A DNA stretch of 64,000 bases. Origin: Candidatus Heimdallarchaeota archaeon. GTDB lineage: Archaea > Asgardarchaeota > Heimdallarchaeia > Heimdallarchaeales > Heimdallarchaeaceae. Within the stretch, counting starts at the first letter, position 1; every line of letters starts with the position of its first letter. This document shows positions 1 through 64,000 of the stretch, piece after piece. The notes under the pieces were generated by a model. That model made no database searches. It was not told where the DNA came from and saw only the letters and a program-made list of their open reading frames with translations. Both the position numbers and the translations under genes were made by a program. The stretch lies in assembly GCA_018238545.1 (NCBI GenBank), contig JABCTC010000009.1, positions 30,709-94,708 on the forward strand. Reading direction: 5' to 3'.

Positions 1-1
1 A

Positions 2-100
2 ACTGATTTTAATATGTTTGTAATTTGTAAAAAATGTAATAGAAGAATTAAAGTTAAAGAAAGTTGGAAGAAATGTATCTACTGTAATCATCCATTCTGA
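2..100 (+). CDS. 3' end of a gene running in from the left edge; C-terminal zinc ribbon
   Basis: Frame 2 reads TDFNMFVICKKCNRRIKVKESWKKCIYCNHPF* (CxxC...CxxC), stop TGA at 98-100; not in the ORF track. Confidence 0.7.
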   Translation, partial: TDFNMFVICKKCNRRIKVKESWKKCIYCNHPF

Positions 101-362
101 AGTATATTATCTATCATAAATAATTATCATAATCATATATCATTATTTCATCATATATTTCCTTCCCCTTTTCTGATTCAATCCAGCTCTATTTAGTGAT
201 AACATGTTTCTCGAATAATAACTAGCAATCGAACACATTTAAAACTAATCAAATAACAAGTTAAAGGTTTAAAAGAGGGATGTGTAGCGATTTGCACAAA
301 TCTTGATTCAACGTTAATCTGTAGATTATTCCTTAAAAATGTAAAGTGAAAAAAGAGAGGTA

Positions 363-2201
363 TTAGAGAGATTTTTCAAAGAAATTTCCTAGCATCTTGA
401 ACAAAGTTTTTTGGTTCTTAACCTTCAAAATTCCATGCCCTTCATCTTCAAAAATGTACTCTTCATAATCAATTTTGTATTCTTCAAGTTTCTTTTTTAC
501 TTCTTCTACATTCTTTGGAGAAACATTAGGGTCTCGTCCTCCTTGAATGATAAGTAATTTACCTTCAATATCTTTAACAAAATTAATAGGTGATCTCTCA
601 AAGTATATATCTGGTACTTCTGTTGGAGTACCACCCATCATTTCAGCTGAAAGGGGTCTTAAATCAGGTCTTGTTGTATCGTAATCAATCACAAGATCAG
701 TCATACCACAAATAGGTGCAGAAGCTGCAATGACATCAAATGGCGTTTTTGTTATTCCATACCAAGCTGAATACCCTCCATAGCTTGTTCCAGTAATGCC
801 AACTTTGCCACTTATAGCTATTCCTTGGGATATCAGTGTTTTAACCCCTGTAAGAATATCTTCTTGTTCATCAGCGCCCCATCCTTTGTCTCTTATTGAA
901 TCCTCAAATGTGAAACCATAACCGGTTGATCCTCTATAATTTGGATCAAGAACAGTAAAACCTAATTTGGCAAAGTACTGAATTTCTGAATTTATTGCGT
1001 CCTCAGAATGTGCAGTAGGTCCTCCATGCACATAAATTATTGTTCTTCCATTTGGTTTTGTGGGTTTATATAACCAGCCATGCACATTAACTCCATCGTG
1101 AGATTTCCAATCAAAGTCTTCAGCTGCTGTTAAATCATTCTTTTGCAATCTTGTTTGTTTCCAAACATCAGTCAGTGATTTGAAATTCATTGGATCTATA
1201 TTGTCAATGTTGAATCTTATAACATCATCAGGTTGAGTTGAAGAATAATATTTGCCGATCCACTCTTTAGTATTTAAGGGGGCAATTGGATAATAATTTC
1301 CAGTAATTTTAGGTAACTTTGTCTCCTGCAAAGTTTCCATGTTAATGATTGAAACTCTTTCTTTCGTTTTTTCATATTCTGAAACGAAGAAATAATTACC
1401 AATTCTAGGTACAGAAAAATCTTCAATACTTCGCGATGGATCATCGATTACCCATATGATTTCTTCAGATTCTATATTGTAAATGCCGAGTGAGTAATGT
1501 TTCTGTTTTTTATTTTCTTTTGTATCTGTAAGAAATACTATTCTCTTGCTGTCAGGTAACCAAGAAGCGAATACTCTTGCTTTCTCACCGAAATTTAACA
1601 ATTCTCTATCATGATTGCCATTTATGTCCACAACCCATTTTTGTTCTCCTTTAGGATGGTACTCTTTTCTGCTATAGAGTATGTTCTGTCCATCTTTTGA
1701 TAGATCAGGGAATAACCATGTTGGTTTAACAGGTTTTGCTAAACATACCATCTCATTAGATTCTAAATTGTGCTTGTAAATATAAGTAGGTTCAATTTCT
1801 TTTTTTTCTGATAAGGAATAATTAGCTCCATATACTAACCATTTCTCGCTTGGGTCTATTCGCCCTCCTCTCAAGAAGAATGGAGGGTTATCCATAGTCA
1901 ATGGAATCATCTCAAGCGGGTTATCTAGATTGATTCTAAACAATCTAACTCTTTCATTTCTACTCTTGTCTTCTCCAACCAGAACAGCTTTACTCCTTGG
2001 ATAGAAATATCTAACCATTGTCATCTCTGGAGTATTTGATAAAGCGACAGGTTCAGAACTACCATTAGTGGGAACATAGAACACATCAATGTTAGGATTA
2101 ATATTTCTCCATGAATAGGCTAGATATTTTCCATTAGGGGAAATTTGAGGAGAATAAATAAAGGGTATTGTAAGCAAATCATCTAAATAATCTTCTTTCA
2201 T
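363..2201 (-). CDS. S9 family (acylaminoacyl/prolyl oligo-) peptidase, beta-propeller plus alpha/beta hydrolase
   Basis: HGGP, NYRGSTGYG, nucleophile GTSYGG, D (GGRDPNV) and H (DEGHG); start moved to ATG 2201 (MKEDY) because the longer ORF overlaps the upstream gene. Confidence 0.93.
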   Translation of the reverse strand: MKEDYLDDLLTIPFIYSPQISPNGKYLAYSWRNINPNIDVFYVPTNGSSEPVALSNTPEMTMVRYFYPRSKAVLVGEDKSRNERVRLFRINLDNPLEMIPLTMDNPPFFLRGGRIDPSEKWLVYGANYSLSEKKEIEPTYIYKHNLESNEMVCLAKPVKPTWLFPDLSKDGQNILYSRKEYHPKGEQKWVVDINGNHDRELLNFGEKARVFASWLPDSKRIVFLTDTKENKKQKHYSLGIYNIESEEIIWVIDDPSRSIEDFSVPRIGNYFFVSEYEKTKERVSIINMETLQETKLPKITGNYYPIAPLNTKEWIGKYYSSTQPDDVIRFNIDNIDPMNFKSLTDVWKQTRLQKNDLTAAEDFDWKSHDGVNVHGWLYKPTKPNGRTIIYVHGGPTAHSEDAINSEIQYFAKLGFTVLDPNYRGSTGYGFTFEDSIRDKGWGADEQEDILTGVKTLISQGIAISGKVGITGTSYGGYSAWYGITKTPFDVIAASAPICGMTDLVIDYDTTRPDLRPLSAEMMGGTPTEVPDIYFERSPINFVKDIEGKLLIIQGGRDPNVSPKNVEEVKKKLEEYKIDYEEYIFEDEGHGILKVKNQKTLFKMLGNFFEKSL

Positions 2202-2256
2202 AGCTGTAAAGTATTCTAAATAATTAAAATAGTTTACTAAATAGCGATAAAATAAA

Positions 2257-2823
2257 TTAAAATATATGTGGAAACCATTCAGCAAAAGGCACAAATAATT
2301 CAAGTATTGGACCTGCGAAGATAAAGAAGATTACTCCAATGATTAAACCAACAACCGTTCCACCTATTACGTCTAATACATAATGTAACCTTAGTGATAT
2401 CCTTGCTATGTTTACACCTATTGCCCAAATACAAAACAACCAACCAACTTCTGGAAAGAATAGTATCATAACTATTGCTGAAGTTGCCATCCGACTTGCA
2501 TGACCACTAGGAAAACTGTAATAATCTCCTCTTGCAACGTATTTTTTGAGCATATCATCACTTGGTCTTTTTCTTTTTACGATAAACTTGATTATGATTG
2601 TAGTTAAACCTGATACCCCTAAAACAAGCAGTTGAAAGATATTGATTGTTCTGTCCATGAAGATATCAAAAATGAAAAATACGACCGAGAGAATAATCCA
2701 AGGCTGTGCATTACCGGAAAGAGCGAGTAAACTAAATAGAGTTTTGTGTTTAGCTGTTCTATCAACTATCTTTTGAGATACTCTTTTATCCCACTCGTCT
2801 AGGCTTGATTCACCAGTAGCCAT
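2257..2823 (-). CDS. PAP2-family membrane lipid phosphatase
   Basis: KxxxxRxRP (KFIVKRKRP), SFPSGH and RISLRLHYVLDV motifs with TM helices. Confidence 0.92.
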   Translation of the reverse strand: MATGESSLDEWDKRVSQKIVDRTAKHKTLFSLLALSGNAQPWIILSVVFFIFDIFMDRTINIFQLLVLGVSGLTTIIIKFIVKRKRPSDDMLKKYVARGDYYSFPSGHASRMATSAIVMILFFPEVGWLFCIWAIGVNIARISLRLHYVLDVIGGTVVGLIIGVIFFIFAGPILELFVPFAEWFPHIF

Positions 2824-2871
2824 ACAAGAGAAGAAGTTGTGTGATTTAAAAAATTAACTGTTATTTCACAA

Positions 2872-3684
2872 CTATTCATACAAATTTTTGTTCTCTTCAT
2901 AGTATCTTCGAGCTCCAATTAGATGCTCAGGTTTATCGACATCCATTGCTATTTCAGCATCAAACATTAATGGAGCATATATCCCCTTCTCAATCTTGAA
3001 GATTTTTTTATTAAAAAATTTTAGTAGCCTTTCAAGTGATAGTCGCTTGAGAAGGTATTTTAATACAAGAATAGGGTTTAGAACAATTAACTGTCCAATT
3101 ACTGATTTTCTTTGTGAACCTAAATCATCAATCAGTTTTTTATGTTCTAAAAGCTTTCCTGGTTTCACAAGAAGAATGTCCCCACCACAGAATTCTAGAT
3201 CCATAAATTTCATCCAACTTCGTTGGACATTAGGAAATTTTTCCAACATAGTCTCTTTTTTAACTATTGGATAATAGAATATTCCATCAATCTCTCCTCC
3301 TGATTCTTCTTCACATTTGTCAACAAACCTTTGTATCATATCGCTTTTAATTAGTGGAACATCTGCAGAGAGAGTGATCATATATGCAGAATGCCCTTCT
3401 TCCTTACTAATATAATCTTTATAAACATTAACTCCTTTATCGAAAACTGTTCCTTCATCTTCAACAAAAATAACTGGGTAATCGGTGTCCCACTCTTCTT
3501 TAGTCATACCTACAATGAAGATTTTTTCAATGAAGTCACATTTGAGAAATTCCTTTACTTGACGTTCAAGAAATGTTTTTGATCCTAGCTTAATGAAACC
3601 TTTCTTTGGAACATTTTCAAGTTCACAAACAATATCATCCTTACTTGAATGTCCAGCTAATATAATAGCGTTCATCTTCATCAT
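2872..3684 (-). CDS. Nucleotidyltransferase (MobA/GT-A-like NTP transferase)
   Basis: N-terminal AIILAG, PKKGFIKL, SADVPLI and C-terminal DVDKPEH motifs. Confidence 0.8.
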   Translation of the reverse strand: MMKMNAIILAGHSSKDDIVCELENVPKKGFIKLGSKTFLERQVKEFLKCDFIEKIFIVGMTKEEWDTDYPVIFVEDEGTVFDKGVNVYKDYISKEEGHSAYMITLSADVPLIKSDMIQRFVDKCEEESGGEIDGIFYYPIVKKETMLEKFPNVQRSWMKFMDLEFCGGDILLVKPGKLLEHKKLIDDLGSQRKSVIGQLIVLNPILVLKYLLKRLSLERLLKFFNKKIFKIEKGIYAPLMFDAEIAMDVDKPEHLIGARRYYEENKNLYE

Positions 3685-3694
3685 TGTAATCTAC

Positions 3695-4621
3695 CTATTT
3701 TTGTAATTTATGTATGGTTGGTTCTATTTTTAGTTTTTTCAGATAGTCCTCATAAACTTCTCTTGTCAACTCTCCTTTTTCTCCACTAAGTGCAACTATA
3801 CTTGCTTCAAGAACATTAGTCCCAAATGAAACACCATCTACTCTTGGGGTGGAAGTGATAACATATTTTATACCTATCTTCTTAAGTAGTTCAATATCAC
3901 TTTCTCTTGTAGTATTTGTAACAATGATTTTTCCTTCCATATCTTCATGAGGCATATTTCTATTGATGAACAAGAAGTCTCCAGCTATCCATTTTGCTCT
4001 TTTGAAATATTTTGTTTGAGTTGGTTTATGTATTTCTTGTTTTTCTCCTGTTGGGTATATCCAACTGAAGGGTAACTTGCAGACTATTGGGAGGAGTATT
4101 TTTGCTATAGATTTCACTGAACTCATCTTGTGCAGAGAGATACCTAATTGGAATCCCCAAAGTAAATCACCAAATGTGATGAGGTTTTTATCTTCGCCAA
4201 CAAATTCCCATGCACTTTCAGCCATATGCCATCTATCAACTGCACACATATTAAGGAACGATCTATCCTCTTCTACTTCTTCAGGTAGCTTATCCTCAAT
4301 ATACTGCATTATCCGCCCTTCAAGAGTACTTTTCATTCCTCCTCCATCAACAATAGGTGATTTATGAACACCTTTAATGAGCTTTTTGAAGACATCGCGT
4401 ATCTCATAACGCTTATTTTCTCTTCGAAGATACATATCTGTTCCCCCAACTCCAAAAGCATCTACTTTTCCATCATACTGTAGCATGAGTTCATTATATT
4501 TTTTCATATCGCCATTTGTTCCTATTCTTTCAGCGATAATTGTTTCATTTCCTAATTTGTATTCTCGTTTGTAGTCTCTTACATCTGAACCCAAAGAGAT
4601 TGATATAACATGTTTAGTCAT
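3695..4621 (-). CDS. Conserved protein of unknown function (family often auto-annotated 'quinate 5-dehydrogenase')
   Basis: VISISLGS, ERIGTNGD, DGKVDAFGVGG, PIVDGGGMK, TPRVDGVSFGTNVLEA motifs recalled from that family; function not supportable. Confidence 0.7.
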   Translation of the reverse strand: MTKHVISISLGSDVRDYKREYKLGNETIIAERIGTNGDMKKYNELMLQYDGKVDAFGVGGTDMYLRRENKRYEIRDVFKKLIKGVHKSPIVDGGGMKSTLEGRIMQYIEDKLPEEVEEDRSFLNMCAVDRWHMAESAWEFVGEDKNLITFGDLLWGFQLGISLHKMSSVKSIAKILLPIVCKLPFSWIYPTGEKQEIHKPTQTKYFKRAKWIAGDFLFINRNMPHEDMEGKIIVTNTTRESDIELLKKIGIKYVITSTPRVDGVSFGTNVLEASIVALSGEKGELTREVYEDYLKKLKIEPTIHKLQK

Positions 4622-4758
4622 ATTGATTCACTAACATCTTAATAAAAAATGTACTTATTTATAAAATATCTTGTGGAACGCTCTAAAACAAGTCCATAAA
4701 TCATTACACTCACCTACCAAACAGAAATCTTATATTTGCTTATTTTTGATGTGGTAAT

Positions 4759-5241
4759 ATGGATAAAGATGCCTTCATAATGCAATTACGTCAAATGATC
4801 GAAATCAAAGAAAAGATTAGTGAACTATTGATGAATGTAAATTGTTGTCCAGATAATTCTCTGCTTGAAGCACTATTTCATGGAATGGCTATAGATGCAA
4901 AAAAACATTCTGAGATATTCAAAGGTTTATTAGATAGAGCTCAAGGAATAAACCAAGCAATTGACGAAGAGAGAAAACAAGCAATTCTATCCTCTGTCAA
5001 TAAAGTATTAGAATTAGAGTGGAATGTTAAAAATCAAACAAGAAATGTTATAGATCGAGTATCTGATGATAAAACTAAAAGGGTTCTCACATCAATCTTA
5101 GGCGATATTCAGAGACATGAAGTTACTCTCAAAGATTTACAATCTTTTAGTGAAGATATGGCTGAGGATCAAGAGAAAATAATTGATAAAATATGGAAAT
5201 ATTCCATTAAGTTTGACGATGATGAAAACGATGAAGACTAG
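4759..5241 (+). CDS. Ferritin-like four-helix protein with partly degenerate metal ligands
   Basis: Helical repeat pattern DAKKH / LELE / DIQRH; paralogous to 41608-42090; acidic tail. Confidence 0.7.
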   Translation: MDKDAFIMQLRQMIEIKEKISELLMNVNCCPDNSLLEALFHGMAIDAKKHSEIFKGLLDRAQGINQAIDEERKQAILSSVNKVLELEWNVKNQTRNVIDRVSDDKTKRVLTSILGDIQRHEVTLKDLQSFSEDMAEDQEKIIDKIWKYSIKFDDDENDED

Positions 5242-5307
5242 CAAGGTTAAAACAACTATTTTTTTCTCTAAATCAATCAAATTATTAGAAAAAGCGCTAA
5301 TTTTTTA

Positions 5308-5323
5308 CTGATACAGGTATCAG
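5308..5323. promoter_or_regulatory. Palindrome CTGATAC-AG-GTATCAG upstream of the kinase gene
   Basis: Perfect 7-bp inverted repeat with 2-nt spacer in the intergenic region. Confidence 0.4.
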
Positions 5324-5347
5324 AAATAGTTAAAAAGAGAGTAGACG

Positions 5348-6382
5348 ATGTTCATTGAATTCGGTGATTATTTGAATAAATCCCCCATGACAGAAGAGAT
5401 AGCAAAAAAACTAAAATGTTCTGTAGTTTCTATAAAATTCAAAAAAAACTTAACTGGCACTTCTACAGCTAACGTATCTGAAATAACTTGGGGGAAGGAG
5501 AAAAGGGTAGGGATTCTAAAACAAAACACAACTAAAGTAGAGTGGTTATTCTATTCCAAAATAGCATCAGAATTTGATGTTCCAGCACCAGCTCCAATAG
5601 CCTTTTCCAAATCTAGTGATTTACCCTGGATTTTGATCGAAAAGATTCCTCGTGGAGTTCATCCAAAAAAATGGACTAAGACTCACATAGAGAAAGCTAT
5701 CAAAGAGCTTGCAGGTTTACATGCTCAATTTCATAACAAAGAAGACGAGAAAATATTTGATGATTTTCGGAAGAAAACAACAGAAGAATGGGAAAATACT
5801 AAAAAAAGATTGTTAGAAAACCTCAAACGAGCATCAAAAATAGCTGTAAATTATAAAGGAAAATATCCCATTACGAAATCTGAATTCGATTATGTAAAAA
5901 AGAATTTGAAATCAAAAAGTTTCCAAGAGGACTTACTAGCAGGTGGAACATCATTATTACATGGTGACGTGTGGATTTACAATTTTATGAATGTTCCTAA
6001 TTGTTCTTGTCTTCTAGATTGGCAAGAATGTTTCTTTGGTCCTCCTGCTTGGGAATTCCTCTACTTCTACGATCTCATTCCTCTTCTAATAGATGGTATC
6101 AAAGTAGGTATAAGAGAGAACCCATTTACATTTGATGAATTGCTAAAAATTTATCATTCTGAATTCAAGAAACAAGGAGGAAAAGTAACTCTTCCAAAAT
6201 TCAAACAATCACTTAAAGCAGCAGTATCCTTTCAAATAGCTTATTTCTGGGCAAAGATTCTCAAACCAGATGTGATTCATCTTCACGGTGGAAGATACTT
6301 CATTGCAAGAACATTACGGCTCTTACCTTCACGAAAAGTTATGCGGGAGCATTTCAAGAAACTTCTGGCACTTAGCAAGTAA
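5348..6382 (+). CDS. APH/choline-kinase-like phosphotransferase
   Basis: LAGLHA, Brenner motif HGDVWIYN and LDWQ; start may be TTG 5372 after GGTGA. Confidence 0.85.
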   Translation: MFIEFGDYLNKSPMTEEIAKKLKCSVVSIKFKKNLTGTSTANVSEITWGKEKRVGILKQNTTKVEWLFYSKIASEFDVPAPAPIAFSKSSDLPWILIEKIPRGVHPKKWTKTHIEKAIKELAGLHAQFHNKEDEKIFDDFRKKTTEEWENTKKRLLENLKRASKIAVNYKGKYPITKSEFDYVKKNLKSKSFQEDLLAGGTSLLHGDVWIYNFMNVPNCSCLLDWQECFFGPPAWEFLYFYDLIPLLIDGIKVGIRENPFTFDELLKIYHSEFKKQGGKVTLPKFKQSLKAAVSFQIAYFWAKILKPDVIHLHGGRYFIARTLRLLPSRKVMREHFKKLLALSK

Positions 6383-6444
6383 AATCTTACTTAAATGGAC
6401 ACGCAATAAAACTTTTAAGGCATTCTTTTCTCTTTCTCGCAATT

Positions 6445-7524
6445 ATGAGTGAATACATGGATATAGAAATACAGTTAGCTACTGAAGAACAAAAGAAACA
6501 AAAGCCTGCAGATTCAGAACTTGTTTTTGGTAAAATTTTCACCGATTACCTGTTTGAAGTCAAATATGAGAACGAAAGATGGGGGACTCCTAAAATAGTA
6601 CCATATCATCCTTTTATATTAGATCCTGCAACAACTGTCTTGCACTATGCACAAGAAATTTTTGAGGGAATGAAAGCTTTCCGCCATCCAGATGGCTCAA
6701 TACACCTTTTTAGACCTTATAAAAATGCAGAGAGGTTCAATAGATCTGCAGAGCGAATGAGTATGCCAACAGTAAACAAAGACTTATTCGTAAAAGCTAT
6801 AACTGAATTAGTTAAGCTGGAAAATGAATGGGTTCCAAATTCACCCGGAATGACATTATACATCAGACCAACAATGATTGCAACAGAAGTGGCATTAGGC
6901 GTTCATCCTAGTGATAAATATCTTTACTACATAATCTTATCACCAGTAGGTCCCTACTTCAAAACAGGATTTACACCTACAAAAGTTTATGTTGCAAGCA
7001 CACATATCAGAGCTGCACCAGGCGGAACTGGGGAAGCAAAGACTGGAGGAAACTATTCTCCTACACTCTGGTCACAACAAAAAGCTAAAGCGCTAGGCTA
7101 TCCTCAAGTATTGTGGTTAGACGCTGTAGAAAGAAAGTATGTCGAAGAAGCAGGAGCTATGAACATTATGTTCGTAATAGATGGAGAGATTTATACTCCT
7201 CCTCTAGACGGAACTATTCTTCGGGGAATTACAAGAGCATCAGTAATCGAACTAGCGGAAGATTTGGGATATGTTATACATGAAGAACCTATTAGCATAA
7301 CTGATCTTATTGATAAAATACTTGATGGTTCTTGTAATGAAATATTCTGTGTAGGTACAGCCGCTTCTATAACTCCTTTAGGTGAAATATTCTACAAAGG
7401 TGAATCATACCTAGTTAATGATTGTGAGGTTGGAAAAATAACACAACATCTATACGATGAATTAGTAGGTATTCAATTTGGCAAAATACCTGATAGATTC
7501 AATTGGATGTATAAAGTACAATGA
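6445..7524 (+). CDS. ilvE: Branched-chain amino acid aminotransferase
   Basis: LHYAQEIFEGMKA, YIRP, AKTGGNY (PLP lysine), EEAGAMN, ILRGITR, GTAA. Confidence 0.96.
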   Translation: MSEYMDIEIQLATEEQKKQKPADSELVFGKIFTDYLFEVKYENERWGTPKIVPYHPFILDPATTVLHYAQEIFEGMKAFRHPDGSIHLFRPYKNAERFNRSAERMSMPTVNKDLFVKAITELVKLENEWVPNSPGMTLYIRPTMIATEVALGVHPSDKYLYYIILSPVGPYFKTGFTPTKVYVASTHIRAAPGGTGEAKTGGNYSPTLWSQQKAKALGYPQVLWLDAVERKYVEEAGAMNIMFVIDGEIYTPPLDGTILRGITRASVIELAEDLGYVIHEEPISITDLIDKILDGSCNEIFCVGTAASITPLGEIFYKGESYLVNDCEVGKITQHLYDELVGIQFGKIPDRFNWMYKVQ

Positions 7525-7567
7525 ATTTAGGAAAAAGTTCTTAATTCTCCTCTTTTTTTACTTTCTA

Positions 7568-7903
7568 ATGAGTTCCATAAAATCCTTAACCACAAAGATT
7601 ATTGAATTTCGAGATGCAAGAAAATGGAAAGAGTTCCATACACCAAAAAACTTAGCGCTTTCCTTAGTTATTGAGACGGGAGAACTTTTCGAAATTATGC
7701 AATGGAAAAAAGATCAAGATATTCTTACTGATATCAATAAATTGAAACCTCAACTCGAAGATGAACTAGCAGATATAGCAATTTATCTTCTCTTATTAGC
7801 TCATGAGTTTGGTATTAATTTAGATACGGCTATTCAACGAAAGATAGCAAAAAACTGGAAGAAATATCCTCTAGATAAAAAAGCTGAATTTGAAAAAGAA
7901 TGA
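7568..7903 (+). CDS. MazG-like nucleotide pyrophosphohydrolase (DCTPP1 type)
   Basis: FRDARKWKEFHTPKNLA, ETGELFE, DELADI, KNWKKYP; start moved to ATG 7568. Confidence 0.9.
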   Translation: MSSIKSLTTKIIEFRDARKWKEFHTPKNLALSLVIETGELFEIMQWKKDQDILTDINKLKPQLEDELADIAIYLLLLAHEFGINLDTAIQRKIAKNWKKYPLDKKAEFEKE

Positions 7904-7907
7904 TGCT

Positions 7908-8615
7908 TTACCTAAGTAATGCTCCCCATCTTTTTGTGAGAACATATGTTCTTATTCGACCATTTGCATCGTACTTAACATCAAAGAATTTTAACTCAGT
8001 TTTACTTGCAAGTTTCTCAAAGTTTCTTAGAGGTCTTCTAGTTTTACGTTTGAAAACTTTTGTATTAATCAGATTAATAAATCCTTTAACCAAGGAAATT
8101 GGATATAAGAAAACTGATTTTGGAAAATATTCTCCAACTACTATAAGTTGCCCTTCTTTGGCCATCAGTCTTTTACATTCATTTAATAATTCTATTTTTT
8201 GACTTTTTGTAAGTTTTTCAAGAGCAAATATCAAAATTACATTGAGGTTAAACCTTGAAAGTTCACTCATTTTGCTTAATGAAAATGGTTTAAAGTCCAT
8301 CTTTTCGAGTATTTTTTCATCACTAACTTCAGATTTTGGGCTGACATAAGATGAAGACATATCCCTTGCTGTTACAGAAATGTCTAGTTTTGCTATTTCC
8401 TCGCTTAATTTTCCTATTTTGTCTCCTATTACAAGTGTTGGACCTTTTTTGAGTTTTTCAAATATCCATTCATAAATCTCAGGTAGAAAAAGTTCTAAAT
8501 TTACAGTTTTTTTCAATTTTGTAGTAACAGATTGAATTGTAGAAATGCTTTCTTCAGTTTTATCTTCTTCTTTACTCTCTAATTGTGGAATATCTGGAAC
8601 TTCAATATCTGACAT
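7908..8615 (-). CDS. Class I SAM methyltransferase-like protein with degenerate motif I
   Basis: LVIGDKIG in place of LDxGCG, VTARDMS, ECKRLMAKEGQLIV. Confidence 0.55.
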   Translation of the reverse strand: MSDIEVPDIPQLESKEEDKTEESISTIQSVTTKLKKTVNLELFLPEIYEWIFEKLKKGPTLVIGDKIGKLSEEIAKLDISVTARDMSSSYVSPKSEVSDEKILEKMDFKPFSLSKMSELSRFNLNVILIFALEKLTKSQKIELLNECKRLMAKEGQLIVVGEYFPKSVFLYPISLVKGFINLINTKVFKRKTRRPLRNFEKLASKTELKFFDVKYDANGRIRTYVLTKRWGALLR

Positions 8616-8619
8616 GTTA

Positions 8620-9300
8620 TCACTTTTGAATCTTTAATTGCCACTCGTAAATAGCTTCGACAATATCAGCTTTTGTTGGTAGATCTTCTTGATTTGTTTT
8701 CTTAAGCAATTTACAGAATTTGTCGATTTCATAGAAAACAGAGCCCGATATACCTATGTTCATAAGATTATCCTTAGTTTTTTGCAGAACTTCTATTATG
8801 TCTGTTGCATTTTCTAAATTAATTCTTGAAATTGTACCAACCATTTCTTTTAGTTTAGTTAGCTCTTCTTCTGGATTCAAGCTTATAGTGACACTTGTTG
8901 TAAATCCTTGTTCAATAACCCCTAATACTTTCTTTTCTCCTTCTTCCAGACTTCCAACAACGTTGTTTTTATAATAATAGTTCACTAATCTAACTGCTAA
9001 TTGACGTAATCCTTGTTCAAGATCTTTTTCATCTAAATCAGGGATATTATGTAGTAAACCCATTCTGATTAGAATCAGGTCTCTATTCTTCTTTGCATAT
9101 GTCATTTCTTGTTCTGTGATTTCTTTAATATCGAAAAGACGTTTAACTAAAGAGGAGAATGTATCGAGGTCCATGTGTATAATATCACCACGGGTTAGAA
9201 AAGGCTTAATCTTTTCTATAATTAATTTCCATAGAGGGTCTTTTTCTTCCTCTTTCTCATCCTCAAAAACTTCTACTTCTTCACTGTTACTATTATCCAT
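8620..9300 (-). CDS. Hypothetical helical protein; C-terminus resembles the Asgard gelsolin X domain
   Basis: 226-aa ORF with acidic N-terminus; C-terminal helical bundle ending IVEAIYEWQLKIQK; domain call is from recall only. Confidence 0.7.
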   Translation of the reverse strand: MDNSNSEEVEVFEDEKEEEKDPLWKLIIEKIKPFLTRGDIIHMDLDTFSSLVKRLFDIKEITEQEMTYAKKNRDLILIRMGLLHNIPDLDEKDLEQGLRQLAVRLVNYYYKNNVVGSLEEGEKKVLGVIEQGFTTSVTISLNPEEELTKLKEMVGTISRINLENATDIIEVLQKTKDNLMNIGISGSVFYEIDKFCKLLKKTNQEDLPTKADIVEAIYEWQLKIQK

Positions 9301-9399
9301 AGGGAATTTATAATCAAAAACATATTAAAGTTTTGCGAGATTTCCAATAATCAAGAAGAATAACATAAATTTTTTAATCTAAATGCTCTATTTTAACCT

Positions 9400-10014
9400 A
9401 TGAATGTTTATCAAGTAATAAGAAAAAGATTGAAACAGGTTAAAGAACCTTACAAATTCCTCAATGGTGATGTTTACCTTGTTGTGACACCAACACACAT
9501 CTGGATATGGTTAGGCTCAAAATCGTATTGTGATGACAAAGCCGTTGGTGCTTGGACAGCAAAGGTAATTGAAGAAGACAACAAATCTTTAGAAATAGAT
9601 ACAGTAATGGATGGAGATGAACCACAAGAATTCAAAGATCTTATCACATTCGAAGTTTTAGAAGGAGATACTCCTGGTTTCCTCAAACATTTTGATAAGA
9701 AGGTAGATATAGATTACAAATTACTAAAAATCCAACAAGATTCTGATGGGTTGATTAAAACTTCAGAAGTTCCTATCAAGAAGAAATCCTTTAAATCTGG
9801 AGATAGTTTTGTTTTAGACGCCTGGGACGAACTTTATGTTTGGATAGGTAAAAAATCGCAAGTTAAAGAAAAGTATGAAGCAGGTAGAATTTCTAGAGCA
9901 CTAGATGTTGAAAGAAAACGAACTCCTGTTATCTATACAATGGATGAAGGTCAAGAACCAAAAGGTTTCTGGGATATTGTTGAAAGGATTCAAAAAGAAG
10001 ATCCCAAAAAATAA
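9400..10014 (+). CDS. Two-domain gelsolin-like protein (Asgard 2DGel type)
   Basis: Two gelsolin repeats: GDVYLV..IWIWLGSKS..DGDEPQEF and GDSFVLD..LYVWIGKKS..EGQEPKGFW. Confidence 0.92.
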   Translation: MNVYQVIRKRLKQVKEPYKFLNGDVYLVVTPTHIWIWLGSKSYCDDKAVGAWTAKVIEEDNKSLEIDTVMDGDEPQEFKDLITFEVLEGDTPGFLKHFDKKVDIDYKLLKIQQDSDGLIKTSEVPIKKKSFKSGDSFVLDAWDELYVWIGKKSQVKEKYEAGRISRALDVERKRTPVIYTMDEGQEPKGFWDIVERIQKEDPKK

Positions 10015-10098
10015 TTTCATCTTTTCTCTTTTTATTTTATTTTCATATATTTTTAAAACGCGAAAGATTAAAATACTATAAAATTGTTCTTTGTGAGT

Positions 10099-10734
10099 AT
10101 GTCATTTGAAGATGAATCTCCTGAATTATCAAGAGCAGAAACTGTTGAATCTTTAACGAGAGACCAACAAATCCTTCTGTACACCATAGACTATTTAACA
10201 AAGTGGATGGTTAGCGATGAACATATCTTGAAAAATGAAGGAGACAAAGTTTGGATTAAAGAGCTACCATTGTGGGCAATTATGTACTATCAAATTACTC
10301 ATGGATCTTATGAGACTTATGATTACGCCCCTACACCCATACAATTTTTTGGAAGAAGCAGTTTTACTATAAATCTTTCCTATGAAGGTGTTGATGATGT
10401 TGAAGATTTACGTGAATTGGATATCCTAGAAAAGATTCGTCTCAGTACTTCTCAACATGGCTTTGTTACAGCTTATAGAATTACAGAAATAGGAGATAAA
10501 TATCTAAAAAAAATTCCTAAAGATGTCATTGATGAAGTTGAAACTCTCTTTTTCTGTGAATGTTGTCAAAAACGAATGCATTTCTACATGAATATGGGTG
10601 ATAATCCATCAGTTTTAATGGATTGCCCCGATTGTGATGAATCTGATGTTCATTTAAATTTTCTTGAAAGCGAAGATGTAAGTTATGTTTCAAAACCTTA
10701 CTTTCTGAAAATAAGTGATTTGTTGAAGAGGTGA
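10099..10734 (+). CDS. Conserved hypothetical protein: winged-helix-like region plus C-terminal zinc ribbon
   Basis: YDYAP, EGVDDVEDLRE, TAYRITEIG wing; CECC...CPDC. Confidence 0.8.
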   Translation: MSFEDESPELSRAETVESLTRDQQILLYTIDYLTKWMVSDEHILKNEGDKVWIKELPLWAIMYYQITHGSYETYDYAPTPIQFFGRSSFTINLSYEGVDDVEDLRELDILEKIRLSTSQHGFVTAYRITEIGDKYLKKIPKDVIDEVETLFFCECCQKRMHFYMNMGDNPSVLMDCPDCDESDVHLNFLESEDVSYVSKPYFLKISDLLKR

Positions 10735-10738
10735 TTAT

Positions 10739-12511
10739 GTGAGTGAAGAATTAGCAGGAAACATAAAAGATGAATTAGCAGAAATCATTCATATTAAAGA
10801 CCCAAAAATTTTCGTTATAGAGTGGCTTCCCTTTGATTCTAACCAATTAAGAGAACTGAATAAAAAAATGGATATAGAAAAAGGAGCACATAAGACTCTT
10901 CTTACTGGTTTAATTGATAGGCAACCGAATGTACCTATTTTTCAATCAAAAGGTGCTCATACAAAAGTATTCGTTGAAGATTATGAACTTGATAGTTTTG
11001 TTAACCTTCAAGCAATCATCGATTTGCCTGAAGAAGAAGACATTGTACAAGTTGAAGAGATGGCTATTTTTGTCTCGAGAGATGGTTTCATCATTTATTC
11101 GTTGGAATTAGCTGAAATTGAAAACTTGAATACATACATGTCTATAGATAAAATAACTCGAGTTGTTGCAGATTTATGTCAAGATAGTTCTGTAGTGATT
11201 GATAGCCTTTTGACTGAATTCCAAAGGAATTTTATTGATATTATATTTGGAGATCCCATCCATCGTCCAAAAACTATCTGCTATGTTGGAGATGATATTA
11301 AAATCCGACATGAGGACATACAAGATTACTATGACGGGGAAGAGTGTGAGATTGAACTAAGCCAATTATTAGGTGAAGGACATGAACCTTTCCAAGTAGG
11401 TAATAATCTTTTCTTTAAAGGTTCAAGGGGTACATGTGCAATTGTAGATACTTTTGATAAAGAGACAGAATACCAAATAATTTTCTGGGGCATTCAACAT
11501 GCTATGAACAACTTTGTAGATAATTTTATGTCTAGAATTTGGGAATTATATGATCAAACTAAACACGTGAAAAAGATTGTTGATGAAGCTGTTGCAGGCA
11601 ACACTGACGCTTTAAATACTGTTACAGAAGAAATTACAGTAATCACTAGCACAATTAGTCTAGTTGGACAAATTAAAGAATTTCTTAAAGATTCTAGTAA
11701 AGATTTGTTAGAAATTTATGGCAAAAATAAAAAATGTAATCTGGATGGCTTTTATGAGGTTGAAAATTCCTTGAAATCTTCACAAAGAAGAATTCTGGAA
11801 TCTGAAAAAATCATTTCTGGTTTATTAACTGAGCTTGATGGATTACGAAATTATGTTGCAACGCTTTCAGAGTTACAAATGAGAAAGATGTCTAAAGTTA
11901 TGACAAAAAACACAAAAAGTATGAATGAAGTACTTCAAGCTAATACTAGAACAAGTGAAGCAATCGATATGATTGAATTGATTTTGGCAGGCAGTATTAT
12001 CTTAGAAATTTTTGCTTTTGCGGTAGGTGAGATTACATCTGAACAGACATTTTTTGGTTCAATTTTAAGTGGACAAGGATTTGGGAAGGATCAGTGGATA
12101 ACTCTAGCTCTTTTACTAATCAGTGTTTTTGCTTGGATAACGATAGTTGTTCTATTAAGAAGAAGTAAGAAGAAAATGGAGATAGAAGCTTTGCAAGATT
12201 TCTATGTAACACTGTCTGTGAATAAAAAAATAGATGTAACTAAAATGGAAGAATATATCTCAAATAGATCAGTTCAGATAAAAAATGTTGAATATGATAA
12301 GGAAAATATCATCATCTCATGTGTTTGGGGTGGTGATGATGACCCAAATCTGCTAGGGAAAAACATCGAAAAAGTAAGCGTTAGTTATAATGAAACTAAC
12401 AGCTTGTTGTTAACGTTAGAGATTGAAACTTCTGAATTAGATATTAAACAAGATAAACTTCTAGGTTATGTGTTCAATGATCTTGAAGCAAAAGGGGTAT
12501 TTATTAAGTAA
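10739..12511 (+). CDS. Membrane protein with CorA-like architecture (soluble domain, long coiled stalk, two C-terminal TM helices, extra C-terminal domain)
   Basis: GTG start after GAGGTGA; long heptad helices leading into TMs LILAGSIILEIFAF and WITLALLLISVFAWITIVVLL; no GMN motif. Confidence 0.7.
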   Translation: MSEELAGNIKDELAEIIHIKDPKIFVIEWLPFDSNQLRELNKKMDIEKGAHKTLLTGLIDRQPNVPIFQSKGAHTKVFVEDYELDSFVNLQAIIDLPEEEDIVQVEEMAIFVSRDGFIIYSLELAEIENLNTYMSIDKITRVVADLCQDSSVVIDSLLTEFQRNFIDIIFGDPIHRPKTICYVGDDIKIRHEDIQDYYDGEECEIELSQLLGEGHEPFQVGNNLFFKGSRGTCAIVDTFDKETEYQIIFWGIQHAMNNFVDNFMSRIWELYDQTKHVKKIVDEAVAGNTDALNTVTEEITVITSTISLVGQIKEFLKDSSKDLLEIYGKNKKCNLDGFYEVENSLKSSQRRILESEKIISGLLTELDGLRNYVATLSELQMRKMSKVMTKNTKSMNEVLQANTRTSEAIDMIELILAGSIILEIFAFAVGEITSEQTFFGSILSGQGFGKDQWITLALLLISVFAWITIVVLLRRSKKKMEIEALQDFYVTLSVNKKIDVTKMEEYISNRSVQIKNVEYDKENIIISCVWGGDDDPNLLGKNIEKVSVSYNETNSLLLTLEIETSELDIKQDKLLGYVFNDLEAKGVFIK

Positions 12512-12580
12512 TTACAACCTCTTTTCTTTTTCTATTTTAATTCAGATAGTTTTAATTACTACTTCTCGGATTATGGTGAT

Positions 12581-13327
12581 ATGCCTAAAACGAAGAAAGC
12601 TTTTTCAATTCAATCCAGCGAATTGATTAAGGATTTCAAATTGCAGGGAGAGGAAATTGTTCATGTTTTGACAGGAGTTAACATGAAAGTAAAACCAGGA
12701 GAATTTATTGCATGCATGGGGCCAAGTGGTAGTGGTAAGTCAACATTACTAAATATTTTAGCTACATTGGAAACAATTACAGAAGGTGAAGTGAGGCTAA
12801 GTGGTGTTAATCTTCATGACACTTCATATAAAGATATATTAGATATTCGAAGAAATAAAACAGCTCTAGTTTTCCAAAATTTTGCTTTAATTCCATATCT
12901 TACAGCTAAAGAAAATGTTAAACTACCAATGAAACTAAGGGGGGTTCTAGAGAATGAAGCAGAAGAGAAAGCAATTAGTTACTTAGAGCAAGTTGGTCTT
13001 TATGCTCGTCTTGATCACTTACCTGAAGAATTAAGTGGTGGTGAACAGCAAAGAGTCGCAATAGCAAGAGCTCTGGCACATGATCCTGATATAATTTACG
13101 CAGATGAACCAACTGGGAATCTTGACACAAACATTGGAAAAGATATTATTCAATTGTTTAAGACATTGGCAAAAGAGAAAAATATCACCATCATCATGGT
13201 TACGCATGATCCAGATTGTGCGGTTGAGACTGATCGCATATATATCCTTCAAGAAGGGAAAGTTCTCGAAGAAAGAGTTACATCAGTTAAGAAGCGTAGT
13301 AGTAAGGTGGAGGATGTAAAGAAATGA
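12581..13327 (+). CDS. ABC transporter ATPase, LolD/MacB family
   Basis: GPSGSGKS, LSGGEQQR, ADEPTGNLD, VTHD. Confidence 0.96.
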   Translation: MPKTKKAFSIQSSELIKDFKLQGEEIVHVLTGVNMKVKPGEFIACMGPSGSGKSTLLNILATLETITEGEVRLSGVNLHDTSYKDILDIRRNKTALVFQNFALIPYLTAKENVKLPMKLRGVLENEAEEKAISYLEQVGLYARLDHLPEELSGGEQQRVAIARALAHDPDIIYADEPTGNLDTNIGKDIIQLFKTLAKEKNITIIMVTHDPDCAVETDRIYILQEGKVLEERVTSVKKRSSKVEDVKK

Positions 13328-16098
13328 AGATTACTAATATTTTTTCAACATTAGGTTTAGCTTTTAGGAGTATTTTTTCTAACAAAAGAAGAAGCATTTC
13401 AATAGGCGCAGGAATGATTTTAGGTGCAGCAATATTCTCAAGTATCTTCTTCTATGGTTCCATGATAAACTCAATTACAGTTCAAGATATAATTGATAAT
13501 ACAGAAGCGGAGATAGCGTTTTCTCCAATCAGTGATGTTTCAGAATATACTCCAGTGCAATTTGCGAATATGATTACAGAAGAAGTGGAAATAGACAATA
13601 GTATTGTTTTGTATGGAGGGATGCAACAATCGGATGATGAACTTGAGATGTTCTATGATTCTCATATTACGCCAGAGGTGAATTTTACAGAATATAGTGG
13701 TGTTCTAAATGCTAGACCTTTCTATATACCATTCATAATTGATGATGAATTTCTCAACAGTAGTATAGTTAACTCAGTAAATATGGTTGCTGGAGAAAAT
13801 GATCTGAGTGGAAATAGTTGTCTTTTATCTATCGACCAATACAAGTCACTAGGAATCCAACTTAACGACACCTTGCCATTCAATTTTACTCTCTATAAAG
13901 TGGATTATAGTTTAGGTATTGAAAGTACAGTATTATTGGAATCTTATACTTTTAATTTAACAATCAAGGGTTTCTTTAGAAATAGTCTTCTTCTAGGAGA
14001 TGAGTTTCTACTAATGGGAAGTCACAATCTTCCAAGTGGTAGTATTGCCAATTTAACTTCATATCAAATGTTTAGAATTGCTTCCAAGCTTAATTTGGAA
14101 GAATTTCCTTTAAGTGATTTAATGGACCTTAATGATGCAATTGAACAAGTTATTAGAAGGATTGAACAAAAATATGCTCTAGAAGGTAATAACCTCATTT
14201 CTGGACAATTGTTTGTTTTTATGGGAATGATAACTATTATGCAGTTACTTGACACAATATTATACATACCTGCAATCGTACTATCAATTATTCTAATTAA
14301 CCTTGGAGCAGAACTTGCATTACAAGAAAGAAAATTTGAAGTTTCCGTACTTAAAGCTCAAGGAGCAAGTCCTAAACAGATACGGCGAATGATTTTTACT
14401 GAAGTGTTTTTGATAGCTATTATAGGCGAACTTATTGGTTTATTTTTGGGAATGCTAGGTGCAGCTATGGTTCTTTCAACCTATCGTTTCATGGTGATAG
14501 ACTTTCAAACTTTTGCTTCTGCATTTTCATCACTAAATATTAGCGCATGGAGTGTAATCGTAACGGTGATAATAACGTTTGGAATACTATTTATCACTAC
14601 TCGAAAGAAGACTAACGCTTTCATCAGACAAGAAGTAGCTGTTGCTAAAACAATTGAGAAACAGAAAAAAGGCTGGTTCAAAGCCATTTACGGTGACATA
14701 ATATTCTTTACATTAGGACTGATTGGTGTAATGTTAACAATTGTTGAAGATACAAATCCTGCTGTTTCTTATAGTTTTGTTGTCGAATTGTTACAATTCT
14801 TCACACCAATATTATTGTGGTATGGTGGAGCAGCTGTAGTCAGCAGATTATCTACAAAGGTTCCAGAAAGGCTTGACAAAGTGCTAGTTAAAGTGTTCAA
14901 AGACATTGGAAGTTTACTTAAAGGTAGCCTTTCAAGAAGACATCAGAACTTTCCAAGAATGACAGTTCTAATCTGCCTTTCAGTTTCTTTGAGTGTTTTT
15001 GCTGCTATACAAGGTGAAACTGGTGCTGCGGAAATCCCAAGACACGCAGATTATTACATTGGAGGAGATATGAGAATAGATCTGATAGGTTATTATCAAG
15101 ATCTGTCTATATCAAACTTTACTGGGTTCGAAGATAAAATAGAATCAGTAATCCCGATATATTACACTCCACTCCAATCAGGAGCAGATATGGTGCATTG
15201 TTATGGTGCTGATCTCACGCAATATGGAGAAGAAGCTCTATGGCATCGTGATTCAATTGTCGATTATCCTAATTGGGAAAAAGGATTAGAAACCATTCAA
15301 GCTGATCCATTGAGAAATGTAGGTATTGGTCGTGAATCAGCTAGATATCTAGAAATTGATAATAATCCAACATTTAAGTTAGATCTTTTCAATGGTTCCG
15401 AGATTGAAGTTGAAGCTACAATTGTGATTGATCATGCCCCTGGTGGTGTTAAAGACGAATTTGCTGGTTTCGCAGGATATGCCATTCTAGTTGATAAGGC
15501 ATTCATCTTGAACTATGCTCCATTTACACATACCATAGTAAGAGCTATTATTAATTTGAAACCTAGTGTTGATCCTATTGAAGAAAACCTTTCATTCCAG
15601 TTCAACACTAAATTTGATTGGATTGTTGATGCTCAATCTTATGAAGAAGAAATAGAGTTTATAGCTGGTAGAGAGGGTATGAGATTTGGTTTTCCAGGAT
15701 TACTTACAATTAATTTCATAATCGCCATAGTTGCAATTGTTATTGGTATAACTATATTCATGTTCATGATTATAAATCAGAGAAAGAAAGAATTCGCAAT
15801 TTTGATTGCTGAAGGAGCGTCAAAGAAGCAATTAGTGAAACTGGTCATAACTGAAGTACTTTCTATGGCTATTTTTGCTACGGGATTTGGAACGTTGATT
15901 GGATTCTTATTTGGTTATCAGATAAATTCCTTCTTTGACACGTTTAGTGTGACGACCTTTGATAGATACCTCATCTTCCCACCAATAATACTCACAGCGA
16001 CGATTGTAGGTGCGTTTGTAGTTATCTTATTGGCTACTCTAGTACCGGCTCTCATAGCGGCAAGAACAAATGTAGTGGAGGAAATGAGGACAGTTTAG
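13324..16098 (+). CDS. FtsX/MacB-type ABC permease (duplicated halves)
   Basis: Two ERKFE/QRKKEF..L.A.GAS motifs, two large extracytoplasmic loops; ATGA overlap with the ATPase gene. Confidence 0.92.
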   Translation: MKITNIFSTLGLAFRSIFSNKRRSISIGAGMILGAAIFSSIFFYGSMINSITVQDIIDNTEAEIAFSPISDVSEYTPVQFANMITEEVEIDNSIVLYGGMQQSDDELEMFYDSHITPEVNFTEYSGVLNARPFYIPFIIDDEFLNSSIVNSVNMVAGENDLSGNSCLLSIDQYKSLGIQLNDTLPFNFTLYKVDYSLGIESTVLLESYTFNLTIKGFFRNSLLLGDEFLLMGSHNLPSGSIANLTSYQMFRIASKLNLEEFPLSDLMDLNDAIEQVIRRIEQKYALEGNNLISGQLFVFMGMITIMQLLDTILYIPAIVLSIILINLGAELALQERKFEVSVLKAQGASPKQIRRMIFTEVFLIAIIGELIGLFLGMLGAAMVLSTYRFMVIDFQTFASAFSSLNISAWSVIVTVIITFGILFITTRKKTNAFIRQEVAVAKTIEKQKKGWFKAIYGDIIFFTLGLIGVMLTIVEDTNPAVSYSFVVELLQFFTPILLWYGGAAVVSRLSTKVPERLDKVLVKVFKDIGSLLKGSLSRRHQNFPRMTVLICLSVSLSVFAAIQGETGAAEIPRHADYYIGGDMRIDLIGYYQDLSISNFTGFEDKIESVIPIYYTPLQSGADMVHCYGADLTQYGEEALWHRDSIVDYPNWEKGLETIQADPLRNVGIGRESARYLEIDNNPTFKLDLFNGSEIEVEATIVIDHAPGGVKDEFAGFAGYAILVDKAFILNYAPFTHTIVRAIINLKPSVDPIEENLSFQFNTKFDWIVDAQSYEEEIEFIAGREGMRFGFPGLLTINFIIAIVAIVIGITIFMFMIINQRKKEFAILIAEGASKKQLVKLVITEVLSMAIFATGFGTLIGFLFGYQINSFFDTFSVTTFDRYLIFPPIILTATIVGAFVVILLATLVPALIAARTNVVEEMRTV

Positions 16099-17118
16099 GT
16101 GATGAATATGTATGGAGATCAAAGACAAAGAATAAAGATTCAACCTCTGCCTGAGAATATGGCATTACAAGCCTTAGATATTTATCATGTATATGGAATG
16201 GAACATCAGAATAAAGTTGTAGCTCTGAAAGGAGTTAGTTTTGATATTAAGAAAGGAGAAATTTTGGGGATAATAGGTCCGTCAGGAAGCGGTAAATCAA
16301 CTCTTCTACTATCTATGGGTGGAATGTTGAAACCTTCTGCTGGACAAATAATTTTCAATGATGGCACTGACATAACCAAGTTACCTGAAGAGGAACAATT
16401 CTCATTTAGACGACACAATATTGGCTATATCTTCCAAGAACAAAATTTAATTCCTTTCTTAACTGCTGAGCAAAACATCGAAATGCCAATGAAGCTTGTT
16501 GAAATCCCAAGAACCCAACGTAAGGTTAAAGTAAAAGAACTCATGGAAAGATTAGGCATCTGGCACAGAAGATTACACACACCTAAGCGTATCTCTGGTG
16601 GAGAAAGGCAAAGGGTTGCTATAGCTAGAGCACTAGCAAATAACCCTAAACTAATACTAGCTGATGAACCAACAGGGTCGGTTGATTCAGATACTTCTAC
16701 ACAAATACTACAACTTTTTCAAGAGTTGAAAGATGAGATGGGTGCATCCTTTCTAATTTGTAGCCATGATCCAATTGTTGGTGAGTTTTCTGACAGAACT
16801 CTAGAAATCCGTGATGGCATAATTATTGGAGAACACGGTTTAGGTGTTGATCTATCGAATTTGGATAGTTCTAGATTATTAGTAATCGACAACCAAAACA
16901 GAATAACTTTACCAGAAAAAGCTTTAATTGGATTAAGAGGTTCTTTGCTGTATACTTGGGAATTGAAAGATGATGGAATTATGCTTAAACCATTATCTCA
17001 GAAAGATGAAAAAATAGAACGCAAAATAAAGTTTTGTACATCATGTGGGGCTGATATCAAACCTGGCACGTACACCTGCACTCGTTGTGGCGCTAAATTA
17101 ACAAGAATAGTGAGATGA
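16099..17118 (+). CDS. Second ABC ATPase with C-terminal AbrB-like and zinc-ribbon extensions
   Basis: GPSGSGKS, ISGGERQR, ADEPTG, SHD; tail IDNQNRITLPEKAL...GIMLKP and CTSC..CTRC. Confidence 0.92.
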   Translation: MMNMYGDQRQRIKIQPLPENMALQALDIYHVYGMEHQNKVVALKGVSFDIKKGEILGIIGPSGSGKSTLLLSMGGMLKPSAGQIIFNDGTDITKLPEEEQFSFRRHNIGYIFQEQNLIPFLTAEQNIEMPMKLVEIPRTQRKVKVKELMERLGIWHRRLHTPKRISGGERQRVAIARALANNPKLILADEPTGSVDSDTSTQILQLFQELKDEMGASFLICSHDPIVGEFSDRTLEIRDGIIIGEHGLGVDLSNLDSSRLLVIDNQNRITLPEKALIGLRGSLLYTWELKDDGIMLKPLSQKDEKIERKIKFCTSCGADIKPGTYTCTRCGAKLTRIVR

Positions 17119-17157
17119 ACTCTCTATTCCCTAATCTTTTTTAATCAAAACGTTTCT

Positions 17158-17769
17158 ATGGTTCTGATGAATATTTACCTAGTGAGACATGGAGAGACAG
17201 ATTATAATAAAGAACGCTTGTTGATGGGGCAGTTAGATATCCCTCTGAATGAGCTAGGACTATCTCAAGCGGAGAAAATTGGAAAAATACTAGAAAATAA
17301 AGAGATATCGAAAATTTACTCTTCTGATCTCATTCGAGCTTCTAAAACAGCTGAAATTGTTAAGAATACACAAAATATCCCACTAGAGTTAATTCCAAAT
17401 TTCAGAGAGCACACTTTTGGAAAAATGGACGGTATGAAATGGTCATCAAAATGGGATGAAATGGAAAAGAATGAATTTGATAATATACTCTTAAAGGAAG
17501 GTGGGGAATCATTTACTCATTTTGAAAAGAGAATATGGGATACATACATCAAAATTACATCGAAACACTCAATTGATGAAAACTTACTGATTATCTCACA
17601 TGGTGGGTGTATTAGGGTGATAATTATGAAAATCCTTAATGCAACTGAAGAAATATTCAGTAATCTGAGCATTGATAATTGTAGTTTAACAACAATAGTT
17701 CATCTTCCGCATCGCAAAATTCACAAATACCGTATCATTAACATCAACTCTAATTGGTATCTTGAATAA
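17158..17769 (+). CDS. Histidine phosphatase (phosphoglycerate mutase/CobC family)
   Basis: LVRHGET, SSDLIRA, E in FREHTFG, SHGG. Confidence 0.93.
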   Translation: MVLMNIYLVRHGETDYNKERLLMGQLDIPLNELGLSQAEKIGKILENKEISKIYSSDLIRASKTAEIVKNTQNIPLELIPNFREHTFGKMDGMKWSSKWDEMEKNEFDNILLKEGGESFTHFEKRIWDTYIKITSKHSIDENLLIISHGGCIRVIIMKILNATEEIFSNLSIDNCSLTTIVHLPHRKIHKYRIININSNWYLE

Positions 17770-17821
17770 ATATATAATCACAAGCCCAAAATTAATAAAT
17801 AAATAGTCTATTTTTATCTCA

Positions 17822-19615
17822 ATGAGTGATATAATTATTCCTCCAATTGGAAAAGGTCCTACTCGAAAAGAAAAAACTAAGCTTCAAGAAATCAGAAAGA
17901 AAGATGATTCTGAAGAAGAGAATTTCTACGCTCTTGAAGTTAAAGATTTCGAGAAAGTTGAATATAGACCTTATGATACAAAAGAAGAAAAGAAAGAAGA
18001 TTTACCCAAAATGGATTTCTTTGTAGATAAGATCTATATGCAGAGGATAGTAGATGATCCTTCAAAGGTTCTAGTAACAGTTTATGTTGATTATGGTTTT
18101 CTTAAGCCAAACAAGGTCAATTTATTAGTTGATGTAAATAAGAAACTCCCTTTCAAAAGTAGATTAAAAGGAAGTTGTATGATTCATCTCTTTAACGATG
18201 ATTTATGTGAAATTGCTGAAATTCCAATGAAACATTCATCTGAATTTCAATATCATCCTGTAGCTTCAGCACCTGAATTATTCTTAGGATTGATTGAAAA
18301 CTTAGAGGAAAAAAAGAGTTACTATTATAGGATAGAGTGTTTTGATGAAAATAATAAACTCATAGGAGTTTCAAGAATTAAGCAATTCGTTGGCAGCGTT
18401 AAGAACGTAAAATCTCCTACTTTCTACGTTTCTGTTTCAGACATACATGCTGGTAACAAAGCCAAATTCAAGAGAGGAAGAGTTAGAGGATGTAAACCCA
18501 AACCTACTGAAAAACTTGACCTGCTTATGAGTCACATACATCTAAATGAACTAGATTATACATTTGATAAAGGGTATCAAGCTTTTACAACCAGTGGAGA
18601 TAATGTTGAAAATGGTTCGTATCACGAATATTGGGCGGATCTTTTTGCATGTGGGAGTGTTAATTTTGCAAGAATACCCTTTTTCCCAACTTTAGGAAAT
18701 CATGGGTATTTTAATGGAGGAATGGGTAGAGGATCGTGGTTTGGCACTAAAACACCAACTCAAAAACATTTTCACATGTTTGTTCAAACACCTAAAAAAC
18801 AAGGTGGAGCTTACTATTCTCATGTTGAAGGCAATGTATTGATGATTCATTTAGATTCTGTTGGTCTTAGGTGGGGGAATGAACGAATAGATTGTGAAAG
18901 CAGGCAATGGAAGTGGTTGTACTCTGTTCTTAAAGAATGGAGGGATAAACGAGCAGTAGGTAAAGGACCACAATTCTGTATTGTCCATCTTCATTCAGCA
19001 ATTTTCTCACTTGGTATGTATGGAATAACAAAAAATAACTCTGATGATTTTGCTCAAAAAACTTTAACGCCACTATTTGATGCGTTTGGAGTAAACGCGG
19101 TTATTTTTGGCCATGATCATGTATACCAACGTTCGCAATTCAAAAAAATTACTTACATATGTATAGGAGTTTCAAGTAAAGGTACTAGAAATCTATTCGA
19201 GAGTGAAATTGATGATGCAAAATATGATATAGAATGTTGGAACGAAGGGGATAAAGCTAGAGGATACGCAGTTACCTATGTTCCTCCAAACATGAATTTA
19301 ATGTCAAGTAGTGAAAAACAAGAATTCGAATCATGGTTAGGAGGAATTAAACAAACCATTCTTGATGGAGATTTACTAAAATATTGTACTTTTGAACAAG
19401 GTATTGATTCTCCTATATACAAGGAACTTATGTCTAATAAAATAAAGAAACTTGAATTTATTCAGAAAGAAATCATTGATAAAATGAAAACTCAAATATG
19501 GTTTAGATTCTATAACGTAAAAGGTGTTTTGAATGATCAAACTTTCTTAAATCCTATTTCTTTAGCCAAAGAAGTTACAGAACCTCCTAAATGTCCCAAT
19601 GAAATTGTTAGATAA
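17822..19615 (+). CDS. Metallophosphoesterase, purple-acid-phosphatase-like, no signal peptide
   Basis: SDIH, GDNV, LGNH, HLH, GHDH motifs preceded by an FN3-like segment (LEEKKSYYYRI). Confidence 0.85.
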   Translation: MSDIIIPPIGKGPTRKEKTKLQEIRKKDDSEEENFYALEVKDFEKVEYRPYDTKEEKKEDLPKMDFFVDKIYMQRIVDDPSKVLVTVYVDYGFLKPNKVNLLVDVNKKLPFKSRLKGSCMIHLFNDDLCEIAEIPMKHSSEFQYHPVASAPELFLGLIENLEEKKSYYYRIECFDENNKLIGVSRIKQFVGSVKNVKSPTFYVSVSDIHAGNKAKFKRGRVRGCKPKPTEKLDLLMSHIHLNELDYTFDKGYQAFTTSGDNVENGSYHEYWADLFACGSVNFARIPFFPTLGNHGYFNGGMGRGSWFGTKTPTQKHFHMFVQTPKKQGGAYYSHVEGNVLMIHLDSVGLRWGNERIDCESRQWKWLYSVLKEWRDKRAVGKGPQFCIVHLHSAIFSLGMYGITKNNSDDFAQKTLTPLFDAFGVNAVIFGHDHVYQRSQFKKITYICIGVSSKGTRNLFESEIDDAKYDIECWNEGDKARGYAVTYVPPNMNLMSSSEKQEFESWLGGIKQTILDGDLLKYCTFEQGIDSPIYKELMSNKIKKLEFIQKEIIDKMKTQIWFRFYNVKGVLNDQTFLNPISLAKEVTEPPKCPNEIVR

Positions 19616-19698
19616 CTAACTTTTTCTTCTTCATTTTATTTTTGATAAAAATAGTAAAAAAATGGAATAAAAAAAAAAGAAAAAAAAGAGAGGGGGGA

Positions 19699-21078
19699 TT
19701 ATTTTGCTGGTTTTAAAGATGCACCACATTTGATACAGAAGAGGGAATCAGGAGGGTTGTCAGCATCACAGAAGGGGCATTTGATTTCTTTAGAAGAAAC
19801 AACAATGTCCTCCTTTTTCTCCTCTTTTTTGTCTACTTCAGCTACTAACTGCTGGTGTATAGTTTCAGCAGCTGGGGATAGTTTTTCTTTTTTAGAGGGG
19901 TCAACTTTTGTGACATCGAATACTATACCGTTTTCAGTATCAAAACCTATTGGAGCTAATCCTAAACGAATAATTTTCCATGTGTTCATCCTTAGTAAGT
20001 CACTTGAGGTATTCAATATTCTAGCAGCATCACGGAGGTATATAGCCTGATAACTTTCAACTGTTCGAATCAGCTTTTCAGTTGTATTTTTGTTAGCAAA
20101 GAATACAATTGATGCTATACCTAGTAGGGTAACTGGCATAACTACAATAAGGAACCAGGAAGTTGTTACAATACCTAGAACGAAGAAGAATATAGCTATT
20201 AGTCCTAATACTCTTTCAGGTATGCTAGTGTAATCCCAAAATCTGTTGATCTTATTGAGGATGTCACTTTTGTTATCGTATCGTTTAGTCTGACCTGCAA
20301 CAATATAATTACCAATCGCATGTTCAGCAGGAATTTTAGCCCTTGGAGCAGTACGCGGTGTAGGAGTAGCAGATTTTGCTACAGCAGCAGGTGTGGCTCT
20401 GGAGGTAGTTTTTGCAATGGAGGAAGTTGGTTGAACAGCTGTTACATATTGATAATCATATCTGTCTTTCTTACTCTCATAGCTATCGCGTTTCTTTGAA
20501 CTAGAACCGTTTGAATAGTATTTACCTGCACCAGTGATGGGCCAAATTATTAAATACTTGATGAAATAACCAACTGTATTTAAAACCAGTATTACCATAA
20601 AGAATGCGAATATGACTGCTAGGATACTACCAGCAATAATTAATCCTATTGGTGCTGAAGCAAAGTGAGATGTATAGTATAAAGCAGAAGTACCGTCATT
20701 TATAATATATACATAGTGATCCCCTGAGCGAGGTAGTAATCTATACATATCCTCACTAGTAGAACTAATTTCTATACCAGTTGGAATACTATCATTGGTA
20801 TTTTGCCATATTAAATAATCATCATCGGTCATCACGTATACCCTAAAATCAGAAGTATCGCCTGAAATCCAATAAACAAGAAATATCCTGTTGTATCCAT
20901 ATGCATCTAACATCATTGTTTGATTAGAACCTGCATCGACTGTAGTGTCTTGACTGGAATATGATCCGCCAGTTGAGACTGCTATACCAGTTAAAATCCC
21001 TAATGGAATTCCTGATAATAGAATGAAGACTATTGAAACTATCGCCAGACCATTCAGATATTTTACGCCTTTTGACAT
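19699..21078 (-). CDS. Multi-pass membrane protein with extracellular domain and C-terminal zinc ribbon
   Basis: About 4 hydrophobic segments, Ala/Thr/Pro linker, CPFC..CIKC; GGTGA RBS at 21085-21089. Confidence 0.85.
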   Translation of the reverse strand: MSKGVKYLNGLAIVSIVFILLSGIPLGILTGIAVSTGGSYSSQDTTVDAGSNQTMMLDAYGYNRIFLVYWISGDTSDFRVYVMTDDDYLIWQNTNDSIPTGIEISSTSEDMYRLLPRSGDHYVYIINDGTSALYYTSHFASAPIGLIIAGSILAVIFAFFMVILVLNTVGYFIKYLIIWPITGAGKYYSNGSSSKKRDSYESKKDRYDYQYVTAVQPTSSIAKTTSRATPAAVAKSATPTPRTAPRAKIPAEHAIGNYIVAGQTKRYDNKSDILNKINRFWDYTSIPERVLGLIAIFFFVLGIVTTSWFLIVVMPVTLLGIASIVFFANKNTTEKLIRTVESYQAIYLRDAARILNTSSDLLRMNTWKIIRLGLAPIGFDTENGIVFDVTKVDPSKKEKLSPAAETIHQQLVAEVDKKEEKKEDIVVSSKEIKCPFCDADNPPDSLFCIKCGASLKPAK

Positions 21079-21108
21079 TTTTTTTCACCGTTTGTTTAAC
21101 TTTTTTAA

Positions 21109-21152
21109 TACCACCACAGTGGTAACTTGACTATTTACTACTGGAGTGGTAA
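21109..21152. promoter_or_regulatory. Twin palindromic operators TACYAC-N4-GTGGTA next to a TTTATAAA box
   Basis: TACCAC-CACA-GTGGTA (21109-21124) and TACTAC-TGGA-GTGGTA (21136-21151); TATA at 21155-21162. Confidence 0.75.
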
Positions 21153-21188
21153 CCTTTATAAATGTTGTCTTTCCAAGTATTATTAACG

Positions 21189-22175
21189 ATGAGTAAGACT
21201 CCACATATACTTGATAAGTTAAAATTAATAGGATTTACAGAATATACATCAAGAGCATATTTAGCATTAGTAAAACTTGGTGAAGCAACTGCGCCAGATA
21301 TTGCTAGGGAATCTAATATACCTCAATCTAAAATTTATGGAGTTCTAGATGACTTATACGATAAAGGTTTTGTAGGTAAAGCAGGAAGCAAAGATAAGAA
21401 AAAAGATCAAAGCAAGAAAAAGACTACTTCCCCCACAATTTACTTTGCCCATCAACCTCTGGAAAAGCTTTCTTCTTGGTTAGATCAATTCAAAGACTTA
21501 GCTAAATCTTTAGAAAAGATGTATGACTCAGCTGGTCCTAGCTCAGAGTATGGCTATTCTTCAATTGGGAATTATTCTATCAAAAGTGATTCAGATAAGT
21601 TTGAAGCTGGTGACTTCATCTATATTTTTGAACAACCTGGTGACGAAGATACGAATCTGTATACTAGATTTTTCAAAGGACGAATAAATAATCATATCAT
21701 TGTAGGTGGGGAAGATAATATTGTGCTAGGTATAACCAATAGAAATACTATTCTTCTAATTGAAAAAGAATCCAGGGTGCAATATTTGGCAATTGAAGAA
21801 CCGATATTCTCACGAATAATTGATGTTCTTTTCGCAATTACACCAATTAATAGATCTATTACAACTGATATGTCAGAATTATCCAGAGAAGAGAAGATAT
21901 TATACATAGATAATGTTCCTTCTGCTTCTGGAGTTGCATATGGTAACGATGGTATTTTGTGGATAACAGAGGAAAGAATCTTTGTTCAAATGCCTGGTAA
22001 GCAGATTTATGCTAGACCAATTTTCACGATAGATTCCTATTATGTAAATGCAAATAACCTCTTAACAATTATTATTAAAAGCAAAGATGGAATTGCAGAA
22101 GAAAACGAGTTTAGCACTTCATCAGATCCAGCTATTATTGTTAATATATTAGACTTCATTAAACGATGTAAATAA
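21189..22175 (+). CDS. TrmB-family transcriptional regulator with C-terminal PH-like domain
   Basis: LKLIGFTEYTSRAYLAL..ATAPDIARESNIPQSKIYGVLDDL..KGFV HTH; C-terminal GILWITEERIFV beta-rich module; ATG 21189 fits TATA spacing. Confidence 0.88.
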   Translation: MSKTPHILDKLKLIGFTEYTSRAYLALVKLGEATAPDIARESNIPQSKIYGVLDDLYDKGFVGKAGSKDKKKDQSKKKTTSPTIYFAHQPLEKLSSWLDQFKDLAKSLEKMYDSAGPSSEYGYSSIGNYSIKSDSDKFEAGDFIYIFEQPGDEDTNLYTRFFKGRINNHIIVGGEDNIVLGITNRNTILLIEKESRVQYLAIEEPIFSRIIDVLFAITPINRSITTDMSELSREEKILYIDNVPSASGVAYGNDGILWITEERIFVQMPGKQIYARPIFTIDSYYVNANNLLTIIIKSKDGIAEENEFSTSSDPAIIVNILDFIKRCK

Positions 22176-22201
22176 AGAAAAAATAAAGAAAAAAGTGAAA
22201 A

Positions 22202-23092
22202 TTATTTTTCTCCCCAAATTTTTACTTTTGGTTCCGGTCTAGGTACATATCTCTTGAATTTATTCTTTGGATAACCTATAGCTAAACAAGCGTATAAACC
22301 ATGTTCGCTGGGAAGATTTAGCATTTCTTTAATCTTATTGGAACGTTTCCAACTATGAACTAGATAGCCTATGAACGTGCCCCCTAAGCCTAAACTTGGT
22401 GCTCCAAGCAATATATTCTGAGCAGCAATATTACAATCTTCTACAGGTGCAGCAGTTCTATTTGTAACATGAATTAGAATCAAAGTTGACGCATTATGAA
22501 AAACTTTGTCAATCCCTTTATCCCAATGATTAACATGACTATTAATTCTATACATATTCTTTTTAGCTTGATTGAAGGATTTTCTTTTACCAGTAAGTGC
22601 TGCTAAAATATTCCATAAAGGACTACTAACTTTCTTTTGTAATTCCTTAAAGAACAAAATCATTTCATTTAATATGTCTTCAATTTGTTCTCGTTCTTTA
22701 ACAATAGTATAAGCTACTTTTCGAGCATTATGCCCTGTAGGCGCAAACCTACCAAGTTCTATTAACTTACCAATCTGTTCGTCAGAAACCTTTTTTTTGG
22801 TAAAATATCTGATTGAACGCCTCTGTCTGATAAAGACTAATGCATCATCATAATTAATTCCTTCTTCCACTTTCGGAAAATCTTTCTCTAGTGATTCTAT
22901 AATGAGTCTTTTATGATTTATAGCATCAACGGGACATACGGCTACACAATGTCCACAGTCATGACAAGGTTCAAAATTCGTTATTACAGCTTTCTTATCT
23001 TTGAGTGAGAAAAGGTAACGTGGACAAACTTCAACACAACTATTGCACCCAATACAATTATCTAATACTTCTATGAAAGCTTCAGTTGACAT
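22202..23092 (-). CDS. Nitroreductase family protein with N-terminal 2x[4Fe-4S] ferredoxin
   Basis: CIGCNSCVEVCP, CHDCGHCVAVCP, RRSIR, APTGHN, LAIGYP. Confidence 0.93.
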   Translation of the reverse strand: MSTEAFIEVLDNCIGCNSCVEVCPRYLFSLKDKKAVITNFEPCHDCGHCVAVCPVDAINHKRLIIESLEKDFPKVEEGINYDDALVFIRQRRSIRYFTKKKVSDEQIGKLIELGRFAPTGHNARKVAYTIVKEREQIEDILNEMILFFKELQKKVSSPLWNILAALTGKRKSFNQAKKNMYRINSHVNHWDKGIDKVFHNASTLILIHVTNRTAAPVEDCNIAAQNILLGAPSLGLGGTFIGYLVHSWKRSNKIKEMLNLPSEHGLYACLAIGYPKNKFKRYVPRPEPKVKIWGEK

Positions 23093-23140
23093 TAGAGAAA
23101 TAATTTACTAGTACTAAAAAAAGATTGTCTGTTATTTAGT

Positions 23141-24151
23141 TTAGTTTGGTATGGTTTCTAATTTTGATAATGGTACTGGAACTGGATCAGGATAAATCAT
23201 GTCTTGAAATATCTTCTCTTGATTCATAAGAGGGGTATACCCCAAACCTTTCAATTTATCCATGTTCATTGTGCATTCTTTCCCTATAAGTTGTGCATAC
23301 TCTCTATTGAATACTGGGTCCTTTCGCGGAGTAACTATGTGTGTGAGCATCTCAAGCAACCATGCTCCGAAGTATACTATTGGATAAGGCACGTAATATT
23401 TGAATCTGTTTTTCCCTTTCAAATGCATCTCAATATCTATTATCAATTCCTTCAAAGAAATATCACAAGATATCGCATTAAATGACTCAATTTTTGACAT
23501 GTTTGTATTGAGTATTGATTCAAGTGCTCGTCCAATATCGTATGGGTGAATAATCGAAAAATTGTGATTAGGGTTTCCCATAATCGGAAAAATATTGGCA
23601 TTTACAAGTTTTCCAACTATCGGATAGAAATGTCTATCATCTTTACCAAGAACAACAGGTAAACGAACAATTCCTCCTTTTATCCCTACATCTTCTGATA
23701 ATGTCTTAACTATGTTTTCAGCTTCAACTTTTGATTGAGCATAGTTCCCTAGTGGTTTAATTCTATGTTCTTCACTAATTGGGGTTTCTTCGATTTTTCC
23801 GTATACTGCTATTGAACTAGTGAAAAGAAATGATTTTACACCTGATTCTATTGCAGCTTCTAGAACGTTTTGAGTCCCTTCGACATTGATTTTGTGAAAT
23901 AACTCTTTTTTTGTGTGAGGATGAACGGCTCCAGCTAAGTGCCAGACTGATTCAAATTGACTTTCTTTGAACAATTTTGTAAGAGCATCTTTGTTTGTTA
24001 TGTCTCCTACGATATACTCAACATCAGTAAAAGGATCCTCCGGTATTTTCCTTACCAATCCGGATAAATCTGTATAACCATGACTAAGAAGATAGTGTAA
24101 AATGCCTTTAGCAGAACATCCCGTTGCTCCTGTAACTAATATCTTAGTCAT
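23141..24151 (-). CDS. NAD-dependent epimerase/dehydratase (extended SDR)
   Basis: VTGATG, HLAG, NVEGT, TSSIAVYG, YAQSK. Confidence 0.9.
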   Translation of the reverse strand: MTKILVTGATGCSAKGILHYLLSHGYTDLSGLVRKIPEDPFTDVEYIVGDITNKDALTKLFKESQFESVWHLAGAVHPHTKKELFHKINVEGTQNVLEAAIESGVKSFLFTSSIAVYGKIEETPISEEHRIKPLGNYAQSKVEAENIVKTLSEDVGIKGGIVRLPVVLGKDDRHFYPIVGKLVNANIFPIMGNPNHNFSIIHPYDIGRALESILNTNMSKIESFNAISCDISLKELIIDIEMHLKGKNRFKYYVPYPIVYFGAWLLEMLTHIVTPRKDPVFNREYAQLIGKECTMNMDKLKGLGYTPLMNQEKIFQDMIYPDPVPVPLSKLETIPN

Positions 24152-24383
24152 ACGGAATATATCAAAACTAACTCATTCAAAAATATTATCCTTTATTATT
24201 AAGAATCATGATAAAAACTCGTTTTCTGAAATATTTTTAATAATGAATAGGTTAAAATTATAAGTTGATTGATATTCAAATAAGCACTTTGTCGTTTATA
24301 TAGATATGGTCAGACAGTTAGATTTTAAACAGTCGTCCAAACATTCTCCAAGAAATTAGAGTATATTCAAGGTGTAAGATTTA

Positions 24384-26096
24384 ATGGTAAAAAAAGTATT
24401 AATTATTGGTGGTGTAGCAGGTGGTGCGTCTACAGCTACTAGACTGAGAAGATTAGATGAATTTGCGGAGATAATCATCTTAGAACGAGGACCTTATGTC
24501 AGTTTTGCTAATTGTGGTCTTCCTTATTACATTGGAAGAATTATTGAGACACAAGATGCCTTAGTTCTTCAAACCCCTGTAGATTTTCTTAACAAATTTA
24601 ATGTTGATGTCAGGGTTAGTTGTGAGGCGATATCTATAGATCGCAAAAACAAAGAAGTTCTAGTAAGGAATCTTATAGAGGGAGAAGAATACAAACTTCC
24701 CTATGACAAACTAGTTCTTTCTCCAGGGGCAGAACCAATCCGTCCAGGATTTGAAGGGATAGATTCAATACCTGTTTTTACTTTAAGGAATATTCCTGAT
24801 ACAAAGAAAATCGAGGAATTTATCAGCACCAATAATCCAACATCAGCCGTAGTAATAGGCGGAGGGTATATTGGTTTAGAAATGGCTGAAAATCTATCTC
24901 ATAGAGGAATAAGGGTAACAATTGTAGAGCTATTAGATCAGGTTCTACCCACTTTTGATAAAGAAATGGCTCAGTTTATAAACAATGAAATTATACTCAA
25001 CAGGATTAAGCTTGTATTAGCTGATGGCGTTAAATCTTTCTGCAAGAATCCTAAAGGAGAGAAAGGTGTTTATCATGTTTGTACACAAAGTGGTAAAAAT
25101 CTTGAAGCAGATATAATTATAATGTCTATAGGTGTCAGACCAGAGTCTATTCTAGCAAAAGAAGCAGGTTTAGAGTTAACAGATAGAGGTTTCATAGTTG
25201 TAGATAAACACATGCAAACTTCTGATAAAGACATTTATGCAGTTGGAGACGTAATTCAAATAACCAATTTTATTACAAATGAATTAACTACTGCGCCTCT
25301 TGCGGGTCCCGCTAATAGGCAAGGAAGAATAGCTGCTGACAATCTAGCTGGTAGAGATTCAGAATACAAAGGAGTTTTAGGTACAGCAGTTTTACAAATA
25401 TTTAGCCAAACAGCTGCTCAAACAGGTCTTACCGAAAAACAACTATCTAAAACAGACATCAAATTTGAAAAGATGTATGTTCATCCAAAAAACCATGCAG
25501 GATACTACCCAGAAGCTTTTCCAATTCATTTGAAATTACTTTATGAATTGGAGAGTGGAAAAATCCTTGGAGCTCAAGCGATAGGTGGAGAAGGCACAGA
25601 GAAGAGAATAGATGTCATTGCAACAGTTATCTACTACGGTGGAACGATTTATGATCTTCAAGATTTAGAACTTAGTTATGCACCTCCATTTGGAAGTGCT
25701 AGAGATGCAGTAAATATGGTAGGATTCGCTGCTTCAAATGTTCACATGGGTGACGTAAAATTATGGCATTGGCATGATGCAGAGAAGATATCTAAAGAAG
25801 ATTGTACTATAATAGATGTTCGTCTACCTGAAGATTATGAAGCTGGTACTCTACCTGGTGCGATCAATATTCCACTAGGACAAATACGTTCAAGGTTAAA
25901 TGAGATACCAAAAGACAAACCAGTCTATGTCAATTGTATGGTCGGTTTCTCCTCATATATTGCATACAGAATTCTTCAAGCTAATGGATATGATGTTAGA
26001 AATCTAGCTGGCGGATATCAAACATATCAAATGGCGAATTTACCACCTGGTGGCCATGTAGGTGAACTAAAACCATACGACCCACAGAGACACTAA
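24384..26096 (+). CDS. cdr: CoA-disulfide/persulfide reductase with C-terminal rhodanese domain
   Basis: GGVAGG, SFANCGLPY redox Cys, GGGYIG, YAPPF, rhodanese IDVR...VNCMVG. Confidence 0.92.
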   Translation: MVKKVLIIGGVAGGASTATRLRRLDEFAEIIILERGPYVSFANCGLPYYIGRIIETQDALVLQTPVDFLNKFNVDVRVSCEAISIDRKNKEVLVRNLIEGEEYKLPYDKLVLSPGAEPIRPGFEGIDSIPVFTLRNIPDTKKIEEFISTNNPTSAVVIGGGYIGLEMAENLSHRGIRVTIVELLDQVLPTFDKEMAQFINNEIILNRIKLVLADGVKSFCKNPKGEKGVYHVCTQSGKNLEADIIIMSIGVRPESILAKEAGLELTDRGFIVVDKHMQTSDKDIYAVGDVIQITNFITNELTTAPLAGPANRQGRIAADNLAGRDSEYKGVLGTAVLQIFSQTAAQTGLTEKQLSKTDIKFEKMYVHPKNHAGYYPEAFPIHLKLLYELESGKILGAQAIGGEGTEKRIDVIATVIYYGGTIYDLQDLELSYAPPFGSARDAVNMVGFAASNVHMGDVKLWHWHDAEKISKEDCTIIDVRLPEDYEAGTLPGAINIPLGQIRSRLNEIPKDKPVYVNCMVGFSSYIAYRILQANGYDVRNLAGGYQTYQMANLPPGGHVGELKPYDPQRH

Positions 26097-26160
26097 TTTT
26101 TTCCCTTTTCTTCCTTTTCCTCTTTCTATTGATAACCACTAAGAATAATCATACTATGCT

Positions 26161-26239
26161 AATTATTTTAGTTATTCATTATATTTAATAGGAGTAGCAT
26201 AATTGTTATAGTTATTCATTATTTTAAATAATATAGCGT
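26161..26239. repeat. Imperfect 40-bp tandem repeat (2 copies) upstream of the hydrogenase operon
   Basis: Identical core TAGTTATTCATTAT at 26169-26182 and 26209-26222, with similar flanks. Confidence 0.75.
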
Positions 26240-26269
26240 TATATTAATAGTTTTTATTTCCATGTTATC

Positions 26270-26302
26270 TGCAAATACTTTATATATTCTTCAATATTTG
26301 CA
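26270..26302 (+). promoter_or_regulatory. Hydrogenase promoter: TTTATATA box flanked by inverted repeat TGCAAATA-N17-TATTTGCA
   Basis: TATA at 26279-26286, 25-32 nt before ATG 26311 (leaderless spacing). Confidence 0.55.
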
Positions 26303-26310
26303 AAATTATA

Positions 26311-27354
26311 ATGAAGACTTACAAAATGGTAAAAAGTGCGTTTCCCGACTTCATTGAGTTAATCAAAACAAAAGGGAAACTGTTTGGACCAGTTAAACAA
26401 AAGAGTAAATACTCTTTTGAAGAAATCAGTGATGTAAAAGATCTTGATTTTGACTACCAACGTACAGTTTTGGGAGTGAAGAAATTCTTAACACCTCCAA
26501 AGTACAAAACCTTGACTTTCAATAAAGAAGGTACAAAGGACATTATTGACGAACCTGAAACAAATATTGTAATTGGAGTACATCCTTGTGACATTCATGC
26601 AGTTAAAATCTTGGATAGACTTTTCCTGGGTAATATAAAAGATCCTTATTATGCAAGTAGAAGAGAGAATTTGACAATTATCGGTCATTCTTGTCTTCCA
26701 GATGATAAATGTTTGTGCCAATCAACGGGAACAGATATGGTTGAGGATGGATTTGATCTCTTCTTAACAGAGTTAGACGATTACTATCTAGTTTGGGTAG
26801 GTTCTGACAAAGGTCTTGCTCTAACAATAGCAGCAAGTGATCTACTATCTGAAGATATTTCAGATGAAACTATAAGAGAATATGTCAGATGGCAACAAAA
26901 GCGTTCATCAATGTTCAAAACCGTTATGCCTTCATTCAAGTATATGGCGGATATTATAACTTTGAACTATGACAGTGAAATATGGGAACAATTTGGTGAA
27001 AAATGTTTGTCATGTGGGACTTGTAGTTTAGTTTGTCCGACCTGCAATTGTTTCAATGTTGACGATAAAATTCTAATGAATGCAGAAGAAGGGTTCCGTG
27101 AAAGAATGTTAGATAGCTGCACTTTACCATATTATTCGATGGTAGCTGGAGATCATGACTTCAGACCAGATAGAACAACAAGGTTGAAACTATATTATAC
27201 TCATAAACTCAAGGAATACATTGGACGATGGGGGCAGCCAGGTTGTGTCGGGTGCGGACGATGTGTAACATATTGTCCCGTTGATATCAATGTACTCACT
27301 GTCTCTGAAGCACTTTTTGGAGAAGTATGTGAAACAAAAGAGGTGTGTGAATAA
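26311..27354 (+). CDS. hydB: Group 3b [NiFe] hydrogenase (sulfhydrogenase) beta subunit, Fe-S
   Basis: HPCD, DPYY..RR, CLSCGTCSLVCPTCNCF, CVGCGRCVTYCP. Confidence 0.93.
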   Translation: MKTYKMVKSAFPDFIELIKTKGKLFGPVKQKSKYSFEEISDVKDLDFDYQRTVLGVKKFLTPPKYKTLTFNKEGTKDIIDEPETNIVIGVHPCDIHAVKILDRLFLGNIKDPYYASRRENLTIIGHSCLPDDKCLCQSTGTDMVEDGFDLFLTELDDYYLVWVGSDKGLALTIAASDLLSEDISDETIREYVRWQQKRSSMFKTVMPSFKYMADIITLNYDSEIWEQFGEKCLSCGTCSLVCPTCNCFNVDDKILMNAEEGFRERMLDSCTLPYYSMVAGDHDFRPDRTTRLKLYYTHKLKEYIGRWGQPGCVGCGRCVTYCPVDINVLTVSEALFGEVCETKEVCE

Positions 27355-28214
27355 TGATTGATGGAAAGGAATCAAAAATCGAAAATACATATAAATCACA
27401 TCCTGTAGAAATAATAGGAATTAAGAATTTAACAAGTGATACTAGATACTTCAAAGTTAGATGTATGACTGACGAGGTGAAAGACCAGTTCATTTACAAA
27501 CCAGGTCAATTTGTTTTATTCTCAATTCCTGGACTTGGAGAAGCACCATTTTCTATATCCTCTCCTCCTACAAGAAGAGATTTTATTGAGTTTGGAATTA
27601 GAAAAGTAGGAACATTTACTGAAGCGTTATTCAAGCTCAAAGAAGGAGACACATTTGAGATGAGAGGACCTTACGGTAACGGTTTTGATATGAAGAGTTT
27701 ACAAGGAAGAGACCTAATCATAATTGCAGGTGGGCTTGGAGCAGTTCCACTTAGATCTGCTTTGTTGTATGCTGAAGATAGAAGAGAAGAGTTCAATCAA
27801 GTATTCTTCTTAAATGGAGCACGTTCTCCAGACGATATGCTCTTTAGAGATGATTTCACGGCTATGGCAGCTAGAGGCATTCTTGACACAAGCCTTTCAG
27901 TTGACGAAGATCCTACAGGAGAATGGCCTTATGAAGTCGGTTTTGTAACAGCCTTAATTCCTAAACTAGTAGAAAAGATCAATTCTGAAAAAACTACTGC
28001 GTTAATTTGTGGTCCTCCTGTGATGTATAAGTTTGTTATTCAAGAATTGTTAAAATTAAACGTTCCAAAAGACCAAATCCTAATGACTTTAGAACGTAGA
28101 ATGAAATGTGGTCAAGGACACTGTGGTCATTGTGCAATTGGGGCCAGATATACCTGTCTAGATGGTCCTATCTTCACGTATTACGATGTACAACATATAA
28201 AGGAGTTAATCTAA
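27354..28214 (+). CDS. hydG: Group 3b hydrogenase gamma subunit, FAD/NAD(P) binding, [2Fe-2S]
   Basis: PGQF, RGPYGNGF, AGGLG, CGPPVM, RMKCGQGHCGHC..CLDGP. Confidence 0.93.
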   Translation: MIDGKESKIENTYKSHPVEIIGIKNLTSDTRYFKVRCMTDEVKDQFIYKPGQFVLFSIPGLGEAPFSISSPPTRRDFIEFGIRKVGTFTEALFKLKEGDTFEMRGPYGNGFDMKSLQGRDLIIIAGGLGAVPLRSALLYAEDRREEFNQVFFLNGARSPDDMLFRDDFTAMAARGILDTSLSVDEDPTGEWPYEVGFVTALIPKLVEKINSEKTTALICGPPVMYKFVIQELLKLNVPKDQILMTLERRMKCGQGHCGHCAIGARYTCLDGPIFTYYDVQHIKELI

Positions 28215-28215
28215 A

Positions 28216-29007
28216 ATGTGGAAAAGAGATAAAAAACCTGTTGTTGGTGTTTTTGGTTTTTCAGGATGTGCTGGTGATCAATTAGCTATACTTCACATGG
28301 AAGATAGTACGATTGATTTCTTCACAAGCGCTGATATCAAATTCTTCCATATGGCTCAATCTCATCAAGAAGTTCCAAAAGTTGATATTGCTCTTGTTGA
28401 AGGAAGTATTAATACTGAAAGACAATTAAAAGAACTTAAAGAAATTCGTGAGATGGCTGATGTTGTTGTAGCTCTCGGAACATGTGCTTGCTATGGTGGA
28501 ATTCAATATCTTGGTGAAGATGTAAAGACATTCAAAGAGCGAATGAAATATGTTTATGGAGAAAGTGGTGAAGTTCCAGAATTTTTAGATCTTGTAGGAA
28601 AACCCAGACCTGCTCAACCAATCAGTGAGTACATAGATGTAGATATTATGATTCCTGGCTGCCCAATTTCCGCTGAAAACTTTGTTCCAATTTATACAAA
28701 ATTGATAAGTGGATTATTACCTCAAAAGTATCCTATGCCAGTTTGTGTTGAATGTAAATATGAAGGAAACGATTGTTTCTTACTCCATGGAAAATACTGC
28801 TTAGGACCAGTAACCTCTGCAGGGTGTAATGCTATATGTCCCAGCATGGACATTTCCTGTGTTGGATGTTTTGGTACATACGAAGGTGCAAACTATCCTT
28901 CCATGATAAATAAATTAAAGGAAATTGGTTTGACTGAAGAAGAAGCAATTAGAAAATTGAAGCTGTTTGGTGGTAATAAAATTGAACAAGCGTTAAAAGG
29001 TGATTAA
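28216..29007 (+). CDS. hydD: Group 3b hydrogenase delta (small) subunit
   Basis: GCAGD, GTCACYGG, PGCP, VCVEC, CLGPVT..GC..CP..CVGC. Confidence 0.93.
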   Translation: MWKRDKKPVVGVFGFSGCAGDQLAILHMEDSTIDFFTSADIKFFHMAQSHQEVPKVDIALVEGSINTERQLKELKEIREMADVVVALGTCACYGGIQYLGEDVKTFKERMKYVYGESGEVPEFLDLVGKPRPAQPISEYIDVDIMIPGCPISAENFVPIYTKLISGLLPQKYPMPVCVECKYEGNDCFLLHGKYCLGPVTSAGCNAICPSMDISCVGCFGTYEGANYPSMINKLKEIGLTEEEAIRKLKLFGGNKIEQALKGD

Positions 29008-29008
29008 A

Positions 29009-30295
29009 ATGGCAGAAAAAACAATTAGTGTTGACGTTATTTCCCGAGTAGAAGGTGACGGAGGAATTCAAGTTTTTACTAAAGATGGCAAAGTGGATAA
29101 AGTCCTTGTTGATATCTTTGAAGGACCACGTATGATTGAAGCTCTTGTTAGAGGTAAAACATACACAGAAAATCTTTCCTTAGTCTCTCGTATCTGTGCA
29201 ATTTGTACAGTTTCTCATAGAAATGTTTCAATCAAAGCAATTGAAAAAGCTCTAAAAGTAAAGGTTCCTGAGAAAGTTAAACTACTTAGAGAACTTATGC
29301 ATCTTGCTGAATATGTAGAATCACACATTCTGCATGTTTACTATCTTGCAATACCTGATTTCTTCAAGCAACCATCTGCTATAGCATTATTGCCAACTCA
29401 TGGTGAAACTGTTATTCAAGCAGTTACAATGAAGAAGTATGGTACAGAGTTAATGCAACTTCTTATGGGTAGAAAGATACATGGAGAGAATCCTCAAATT
29501 GGTGGATTTGGACGAATACCTACAAACGAAGAATTAGATAAATTCCTTGAAAACGCTGCTGAATACCAATCCTGGGTATCAGGTATTATTGATCTAATGG
29601 CTACATTACCAATACCAGAATATGGAGTTAGAGATACTACTTTCATGTGTTGTAATCCTGCGGATGGTAAATTTGGTTTTGAGGGTGATACAATTCTTAT
29701 TTCTACAGGAGAGGAATATCCAGTAGAAGATTATAAGAAAATGACAAATGAAAGAGTTGTTCCTCACAGCTATGCTAAACGATCAAAATATCAAGATAAA
29801 CCATTTTCAGTTAGTGCTCTTGCAAGACTTGCTCTAATTGGTGATAGATTAACAGGTGAAGCAAAAGAGAAGTATGACAAATATTTCAACGAAAGCTGGA
29901 AGTTAAATCCGATATATAATAACTTATGTCAGGCAATTGAAGCGCTTTGGGCTTTTGAGCAAATACCAATTCTCATTGAAAAAATCAAAGCTTTACCCGA
30001 TCCAGAAATGGTTGTACCTGAGGTTTTAGATGGTACAGCGACTGCCGCAGTAGAAGCTCCAAGAGGTACTTTATATCATACATATGAAATCAAAGATGGG
30101 AAAATAGTCAATGCAGATATTATTACCCCTACTGCTCAATTCCTAGATGATATTGAAAAATATATTTGGGTAGCTGCGGAGAAGTTATTAGCGGAAGATA
30201 ATCCTGATACAGAACTACATTTAGAGATGATTGCTAGAGCTTATGATCCTTGTATATCATGCAGCTGTCATATGGTAAAATTGGTGAAAGAGTAA
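29009..30295 (+). CDS. hydA: Group 3b hydrogenase alpha (large, Ni-Fe) subunit
   Basis: RVEG, L1 RICAIC, EAPRG, L2 DPCISCSCH plus a short cleavable tail; AGGTGA RBS before ATG 29009. Confidence 0.96.
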   Translation: MAEKTISVDVISRVEGDGGIQVFTKDGKVDKVLVDIFEGPRMIEALVRGKTYTENLSLVSRICAICTVSHRNVSIKAIEKALKVKVPEKVKLLRELMHLAEYVESHILHVYYLAIPDFFKQPSAIALLPTHGETVIQAVTMKKYGTELMQLLMGRKIHGENPQIGGFGRIPTNEELDKFLENAAEYQSWVSGIIDLMATLPIPEYGVRDTTFMCCNPADGKFGFEGDTILISTGEEYPVEDYKKMTNERVVPHSYAKRSKYQDKPFSVSALARLALIGDRLTGEAKEKYDKYFNESWKLNPIYNNLCQAIEALWAFEQIPILIEKIKALPDPEMVVPEVLDGTATAAVEAPRGTLYHTYEIKDGKIVNADIITPTAQFLDDIEKYIWVAAEKLLAEDNPDTELHLEMIARAYDPCISCSCHMVKLVKE

Positions 30296-30760
30296 TTGCC
30301 TATACCCCTCCCTTTTTTTTCTTCTTCAGAAATTGAAAAATACGCCTTTATTTGTCTTGGAAATATCGATAGAGCTGACGATGCTTTTGGAATATTAGTA
30401 GGTGAAAAACTTAAAGAAGAATACCCAGAAAATGTTTTTTCTGAGTTAGACAACGACCTATCTGTTTTTCTATTCGATTTGATTGAAAATAAGCAAGTAC
30501 AGCACGTTTTTCTCATTGATGCCGTAGATTTTCATGGTAAACCTGGTGAAATCATCGTAAAAGACGATTTTGATACAAAAATAACACAAATATCAACTCA
30601 TACTATCCCTTATGAACAAATAAAGAACATCATTGAAGTGAAAGGTAAGAAATTTCATCTTATCGGAGCTCAAGTAAAGGATTTATCTTTTTTGGGTGAG
30701 GTTTCAACAGAGATTCTGGACGCAGTTGAAAAAGTAGTCGAGTTTTTCTTTAATGATTAA
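30296..30760 (+). CDS. hycI: Hydrogenase maturation endopeptidase
   Basis: GNIDRADDAFG, IDAVD, STHTIP; directly after hydA. Confidence 0.88.
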   Translation: MPIPLPFFSSSEIEKYAFICLGNIDRADDAFGILVGEKLKEEYPENVFSELDNDLSVFLFDLIENKQVQHVFLIDAVDFHGKPGEIIVKDDFDTKITQISTHTIPYEQIKNIIEVKGKKFHLIGAQVKDLSFLGEVSTEILDAVEKVVEFFFND

Positions 30761-30795
30761 ACATTTTTATATTACTGAAGATTTTTTGTATTGGT

Positions 30796-32181
30796 TTGCA
30801 ATCAGATAAAAAAAAACGAACTCTCAATATTTTATCATATGCTTCATTAGCAATTTCAGGTGCTATACTCATTAATTTCTTTAATACGAGAATTTACAAT
30901 TTTTATACTGATGAAGTGAAACTAAATATTATTTATATTCCGATTGTTATGACCATCTATGCTATATGGAATGCAGTTAATGATCCATTATTTGGCTGGT
31001 TATCAGATAAAACACGGACTAGATTTGGAAGGAGATTCCCATATATATTATTTGGATTCATACCTCTAACGATAGCTTTTGTAGCTATTTGGTTTATACC
31101 AATATCCTTAGTTGAAAGTCTAAATCAAGTAAAGATTTTTCTATATTTTATTACAACTCTACTTATCTTTGATACTTTATACACAATTGTTATTCTTAAC
31201 TGGCAGACATTGTATGCTGAGAAATTTAAAACAACAAAAGAGAGAAACCTTGTTGCTGCATTGAGACAACTGATAGCTATCGTAGGTGTAATAGTATCAG
31301 TTGTAGTTGGCCCGTTGATTTTTGAATACAACAACCTTGAATCTTATCGTAGAGCCATTTTAATAATCGCAAGTTTTGTTCTTTTAGGTTTTGTTTTATC
31401 TATTTATGGATGCAGAGATAAAGAAATAATGAAAAACATTAAACCTCAAAGTAGGTCATACTTAGCTGAATTGAAAGAAGTTTTGAAAAATAAGAATTAT
31501 ATTGCTTTCCTATTTGCTTTTTGCTTTGCAAATATCGCTTATTTAACTCTTCTAGCCATGGTTCCTTATTTCAATAAATGGATACTAAATCAACCTGCAA
31601 AATTCGAAAGCTACATCTATGGGGCTGGAGTAGTAACTACAGCAATTTTCTTCATTGTTTGGGCAAGAGTGTCATTTAAAAAGGGTCCAAAAGTTGTTTT
31701 TATTACTAGTGCTACACTATTTTCATTAATATTAATACCATTATTCTTCTTTACTAGTGATTTAAGCACAATTGTACTTATGGGAATAATTGGTGCTCCT
31801 TTAGCTGGATTGATGCTTATTCCAGAGATTCTGATTGGAGAAATCATCGATGATGATTTTCACAAATACGGTAAAAACAGAGAAGGTATTTTCTTTGGTT
31901 TTTATGGTTTTGCTGTAAGAATTGCAATGATCTTGGAAGCAGTAGTGATTTCTTTAATACTTGGTTTGACAGGTTACAATGCAAATGCATACAAACAAAC
32001 TGATACAGCAATAATTGGAATTAAACTACTTATTGTAGTAGTACCAATAATTTGTTTTGTTGTTGGTATCATTTTAATGGCAAGTTTCTATGATCTTTCA
32101 AAAAAGAGAATCTTGAGGGAAAAAGCGAAACAATCAGATAAAGAAATTAAGAGTACCATAGTAATTGAAAATTATAAATAA
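30796..32181 (+). CDS. MFS glycoside-pentoside-hexuronide (MelB-like) symporter
   Basis: WNAVNDPLFGWLSDKTRTRFGRRFPY, REGIFFG, about 12 TM. Confidence 0.92.
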   Translation: MQSDKKKRTLNILSYASLAISGAILINFFNTRIYNFYTDEVKLNIIYIPIVMTIYAIWNAVNDPLFGWLSDKTRTRFGRRFPYILFGFIPLTIAFVAIWFIPISLVESLNQVKIFLYFITTLLIFDTLYTIVILNWQTLYAEKFKTTKERNLVAALRQLIAIVGVIVSVVVGPLIFEYNNLESYRRAILIIASFVLLGFVLSIYGCRDKEIMKNIKPQSRSYLAELKEVLKNKNYIAFLFAFCFANIAYLTLLAMVPYFNKWILNQPAKFESYIYGAGVVTTAIFFIVWARVSFKKGPKVVFITSATLFSLILIPLFFFTSDLSTIVLMGIIGAPLAGLMLIPEILIGEIIDDDFHKYGKNREGIFFGFYGFAVRIAMILEAVVISLILGLTGYNANAYKQTDTAIIGIKLLIVVVPIICFVVGIILMASFYDLSKKRILREKAKQSDKEIKSTIVIENYK

Positions 32182-32859
32182 TGTAAGAAATGCTACCCAA
32201 ATGAACAATCTACTTACATCCATCCATGTCATTTTTATTTTTCTGTAATGAGTTCTTTTTTGAATGCCAAACCCTCTGAAATATAGTGATTGAGCTAAGA
32301 ATTCAGATCTATAAATTACCGAAGCAATGAGAATTGCTAATGTTTTTGGTAACCAACGGTAAAAACCTCCTTGAATTTCACCTCTTAATCGTAAAGTGTT
32401 AAATGTGTCTTCAGAATCTTTGGCAATTCGAGGTATTATTACAAGAGCTAAGGAAGGTATCAGAACTACTTTTGAACCTACGTACAGTTTTTCTAAAGAT
32501 CTAGTAAGATCTGATGGGTTGGTGGAGGTAAAGAAAAAGGAAAAACCTATTGCTCCAATAAGGAATCTAGATAGTACTCGAAAACAGAGTATCCATCCTC
32601 CAAAAAGAAAAGTTAAACCACCAAGAATTATAATGACAGGTAGGAGTGACCATAGAATGCTAAGTGCTCCTCTAATATTTCTAAAGATTATATTTTCAAG
32701 AATAACAAATGAAAGGAGAAGTGCAAGAGACCAGTTGATATTAGGTATTAGAAAACCAAATTGTAGTAGAATAATTGTTAACCCAAGCAAAGGATGGATA
32801 TGAAACCTATCTGGTTTGAACAGAAATCCATCATATATTCTTCTCAACATAAAGGACAT
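32134..32859 (-). CDS. ecfT: ECF transporter T component
   Basis: TM helices, TNPSDL, coupling motifs LRG and FRG; downstream of the ECF ATPase. Confidence 0.85.
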   Translation of the reverse strand: MSFMLRRIYDGFLFKPDRFHIHPLLGLTIILLQFGFLIPNINWSLALLLSFVILENIIFRNIRGALSILWSLLPVIIILGGLTFLFGGWILCFRVLSRFLIGAIGFSFFFTSTNPSDLTRSLEKLYVGSKVVLIPSLALVIIPRIAKDSEDTFNTLRLRGEIQGGFYRWLPKTLAILIASVIYRSEFLAQSLYFRGFGIQKRTHYRKIKMTWMDVSRLFIWVAFLTLFIIFNYYGTLNFFI

Positions 32860-34500
32860 CTATCTAACACTCCTTAGAAATTCATTTACTTCATCTGTAT
32901 TTACGAAATGAGGTAATTCTAATTGGAATTGTTCTTCCATCATCTGGACGAAACAAACAATTTGATTTGGAATTAAGTCAGTTTTGTTTTCTAGTTCATA
33001 TAGAACTTTTCTTGGATCGCCGTCTAGACATATTTTACCATCTTGAATAACAATTAATCTATCTAGATCAACAAAAATCCTAGGATCATTAGAAGCCATA
33101 ATAACTGTCTTATTTCTAGCTGTAGCACTTTTAATTAGATTAGAAAGAATCTTTCTTCCCCGTCTATCTAAACCGATGGTTGGTTCATCAATTATGATAA
33201 TATCCTCTGCGAATTGGAATGCGTTCACAATAGCGAACAACCTTCTTTCTCCTTCACTTAAATGATACAGTTTCTTATTCATAAGGTGAGTTAATTTGGT
33301 TTCCTTATACAATGAGTGAATTGTTTTAGGTTCCTTAATAATACGGGATAAATCAAAGTAAGGCGTTGGGCCAATTAAAAACAGTTTAGCATTTTCAGGA
33401 ACTAAAATCACGTGATTTTTGCTTTTCCTTATGCTTTTGACTCGTAAATCATTAAGGTAAATCTCACCGCTTGCAGTTTTATTAATGCCTGAAATGACTT
33501 TCAGAAGAGTAGATTTTCCACTCCCATTAATACCCATCAATCCAATAGATTGACCAGCATACAAAGATAGATCTATGTCTTTCAGAATCATAGCTGTTTT
33601 GGAGTTATATCGAAAGTTAATATTGTCTAATCTAACTGAAACATCATTTTCATCACCTGCAATCTTCTTGTCGTTAGATTTGTTTTGACTCTCAGGTATG
33701 TTTGAAAAAAGAGCTCCACATTTATCAACTGCTTCCTCAATTAATAGTATTTGTTCTTCTGATGAACATTCGAGTGTAGATATTTCCGGAGGATCAATGT
33801 TCTTCAAGATATCAACCGTTTTCTTTGGTAATCCATCTGAAATTATTTTACCTTCATCGAGTATTATCAGTCTATCAGCTTTTTGTAATATGTAATCTAA
33901 TCGGTGTTCAAAAGCTATAACTAAATGACCTTTGTCTGCTATATCTCTTAACAATTCAGTTAGCATAACTTCAGATTTTGAATCAATTCTTGCAATAGGT
34001 TCATCGAGTATTATCAAGGGTGCTTCTGTTACAATCGCAACAGCCAAAGCTACTCGCTGCAACTCTCCAGAACTTAATTCAGTAATTAACCTTTTTTTCA
34101 GGTGTTTTATCTTTAGTAGATCAATAATAGAATCAAGTTTTTTATTAATTTCATTAGCTTCGATTGCAAGATTCTCTAAAACAAACGCTATCTCTTCTTC
34201 AACTAATAAAGATGTAGTAAAATCACTAGGATATTGAGGTACATATCCCAACAATTTAATCAATTTTTTTCTGTCCAAGCCAAATATAGATTCATCGTTA
34301 TATTCTATGATTCCATCAATATCTGCTTTAATGAAATTAGGTATCAAACTCATAAGTACATTTGCTAGAGTGCTTTTTCCACTCCCACTTGGACCAGCAA
34401 TAACAATGAATTCACCAGCTTTTGCATCAATATTTACAGAATTGAGAGCATAACTCTTCTCTGATTGATATTTGACTGATAAATCCCTTATATGGAGCAT
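32860..34500 (-). CDS. ecfA: ECF transporter fused double ATPase
   Basis: GPSGSGKS/LSSGE/LDEP and GINGSGKS/LSEGE/IDEP. Confidence 0.92.
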   Translation of the reverse strand: MLHIRDLSVKYQSEKSYALNSVNIDAKAGEFIVIAGPSGSGKSTLANVLMSLIPNFIKADIDGIIEYNDESIFGLDRKKLIKLLGYVPQYPSDFTTSLLVEEEIAFVLENLAIEANEINKKLDSIIDLLKIKHLKKRLITELSSGELQRVALAVAIVTEAPLIILDEPIARIDSKSEVMLTELLRDIADKGHLVIAFEHRLDYILQKADRLIILDEGKIISDGLPKKTVDILKNIDPPEISTLECSSEEQILLIEEAVDKCGALFSNIPESQNKSNDKKIAGDENDVSVRLDNINFRYNSKTAMILKDIDLSLYAGQSIGLMGINGSGKSTLLKVISGINKTASGEIYLNDLRVKSIRKSKNHVILVPENAKLFLIGPTPYFDLSRIIKEPKTIHSLYKETKLTHLMNKKLYHLSEGERRLFAIVNAFQFAEDIIIIDEPTIGLDRRGRKILSNLIKSATARNKTVIMASNDPRIFVDLDRLIVIQDGKICLDGDPRKVLYELENKTDLIPNQIVCFVQMMEEQFQLELPHFVNTDEVNEFLRSVR

Positions 34501-34533
34501 TATAATCCTCAGTGATTGGTAGATATTAAAAAT

Positions 34534-35382
34534 TTAACTTGACGTTTCTTTTTGTACTTCTTCTTCTGTTACATTTTCATCGTTAATTATATCAGAATGA
34601 ATCACACCTAATTCTCTTAGATATGATACGATGGGAATTGCAATTGCAGCTCCAAATATAACTTGTGCAATATTGAATGGGATTTCAAGAGCAACTAAAG
34701 TTGGATCATAACTAAGAATGTAGATTTCATATAAGTAATAACCTATAACAATTATAATCCCACCTAGACTACAAGAAAGTGCCATTTCGCCTTTTTCTTT
34801 GAGTAGGACAAGTACTAGTATAATTATAGCACTCAGAATAATAGAAAAGATCAGAAATACATAACCTGGAATGTTAATTGAAAATTCTCCTGCATTATAA
34901 AATGAGAAGCCAATGGTAAATGTTTGAGTAGTTAGAAATGCAGAAAAACCAATTAAGAATGAGCACACTATTCCGATAAATACATACTTTAGCCAATCAT
35001 AAACTCTTCTGCTATAATGGAATAGAAGTCCAACCACAAAACCTTCAAGAAACTTTAGTATTGCCGTTGCTGGAGCAAAATGGCCAAATCCTAAAGCTAA
35101 ATCTGCCATTGAAGCACCTAATCCTCCTGCAATTGCCCCAGTTATTGGACCACCAATCAATGCAGCCAAATAAACAAAAGCTTCTCCTATGTTAAAAAAT
35201 CCATTTGAAGCTGGAATGTAAATGAAGAAAATTGATGTAGATAGGAATACCAGCGCTGTAAAAGATACAATCAATGCAATCCCACGTATAGAAGAGACTT
35301 CTTTTAGAATTTTATTTTTTAATAAATTATCTTGATTAGACAGATTTGTTTCTTGATTAAGGCTATCTTCATTTATACTCAC
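34534..35382 (-). CDS. ECF transporter S component, HmpT/PdxU2-like (vitamin B6 candidate)
   Basis: GFFNIGEAFVYLAAL..GAIAGGLGASMADL..APATAILK and EIPFNIAQV; GGTGAG RBS; substrate is an inference. Confidence 0.85.
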   Translation of the reverse strand: MSINEDSLNQETNLSNQDNLLKNKILKEVSSIRGIALIVSFTALVFLSTSIFFIYIPASNGFFNIGEAFVYLAALIGGPITGAIAGGLGASMADLALGFGHFAPATAILKFLEGFVVGLLFHYSRRVYDWLKYVFIGIVCSFLIGFSAFLTTQTFTIGFSFYNAGEFSINIPGYVFLIFSIILSAIIILVLVLLKEKGEMALSCSLGGIIIVIGYYLYEIYILSYDPTLVALEIPFNIAQVIFGAAIAIPIVSYLRELGVIHSDIINDENVTEEEVQKETSS

Positions 35383-35400
35383 AGTCTCACCAGCAGAAAT

Positions 35401-35440
35401 ATATTCAAGTTACAACTTGTATATTCCTATAAAACCTTTT
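35401..35440 (-). promoter_or_regulatory. ECF operon promoter (AAAAGG-TTTTATA) followed by a 24-bp operator palindrome
   Basis: ATATTCAAGTT-AC-AACTTGTATAT at 35401-35424 (10 of 11 pairs); BRE/TATA-like element on the minus strand at 35428-35440. Confidence 0.75.
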
Positions 35441-35579
35441 AGGTGGATATTTGAGGAAAAGAGAAGAAGAGAGAGTCATGATTTTCTAATTTTTGTACTG
35501 ATGAGAAAATACTTTCCTTACTTTAATTTATTAAAGGATAACCTATTCATATATCTGAAAAAAGATAGTATTGAGTATT

Positions 35580-35924
35580 ATGAAAAATAAGAAACTACTC
35601 ACTGGTATTAGTTTTCTAGTACTACTAGTTTTAGCTACACAGATTTCAATGATTGGATATGCTGATGAAACAGTAATTGTAAGAGATTTTGATAGAGATC
35701 GAGAACAATATCAAGATGGTACATGTGAAGATCCTAACGAAAATAATTACAATAGTACAATTATCCCTCCTGAAACAAGTAATGGTAATGATACATGTAT
35801 CCCCCCTGGAGACGGAGATCAGATAAGAGAAAGAGATCGCATTAGGGATCAACTTCAAGATGGAACCTGTAATTGTACTTGTATTTGTGAACAAGATGGA
35901 GTTAAAGTACAACTTCAGTTATAA
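35580..35924 (+). CDS. Small secreted Cys/Asp/Arg-rich protein with a duplicated RDR..QDGTC motif
   Basis: Signal peptide MKNKKLL..; DRDREQYQDGTC and RDRIRDQLQDGTCNCTCIC. Confidence 0.75.
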   Translation: MKNKKLLTGISFLVLLVLATQISMIGYADETVIVRDFDRDREQYQDGTCEDPNENNYNSTIIPPETSNGNDTCIPPGDGDQIRERDRIRDQLQDGTCNCTCICEQDGVKVQLQL

Positions 35925-35986
35925 GATGGAAGTTGCTAATTGTAAAACAAATAATCCAATTATTTTTTCTTTTATTGTTTCTTAAA

Positions 35987-37330
35987 TCAAAGATAATCTA
36001 TCAGATTTCTCATATTATCCAAAGTGTCTAGACCTTTTCTTGTTAATTCAAAATGTTTTCTTCTAGCTTCCTTCTCGCTGGGAGAAATCAACCCCTTTTC
36101 TTCTAATTCTGTTAGGTGCTGATAGATTGATTGTAGAGATTGATTTTTACCTAAAGAAATCCAAATGGAATAGCCATAATCAGCTTTTTTACCAGCTATA
36201 AGATTGAGAATTTCAAACTTTGTAGTTGAGCTTTCCGATAATCCCCAAACAACCTTCTTCTTTCCTCTTAATCTAGCAGCGTAAACATTTAGTGTACTTA
36301 ATCCAGATCCTGACAAGATTGCAATACTAGATTTTGAATCTATTAACCCTTCTTTAATGAGATTTTTAGCAGCAACTAATACTGAGGCTGAGGCTGGTTC
36401 AATAAACAAACCTTCCTTTTTAGCTAAAATCATAGCTTCATCTAGCATAGACTCTGCGTCGATTTCTATCTCTTTCCCTTTTGTTCTTTGAATTATTTTT
36501 TTCACTTCTTCCAAAAGAAATACTTTCGTAATCTCTAGTGATTCTGCTAAATGAGCTACTTTTGTTTTTTCTAATGATACAGCGTAAATTTTTGGATATT
36601 CTGTAATCCACCCTGAAGCAATTGCATCTTCAAAGCCCCTAAAAATGGAATAAATTAAAGATCCTGAACCTCTTGGCACTAGTATACTATCTATTGTGTC
36701 TTTCTGTAAGACTAGTTCTAGACCAATTGTTTTCTGGCCTTCAATAGTTAGAAGGTTGTTATCTGGAGATGCATGATATGCGTTGTGATTCTCTGCAACT
36801 ACGAACGAATATTCAATAGCAGCTTCAACTGATTCACCTTTTTCAATAATCTGACTTCCATATATTTTGATTTGTTCTATTTTTGAAAGTTCAAGATTTT
36901 GTGGAATAACACTTATAGAGTCGATTTTAGCTTTTGCAGCATAAGCTGCAAGACTAATACTAAAAGCCCCAGTGCTGGCACCAACAATAGTTTGTGATTT
37001 GTTCTGATATGCATCAGAAACTAGTAAAGAGCTTGCTCTATCTCTAAAAGAGCCAGTAGGATTTCTGAAGTCGAGCTTTAAGCTTAAGTCTTGATAATCA
37101 CTTATGTTTTTGACAGGTAATAAGGGAGTATTCCCCTCAAAAAGAGAAATTGGTTTGGAAAAATCTGGAAGAAAAGAATGCAAAGACCACATTGAGGATA
37201 AACTGATACTATTAAGTGACGGTCCACTAATTGGAGGAATAGCAACTAATCCTTTACAGTTTGGACACCGTAATTGTGTATCTTTGAAAGTTTTTCCACA
37301 ATCCTTACATGTCGGTTGATTCTTCCACAT
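35987..37330 (-). CDS. Threonine-synthase-fold PLP protein lacking the catalytic Lys, fused to a C-terminal PadR-like winged helix
   Basis: Zn ribbon CKDC..CPNC, EGNTPL, NPTGSF-R-DR, EGQKT, VPRGSG, EPASA, SGSG; tail YGYSIW..QSIYQHLTELEEKGLI..RRKHFELTRKG. Confidence 0.9.
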   Translation of the reverse strand: MWKNQPTCKDCGKTFKDTQLRCPNCKGLVAIPPISGPSLNSISLSSMWSLHSFLPDFSKPISLFEGNTPLLPVKNISDYQDLSLKLDFRNPTGSFRDRASSLLVSDAYQNKSQTIVGASTGAFSISLAAYAAKAKIDSISVIPQNLELSKIEQIKIYGSQIIEKGESVEAAIEYSFVVAENHNAYHASPDNNLLTIEGQKTIGLELVLQKDTIDSILVPRGSGSLIYSIFRGFEDAIASGWITEYPKIYAVSLEKTKVAHLAESLEITKVFLLEEVKKIIQRTKGKEIEIDAESMLDEAMILAKKEGLFIEPASASVLVAAKNLIKEGLIDSKSSIAILSGSGLSTLNVYAARLRGKKKVVWGLSESSTTKFEILNLIAGKKADYGYSIWISLGKNQSLQSIYQHLTELEEKGLISPSEKEARRKHFELTRKGLDTLDNMRNLIDYL

Positions 37331-37369
37331 TATTACCAACAATTAGTATGATAAAATATAATGTTATTG

Positions 37370-37567
37370 CTATACAGACAATGCCATAGGTTCCTCATTT
37401 TTATCAACTTCAATATCACAAGAACATAACTCATCCATAACTTCTTCAATCTGGAAGGAAAGAGGATCCTCAAATTCAAGAATAAAGTTATTGTTTTGTT
37501 TAGATAAGAAATCTACCAACTTAATCAACAATTGTTTTTCTTTTTGAGATTGAACAACTATCCTCAT
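37370..37567 (-). CDS. Small hypothetical protein, possibly co-transcribed with the PLP-PadR gene
   Basis: 65-aa ATG ORF filling the gap, same strand. Confidence 0.6.
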   Translation of the reverse strand: MRIVVQSQKEKQLLIKLVDFLSKQNNNFILEFEDPLSFQIEEVMDELCSCDIEVDKNEEPMALSV

Positions 37568-37650
37568 AATTTAATATTTTCACAAATATACAAAAAGATT
37601 ACCTTGCCATTTACTTCATACTTATTAATCATGAAGTTTAATATGAATTT

Positions 37651-38100
37651 GTGATTCAAGCTATTTACATTATCTCAAGAAACGGCGTTCCCATCTATTT
37701 TAAGGAGCTTATGGGAGAAGATGAAGATAGTGTAACTAAAGCTACATTATTTACGGGAATTATATCAGCAATTCAGACTGTACTAAGAGAAATATATGCG
37801 GGTGATGCTAATTACTTCACCACAGCAACGCATGAAATATTTCTTGAGGTAACTAATGACTTTGCAGTTGCTCTTGTTACGAAAATTGATAAAGACTCAA
37901 ATAAGCAATCAATGAATAATTTAATGTCAGAAATTATAACTGCAATAACTTTTCAATTTGAAGAAATACCAGAAATTGGTTTCTTAATGGAAGAAGATCA
38001 AAATAGAATAGAGGAAATTGTTGAAAGTAAATTAAATAAATGGGAGAGAAGAGACGAAGAGGGATCAGCAACAAAGAAATTAAAAGATGCATTATGGTGA
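37651..38100 (+). CDS. Longin-like domain protein
   Basis: IQAIYIISRNGVPIY...LFTGIISAIQTVLREI, beta-beta-alpha-beta-beta-beta-alpha pattern. Confidence 0.75.
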   Translation: MIQAIYIISRNGVPIYFKELMGEDEDSVTKATLFTGIISAIQTVLREIYAGDANYFTTATHEIFLEVTNDFAVALVTKIDKDSNKQSMNNLMSEIITAITFQFEEIPEIGFLMEEDQNRIEEIVESKLNKWERRDEEGSATKKLKDALW

Positions 38101-38104
38101 ATAT

Positions 38105-38824
38105 ATGTTAGAACAAAATGGAATTCCAATATTAGCCTTGATAATTGAACCACTTGTTGCAGTAGGTATGTTAATACTAGCTGTAGGTGGTTTTATGAAA
38201 TATATAGAGAAAAAGAGACAACCAACATTATACCTTACTCTTAGCTTTGTTTTCTATTCATTAGGAATTGCAAGTAGTGGGATAGGGAAATGGATACAGT
38301 TCTTTGCAAAGGTATCACCAGAGGAAATATCCTATGCAGATGGAACTATTCTAATAGCATACGGGCTGACTGCAATTGCAACAGTTTTCTTGATGGTATT
38401 CGTGGATTTGGTGTTTCTAGAAGTTGGACCATGGTTTATTACTTTAGTTGGTATAGTAAATGGGATCACAGTAGGAATGTTGCTTACTAAATTAAACTTC
38501 TCAAGTAATGCTTATGATGAAGCACTGTCTATCGTAATATTTCATGCACTAGTAACACTGGCTTTAGTTCTATTATTAGCAATATCGTCCTTAAGAGAAG
38601 CTAAACAGAATAAAGAGAGATTGCCTAAGATAGGATTTACATTCATAGGTCTCTATGGTTTATTCGTGAGCATGGTATTTATTTTATTTGCAGTAGATAT
38701 TGCTCTCGGAGGAGGATACTCAGCATTTTATTATATGGCATGGGTATCAGCAGGAATAGGTTCACTATTTGGATACGTAGGGTACATTATGCCCGATTGG
38801 TTTAAAAAACTTATAAAAGTTTAA
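38105..38824 (+). CDS. Seven-TM membrane protein of unknown function
   Basis: Seven hydrophobic segments, ends YIMPDWFKK; GGTGA RBS overlaps the longin stop. Confidence 0.8.
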   Translation: MLEQNGIPILALIIEPLVAVGMLILAVGGFMKYIEKKRQPTLYLTLSFVFYSLGIASSGIGKWIQFFAKVSPEEISYADGTILIAYGLTAIATVFLMVFVDLVFLEVGPWFITLVGIVNGITVGMLLTKLNFSSNAYDEALSIVIFHALVTLALVLLLAISSLREAKQNKERLPKIGFTFIGLYGLFVSMVFILFAVDIALGGGYSAFYYMAWVSAGIGSLFGYVGYIMPDWFKKLIKV

Positions 38825-38951
38825 GAAAAAACCAGTTATCCATCTCTTTTTTCATTTTAACCTTAAAAATTGTATTTTTGAAAGATTATACGAGAAAATT
38901 ATTTAAATAAGCTACAATTTTGAATAAGAATAACAGTAAGTAGGGTTATAC

Positions 38952-40664
38952 ATGCCAAAAAAAATATGGAATTATTGTGAAGGTATTCCTGAAACAGTTG
39001 AAGTACCTGAAATAAGTATGAGTAAGCTGTTCAGAAATACAGTTGATAAGTATCCTGAAAGGAATGCAACTCATTTTAAAGGCAAATTCATGACATATAC
39101 AGAAATTGAAGAAGATGTCAATAGATTAGCAAACGCTCTTCAAGATTTAGGTATAAAAAAAGGTGATAAAGTAGCAATTTTAACTCCTAATTCCCCACAG
39201 TTTGTAGTATCATTTTTCGCTACAATGTCTTTAGGAGCAGTGCTTACCGCAATTAGTCCTCTGGCTACAGTTAAAGAAATAAGATTTCAACTACAAGATA
39301 GTGAGGCTAAAGCAATAATAGCTATGGATTTATTTCTAGATAAAATAAGAGAAATTAAAGATGAAACAAACATTGAGCATGTTATAGTCTCATCTGTAGC
39401 CGATGCATTACCACCAGTAACAGCATTTCTATATAAATACGTTATTGGAAGAAAGAATCCAAAAGTAAAAGGAGAATTAGTCTATAAGAAAGTTCTAAAA
39501 ACAGCTGAGAACAAAAGAATAAGTACAAAGATTAATGCTAAAGAAGACGTAGCCGTCCTACAATACACAGGAGGGACAACTGGGATAATTAAGGGCGCGA
39601 TGCTGACTCACTACAATCTAATAGCTCAAGCTACTATTTTACCCTATTGGGATAAGTGGTTACCTGAACGACCTAAAGGTCAGTATCAAATCCTAGGAGT
39701 CTTACCACTATCACACATTTTCGGTCTATCAACATCTTTCTTCTGGTCTATATCCGTAGGTGGTTGTTTATATCTAGTTCCTGATCCTCGTGATTTGGAT
39801 AGCATTTTAACCGAAATTCATAAGAACGGAATTCAATGGATGAATGCAGTACCTGTACTTTTCCAAAAACTAGCTGAGCATCCAAAAATCGGAAAGTATG
39901 ATTTAACCTCTTTGTACTTGTGTATTTCCGGTGGTGAAGCACTTCCCGAAACAACAACTCAAAAATTCGAAAAAGCTTCAAGATGTATTCTAGTCGAAGG
40001 ATATGGTCTTTCTGAAAGTTCCCCCGTTACCCATGTCAATCCAGCTAATTATGATAAACGCAGAGTTGGTTCAATTGGTATTCCACTTCCAAATACAATC
40101 TCAATGATTGTTGATATTGATACACACGAAGAGATCTCTGAATTTGGTGTTCCTGGAGAACTTTGGATTCGCGGTCCTAGCGTTATGAAAGGTTATTGGA
40201 ATAATAAGGAAGAAACTGAAAATACTTTAGTTAAGGGTTGGTTACGTACTGGTGACATTGCTACTTATGCTGAAGGTGGTTACTTCTCTATTGTTGACCG
40301 AGCAAAGGATATGATTAGCGTCTCTGGTTACAAAGTATGGCCAAACGAAGTAGAAGACGTTTTGTATACCCATCCTGACATCAACATGGTCGCTGTTGTT
40401 CAATCTAAAACTGAAACTGGAGAGATGGTTAAAGCAGTTTTAGTAGCTGAAACTGGAAGTAAAGAATTAACCCAATTAGAAATTAAAGAATTCTGTAAAG
40501 AACAACTTGCACCATACAAAATCCCTAGAATAATCGAATATAGATCTGAATTGCCTAGATCTCCAGTTGGCAAAGTCTTGAGAAAATTATTAAGAACAGA
40601 TGTTTCAGTTCCTGATAGTAAATCTGTTTCTCCTGAAATGACTAAAAAGGCAATAAGGAATTAA
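38952..40664 (+). CDS. fadD: Long-chain fatty acid-CoA ligase
   Basis: YTGGTTG..KG, EGYGLSE, RTGD, DRAKD, PRSPVGKVLR. Confidence 0.92.
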   Translation: MPKKIWNYCEGIPETVEVPEISMSKLFRNTVDKYPERNATHFKGKFMTYTEIEEDVNRLANALQDLGIKKGDKVAILTPNSPQFVVSFFATMSLGAVLTAISPLATVKEIRFQLQDSEAKAIIAMDLFLDKIREIKDETNIEHVIVSSVADALPPVTAFLYKYVIGRKNPKVKGELVYKKVLKTAENKRISTKINAKEDVAVLQYTGGTTGIIKGAMLTHYNLIAQATILPYWDKWLPERPKGQYQILGVLPLSHIFGLSTSFFWSISVGGCLYLVPDPRDLDSILTEIHKNGIQWMNAVPVLFQKLAEHPKIGKYDLTSLYLCISGGEALPETTTQKFEKASRCILVEGYGLSESSPVTHVNPANYDKRRVGSIGIPLPNTISMIVDIDTHEEISEFGVPGELWIRGPSVMKGYWNNKEETENTLVKGWLRTGDIATYAEGGYFSIVDRAKDMISVSGYKVWPNEVEDVLYTHPDINMVAVVQSKTETGEMVKAVLVAETGSKELTQLEIKEFCKEQLAPYKIPRIIEYRSELPRSPVGKVLRKLLRTDVSVPDSKSVSPEMTKKAIRN

Positions 40665-40736
40665 TCTCTTTTCTTTTATTTTTTCTATTTTTGTTTTATC
40701 TAGCTTTTCAAATCAATTAGTGAGACTGGTTACTTT

Positions 40737-41501
40737 CTAAACATTTCTCATTTCTTGGGCTTTTTTTAGTATTATCCTCTTAATTGGTTTCAAATTGAAA
40801 ATGAATCGTGGAATAGGTATAATTTGTTGGTTTACTTTTTTTTGTGTAGTGGAGGTAATCTTGCTTTGGAGTGCTAGTTCGACCCCTGCTTGTGTAAGAG
40901 CTCCATAAATAGAGAATATTCTTGGAAACTGGTTTTCCTTCTTTTTATTTTTGCCATGCCCCGTTAGAACACCTCCTTGACATGTAATCATGCCCCTTAT
41001 AGGTGCATCTAAAAATTCAGCAAATCTCTTGAAATACATGATGGATGTTTGGGTAGTTTTAGGTTCGATATTATCCGAGCAGATTAAGGCTACAAATGGT
41101 TTTGAGTTGATTTTTTTGTTAACATGGTGAAATAATAGACCACTTTTAGTTAGTTTTAAATCCTGGGCTTTACATGTCCCATAAAAACGTTCAAAAAATA
41201 TTTTTAAAAGTCCTGAAATATTGAAAATATAAACTGGAGATGCATAGATGACAAGATCTGCTTCCTCAATCTTCTTAAAAATAGCTGCAACATCATCCTT
41301 TTTGCTATAAACACAATTTAATAATCCATCTTTACTTTGACAATGTTTGCAACCTAAACACCTCTCAATTTTATAGTTCGCAAGGGGAATAGATTCACAT
41401 ATCGCACCATTATCTTTGGCTCCAGCAAAAATTTTCTCAATTAAGAAATGAGTATAACCTTTAGTTCCACTATGGCTACCATTGATAGCAACGATTTTCA
41501 T
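40737..41501 (-). CDS. Flavodoxin-fold iron-sulfur flavoprotein/FMN reductase family
   Basis: AINGS, CLGCKHC..C, ASPVY, LKIFFER. Confidence 0.85.
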   Translation of the reverse strand: MKIVAINGSHSGTKGYTHFLIEKIFAGAKDNGAICESIPLANYKIERCLGCKHCQSKDGLLNCVYSKKDDVAAIFKKIEEADLVIYASPVYIFNISGLLKIFFERFYGTCKAQDLKLTKSGLLFHHVNKKINSKPFVALICSDNIEPKTTQTSIMYFKRFAEFLDAPIRGMITCQGGVLTGHGKNKKKENQFPRIFSIYGALTQAGVELALQSKITSTTQKKVNQQIIPIPRFIFNLKPIKRIILKKAQEMRNV

Positions 41502-41607
41502 GACTAATATTATTTGAATGTAAATAAATACTTATACCTAATGATTACAAAAAATAACTGAAATCTTTAGAAAATAAATGATAAAAAGTATTGATATTTA
41601 AGATAAC

Positions 41608-42090
41608 TTATCCACCTGGAGTACCATGTGTGAATGCATCTTTCCACATGTCATCCCAAATATCTTCTTCTATTAGAGTTTCCTTTTGCACTATAGTTTT
41701 GAATATCCATCTTAGCAGTTCATGGTGCCTGAGTTCATCTTCATAAATTGCTTTGATAACGATTTTTTCTTTATCGTCAGAGCAACAAAGATTATCAAGA
41801 AAATCTTTGTATTGTTTCAAAGCCTTTGCTTCTAAATCTATATGTTCTTGAACAGCTGCAGCTATTTCATCTGACACTACTTCATCTATACCCGGCATTG
41901 GTCCAGTTAACCTGTCACGAAGAGCACAAAGCATTGTTTCATGTTTTTGTGAATCTAAAGCAACTGCTAATATCATCTCTCTGACTAAAGGATTTTTTAC
42001 TCCTTTCACAATTTTATTTGCTGTTTCGACTATTTTCTTCTCTACTTCAATTTGTTCTTCAAAAAATGCTAATCTTTCTTCTTTACTCAT
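41608..42090 (-). CDS. Ferritin-like di-iron protein
   Basis: EVE, DSQKH, HIDLE, EDELRHH; ends HGTPGG. Confidence 0.8.
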   Translation of the reverse strand: MSKEERLAFFEEQIEVEKKIVETANKIVKGVKNPLVREMILAVALDSQKHETMLCALRDRLTGPMPGIDEVVSDEIAAAVQEHIDLEAKALKQYKDFLDNLCCSDDKEKIVIKAIYEDELRHHELLRWIFKTIVQKETLIEEDIWDDMWKDAFTHGTPGG

Positions 42091-42225
42091 ATATTGCACC
42101 AGTCAAATATCTATAATTCGTGTTTATCTTGGATATTATATATATAAAGATTCAGAAGTCTCAATTGAACCTCTATGTCTATCGATTAGAAAAATCTTTT
42201 ATGCACGTCAAAATTCTTATTGTTA

Positions 42226-43932
42226 ATGAGTTTAGCAATAGATGTACTATTAATTCTCATACCCTTCTTCATCGGCATTGTTCTACTCATTTTCTTTAAG
42301 TTTAAAGCAGACATGGTTGGAACGATAATCTTTGTTATTGTACTCCTCCTAAGCATTTTCTATTTTAACACAGACTGGAAAGTAGCGTTTATCGTATCCC
42401 TAGCAGGGATAATAAAATCATTCCCCATCTCTTTAATGGTATTAACTTCTATTTTGATGATGACTTATATGCAAAAAACTGGAGCTTTGGCTAAGCTAGT
42501 AGTATCTTTTAAGAAAATTGGTGGTGGGAATCAAGCTTTTCAAATCATGATCATTAATTTAGCTCTTGGAACATTTTTAGTATCAATAGGAGCAACCCCA
42601 ATTACAATGTTACCTCCTGTATTAGCAGCTATGGGATACTCTGCTTTTGCGTCAGTAGCTCTACCAGCTATAGGATATGACCCTTTATGTACTTATGCGC
42701 TTCTAGCTGTCCCTGCATCAGTCTTTGCAGATTTCATGGGAATAACATTAGTTGAATCAGGAAGAGCATTCTCATATTATATGCCATTGGTTACTTTAGG
42801 AATTGCAATGGGTATGTTATGGTTAGCTGGTGGAAAGAAACTTCTGTTTAGTAAAGATGGGCTATTGTTTGGACTAATAGGCGGATTAACAGCTGGTATG
42901 ACTGCTTTAGGTGCTAATCTTTTAACTCTCTTACCATTAGGCAATTCTTTTGCTGAAGTCTTAGTACTTCTAACTGGAGTAATTGCAGGAATAGTTACAG
43001 CAATGAGTTTGATTATTGTTGCATTAATAAAGAAAATTAAAATCATAGATGCAAGTGTTCTCACAGATGAAGAGAAAAAAACAGATAAATCTATGTCATT
43101 GATCAAAGCTTTATCACCTTGGCTCTTCCTTATCGGTTTTGTTATGATAACAAATCTTATCCCTCCAATATACACATTTCTACATTTTTCACTTCCCCTA
43201 GCAATTACTCTTGGAGAAATTACGATAAACACTGCAATATTCTCTCATGCTTATTTTTGGGTTCTAATAGCAACTGTCTGCTCAATCCCAATCTTAGGTA
43301 GAGGAAAGCAGACAATGAAGGTGTGGATTAAAAGATCATTCAGACCAGTTTATGCTGCGGCTATCTTCTTCGCAATAGCTTACATCATAATTTACTCAGG
43401 AACAAGGTATTCAAACATAATTATGGATGGGAGCATTATCTCACAAAATTGGCATAAATTTTCTAACAACAATATGGTAAATATACTTGCTTTGACCTCA
43501 GCAGCTGTTTTTGGTAACATGTATCCTCTAATAGCTCCATTTATCGGATTATTTGCAGGTTTTATTAGTGGTTCTGAAACTTCAGCAATTGCAATGTTTA
43601 CAAACCTCCATGCAGAGACAGCAGCTGCTTTAGGGATAAGTGCTTTAGCAGTTGGCACAGCTAATGGGATTGGAGGAGGACTTGCATCAGTACTATCTCC
43701 TGCTAAAATACAGAATGCAGCTGCTGTAATAGATCAAGTTGGAATTGAAGGAGAAGTGATAAAGAAGACAGCGCCAATTGCTATTCTTATGACTCTTTCA
43801 GTTGCAGCAATTTGCTTATGCTGGGCCAACAGTTACATCTGGTGGAAATGGATAATTGTATTCGGAATATTCTTAACAGTACTAGTAAGTCTTGGATTAT
43901 TTATCTATTATCGTAAAGAAAAACAAAAATAG
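42226..43932 (+). CDS. lctP: L-lactate permease family transporter
   Basis: Many TMs; PFIGLFAGFISGSETS and SPAKIQNA motifs. Confidence 0.85.
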   Translation: MSLAIDVLLILIPFFIGIVLLIFFKFKADMVGTIIFVIVLLLSIFYFNTDWKVAFIVSLAGIIKSFPISLMVLTSILMMTYMQKTGALAKLVVSFKKIGGGNQAFQIMIINLALGTFLVSIGATPITMLPPVLAAMGYSAFASVALPAIGYDPLCTYALLAVPASVFADFMGITLVESGRAFSYYMPLVTLGIAMGMLWLAGGKKLLFSKDGLLFGLIGGLTAGMTALGANLLTLLPLGNSFAEVLVLLTGVIAGIVTAMSLIIVALIKKIKIIDASVLTDEEKKTDKSMSLIKALSPWLFLIGFVMITNLIPPIYTFLHFSLPLAITLGEITINTAIFSHAYFWVLIATVCSIPILGRGKQTMKVWIKRSFRPVYAAAIFFAIAYIIIYSGTRYSNIIMDGSIISQNWHKFSNNNMVNILALTSAAVFGNMYPLIAPFIGLFAGFISGSETSAIAMFTNLHAETAAALGISALAVGTANGIGGGLASVLSPAKIQNAAAVIDQVGIEGEVIKKTAPIAILMTLSVAAICLCWANSYIWWKWIIVFGIFLTVLVSLGLFIYYRKEKQK

Positions 43933-43950
43933 AAAGGTAACTAAACAAGA

Positions 43951-44274
43951 CTATGATTCACGCTTAACAGCTTTTGTTATTAGTCTTATGATAAAAGTAA
44001 CTAATAATATTGCAAGTATATTTAGTGCTAAGAAAGCAAGAGAAAAAAACAATCCCATCCAGATTGATGAATATAGTATTAAATCATAAAAGATAGATAG
44101 ACCCACCAATAGCTCATAAATATTTGTAATCAGCCATAGTACATAGATTAATGCAGCAAAACAGGCTATGAAGTATCCTATAACTATACCAGAACCTATT
44201 AGAGAAACCATAACTGAATCTGAAAGATTCTTCTCTGATGTCTCTGTTTGGACTAAAGAAACTTGTTCAACCAT
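43951..44274 (-). CDS. Small membrane protein
   Basis: 107 aa, two long hydrophobic segments. Confidence 0.65.
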   Translation of the reverse strand: MVEQVSLVQTETSEKNLSDSVMVSLIGSGIVIGYFIACFAALIYVLWLITNIYELLVGLSIFYDLILYSSIWMGLFFSLAFLALNILAILLVTFIIRLITKAVKRES

Positions 44275-44325
44275 TAAGATAAATTAAGTGGAAATGATAT
44301 AAACTTTTCTCAAAAGAAACATCTT

Positions 44326-47118
44326 TTACTCAAATTCTAGTATCACTATCTCAAATGGGTTGAAGGTCATTTCAAACTGATTTGTAACAAGTTGTTTTTG
44401 TTTTGTTATAGTACTATCAATTTTCATTTGCTGTATGAATCTCAGTTTCTCATTTAGTTTTAAAGTCGTATTTTGTTTATTTTCATCTAGATTGTACAGT
44501 GTCACTCGAATTTTTCCATCTTTCATTCTTAAAGAAGATATTCTTATCCAGGGATTATCAGCTCTAATTACTGGTTGAATGAGTTCATCATTTTTCTCGT
44601 TTATTTCTATTATAACACTTTTTGGCTGAAGAGAAGCTGCTTCACCGTAATCTGATGAAATATACATCGGATCTTCTTTTGAGTGTAGAACAATACTATA
44701 TTCATATTCAAATTCTTTGTTTAACTCTTGAGCGCCAGGAGTTTCTAAGAAAGGTCCTGCATGAATAGGTCTCTCTGGGAAATCAGATCGTGACAAATAT
44801 CCTACTGAACGTAATAGGGTTAAAGCTAGGCGTTTACCTTTTACAACCTCAATCTCGGGTAAACCCTTGTTAATTAAAGTAAGTGACGAGTTTCCTTTAC
44901 TATCTTCTAACCGAATAAATCTTTTTTGAGCTTGGATTCCAGAGGCAGCTTCAACATAACTTTCATCACCTATGGGTTCAGTTTTTCTTTCAATAACTCC
45001 GAAGTGAGTTGCAGTTAGAGAATGGAGATTATAGTATGGAGTTTCAAAACAAATTCGAAGTCTATGATCTTTAGCATAATTAGTCAATATTGTTCTAAAT
45101 TCTATTTTAGGAGAGTTTTTGTGAAAAGTGAAATAAGTTGTAACTGGCAACAAAACCATTCCTTTTCTTCCATCTCTTTTATCATTTAATTCTTTCTTAA
45201 TTTTCAAAAACATAGTTTGCTTTATCTGATAAACTAAGGGTCCATTGGAAACAATTTTTCTTTTTACTTTTAGCGGTTTTGCGAATTCAGGTAAAACTCG
45301 ACCAAAAGAATATTCATCTCCTTTATCTCCAAAATCTTCAAAGAAGTGAATATTATCATAGAGAGTATCAGTTTTTTTATCAAATAAGCAAACTGAACCA
45401 TCTCGTTTAAATTTGAATTCAAAGAACTCATTTTCTACAATATTCTTCGTGAAAACAAAACTTTCATCTGTTAAAACTATCTCTTTTCTCTGTTTAATTT
45501 GGAATCTATTAAAACTGAAGGGTTGCAAAGGCAGTAAAGCTCCATAGTTCTGCTTTGATCCTCTTGTTGCTCTTATGTGGTATTTTTTGTATTTTTTACT
45601 ATCAAGTAATTCTCGAGTTTGCTTTAACAAGTCTGCAATATCAAAGTCCCCTATGGGCTCTTTACCCAAAATCAAGCGAACTTCACAAACACTTGGATCA
45701 CTAGTCTCACTAATGTGCGCTTCATTCAAATAATCATCAATCAACTTCCTTCCTGGTAACATTTTCAATCCAGAACGAAGCATGATTGGGCTCATTGTCA
45801 AGTCAAAAATAATATCTTCGTCTGATTCAAAAGGTTGTACTTCATATTCTATATTATCTTCTGATAGTAGACATTGAACTTGCATATTAGATGGTAAAGA
45901 AAATTTACACAATACAGGAATATCAGCACTATTAGTTGGATTGAAGACAAGTAGTTGGCTATTATTTTCTGTTATATTGTTATTTTTAAGAGATATCAGA
46001 TTATTATCTAAAGAACCTTCAGCTAAGCTCTCAGCCCAAAAGAAACGAGATTTCATTTCTTCGTGAACTTGATCGATACTGCACCCACAAATTCCATCAT
46101 GAGTATGGTTTTTGAGTAACCACTTCCAAGCTAAATTAACATACTGCACAGGATATTCATGAAACTCATTTAGACACATAATAGCAGCTATGGGCTCTAC
46201 ACAATTAACTAGAAGATCCTCTATTTTTTGGTTCCATTGTTTAATCCAAATACGTGTCGAATAAGTATCTTGGAGAAGAGGAGCCGTAGCAGAGGACCTG
46301 AATTCACCTTTGTGTTCTTGTGGTAGGTAATCATTCTGTTTAACTGCATCGATTAAGCTCTCAACAAAATCGTTAAGTAAACTTAATTTAATGGACCTAT
46401 CATCTTCAGTATAGAATTTAATTGTATTAATCAATCTAGGGTTTGGGAGTTGGTGATCAGTGCCATTCATTAGAAGATACACTGGAACAGGGGAAAATTG
46501 TAAAAGCTCATCAACATGTGATTTTAATTCTTCTTTGAAAGTTGAGGGATCGCCTGATAATCCAGCTGCATTTCCATAACCATGTGGCATATAAACTGAG
46601 AATAGTGAAGAAGAAGCTTTTGAATGACTCTTCCAGTAAAAAGGAACTGTTACAACTTCTTTTCCTACTCCCCTCCATAGAACAACTGCTTTGAAATCAG
46701 TTAAATCTGTAATGATTTGAGGAATAGCTCTAGAATGTCCAAATTGATCTGGGAGATAAGCTATATCCATCAGGGGTATGTTAAATTTCTGAGCTAAATC
46801 AAAACTTGTTTCAAGATTACGAATAATACTCTCTCCACCCACTAACCATTCATCAGGAAGCAAATACCATGGACCGACTGCAATTCGTCCTTTGCGTATC
46901 AGCTCAAGTAGAACTTCTTGTTTCTCAGGTCTTATTTCTAGATAATCTTCAAGGACTATAGTTTGTCCATCAAGCATAAAATAATAGTCTTGATCTTCCA
47001 TAATCTCAAGAAGATTATCAATTAACTCGATTAATCTATATCTGAATGTTTGAAAAGGTAAATACCATTCGCGATCCCAGTGAGTGTGTGGTACAATGAA
47101 GATTTTATCTGAAGTCAT
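44326..47118 (-). CDS. GH38 alpha-mannosidase (MngB-like), cytoplasmic
   Basis: HTHWDREWY, DGQ, GPWY, PDQFGH nucleophile, NGTDH, HDGICGCSID. Confidence 0.94.
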   Translation of the reverse strand: MTSDKIFIVPHTHWDREWYLPFQTFRYRLIELIDNLLEIMEDQDYYFMLDGQTIVLEDYLEIRPEKQEVLLELIRKGRIAVGPWYLLPDEWLVGGESIIRNLETSFDLAQKFNIPLMDIAYLPDQFGHSRAIPQIITDLTDFKAVVLWRGVGKEVVTVPFYWKSHSKASSSLFSVYMPHGYGNAAGLSGDPSTFKEELKSHVDELLQFSPVPVYLLMNGTDHQLPNPRLINTIKFYTEDDRSIKLSLLNDFVESLIDAVKQNDYLPQEHKGEFRSSATAPLLQDTYSTRIWIKQWNQKIEDLLVNCVEPIAAIMCLNEFHEYPVQYVNLAWKWLLKNHTHDGICGCSIDQVHEEMKSRFFWAESLAEGSLDNNLISLKNNNITENNSQLLVFNPTNSADIPVLCKFSLPSNMQVQCLLSEDNIEYEVQPFESDEDIIFDLTMSPIMLRSGLKMLPGRKLIDDYLNEAHISETSDPSVCEVRLILGKEPIGDFDIADLLKQTRELLDSKKYKKYHIRATRGSKQNYGALLPLQPFSFNRFQIKQRKEIVLTDESFVFTKNIVENEFFEFKFKRDGSVCLFDKKTDTLYDNIHFFEDFGDKGDEYSFGRVLPEFAKPLKVKRKIVSNGPLVYQIKQTMFLKIKKELNDKRDGRKGMVLLPVTTYFTFHKNSPKIEFRTILTNYAKDHRLRICFETPYYNLHSLTATHFGVIERKTEPIGDESYVEAASGIQAQKRFIRLEDSKGNSSLTLINKGLPEIEVVKGKRLALTLLRSVGYLSRSDFPERPIHAGPFLETPGAQELNKEFEYEYSIVLHSKEDPMYISSDYGEAASLQPKSVIIEINEKNDELIQPVIRADNPWIRISSLRMKDGKIRVTLYNLDENKQNTTLKLNEKLRFIQQMKIDSTITKQKQLVTNQFEMTFNPFEIVILEFE

Positions 47119-47184
47119 GTTATCTGTCCCTTATGATAAATAGTAATTCAAGAACAGAGGAAATTTTCTAATTGTTAAATATTC

Positions 47185-47201
47185 GCATGAAAATTTCATG
47201 C
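47185..47201. promoter_or_regulatory. Perfect palindrome GCATGAAA-A-TTTCATGC between the HhH gene and GH38
   Basis: 8-bp arms, 1-nt spacer. Confidence 0.5.
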
Positions 47202-47205
47202 ACAT

Positions 47206-47925
47206 CTATAATTTCAGCAAAAGCTTAGCGTTCTCAATTAATTTGGGAGCAGTTGCTGCACCAATTCCTTTAATCTTAACTAAATCTTTAGGAGAAGTAG
47301 TTGCCAAGTCTTCAGCGGTTTTTATTCCTGCTTCAATAAGAGATTGAGCCTTTTGTCCTACTCCTTTCACTTTAGCTACAGGTGTACTCGTTTTGACGAC
47401 CTTCATAGCTACCTTGACTGGCATTTTAGCTTTTGCAGGACTTAGAATCTTTTTTAATTCTGTCAATTTGGAAGTTCTTAAATCTCTTTCTGTTTTCTTT
47501 AGTTTCTTAATAGTCTCTAGAATATCTTCACTTTTTCTGACCATTTGAAGAAACTCCTTTTTCTCCTTTGCGGAAGACTCTATTAACAAACCTAACCCAT
47601 TAACAGATTCTATAAATGTAATAGTTGAATCAACGACTAACAAAGGACTATTTAGTTCCATACTCTTTCTGAAAGCCACTTTTGAAAGCATGAAACTCTT
47701 GTCAAAATTACCATTTTTATTTAAAATATGACTGTTGAGAAGCATACAGGCCAATTTTTCGTCCTCGTTTAATTCGATTCCTTTTTCGAGATTGTTCAAT
47801 TCGAACATCGCATTTTCCAAATCTCCTTTGTTCATAAGATCTTCAATCTTCTCTAATCCCTTCATGTAACTTCCAAACATAAGCTTTACCTCAATAGTGT
47901 TCTCTTCAGCTGAAGATTTCAACAC
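47206..47925 (-). CDS. TPR-like N-terminus plus C-terminal helix-hairpin-helix (RadA-N-like) domain
   Basis: VKGVGQKAQSLIEAGIKTAEDLA..LVKIKGIGAATA; true start probably one of the ATGs near 47865-47880. Confidence 0.8.
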   Translation of the reverse strand: MLKSSAEENTIEVKLMFGSYMKGLEKIEDLMNKGDLENAMFELNNLEKGIELNEDEKLACMLLNSHILNKNGNFDKSFMLSKVAFRKSMELNSPLLVVDSTITFIESVNGLGLLIESSAKEKKEFLQMVRKSEDILETIKKLKKTERDLRTSKLTELKKILSPAKAKMPVKVAMKVVKTSTPVAKVKGVGQKAQSLIEAGIKTAEDLATTSPKDLVKIKGIGAATAPKLIENAKLLLKL

Positions 47926-47992
47926 TAACTGAATCTAACTATACAAATAGGAAAAATAATAACTTTTCGATGCTTTTTCAAGTTTGCAATTG

Positions 47993-50080
47993 TTAAGGAA
48001 TTGATTTTTGTTCAAAGATTTCATTGACAATTTTACTAATCTGAGAAAACTCTGCTTCATTGATAGGTTTGTTAGTTTTTCTTATACTTAGAAGAGAATT
48101 CCACAGCTGTATGTTAGAGTTTAATGTAAATAGGGTTAAGCTCAATTTATTTTGAGCAAAGAAAGATCTTCCTTTGAAAATATAGCAGAAAAATAAACCT
48201 TCCTGTGATTTTATCAATAGAGTATAATCTTGATGTTTAATCCTCTCAATGTGTCCACTCGACTTGAAAGTTTCTTTCATGAATGTGTTAATCGCTGTGA
48301 GAAATCCACTAAGGAGAGTTTCATCATATCTTGATTTCGATAAAAATCTTTTAGTAAAAAGATTCAAACCATTTTCATCTAAAATAAGCAAAAGAATGGG
48401 TTCTTCTTGTTCCAATTCTTGAATATCGAAAATACCTTTCTTATCCATTTTATTTACTATACTCTCTATTTTTACAAGTTCCATCCTTTCTTTTATGGAA
48501 AGACCTTTAGAACTATATTCCTCCCATTTTTCAAATTGTTCTAGCAAAGAATCATGTTCGTTTGAAATTGTTATTGCCAATTTAAGAAGCCCTTTCTCTT
48601 CAGCAAGAAGTTGAGCTTGAATCAGTAGTGCCTTTGCTTGATTAATGTCAAAATTAATTACGGCTAATTTAGATTTTAACAAATAAGATTGAACTAATAA
48701 ATAGTATGAATTATTCACTTTTGCAAGTGATAATAATTTATCTGACAGTTCTTCTACCTCGGTTAATACACTCGATTCACCTGTAGTTTTCAGTTCGAAT
48801 AGAAGTAGTTCTGTCAGATAGATCATTGCATTCATAGTAATAGAATACCGTATAACTTTCTCATTGATTATCTGCTCGAATATCATCTGAGCTTTGAATT
48901 TGTCCTTTAATCTGTTACTTGAAAATAATACTCGGCCCCTTACGACATTGAAAAGCTGCTTAATCCTTAAACTGTCACTGTTTGTACTTATTCCTTCAAA
49001 TATTGTTAAATACTCTTTAGCTTTGCTTATTGAACCACGATCAATGCAGGTAGAGATTAGAACATAAAGAGAAAGAGATATTGAAATGCTATCCTTAGAT
49101 TCTTTGATGACTTCATAACTTTGGCTGCAGTAACTCATAGCTTTGTTGAAATCGCCCATATCACGATAGATACTACCTATATTACATAATCCGGAGGCTA
49201 TGGTATTAGGATTGCCAATTTCCTTTCTTATTTCAAAACACTGAAGATAGAACTCTAATGCTTTTTCAAGGTCACCACGTTCATGGTAAACACCGCCCAT
49301 ATTACAACGGATGTTAGCCATATCTGCATTAATTCCTAATTCTTCCTTTATAACCAAGCTTCTTTCTAGATTGTGAAGAGCTAAATCATATTCACCTTGA
49401 TACATATATGTTAGGCCAATATTATTTAGAGCTTTGGCGATATCGAATTTATTTTCACACTCCTCATTAAGTTTAAGCCATTCTTGAAAATAATCCAAAG
49501 CACTGTTAATATCTCCTTCTTTAAAGAAAACTGAACCTAGCATATTTAGAGATGTAGATGAAAGATGCTTGAAGTCTGATTTTCCACTAATTTCTAAACA
49601 TTGAATTAAGAACTCTTTTGCTTCTTTTATCTTTCCACTAAAATTTGCATACCATCCGTTAAGAAATTGTAAGGTTGCCTCTCTTAATTGTAACTCTCTA
49701 GAGGATAGTGTGGAAATAACTGTGGTTTTTTCGCCTAATTGTTCGATTAAGAAATTAACCATTTCATAATTCCCAAGATTACGATAAGCTTCAGCAAGAG
49801 AGAGATTTGAATCATATAATAGAAAAGCATCGCTTAATTTAGTACTTTTCTCAACGGCTAATTGAGCTGACTGTAAAGCATCGCGGTATCTCCCAAGTTT
49901 TCCTAAAACAAAGCAATATGTTATGATCCAAGAGACTTTGTTGTGTTCATTCTCTGCTTCATCTAGCTTCGCCTCTGTTAAGGACAATGCTTGTTGATAA
50001 TCACCAACGCACAACATGCTTTCAATTATTTCGAATTTTTTTTCACCGCTGAAGAACAAAGTAATACCTCCATTGTTCAT
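47993..50080 (-). CDS. TPR-repeat protein with C-terminal longin-like domain
   Basis: Several 40-aa TPRs (ALNNIGLTY..GEYDLAL); tail LLILDENGLNLF..LLSGFLTAINTF..FCYIFKG. Confidence 0.9.
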   Translation of the reverse strand: MNNGGITLFFSGEKKFEIIESMLCVGDYQQALSLTEAKLDEAENEHNKVSWIITYCFVLGKLGRYRDALQSAQLAVEKSTKLSDAFLLYDSNLSLAEAYRNLGNYEMVNFLIEQLGEKTTVISTLSSRELQLREATLQFLNGWYANFSGKIKEAKEFLIQCLEISGKSDFKHLSSTSLNMLGSVFFKEGDINSALDYFQEWLKLNEECENKFDIAKALNNIGLTYMYQGEYDLALHNLERSLVIKEELGINADMANIRCNMGGVYHERGDLEKALEFYLQCFEIRKEIGNPNTIASGLCNIGSIYRDMGDFNKAMSYCSQSYEVIKESKDSISISLSLYVLISTCIDRGSISKAKEYLTIFEGISTNSDSLRIKQLFNVVRGRVLFSSNRLKDKFKAQMIFEQIINEKVIRYSITMNAMIYLTELLLFELKTTGESSVLTEVEELSDKLLSLAKVNNSYYLLVQSYLLKSKLAVINFDINQAKALLIQAQLLAEEKGLLKLAITISNEHDSLLEQFEKWEEYSSKGLSIKERMELVKIESIVNKMDKKGIFDIQELEQEEPILLLILDENGLNLFTKRFLSKSRYDETLLSGFLTAINTFMKETFKSSGHIERIKHQDYTLLIKSQEGLFFCYIFKGRSFFAQNKLSLTLFTLNSNIQLWNSLLSIRKTNKPINEAEFSQISKIVNEIFEQKSIP

Positions 50081-50297
50081 CCAAATATGTTTAGCAATTA
50101 TCGTACTATTAATATTGATTAATATAAAATATGTGATAATACTAAACCATTAAACAACATGTTAGATGGCAAAAAACAAATGAATAGTAAATTAAATTAT
50201 TTTTCTCGCAAACACTAAGATTATTAATAGATTTTATTGCTCGGAAGTAAGTATTGTTAACATTATAAGTGTATAAAGAATTTCCAAAGTGAGATAG

Positions 50298-51941
50298 ATG
50301 CAAAACGAGAATAGCTTGAAGTATCCAATAAAGAAGTATACTAAATTAATTTACTTGAGTGCAATAATCCTAATAGCTGGAGGAATATTAAATTTCGTAG
50401 ATAAATATTTTATCGGATGGTCCTATAGGATAGAACTCATTGGGTTCTTAATTTTCGGTTTAGTGACCATTGGTTTGATCCCGCTAGCAATTTCATTACG
50501 AGAGATAACAGACATCTACTTTGTTGATCATGTCACAAAAGAAGGTAAAGAGACAGCAATGTGGTTATTTGTTTATGGTGCTTCTGTAGCGGTTAATCTA
50601 GTTATGTATGGATGGTTTGTCACTGCAATAATCGCAGGTTTTTTCATAATATTTGGAAGAGTTATAGGTTTCATCAAGCTTAACAAACTTCTCACTCGAA
50701 TTAAGCTGTTATTTGGTATTAAAATAGGCAGTGGGTTTTACGTTATTTTCGGTTATTTTTCTATTATAGTAGCATCACTAGCCACTATAGCTAACTGGGC
50801 GGACGATGTTGTCTTTAGTTATTTCCTATTTGCTCTGAATGGAATAATTGAGTCCATATTGATAATAATTGTAGCTGTAAAATTAATTATAGATTTCACA
50901 AGAATTCAAAAATTTATTCTTGTTGAAGACATCAAACCATATTCTGCAAAAAGTTCTCTTTTCGAGAGAGATAGAAGGGAACACGTTGAATTATCAACAA
51001 CCAAAGAACATGTTCAAACACAAGTTAAGATTGCTCAATTACAGGAAAGAACAAGGGATGTTCCTTCTGTGGTAGCTAAGAAGAAAGCAAAGCAGCACAT
51101 AACTGTTAAAAAAATTGAGAAAAAAGATTTGTTTGATCAATACATCTTCTGTCCTCATTGCAATGAGAGAACAGATAAGAACCTGGGATTATGTACAAAT
51201 TGTGGTGTCGTTCTTTCAAAGAAAGAAATAAAAGAAATTGAAGAAAAAAGTCGTCCTGTGGCAGACGTAGGGCAAAAGAGTAGAAGAGTTCTTTCGACAA
51301 AGAAGGAGAAATATTTACAGCAACTTGTGATAGCTATTTTTCTCATAGTATTCGTAACTTATTCCTTTATAACTGAAGATGCAGTTTTAATCACTTATTC
51401 ATGGATAATCATTGCAATATTTGTGACTTATTTGATTATAAATTATATCGTGCTATTCCTTGTTGGAAGTGGTTTTGCTATACTCACAGCAATAACTGAT
51501 ATACTTTTCATGTTTGTAATCCTACCCATATTATCAGCAATGTTTTCTTACTTTGCGCTAACATCAATTGGAAACACATTAGATGATGGTATTTCATATC
51601 CAGTTTTTCAAGGATTGATGATAGGTCTAACTCTTACACTATCATTTTTCTTAATATTCCTTGTACTTAGCTTCAAAGTAAAAGAATCAAATATGAACAT
51701 AAGAGAATATCTAAAATTTAGATTCGATTTCAAAGCTAGAGCTGAAGAATCTAATGTTGATAAGACAAGAGTGGAAAAGAAGAGATCCAATTTTGATAAA
51801 TTAGATAAAATAGAGGCTCATATGGTAAAACAAAGAGAAGAACGTATGATGGATTATGAGGACTTTGATTATAAAACAAGACTGAAGGATTTAGGCAGTC
51901 CACTTGACGATATTGAACAAGATAACGAAGATGAAATTTAA
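50298..51941 (+). CDS. Polytopic membrane protein with internal cytoplasmic zinc ribbon
   Basis: About 6 TM, then CPHC..CTNC, then about 4 TM and a charged tail. Confidence 0.8.
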   Translation: MQNENSLKYPIKKYTKLIYLSAIILIAGGILNFVDKYFIGWSYRIELIGFLIFGLVTIGLIPLAISLREITDIYFVDHVTKEGKETAMWLFVYGASVAVNLVMYGWFVTAIIAGFFIIFGRVIGFIKLNKLLTRIKLLFGIKIGSGFYVIFGYFSIIVASLATIANWADDVVFSYFLFALNGIIESILIIIVAVKLIIDFTRIQKFILVEDIKPYSAKSSLFERDRREHVELSTTKEHVQTQVKIAQLQERTRDVPSVVAKKKAKQHITVKKIEKKDLFDQYIFCPHCNERTDKNLGLCTNCGVVLSKKEIKEIEEKSRPVADVGQKSRRVLSTKKEKYLQQLVIAIFLIVFVTYSFITEDAVLITYSWIIIAIFVTYLIINYIVLFLVGSGFAILTAITDILFMFVILPILSAMFSYFALTSIGNTLDDGISYPVFQGLMIGLTLTLSFFLIFLVLSFKVKESNMNIREYLKFRFDFKARAEESNVDKTRVEKKRSNFDKLDKIEAHMVKQREERMMDYEDFDYKTRLKDLGSPLDDIEQDNEDEI

Positions 51942-52004
51942 TTAAATAATTTAAGGAAACGTTTCAAAGATAAGAATATAAACAACCTTAACTCATACCA
52001 GCAA

Positions 52005-52652
52005 ATGCCTAAATTACCTACTCCTCAAAGAGAAGAATATTTCTCTGCATACTCACATACAATAGCTTTTTTTGTTGCAATAATTGGTGCTATTTTTCTA
52101 TTACTAAAAACAATTTCTACTTCGGAAAATTTAGGAGTAATTTTGATTTATTGCTTTGTTTTGTGTTTTCTTTTTGCAGCTAGTGCACTCTATCATACCT
52201 TCAAAAAAGAGGAAAAAGAAGAATCATTTTGGAGAAAGATGGATCATGTTGCAATATTTTATATGATAGCAGGGACATATACGCCTCTTGTTTATATCTA
52301 TTTAGAAGCACCATGGAAATGGATAATCATAGGTTTACAATGGGCTTTTGTATTATTAGGAACAATTCTAAAAGTATTCACAGTCAAATTACCCAGTTGG
52401 CCAGATGCAATAATCTACCTGATCATGGGGTGGATGATAATAATTCAAATAAAACAACTGTTCTTACTTCTTCCTTTGTCATCATTCATTGTATTATTTA
52501 TTGGAGGGATGTCTTACACAATCGGAGCAATTTTCTTTGCGATAAACAAACAAAAACCATTTCCTGGAGTCTTTGTTTTTCATGATATATTTCATGTATT
52601 TATCATAATTGGGGCAGCTTGTCACTATTTTATCATTTATGCTGCAGTTTGA
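52005..52652 (+). CDS. Hemolysin III/PAQR family membrane protein
   Basis: EE..SAYSH, SALYH, DHVAIF..IAGTYTP, HDIFHVF..H. Confidence 0.93.
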   Translation: MPKLPTPQREEYFSAYSHTIAFFVAIIGAIFLLLKTISTSENLGVILIYCFVLCFLFAASALYHTFKKEEKEESFWRKMDHVAIFYMIAGTYTPLVYIYLEAPWKWIIIGLQWAFVLLGTILKVFTVKLPSWPDAIIYLIMGWMIIIQIKQLFLLLPLSSFIVLFIGGMSYTIGAIFFAINKQKPFPGVFVFHDIFHVFIIIGAACHYFIIYAAV

Positions 52653-52705
52653 GATTCCAATAAATAATTTGAAGGAATTTCTTGAATTCTTACTAAATAG
52701 CTTTA

Positions 52706-53716
52706 TTGCGGATACTTCGACTAGGAGTTTGCAAACAGATAAATTCAGCCGAAACAATATATAATTACAAGCGCTCTGTAGGGGAAGTTTTGAGTTTCAA
52801 ATCTGACATCAGACAAAAAGTGGAATATCTCTGCAATAACTGTGGTAAGGGACGAATTTTATTCATTTCACCTGCTTTACAGAGTGATCAAGTTGCAGAA
52901 ACGGGATATCAGGAATATATTGATGTACATTACTGTAATGATGAACACCTAAATGCAATTAGATTATACGTTGATTCGCACTACAATGTCAGATCACAAG
53001 TAACCATTAAAGCATCAAAGAACAAAGAAGAAGCAGAGATCAAAGAACTGGAAGGATTTGCTATCCCTGTTCCTAAAGCATCGAGCTTTGTTCAATATCC
53101 TATAAAATCTACAAATGATTTTGGTTCATATAATTTGAAATCCTTAAGAATCAAGGATAAATTCCGTCAAACTGACTATCTAATAGAAGGATCAAAAGAA
53201 GGGGAGAAAATAGAATCATTTTCAGAATTGGAGTTTATAGAAATTGAGGCTAATATTTCGGGTGATTTGGAATCAGAACAAGTTAAGGTATGGTTAACCA
53301 GTTTGGCAAATTCCTTAGAAACATTAGTTCTTCTAGATGAAGATCTTCTCAAGTATATTGGAACATATCTAGATCAGATAATATCCGAAAAACCCAAAGA
53401 TAAAGAGATGTTAGAATTAGATTTACTCCTAAACTCAACCATTTCTATACCCCACACTAATCAATCACATATTGATATCTTTGAAAAACACAAAAATGAA
53501 ATTTTCTATGAACTATCAAATATGGCTTATAGAATCCACAAACGTATTCTCAATGCTTGTTTGGCAAATGAACAAAAAACAATAAAGCAAATTTATAATG
53601 AGGTAAAGAAAGACATGATACAAGTGCAAGCTTTTCCATTTTTCTTATCTGTACTTAGTACGCTTGTGACTTTTGGATTCATCAATCTAGAAAAACTGGA
53701 GTTTTACACTGTTTAA
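52706..53716 (+). CDS. Hypothetical protein with N-terminal Cys/His metal-binding module
   Basis: CNNC...HYCNDEH; C-terminal winged-helix-like end; start uncertain (possibly TTG near 52790). Confidence 0.7.
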   Translation: MRILRLGVCKQINSAETIYNYKRSVGEVLSFKSDIRQKVEYLCNNCGKGRILFISPALQSDQVAETGYQEYIDVHYCNDEHLNAIRLYVDSHYNVRSQVTIKASKNKEEAEIKELEGFAIPVPKASSFVQYPIKSTNDFGSYNLKSLRIKDKFRQTDYLIEGSKEGEKIESFSELEFIEIEANISGDLESEQVKVWLTSLANSLETLVLLDEDLLKYIGTYLDQIISEKPKDKEMLELDLLLNSTISIPHTNQSHIDIFEKHKNEIFYELSNMAYRIHKRILNACLANEQKTIKQIYNEVKKDMIQVQAFPFFLSVLSTLVTFGFINLEKLEFYTV

Positions 53717-53857
53717 TGAACTAAGGCATTTTATTTAAAGAAACCAATATTAAACAAGATTTTTCCAATCTTCCTTTTAAATCTTCTACCGACAATATAT
53801 ATATGGAGACGTTTTATTGATATTTAGATTTCATAATCACACATTGAGAGTGGAAGC

Positions 53858-54169
53858 TTGAGTAATAACCAAACACCAAATAATGGCGCATGGGAAGCAT
53901 TACAGAACATAGCTAGAAAAGAGAAAGAAGAAGCTTTGAAGAAATATACAATTATCTCTGAGCTGATAACTGAATTTGGGGAGGAAATCCCAAAAGATAA
54001 GGTTCTAAGCTATCTAGGTTTCAAATCTATTGATGAGATGATTGACTGGGAATTAGATTGGTTACCCAGAAGAGAACTTAACGTCAAATTTGAATATCAA
54101 GAAAAAAAGATAAAAATAATCAAAGATGCCTTCGAAGATGAAGATTTAAGCATTTACGAATTCTTCTAA
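53858..54169 (+). CDS. Small hypothetical protein (winged-helix-like)
   Basis: 103-aa ORF, TTG start after a purine-rich RBS-like stretch. Confidence 0.6.
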   Translation: MSNNQTPNNGAWEALQNIARKEKEEALKKYTIISELITEFGEEIPKDKVLSYLGFKSIDEMIDWELDWLPRRELNVKFEYQEKKIKIIKDAFEDEDLSIYEFF

Positions 54170-55264
54170 CCCTTCTTCTAACCTTTGAAGACCCTCTAAT
54201 AGGTATTCTTTCTCTGAACCTATACCTAGCCTTAGGTAGTTATCCATTCCAAAACAATCCCCAGCAACAATAAGCAGACTCTTTTCTTTTCTTAATCTTT
54301 CAGTGAGGACTGTAGAATTCATATCAAAGTGGTAACGAACAAAAGACATTGCACCAGCTTTTTGTGGAATGAAATCAAATAGATGTTTACGTTTATCCAA
54401 CCAGTTTTGAAAAAGAGAAAGATTTTCGTTTAGCATTTTTCTATTTCGAGAAAGAATCTTTTGTCTTGTGCTTGGTTCTAAAGCCCATGTAGAAATCTGC
54501 TGGCTTAATACTCCAGGAGATATAGAAGTATAATCATGATATAACCAAGATTTTTCTGCAATATCTTCAGGAGCGACAATCCAGCCCATTCTTAATCCAG
54601 GGAGACTATATGCTTTTGATAATCCCCCAACAGCTATTACTTTATCATACTTCCCATAGAAAGAAGTAGTCTCCTTTCCATCAAGCTCTGCTCCTCTATA
54701 AACTTCATCAGATAAGATCCAAGCAGATGATTCATTTGCAATTTCAATTAATTCTTCCATGTTAGATTTAGTCATGATAGAACCAGTAGGATTATTGGGA
54801 TTACAAACTGCAATCATCTTTGTTTTAGGAGTCATTAGGTTCCGAACTTCATCCATGTTAGGTTGCCAATTTAAATCTTCTTTCAAATGAAATGGTTTGA
54901 CATTTACGCCAAAAGATCTTGCTAGCCCCCAGATTTGCATATAATTGGGCAACATAAGCACAAGCTCATCTGTAGGTTTAAGATTACTCCAAATAGAAAC
55001 AAAATTTGCCTCAGCTGAACCATTCGTAGTAAAAACATTTTCTAGGGAAGCATTATTGTAAAGCTTAGAGATAGACTCTCGAAGCTCAATTGAACCATTA
55101 GTTTGGCCATAACCTAATCTCAAATCTAGAAGCTGTTTAACTTGCGAATCGTCTAACAATTCAGAAATCGTGAAAGGATGAATACCACTCTCTGTTAAAT
55201 TATACTCTACAGTATTTTCCCAGAGAGATTGTCTTCTCTCTAATTCAAAGGTATCAATTTTCAT
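54146..55264 (-). CDS. Class I/II PLP aminotransferase
   Basis: NPNNPTG, DEVY, LSKAYSLPGLRMGW. Confidence 0.93.
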   Translation of the reverse strand: MKIDTFELERRQSLWENTVEYNLTESGIHPFTISELLDDSQVKQLLDLRLGYGQTNGSIELRESISKLYNNASLENVFTTNGSAEANFVSIWSNLKPTDELVLMLPNYMQIWGLARSFGVNVKPFHLKEDLNWQPNMDEVRNLMTPKTKMIAVCNPNNPTGSIMTKSNMEELIEIANESSAWILSDEVYRGAELDGKETTSFYGKYDKVIAVGGLSKAYSLPGLRMGWIVAPEDIAEKSWLYHDYTSISPGVLSQQISTWALEPSTRQKILSRNRKMLNENLSLFQNWLDKRKHLFDFIPQKAGAMSFVRYHFDMNSTVLTERLRKEKSLLIVAGDCFGMDNYLRLGIGSEKEYLLEGLQRLEEGLEEFVNA

Positions 55265-55491
55265 CTCAATTTCAAGTTCTACATTTCATTTAAAAATCTT
55301 AGCAGTCCAAAGAAGTACTCACTAATACAATCTTATATGATTCTTATGATTATAATACTGATGACTGGTCGTTTAATTGTTGTAATATTGTTGCAGAAAA
55401 CATTTTACCGATATTTGATGTAGTTTGCAGTTGCTATTATTCACACAACAAAGTAAAAATGAAATGAAAGATAAAATGAAAAAAACAGTAA

Positions 55492-55575
55492 TTTCTTTTT
55501 ATGTCGCTTGTAAAATTGCAAATGGTTTTCATTATTAATTGAAATCAGTACGTTTTATGACGACATGGCAAGAAA
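55492..55575 (+). other. Long imperfect inverted repeat/hairpin just before the Kelch gene RBS
   Basis: TTTCTT/AAGAAA, ATGTCG/CGACAT, TTGTAAAA/TTTTATGA (G-U), TTTCA/TGAAA nested around a TTATTAAT loop. Confidence 0.5.
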
Positions 55576-55587
55576 AAGGTGAAAAAA

Positions 55588-56558
55588 ATGAAAATGAAAA
55601 AAATATTGAGAAAAAAAGTTTTTGTTCCAGCTATTTTTGTTATCACTTTGCTACTAATTGCTACTAATTCTACTGTAAAAGTCTCAGCAGCCAACCCAAC
55701 AAAAAGAGTAGGCCATTGCTCGGTCTATGATTCAGTCAATGACAGAATAATAATGTATGGAGGACAAACAGACGCTACTTACGTGAGTTGGAAAACAGAT
55801 ACGTGGGTTTACGACTTAAATAATAATACGTGGACAATAATGAGCCCAGAATCAGTACCCTACCAAAAGATTACAATCCTTATGGGGGTAATATGGGTTA
55901 CAACGATACTTGGGGTTATGATTATAATACAAATACTTGGACAAATATTACACCCTCAATCTCACCACTAGGAAGATCAAATAGCATTTTAACATATGAC
56001 TCTGAAAGCGATAAGATAGTGCTTTTTGGAGGGTATCACTCTCATACTGTTTCAGCTTATTATGATCCTACGGGGGAAGTATACCAACGAGATACTTGGA
56101 CATATGATTATAACACTAACACTTGGGAAAATGTCACACCATCAACAAGCCCTGATCCTAGAATAGGGACAAATATGGCTTACGACTCGGAAAGCGACAG
56201 AATAATACTCGTTGGAGGATCTACACATCTAGATCCCACTGGAATGGAAGATGAAGTGTGGTCTTTTGATCTTAACAGTGAAATATGGACACAAATGAAT
56301 CCTTCAACTAATGGAAGAAGATCTTTTTCGATAGCTTACGACGCAGAAAGTGACAAAATTGTCGTTTTTGGTGGAACTAATTCAACAACATTGACAAGCT
56401 ATAATGCTGAGACCTGGATGTATGACTTTAATACAGATGAATGGACTTTGATGCCTATTCCAGAGATTACAACTGATACAAATAGTTTCTTCATTCCAAC
56501 ACTAATAGCTACCTCAATAATTGCTGTTGTATTAATAAGAAGAAGAAAGAATAGATAA
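55588..56558 (+). pseudogene. Secreted, C-terminally anchored Kelch-repeat protein interrupted by a frameshifting deletion near 55865 (or assembly error)
   Basis: Signal peptide plus first Kelch blade in one frame; remaining blades (YDSESD.I.LFGG..DTW.YD) and TM-RRRK anchor in another. Confidence 0.8.
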
Positions 56559-56658
56559 AAAACTCTAAATCTTCTTTTTTCCTTTATTTTTTTCAATCCC
56601 ATGTAATCTCATTAAGAAGGGGAAATTCTTTTTAGATAAAACAAGTATATTATTTCTA

Positions 56659-57678
56659 TTGAACAGCAAGGCTACTAGTAGAATAGTTGCATTGTTTCTC
56701 TTTCTTACAGTGTTATTTTTACCTATTAATGACGCTAGTTGTAATTTGAATACTAAAGGAGACACTAAGAAACTAACAATTTCGCCAGCTGATTTTACAA
56801 TAATTCATCAAGTTACTAATATCAGAATTATTGATATTAGTGAGATAATTGTTTTTGAGGATTTTGATATAAGGAACAATAAGAACACTTCAACAACAGA
56901 AATACGGTTCTGGTTAAATCAGACTATTAAGCAAGTTGAAGTAGAAGATGATTCGGGGAATCTAGATTGGAGTGTAACTACAGATTATTATTCAACGAAT
57001 CTTATAATTGTTAATCTTAGAAATAGTTTAGAAGCAGGTCAAATTACAAGTTTTCGTGTGATTTATGTTCTAAACATTGATGTAAAATTAATAGATGATG
57101 GAAATACTAGTTATTATTCTTTTGAATATGAATCCACAAATTCCTACTATACTGAAACTTATGAATTAGTTGTGAGACTTCCAAGATCTTGTTTTATTCA
57201 CATAGAAGATCCTTTTTGTATTTATCCTGATACATTTCCACCTATTGTTTCAGGTGATTATGTTTCTATTACCTGGGTTCTGAAAAATGTTACACTTGCA
57301 TCAAACCAAGCATTTTGGGTTCGTTTTGATCCCTCAGGAAATCCAGTCCCAATATGGGTTTATATTGTAGGTCCTACTTTAGGAGTAACTATAGGAGTTA
57401 TTATTGTTTTCTGGCTGATGAGAAAAAGACAAAAAAAGGCTATGAAAAAGATAGGAAAGATTTTTCTTTCTGAAGATCAAAAATTGCTCTTAAATCTCAT
57501 ACATGAAAATGATGGAAAAATATCTCAACAACAATTAATAAATCTCACAAATTTTACAAAATCTAAAATTTCAAGAAATTTGACACCACTTGAGAATTTT
57601 GGATTAATAGAGAAAGAGAAATGGGGCAGGGAATACCGCGTATTTCTGACAGAAATAGGGAAAAAGATGATAAAATGA
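56659..57678 (+). CDS. Membrane-anchored regulator: extracellular beta-sandwich, single TM, cytoplasmic winged HTH (COG2512-like)
   Basis: Signal peptide; TM WVYIVGPTLGVTIGVIIVFWL; LSEDQK..GKISQQQL..FTKSKISRNLTPLE..GLIEKEKWGR. Confidence 0.85.
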   Translation: MNSKATSRIVALFLFLTVLFLPINDASCNLNTKGDTKKLTISPADFTIIHQVTNIRIIDISEIIVFEDFDIRNNKNTSTTEIRFWLNQTIKQVEVEDDSGNLDWSVTTDYYSTNLIIVNLRNSLEAGQITSFRVIYVLNIDVKLIDDGNTSYYSFEYESTNSYYTETYELVVRLPRSCFIHIEDPFCIYPDTFPPIVSGDYVSITWVLKNVTLASNQAFWVRFDPSGNPVPIWVYIVGPTLGVTIGVIIVFWLMRKRQKKAMKKIGKIFLSEDQKLLLNLIHENDGKISQQQLINLTNFTKSKISRNLTPLENFGLIEKEKWGREYRVFLTEIGKKMIK

Positions 57679-57757
57679 TAAGTTGTAAAAAGTTGCAAAA
57701 AAGTTATATCCAATCTCTCATAAGGAAAAAAATACAAGTAATATATAGGTGGAGAAA

Positions 57758-59533
57758 ATGAAAATAAAAAGAAACATAGTTTTGAGTATAGCTTTCTCCA
57801 TAATATTAGTTGTTTCTACGATTATTGTAGTGTTGATAGTAATTGAACCAACTGATCAGAGGATTGAGCATGAGCCGATTATAATTTGGAGTGATAGAGA
57901 TTTCAATAACTACAACTTCAGAGGAAAGGGAAGTGAAGAATCTCCATATCGTATCAACAATCTGAATATAACAACTACAAGTAGTAAAGGGATATACATC
58001 ACAAATACGACTAAATCATTCAGCATATCGAATTGTATCATCTCAGCAGGATATGCTGGAATTCACATCCAAAAAATTGCTACATCAACTGCTCAAATAA
58101 TCAACAATACATGTAATGACGCAGGTGTTGGAATACTTATTCAAAATTCTCCAAACATAATAATTTCTAATAATATTTGTCAGAAAAATGATAAGGAAAA
58201 TGGTATTTTTATTTCTAATTCACCTAATTCTCTTATTACAAATAATACTTGTAATGGTAATTCAGGAATCAATTTCATAGAAAAGAATTTTGGGAATGGA
58301 ATATCTTTAATAAATTCACCTTCAAGTATTCTTTCAGATAATGTTTGTATTCTCAACAGTGGGCATGGTATATCTTTATCTCTCTCTGATAATTCTATAA
58401 TTAGTAATAATAGGTTCTCAAATAATAGTATTACAGGTTTATGGGTGGACTATTCTCGAAACAGTTCAGTAATCAATAATAAATTCCTTAACGATGGTTT
58501 AGCATTTGAAAGTCTATTTACTTCAAATCATGATATCTTTGATAAATTTGAAGAATTTACACTTGATTATTATCTTTCAATGAAAATAGAAGGCAATTTT
58601 GTGAACGAAAAACCTTTAGGATTTTATTCCAATTTGACTAATCAAATTATTACTTCAACAGGAGATGGTCAGATGATCTTTGTAAATTGTTTCAATTTAA
58701 CAGTATCTGATTTAACACCAACAGAATTCTACGGAGTATCATTTTACTACTGTAGTTATTCGAAAATTATTGGAAATAATTTCTCTAATATTGCAAAAAA
58801 TGGTGTGTTACAGGTATATTCGGATTACACTTTGATTGCAAATAATACCCTTAGTTTCAATGGAGAAACAGGAATCATACTCTACAATAGTAATAATTCA
58901 ACAATTTACAATAATACTTGTTTATCAAACTACTGGGGAGGTATTACTATGATACAATCCAGTAACATCACAATTAAACAGAATATATGTAATAATTCAG
59001 GTTCAACTAATTCGGATGGAATAACCGTGTTAATGTCTTCTAATATTACGATCACTGAAAATATATGTAAAAATAATCGAAATTCTGGAATAGAGACTTG
59101 GGAATCTGAATACCTAATAATAACAAACAACACTCTAATTAATAATCGTTGGGGAATATTTGGTGGTCCTGCTTCTTTCTTCACCATATCCTTTAACACA
59201 ATAGAATTAAGTAGACAAGAGGGAATAATGATGATTACTTCTTCAAGTAACGGATTATCCAAAAATAGTACTATTACATATAATATTTTCGCTAATAATA
59301 CTTCTTATGGAATTGCTATTCAAGCAGGTATCAACATCGTAATCCATCACAATAGTTTTACATATAACAATCTAATGAGTATTCAAGGATTCGATTCAGG
59401 TTCAGACAATTACTGGTATGACATCAATCTACTAGAAGGAAACCACTGGAAAGACTGGTCAAGTGGAAATTACTCCATCGATGGTTCTGCTGGATCTGAA
59501 GATATTTATCCTCTTTCAAGCAGTCCAGTTTAG
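57758..59533 (+). CDS. N-terminally anchored right-handed parallel beta-helix (NosD/CASH-like) surface protein
   Basis: Repeated GI.I..S.N..I.NN units, G.GSEESPYRI, GNHW.D..Y.IDG..D.YPL end. Confidence 0.9.
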   Translation: MKIKRNIVLSIAFSIILVVSTIIVVLIVIEPTDQRIEHEPIIIWSDRDFNNYNFRGKGSEESPYRINNLNITTTSSKGIYITNTTKSFSISNCIISAGYAGIHIQKIATSTAQIINNTCNDAGVGILIQNSPNIIISNNICQKNDKENGIFISNSPNSLITNNTCNGNSGINFIEKNFGNGISLINSPSSILSDNVCILNSGHGISLSLSDNSIISNNRFSNNSITGLWVDYSRNSSVINNKFLNDGLAFESLFTSNHDIFDKFEEFTLDYYLSMKIEGNFVNEKPLGFYSNLTNQIITSTGDGQMIFVNCFNLTVSDLTPTEFYGVSFYYCSYSKIIGNNFSNIAKNGVLQVYSDYTLIANNTLSFNGETGIILYNSNNSTIYNNTCLSNYWGGITMIQSSNITIKQNICNNSGSTNSDGITVLMSSNITITENICKNNRNSGIETWESEYLIITNNTLINNRWGIFGGPASFFTISFNTIELSRQEGIMMITSSSNGLSKNSTITYNIFANNTSYGIAIQAGINIVIHHNSFTYNNLMSIQGFDSGSDNYWYDINLLEGNHWKDWSSGNYSIDGSAGSEDIYPLSSSPV

Positions 59534-59655
59534 GTTTCCTTTCTCTTATTTTAAGAACAAGCATTAGTTGTAAATAGTCCCAAAATAGTTCTGATATTTT
59601 TTTAACCAATCTTCTATGCAAAAAGCAAATATAACTTGAATAAATAATCTGTTTA

Positions 59656-60624
59656 ATGACTAAGATAGTAAATCTCGATGAAATCAAAGCAATTTTAGAG
59701 AATATCAATCCGATAGAAATTATAGAGGAAGGCTTCATGGCTTATTCTCAAGGGAAAGTTGAGGTTCCTCCTGTTGGGGAAATGATTTTCGATAAACCTC
59801 CTGGAGAATGTCATATCAAATATGGTTTCATTAAGGAAGATGATTATTTTGTTATAAAGATAGCAACTGGATTTTATGACAATCCCAAAATAAATTTACC
59901 TGCTTTTGATGGATTGATGCTCTTGTTTAGTCAAAAAACTGGTCAGTTGCTTAGTGTTTTACTTGATGAAGGGCATTTAACGAATATTCGGACCGCATCA
60001 GCTGGTGCAATTGCAGCTAAATACATGGCACCTAAAAATGTTAAAAGAATAGGTGTTTTCGGAGCAGGTACACATGGAAGATTACAACCAATATATTTGC
60101 AGAAAGTATTAGATTGTAACAATATTATTGCTTGGGGAACAAATCAAGAAGAATTAGATATCTATGAAAAAGACATGAAGGAGCTAGGATTCAATGTCCA
60201 AACTACGCAAAATCCTGAAGACATCACTTCATCTTGTAATCTAATAGTAACTTGTACTCCTTCAAAAAAGCCTTTAATTTTTGCCGATCAAATTAGAAAG
60301 GGTACCCATATAACTGCTATAGGTTCAGATACTCCTGAAAAACAAGAATTAGATACTGATATTTTACAGAAAGCAGATTGCTTAATTGTTGATAGTATAG
60401 AACAATGTATGTCTAGAGGAGAGAGTTTCAAGGCAATGAATGATGGAAAGATAAAAAAAGAAAAAATGATTGAACTTGGACAAATAATCATGGATAAATC
60501 ACTTCGACGACAATCTGAAGAAGAGATAACAGTAACTGATTTAACAGGGGTAGCTATTCAGGACATACAAATAGCTAAAGCAGTGTGGAAAGCGATTAAT
60601 GGAGAAATAGAACAATCCATATGA
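59656..60624 (+). CDS. Ornithine cyclodeaminase/mu-crystallin family protein
   Basis: LTNIRTA, GAGTHG, HITAIGSD..KQELD, DLTGVAIQD. Confidence 0.92.
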   Translation: MTKIVNLDEIKAILENINPIEIIEEGFMAYSQGKVEVPPVGEMIFDKPPGECHIKYGFIKEDDYFVIKIATGFYDNPKINLPAFDGLMLLFSQKTGQLLSVLLDEGHLTNIRTASAGAIAAKYMAPKNVKRIGVFGAGTHGRLQPIYLQKVLDCNNIIAWGTNQEELDIYEKDMKELGFNVQTTQNPEDITSSCNLIVTCTPSKKPLIFADQIRKGTHITAIGSDTPEKQELDTDILQKADCLIVDSIEQCMSRGESFKAMNDGKIKKEKMIELGQIIMDKSLRRQSEEEITVTDLTGVAIQDIQIAKAVWKAINGEIEQSI

Positions 60625-60671
60625 TACTTTGAAAAGTTTTAAATTGTTATAGTTAGTTAAATCAATTGGTT

Positions 60672-60938
60672 ATGTCATCCTTAGAGAGAAAAAAATGCGT
60701 TAATTGTCATACAAAGGGGGTTTCAATTTTAGAGAGAAAAGAGACATTTCACCTTGATCAAGGAATTTTCTATAAAATTTATCATATCACTTATGTATGC
60801 AAAAAGGGATGCTGGCATGATTGGACTGAATATTATAGAACTGAACTTAAAGACTTTAATGAAGATGATTCAGAACAGATGGTATTCCCCGAAGAAGAAA
60901 TTATCACACCAGATAGAGTAAATTTTACGAAAGAGTAA
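60672..60938 (+). CDS. Small zinc-finger protein
   Basis: CVNC...CKKGCWH, acidic tail. Confidence 0.65.
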   Translation: MSSLERKKCVNCHTKGVSILERKETFHLDQGIFYKIYHITYVCKKGCWHDWTEYYRTELKDFNEDDSEQMVFPEEEIITPDRVNFTKE

Positions 60939-60978
60939 TCTCAAGCATATAAAAAAAAGAAAGAAAAAAATTTTAGCC

Positions 60979-61161
60979 TTATTTAGCCCAAATTAAAGGT
61001 TTATCAAGAGCAACCCAAATCACGTCAATAAGCCAGCCTATTCCTAATAGGCCTCCAGTTAGTAGCCAGACAACGCCTGAGAGAATGTGTCCTTTATAAA
61101 ACCTGTATATTCCAAAAGCGCCTAAAAAGAAAGCTATCAAAAAATCTACTACGTCTACCAT
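60979..61161 (-). CDS. Stand-alone TM2 domain protein
   Basis: FLGAFGIYRFYKG..GVVWLLTGGLLGIGWLID. Confidence 0.88.
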   Translation of the reverse strand: MVDVVDFLIAFFLGAFGIYRFYKGHILSGVVWLLTGGLLGIGWLIDVIWVALDKPLIWAK

Positions 61162-61301
61162 GTTTAATCACTTTTTTCATTTGCGACAAAAGTCACGGAG
61201 TAAATGCATATGGGTTACTTAAAAATTTATGTGTAATTTTTTCTTGACCTTGAATATTAATCATGTAAAAATTCATTAAGGATTTTTAAGAAATAGAGAG
61301 A

Positions 61302-62486
61302 TTATTCTCTTAACGCATTCCTAATTCTGTCCATACATTCTTCAAGGATGCTTCTAGGGCAAGCAACATTAATTCTTTCGAATCCTTCTCCTCCTTTCCC
61401 AAACATTGTTCCACCATCAAAAGCAACTTTTGCTTTATAAAGCATAAATTCTCTCCTTTCTTCATCATTCATACCTAAGCTTGAGAAATCAACCCATGCA
61501 AGATAAGTACCCTCTGGGTTAACCATATGAACATCAGGTAAATGCTCTTGAAGATAAGTATTAAGGAATTTGAAGTTTTCAAGAATATACTCCATAACTT
61601 GAACTAACCACTCTTCACCATCATTATAAGCACTGATAAGAGCACTTATTCCAAAAGCATTAGGGATGCCAAGACTGTTTCTCCCAGACATACCTTGAGT
61701 GAAAGTCTCACGTAATTTTTTGTTAGGTATAATAATGTTGGAAGTTTGAAGACCAGCAATATTGAATGTTTTACTAGGTGCTGTACAAATTATAGTGTGA
61801 TCATCATAATCTTCACTTAGTTTGGAGAAAACTTTGTGTTCATATCCGGGTAGAATAAGATCATGATGGATTTCATCAGAAATAATCAAAACATCATTTT
61901 CTAAACATATGTCCCCAAGTTTCTTCAATTCCTTTTCTGTCCAAATTCTTCCAACAGGATTGTGAGGGTTACATAAGATGAACATTTTAGTTAAAGGATC
62001 TTTGGCTTTTTCTTCAAAATCATCAAAGTTAAAAGAATATTGATTGTTTTCATAAACCAGTTGATTGTTTTGGATATGTCTTCCATTATTCTCTATTGTT
62101 GAGAAGAAAGGATAATAAACAGGAGATTGCACAATAATCTTATCACCTGGTTGAGTGAAAGATCGAATCAAAACATTAATTGCAGGAACTATGCCTGGAC
62201 TATAAACAATCCAGTCTTTATCTACTTCCCAGTCATGTCTTCTTTTCATCCAACCTATAACAGCATCGAAATATTCAGGAGTCTTGTGCCAACTATAACC
62301 GTAAATTCCTTCATCAGCTTTTTGTTTCATAGCCTCTATCAATGGTTGTGGGCATTGAAAGTCCATATCAGCGACCCATAAAGGAAGTACATCAGAAGTG
62401 CCAAAAAACTCTTCAAGTAAATGTTTATCCCACTTAACTGCATGAGTGTTTTTACGATCAATTATTTTATCAAAATCATACTTCAT
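61302..62486 (-). CDS. MalY/PatB family PLP C-S lyase (cystathionine beta-lyase-like)
   Basis: LWVADMDF, CNPHNPVG, DEIH, APSKTFN, ERINVACP. Confidence 0.94.
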   Translation of the reverse strand: MKYDFDKIIDRKNTHAVKWDKHLLEEFFGTSDVLPLWVADMDFQCPQPLIEAMKQKADEGIYGYSWHKTPEYFDAVIGWMKRRHDWEVDKDWIVYSPGIVPAINVLIRSFTQPGDKIIVQSPVYYPFFSTIENNGRHIQNNQLVYENNQYSFNFDDFEEKAKDPLTKMFILCNPHNPVGRIWTEKELKKLGDICLENDVLIISDEIHHDLILPGYEHKVFSKLSEDYDDHTIICTAPSKTFNIAGLQTSNIIIPNKKLRETFTQGMSGRNSLGIPNAFGISALISAYNDGEEWLVQVMEYILENFKFLNTYLQEHLPDVHMVNPEGTYLAWVDFSSLGMNDEERREFMLYKAKVAFDGGTMFGKGGEGFERINVACPRSILEECMDRIRNALRE

Positions 62487-62619
62487 ATAAAACCAAGTAA
62501 ATCATTGAAAACATCTTTTAAACATTTTTGAGAAATGATGTATAAAAAAATAGAAATGAACAGATATTATGTCTGTTTCACTTTTTTCTTTGTAATCCAA
62601 CTTGTGATACTTATGTTCT

Positions 62620-63813
62620 TCATACTCTTTGTTTCCTTCTACGCACCTTAATTTTAAAGAGCAAAATGACAGATGATCCAATAAACAATCCTGAGATAAG
62701 AGCAAACTCGAATAAAGTGGGCATCTCATATTCAATGTATTCACAATTAGAGTGAGTACTGTTTCTTAAGCCATCACTAGCCACAATAACATAGAAATAA
62801 ATTCCTTCATCAGGGAGTGAATCTACGTAACTATTTGTTATAACTGTGTCAATAGGAGTCATTCCTTCCACGGACCAGATATATGTTAGGGAGCGGAAAA
62901 TATAATATTGTGTCGCATCATCAACTTCATTCCATACTAAAGAGATACTACTAAGTTCAGTAGGATTTGGTAGAATATAGGATAATTCAGGAGCATCCAA
63001 ATCAGGAAATGTCACCTCGACATATTGGCAATTAGAGTGAGAACTATTGCCTACAGAATTTCCAGCAACAATCACATAATAATAATACCCAGCACCTGGT
63101 ACATTATCAGAATATTCGCTAGAAGAAACAGTAGCTATAGTGACTAATTGATCGATTGACCAAATGTAGGAAGTAGAACGATAAACATTGTAATAGGTTG
63201 CTTTTTCTACATCATCCCAATCAAGGTAGATACTTGTAATTTCAGTAGGATTAGGGACAATGAAAGCTAATTCAGGAGTTAGAGGAGCATAAATAAATTG
63301 CTTAAAGAAGATGTCCGGATCTGTTCCACAACTAGCTAATTCAGTATAATCCTCCCAAAACACATAGATGACACCATCAGAACCTGTAGTGATTACTGGA
63401 GCACGTGAGGATTGATCACTTTCTGTTGAAAGTGCGCCAATTGAAGACCAACTTGATAATGAAACGTCCCAATATGTATAAGCAATATCTGTACCTTCTC
63501 CAATAACTATGTTATCATCACTCTCTTGCCAAACTACATGCACATTTCCAAAAACATCACAAACAAGCGAAGTATCCCAAGAGTAATCTGCACTTGTACT
63601 AGATAAAACCTCTGTATCAGTCAAATTTGCCGAAGAAGAAGTGTTCCAATGTTTGTAAAAAACATCAATATCTGTTCCGCTACTTAGATCTGTATAATCC
63701 TCCCAAGCTATATGTATATCTCCATTAATATCTACATCACCAGCCATTGTTATACCACTACATTCAAATTTAGGTATTATCGTATCAACTGTAAGATTAC
63801 TGATATTATCCAA
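62620..63813 (-). CDS. C-terminal part of a surface protein: propeller-like repeats, two FN3-like repeats, TM anchor with basic tail; 5' end missing
   Basis: D..G.VH..W.D repeats; duplicated PNPTE..SI.L.W..RS..YIWS..YVIVA..HSNC unit; no signal peptide, in-frame TAA at 63844-63846. Confidence 0.8.
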   Translation of the reverse strand: MDNISNLTVDTIIPKFECSGITMAGDVDINGDIHIAWEDYTDLSSGTDIDVFYKHWNTSSSANLTDTEVLSSTSADYSWDTSLVCDVFGNVHVVWQESDDNIVIGEGTDIAYTYWDVSLSSWSSIGALSTESDQSSRAPVITTGSDGVIYVFWEDYTELASCGTDPDIFFKQFIYAPLTPELAFIVPNPTEITSIYLDWDDVEKATYYNVYRSTSYIWSIDQLVTIATVSSSEYSDNVPGAGYYYYVIVAGNSVGNSSHSNCQYVEVTFPDLDAPELSYILPNPTELSSISLVWNEVDDATQYYIFRSLTYIWSVEGMTPIDTVITNSYVDSLPDEGIYFYVIVASDGLRNSTHSNCEYIEYEMPTLFEFALISGLFIGSSVILLFKIKVRRRKQRV

Positions 63814-63814
63814 A

Positions 63815-64000
63815 TCCTGATTTGTTCCTGGTATGGAGAGCCATTATCCTTGAGATTAATAGTAAGAGGGCCGGAAATACCGTATAGATTCATGGAATCA
63901 ATAACATGCTGAATACTTGTCAGTTCCTGGTCCGAACCAATAGTAATGGTTCCTGTCAGGGGAGAGCCTGTGGCTGTAGTGAATTCATCAACACCAATGC
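63815..64000 (-). other. Fragment of an unrelated, bacterial-looking reading frame at the window end
   Basis: Reads IGVDEFTTATGSPLTGTITIGSDQELTSIQHVIDSMNLYGISGPLTINLKDNGSPYQEQIRI; 78/180 G+C over 63821-64000. Confidence 0.5.

Follow-up and report, generated by a model that had tools for sequence, protein, structure and literature searches.

A fusion protein of 447 residues, encoded on the minus strand at 35987..37330 of the 64,000-nucleotide stretch of Candidatus Heimdallarchaeota DNA analysed here (the window), is very probably a one-component repressor of vitamin B6 supply, predicted from its sequence context to act through a palindrome ahead of an ECF importer operon and to carry a vitamer-sensing pocket. 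It is best read as a putative equivalent, in Archaea, of bacterial PdxR, with a different fold as its base. It likely represents a widespread family of archaeal B6 regulators that would have arisen from threonine synthase independently of PdxR, sense phosphorylated vitamers without a Schiff base, and repress both pdxST and an ECF importer with a lysine in its pocket; the distribution we assign to this family, with equal confidence, takes in Asgard archaea, Thermococcales, Bathyarchaeia and Nitrososphaerota.

The regulator, whose gene bears the label "threonine synthase", combines an N-terminal zinc ribbon, a threonine-synthase domain of PLP fold type II and a C-terminal PadR-like winged helix; its ATG start yields the 447 residues, and an alternative TTG at 37342 would yield 451. 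Both the Pfam PALP domain (PF00291, E 1e-50) and the PadR domain (PF03551, 29.8 bits against a cut-off of 27, E 6e-7) score over their cut-offs, bearing out the fusion that the initial annotation had read from the letters. The winged helix (36020..36211, minus strand) holds a conserved YQHL recognition-helix motif, with Q404 in 82/85 and H405 in 84/85 fusions, and the C-terminus adopts a helix-helix-strand-strand-helix arrangement in the predicted structure (pLDDT 88.8), for which the top Foldseek matches are threonine synthases (E 7e-23). The best-scoring profile is PRK05638, at 282.6 bits under a curated cut-off of 421, and TIGR00260 (threonine synthase) gives 98.5 bits, below its cut-off of 167.1. 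The zinc ribbon (CxxC-x10-CxxC, Cys8/11/22/25; 37256..37309, minus strand) is an addition to the domains listed earlier; among 42 homologues C11 and C25 are invariant and C8 and C22 are kept in at least 90%. A homodimer model scored 0.87 against 0.00 for the best control, with pLDDT of at least 85 and at least 60% of contacts shared between runs, by a mark that was passed by 20 of 30 pairs with solved structures and by 1 of 23 single chains. This result may mirror no more than resemblance to threonine synthase dimers of solved structure, and the confident interface does not include the winged helices.

At the position of the Schiff-base lysine, the motif NPTGSFKDR reads NPTGSFRDR, with an AGA codon for Arg96 at 37043..37045 (minus strand), as first noted. 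In contigs from two runs, each belonging to a different study, the codon is unchanged; one (X1) may be the source of this DNA and the other (X2) comes from a separate study. Homologues encode arginine here as AGA, AGG, CGA or CGT. Because several codons are in use and the contigs of both runs agree, we ruled out a sequencing error, including the AAA that reads might have revealed. The other loops called at the outset, ASTGA, VPRGSG, EPASA and SGSG, are all present, and the glycine-rich cofactor-phosphate loop PRGSGS (residues 219-224; 36659..36676, minus strand) contains G221 and G223, which together with E311, D97 and R98 are invariant among 85 fusions.

Across these fusions arginine or another non-lysine residue is the rule, as had been anticipated for homologues carrying the winged helix: the position is non-lysine in 76/85 fusions, a count whose independence, like that of the other counts given here, is overstated by kinship among the genomes, as against 0/72 true threonine synthases, the control set that made up the bulk of what the related-locus search returned. 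The remaining 9/85, all from one Asgard clade, have lysine at the Schiff-base position, and they have kept or regained it, which counts against the best reading. The proposal of a pseudoenzyme by lysine loss thus fits the regulator in the window, but since a lysine-bearing clade exists it does not define the family. The substrate-phosphate arginine, found in 57/73 of the non-fusion set, falls outside the six commonest residues at its position in the fusions, which account for 80/85 of them, and the regulator has Thr195 where threonine synthases carry this arginine before EGQKT. The asparagine of ASTGN normally contacts the PLP ring hydroxyl in threonine synthase; among the 85 fusions the position is Asn in 59, Ser in 22 and Ala in one, the regulator itself, and Ala122 could weaken or alter PLP binding, a further point against the best reading. 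In a quick, midpoint-rooted tree, 33 true synthases are set apart from the fusions with a support of only 90, and the Thermococcales members fall among the fusions. The Arg-containing "threonine synthases" of Thermococcales mentioned at the outset turn out to be PRK05638 proteins, and these belong to the fusion family because all 14 members examined have the arginine and the winged helix. The fusion gene is carried by 25 of 41 Thermococcales genomes searched and by the cultured Promethearchaeum syntrophicum.

These residues bear on an alternative in which operator binding and B6 control are kept and the signal is a PLP-amino acid adduct or an amino acid bound alongside PLP, in the manner of GabR, or comes from a trigger enzyme with residual catalysis. 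We consider it improbable: conservation of D97, R98, K150 and E197 as in true synthases speaks for it, as does the lysine clade, which adjoins the same S gene and site, but R, I, L, N or S can occupy the lysine position of the fusions, the substrate-phosphate arginine and the Asn-Ser pair are lost, the targets are genes of B6 uptake and synthesis and not amino-acid genes, and the source genome holds seven other PALP-family matches, two of them threonine-synthase-like with the lysine.

Downstream on the same strand, as initially described, lies a full ECF operon comprising an S component of 282 residues (34534..35382; HmpT/PdxU2-like, PF07155), a fused A-A' ATPase of 546 residues (32860..34500) and a T component of the CbiQ family of 241 residues (32134..32859), identified by profile matches and, for S, also by a PDB relative; the three share a single operon, the organisation of a Group I ECF transporter. 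The S gene starts at a GTG preceded by a ribosome-binding site, GGTGAG (35386..35391, minus strand), and a predicted BRE/TATA element (AAAAGG-TTTTATA; 35428..35440, minus strand) recurs in similar form and at equal distance in genus-level orthologues. Because the 605-bp gap between regulator and importer genes holds an opposite-strand ORF of 117 residues (35571-35924), we regard the two as separate units; co-transcription is ruled out by this ORF and by the separate promoter in between. The likeness of the S component to the HmpT/PdxU2 type is supported, its sole PDB relative being HmpT/PdxU2 of Lactobacillus brevis (4HZU_S, E 4e-6), which was extracted with pyridoxamine as ligand (PMC4860826). 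The S component differs from this relative in being longer and in sharing its operon with dedicated A-A' and T genes. Four of six pocket residues are identical to those of HmpT (Glu41, Tyr120, Asn140, Gln143), and two, counting against the best reading, are not: His84 is replaced by Lys and Gln87 by Glu, in 146/146 and 145/146 S homologues, respectively.

Linkage extends the picture beyond this genome. Outside Thermococcales, an S gene or pdxS lies within 3 kb of the fusion gene at 54/71 loci, as against 0/72 for true synthases, in divergent, convergent and tandem layouts, so that the expected co-localisation with pdxST or B6 importer genes is found there; the identity of the pdxST neighbours is over cut-off. 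In a congener (L035) pdxST occupies the place of the ECF operon and is preceded by the same site, and in another genome (L190) a single site heads an S-pdxS-pdxT operon. The original suggestion of a regulator of B6 uptake is supported by importer linkage and site, and the regulon is wider, taking in pdxST synthesis in other genomes; as judged from predicted sites and linkage, it comprises pdxST and a B6 transporter, as does that of MocR/PdxR. In Thermococcales no B6 gene was found within 1.5 kb of the regulator. Very unlikely, in our judgement, is a reading in which regulator and site are real but importer and signal serve some other metabolite, for example the thiamine precursor HMP: the S components in PF07155 differ in specificity, the name HmpT originally referred to HMP (PMC4860826) and two pocket residues deviate, but pdxST genes of several lineages have this site ahead of them, S and pdxST share an operon in L190, no thiamine gene recurs among the clustered neighbours of fusion loci, and the sensor domain has a PLP-binding fold.

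The predicted 22-bp operator (35402..35423; consensus TATWCAAGTT-N2-AACTTGWATA) lies within the strong palindrome described earlier at 35401-35424, in which 10/11 positions pair; it begins 4-5 bp after the TATA box and spans the predicted start site (inferred at about 35405). The 3.63-Mb genome contains a single copy of the 14-bp core, and a matrix trained on other genomes, without the source genome, ranks the site first there, at 31.5 bits against 19.8 for the next. That runner-up (C37:24003) was rejected as a second target: an ArsR gene adjoins it in 8/8 orthologous loci, and six of these score below 13 bits. The only operator target found in the source genome is thus the ECF importer; ahead of the regulator gene the matrix scan gave none, and autoregulation there was discarded. 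A sigma-70 promoter scan was set aside as inapplicable to Archaea. Because the operator sits just downstream of the TATA box, we favour repression. Some bacterial PdxR proteins are known to activate pdxST when PLP is absent. RbkR has likewise been suggested to be an activator (PMC5397151), but the RbkR sites in Sulfolobus lie upstream of promoter elements, whereas in Asgard and Thermococcales loci the present site follows the TATA box and overlaps the predicted start, and activation appears highly improbable.

The suggested genome scan for CAAGTT-N2-AACTTG bore fruit: the palindrome is conserved ahead of S and pdxS genes, and its occurrence follows that of the regulator. Searching 300 genomes with two mismatches allowed proved too permissive, controls matching equally often, and near-exact matches alone were carried forward. 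Operator-like sites are also found ahead of S or pdxS genes that show no linkage to the regulator (L155, L160, L162, L167, L173, L192, L207), and 11 pdxS genes from two regulator-free families score at most 4.4 bits. Among Thermococcales, 17 loci from regulator-bearing genomes range from 2.9 to 21.1, as against -9.2 to 2.0 for nine loci from regulator-free genomes. One exception counts against the best reading: a 17-bit site at one pdxS in a 75% complete genome (G252) in which the regulator was not found. That another factor binds the palindrome and the fusion gene is a mere neighbour is scarcely credible, for although contact between palindrome and regulator is a prediction and the regulator gene has no upstream site in the source genome, the site tracks the regulator in Thermococcales despite the distance to B6 genes, and no other DNA-binding gene recurs at fusion loci.

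Under the repressor reading, the regulator would dimerise via its threonine-synthase domains, as modelled, and its two winged helices would grip the palindrome between the TATA box and the S-A-T start, blocking initiation. The old cofactor pocket would hold a phosphorylated B6 vitamer non-covalently, most likely PLP, perhaps PMP or PNP; judging from site position and target function, occupancy of the pocket most likely strengthens DNA binding, and uptake would then stop at plentiful B6. In relatives the same site would control pdxST, or both pdxST and the importer. Neither pdxS nor a pyridoxal-kinase-type gene over cut-off was found in the source genome (92% complete), and the lack of a kinase match leaves a gap between import and PLP, which also weighs against the best reading. 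Speculatively, and with considerable doubt, we suggest that in genomes without pdxS or a recognisable pyridoxal kinase the importer carries the phosphorylated cofactor itself or an unrecognised kinase exists.

The nearest relatives in fold and sequence are threonine synthases (ThrC; PDB 6CGQ, 3AEY), whose domain forms the regulator's modelled dimer; unlike them, the regulator lacks the Schiff-base lysine and the substrate-phosphate arginine and has an extra DNA-binding domain. PRK05638 shares the zinc ribbon, the PALP domain with arginine and the C-terminal winged helix, and differs in that the regulator stays below its cut-off (283 bits against 421); from this architecture, its "threonine synthase" name appears to be a misannotation. 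ThiR is an enzyme-derived regulator that likewise joins cofactor-handling and DNA-binding domains and controls the synthesis and uptake genes of one vitamin, in its case not B6, with another fold and an N-terminal helix. The name ThiR is in use for an archaeal vitamin regulator (PMC10746257). RbkR similarly fuses a cofactor-handling to a DNA-binding domain and governs synthesis and uptake of one vitamin, but that vitamin and the fold are others, its helix is N-terminal, its kinase is active and its sites lie upstream of the promoter (PMC5397151). MocR/PdxR also joins a PLP-enzyme domain to a winged helix, with a core regulon of pdxST and a B6 transporter; its enzyme-like part resembles aminotransferases (fold type I), its GntR helix is N-terminal, and Archaea are stated to lack it (PMC5320631). 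The regulator instead pairs fold type II (PALP) with a C-terminal PadR-like helix and one 22-bp palindrome, and its family is mostly without the Schiff-base lysine; by these sequence features the fusion family is an independent solution.

Few B6 transporters have been verified (PMC9997740), and in the literature searched, which covered few subscription papers, we found no description of the fusion family or of an archaeal B6 regulator; for Archaea, regulators of vitamins B1 and B2 have been described. The present candidate comes with protein, operator and targets and is thus directly testable. It corrects the PRK05638 label, which can mislead metabolic reconstructions, and offers a B6 assignment for a large group of archaeal ECF importers. 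If true, a PLP enzyme would have given rise to a PLP sensor a second time, independently, with a different fold and no covalent bond.

The gene at window 35987-37330 (minus strand) encodes a 447-residue protein that is not a threonine synthase. It combines a zinc ribbon whose four cysteines are evident in the homologue alignment, a PALP domain (Pfam, E 1e-50) and, at the C-terminus, a PadR-like winged helix, which the initial annotation had reported and which scores above the Pfam cut-off. Its structure is predicted with confidence (mean pLDDT 88.8), threonine synthases are its top structural and sequence matches, and its nearest named homologues come from Heimdallarchaeaceae. Residue 96, aligned with the Schiff-base lysine, is the arginine originally read there (AGA, 37043-37045); that it is real follows from the four different codons encoding this Arg among homologues and from a codon unchanged in contigs from two studies.

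The close relatives, about 95, are Asgard proteins of equal length, and all those that the search pattern matched share the Arg motif. The protein itself retrieved matches in 102 of 300 Asgard genomes (threshold E 1e-40) and a profile search in 167 of 300, the weaker ones including true synthases; Bathyarchaeia and Nitrososphaerota also have fusions, and NCBIfam PRK05638, named threonine synthase, matches 25 of 41 Thermococcales genomes, with Arg and winged helix in 14/14 members examined. Across 85 aligned fusions the Schiff-base position reads R 51, I 14, K 9, L 8, N 2 and S 1, vs K in 72/72 true synthases (the sole Ile row among the non-fusions comes from a fusion truncated at its locus end). 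Of the proposed conservation of Arg, what holds is that 76 of the 85 have Arg or some residue other than Lys. The same fusions are without the substrate-phosphate Arg and Asn-Ser pair of true synthases and keep invariant phosphate-loop glycines, Glu311, Asp97 and Arg98, the residue roles being those of threonine synthase. In the tree the nine Lys-bearing fusions form one Asgard clade nested among Arg-bearing ones, which suggests reversion. Loss of the covalent cofactor link does not define the family, and the link is, judging from sequence, dispensable within it. In the Lys-bearing clade (L060, L066, L068, L246-L251) the S gene of the importer described below adjoins the regulator, and sites are mostly tandem.

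We consider it very probable that the protein is a B6 repressor acting as a dimer: its two winged helices would bind two operator half-sites and block initiation, and a phosphorylated B6 vitamer, most likely PLP, would sit non-covalently in the old cofactor pocket as co-repressor. The sequences show anatomy, catalytic-residue loss, linkage, motif conservation and co-occurrence, which support this mechanism. A homodimer modeled through the enzyme domains scores 0.87 (best control 0.00, pLDDT at least 85) and passes a mark that 20/30 solved pairs and 1/23 single chains reached; this could simply reflect resemblance to threonine synthase dimers of known structure. It is unlikely that the signal is an adduct or that the regulator acts as a trigger enzyme: the nine fusions with lysine speak for this reading, the loss of the substrate-phosphate Arg and Asn-Ser pair against it.

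Downstream lie genes for an ECF importer, S (34534-35382), fused A-A' (32860-34500) and T (32134-32859), all on the minus strand, a set that domain identification confirmed. The second ATPase domain of A-A' apparently has Asn for the H-loop His (ASNDP) and, by its sequence, may be degenerate. An opposite-strand 117-aa ORF (35571-35924, +) separates regulator and importer, so the ECF genes form their own unit; this ORF has a hydrophobic N-terminus, short DRDR/CTC-type repeats and no Pfam match. In 10 loci from the genus it occupies this place between the regulator gene and the importer operon, and the operator lies in the divergent intergenic region next to it. The same S gene recurs in 26 of the first 43 regulator loci examined, pdxS/pdxT in four others, all without S; S adjoins the regulator in 18/20 further Asgard loci and is close to it in both cultured-lineage records checked. 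Outside Thermococcales, S or pdxS lies within 3 kb in 54/71 fusion loci vs 0/72 true synthases, which bears out the predicted co-localization. Layouts vary (divergent, convergent, tandem), so inherited gene order alone does not account for the linkage; in the congener L035 pdxST occupies the spot of the ECF operon, and locus L190 has a single unit ordered S, pdxS, pdxT. Many Heimdallarchaeaceae loci also have a hydrogenase operon of group 3b type, including a maturation protease, close to the regulator (here at 26400-30760), in what looks like plain synteny.

Among solved structures the S component has a single relative, HmpT/PdxU2 (4HZU_S), from which pyridoxamine was extracted (PMC4860826). 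Four of six conserved HmpT pocket residues are identical and near-invariant across 146 homologues, whereas His84 is Lys in 146/146 and Gln87 is Glu in 145/146; the substrate is likely a B6 vitamer of some kind, and one other than B6 is quite improbable. The source genome, 92% complete, yielded no pdxS and has one PF07155 gene, and thus probably depends on B6 uptake; pdxS was found in only 46/300 Asgard genomes searched. No pyridoxal-kinase-family gene exceeds the cut-off in this genome, leaving a pathway hole. A glycerate-2-kinase-like (MOFRL) gene, speculatively a candidate for the missing kinase, adjoins the regulator in L054, L061, L063 and L065, once directly after S, and has a 31% homologue elsewhere in the source genome (L280:2815-4215). 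A HypE/ThiL-like (AIR-synthase fold) gene after regulator and S in one Bathyarchaeia genome (L092:8045-9052) is another possible candidate.

The palindrome noted before S is found again, in various Asgard lineages, upstream of S genes and of pdxS. With a 22-bp matrix trained without the source genome (consensus TATWCAAGTT-N2-AACTTGWATA), window 35402-35423 ranks first there, at 31.5 bits vs 19.8 for the next site. The latter (G000:C37:24003) was rejected as a second target, since an ArsR gene adjoins in every orthologous locus; its conserved TAAGTATATRCTTA element (L279:2503-2524), between that gene and one for a 253-aa membrane protein of no assigned function, is likely an ArsR operator. The operator starts 4-5 bp downstream of a BRE/TATA element, itself conserved, and spans the predicted start, and activation instead of repression is very improbable. 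Three tests reach beyond the training set. In genomes whose regulator gene lies elsewhere, strong sites still precede the S or pdxS genes unlinked to it; eleven pdxS genes of two regulator-free families score at most 4.4 bits, and one exception, at 17 bits, lies in a 75%-complete genome where the regulator was not found; and in Thermococcales, whose regulator genes have no B6 gene within 1.5 kb, the 14-bp core at S/pdxS loci scores 2.9 to 21.1 in genomes with the regulator (17 loci) vs -9.2 to 2.0 in genomes without it (9 loci), a complete separation whose rank test (2e-5) is overstated since the genomes are kin. Occupancy of the palindrome by another factor is the least credible alternative. 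In most Thermococcales S follows a PLP-dependent class III aminotransferase gene (PRK05769), and an operator and TATA box separate the two genes only in genomes that have the regulator (L259-L278).

The source genome also holds an RbkR-like gene, a helix-turn-helix fused to a CTP-dependent riboflavin kinase (L280:1384-2738, contig C74), followed by a cytidylyltransferase-like gene, probably an FAD synthetase. Our literature search, of partial coverage so that an earlier mention is possible, found no description of the regulator family, and the portions seen of a 2023 survey of PLP pathways name only bacterial regulators (PMC9997740). Archaea are stated to lack MocR proteins, and bacterial PdxR regulons center on pdxST and a transporter (PMC5320631); the protein described here lacks the MocR/PdxR architecture but would work like PdxR on a candidate regulon of pdxST and a transporter, and it parallels RbkR (PMC5397151) and ThiR as a vitamin regulator derived from an enzyme.
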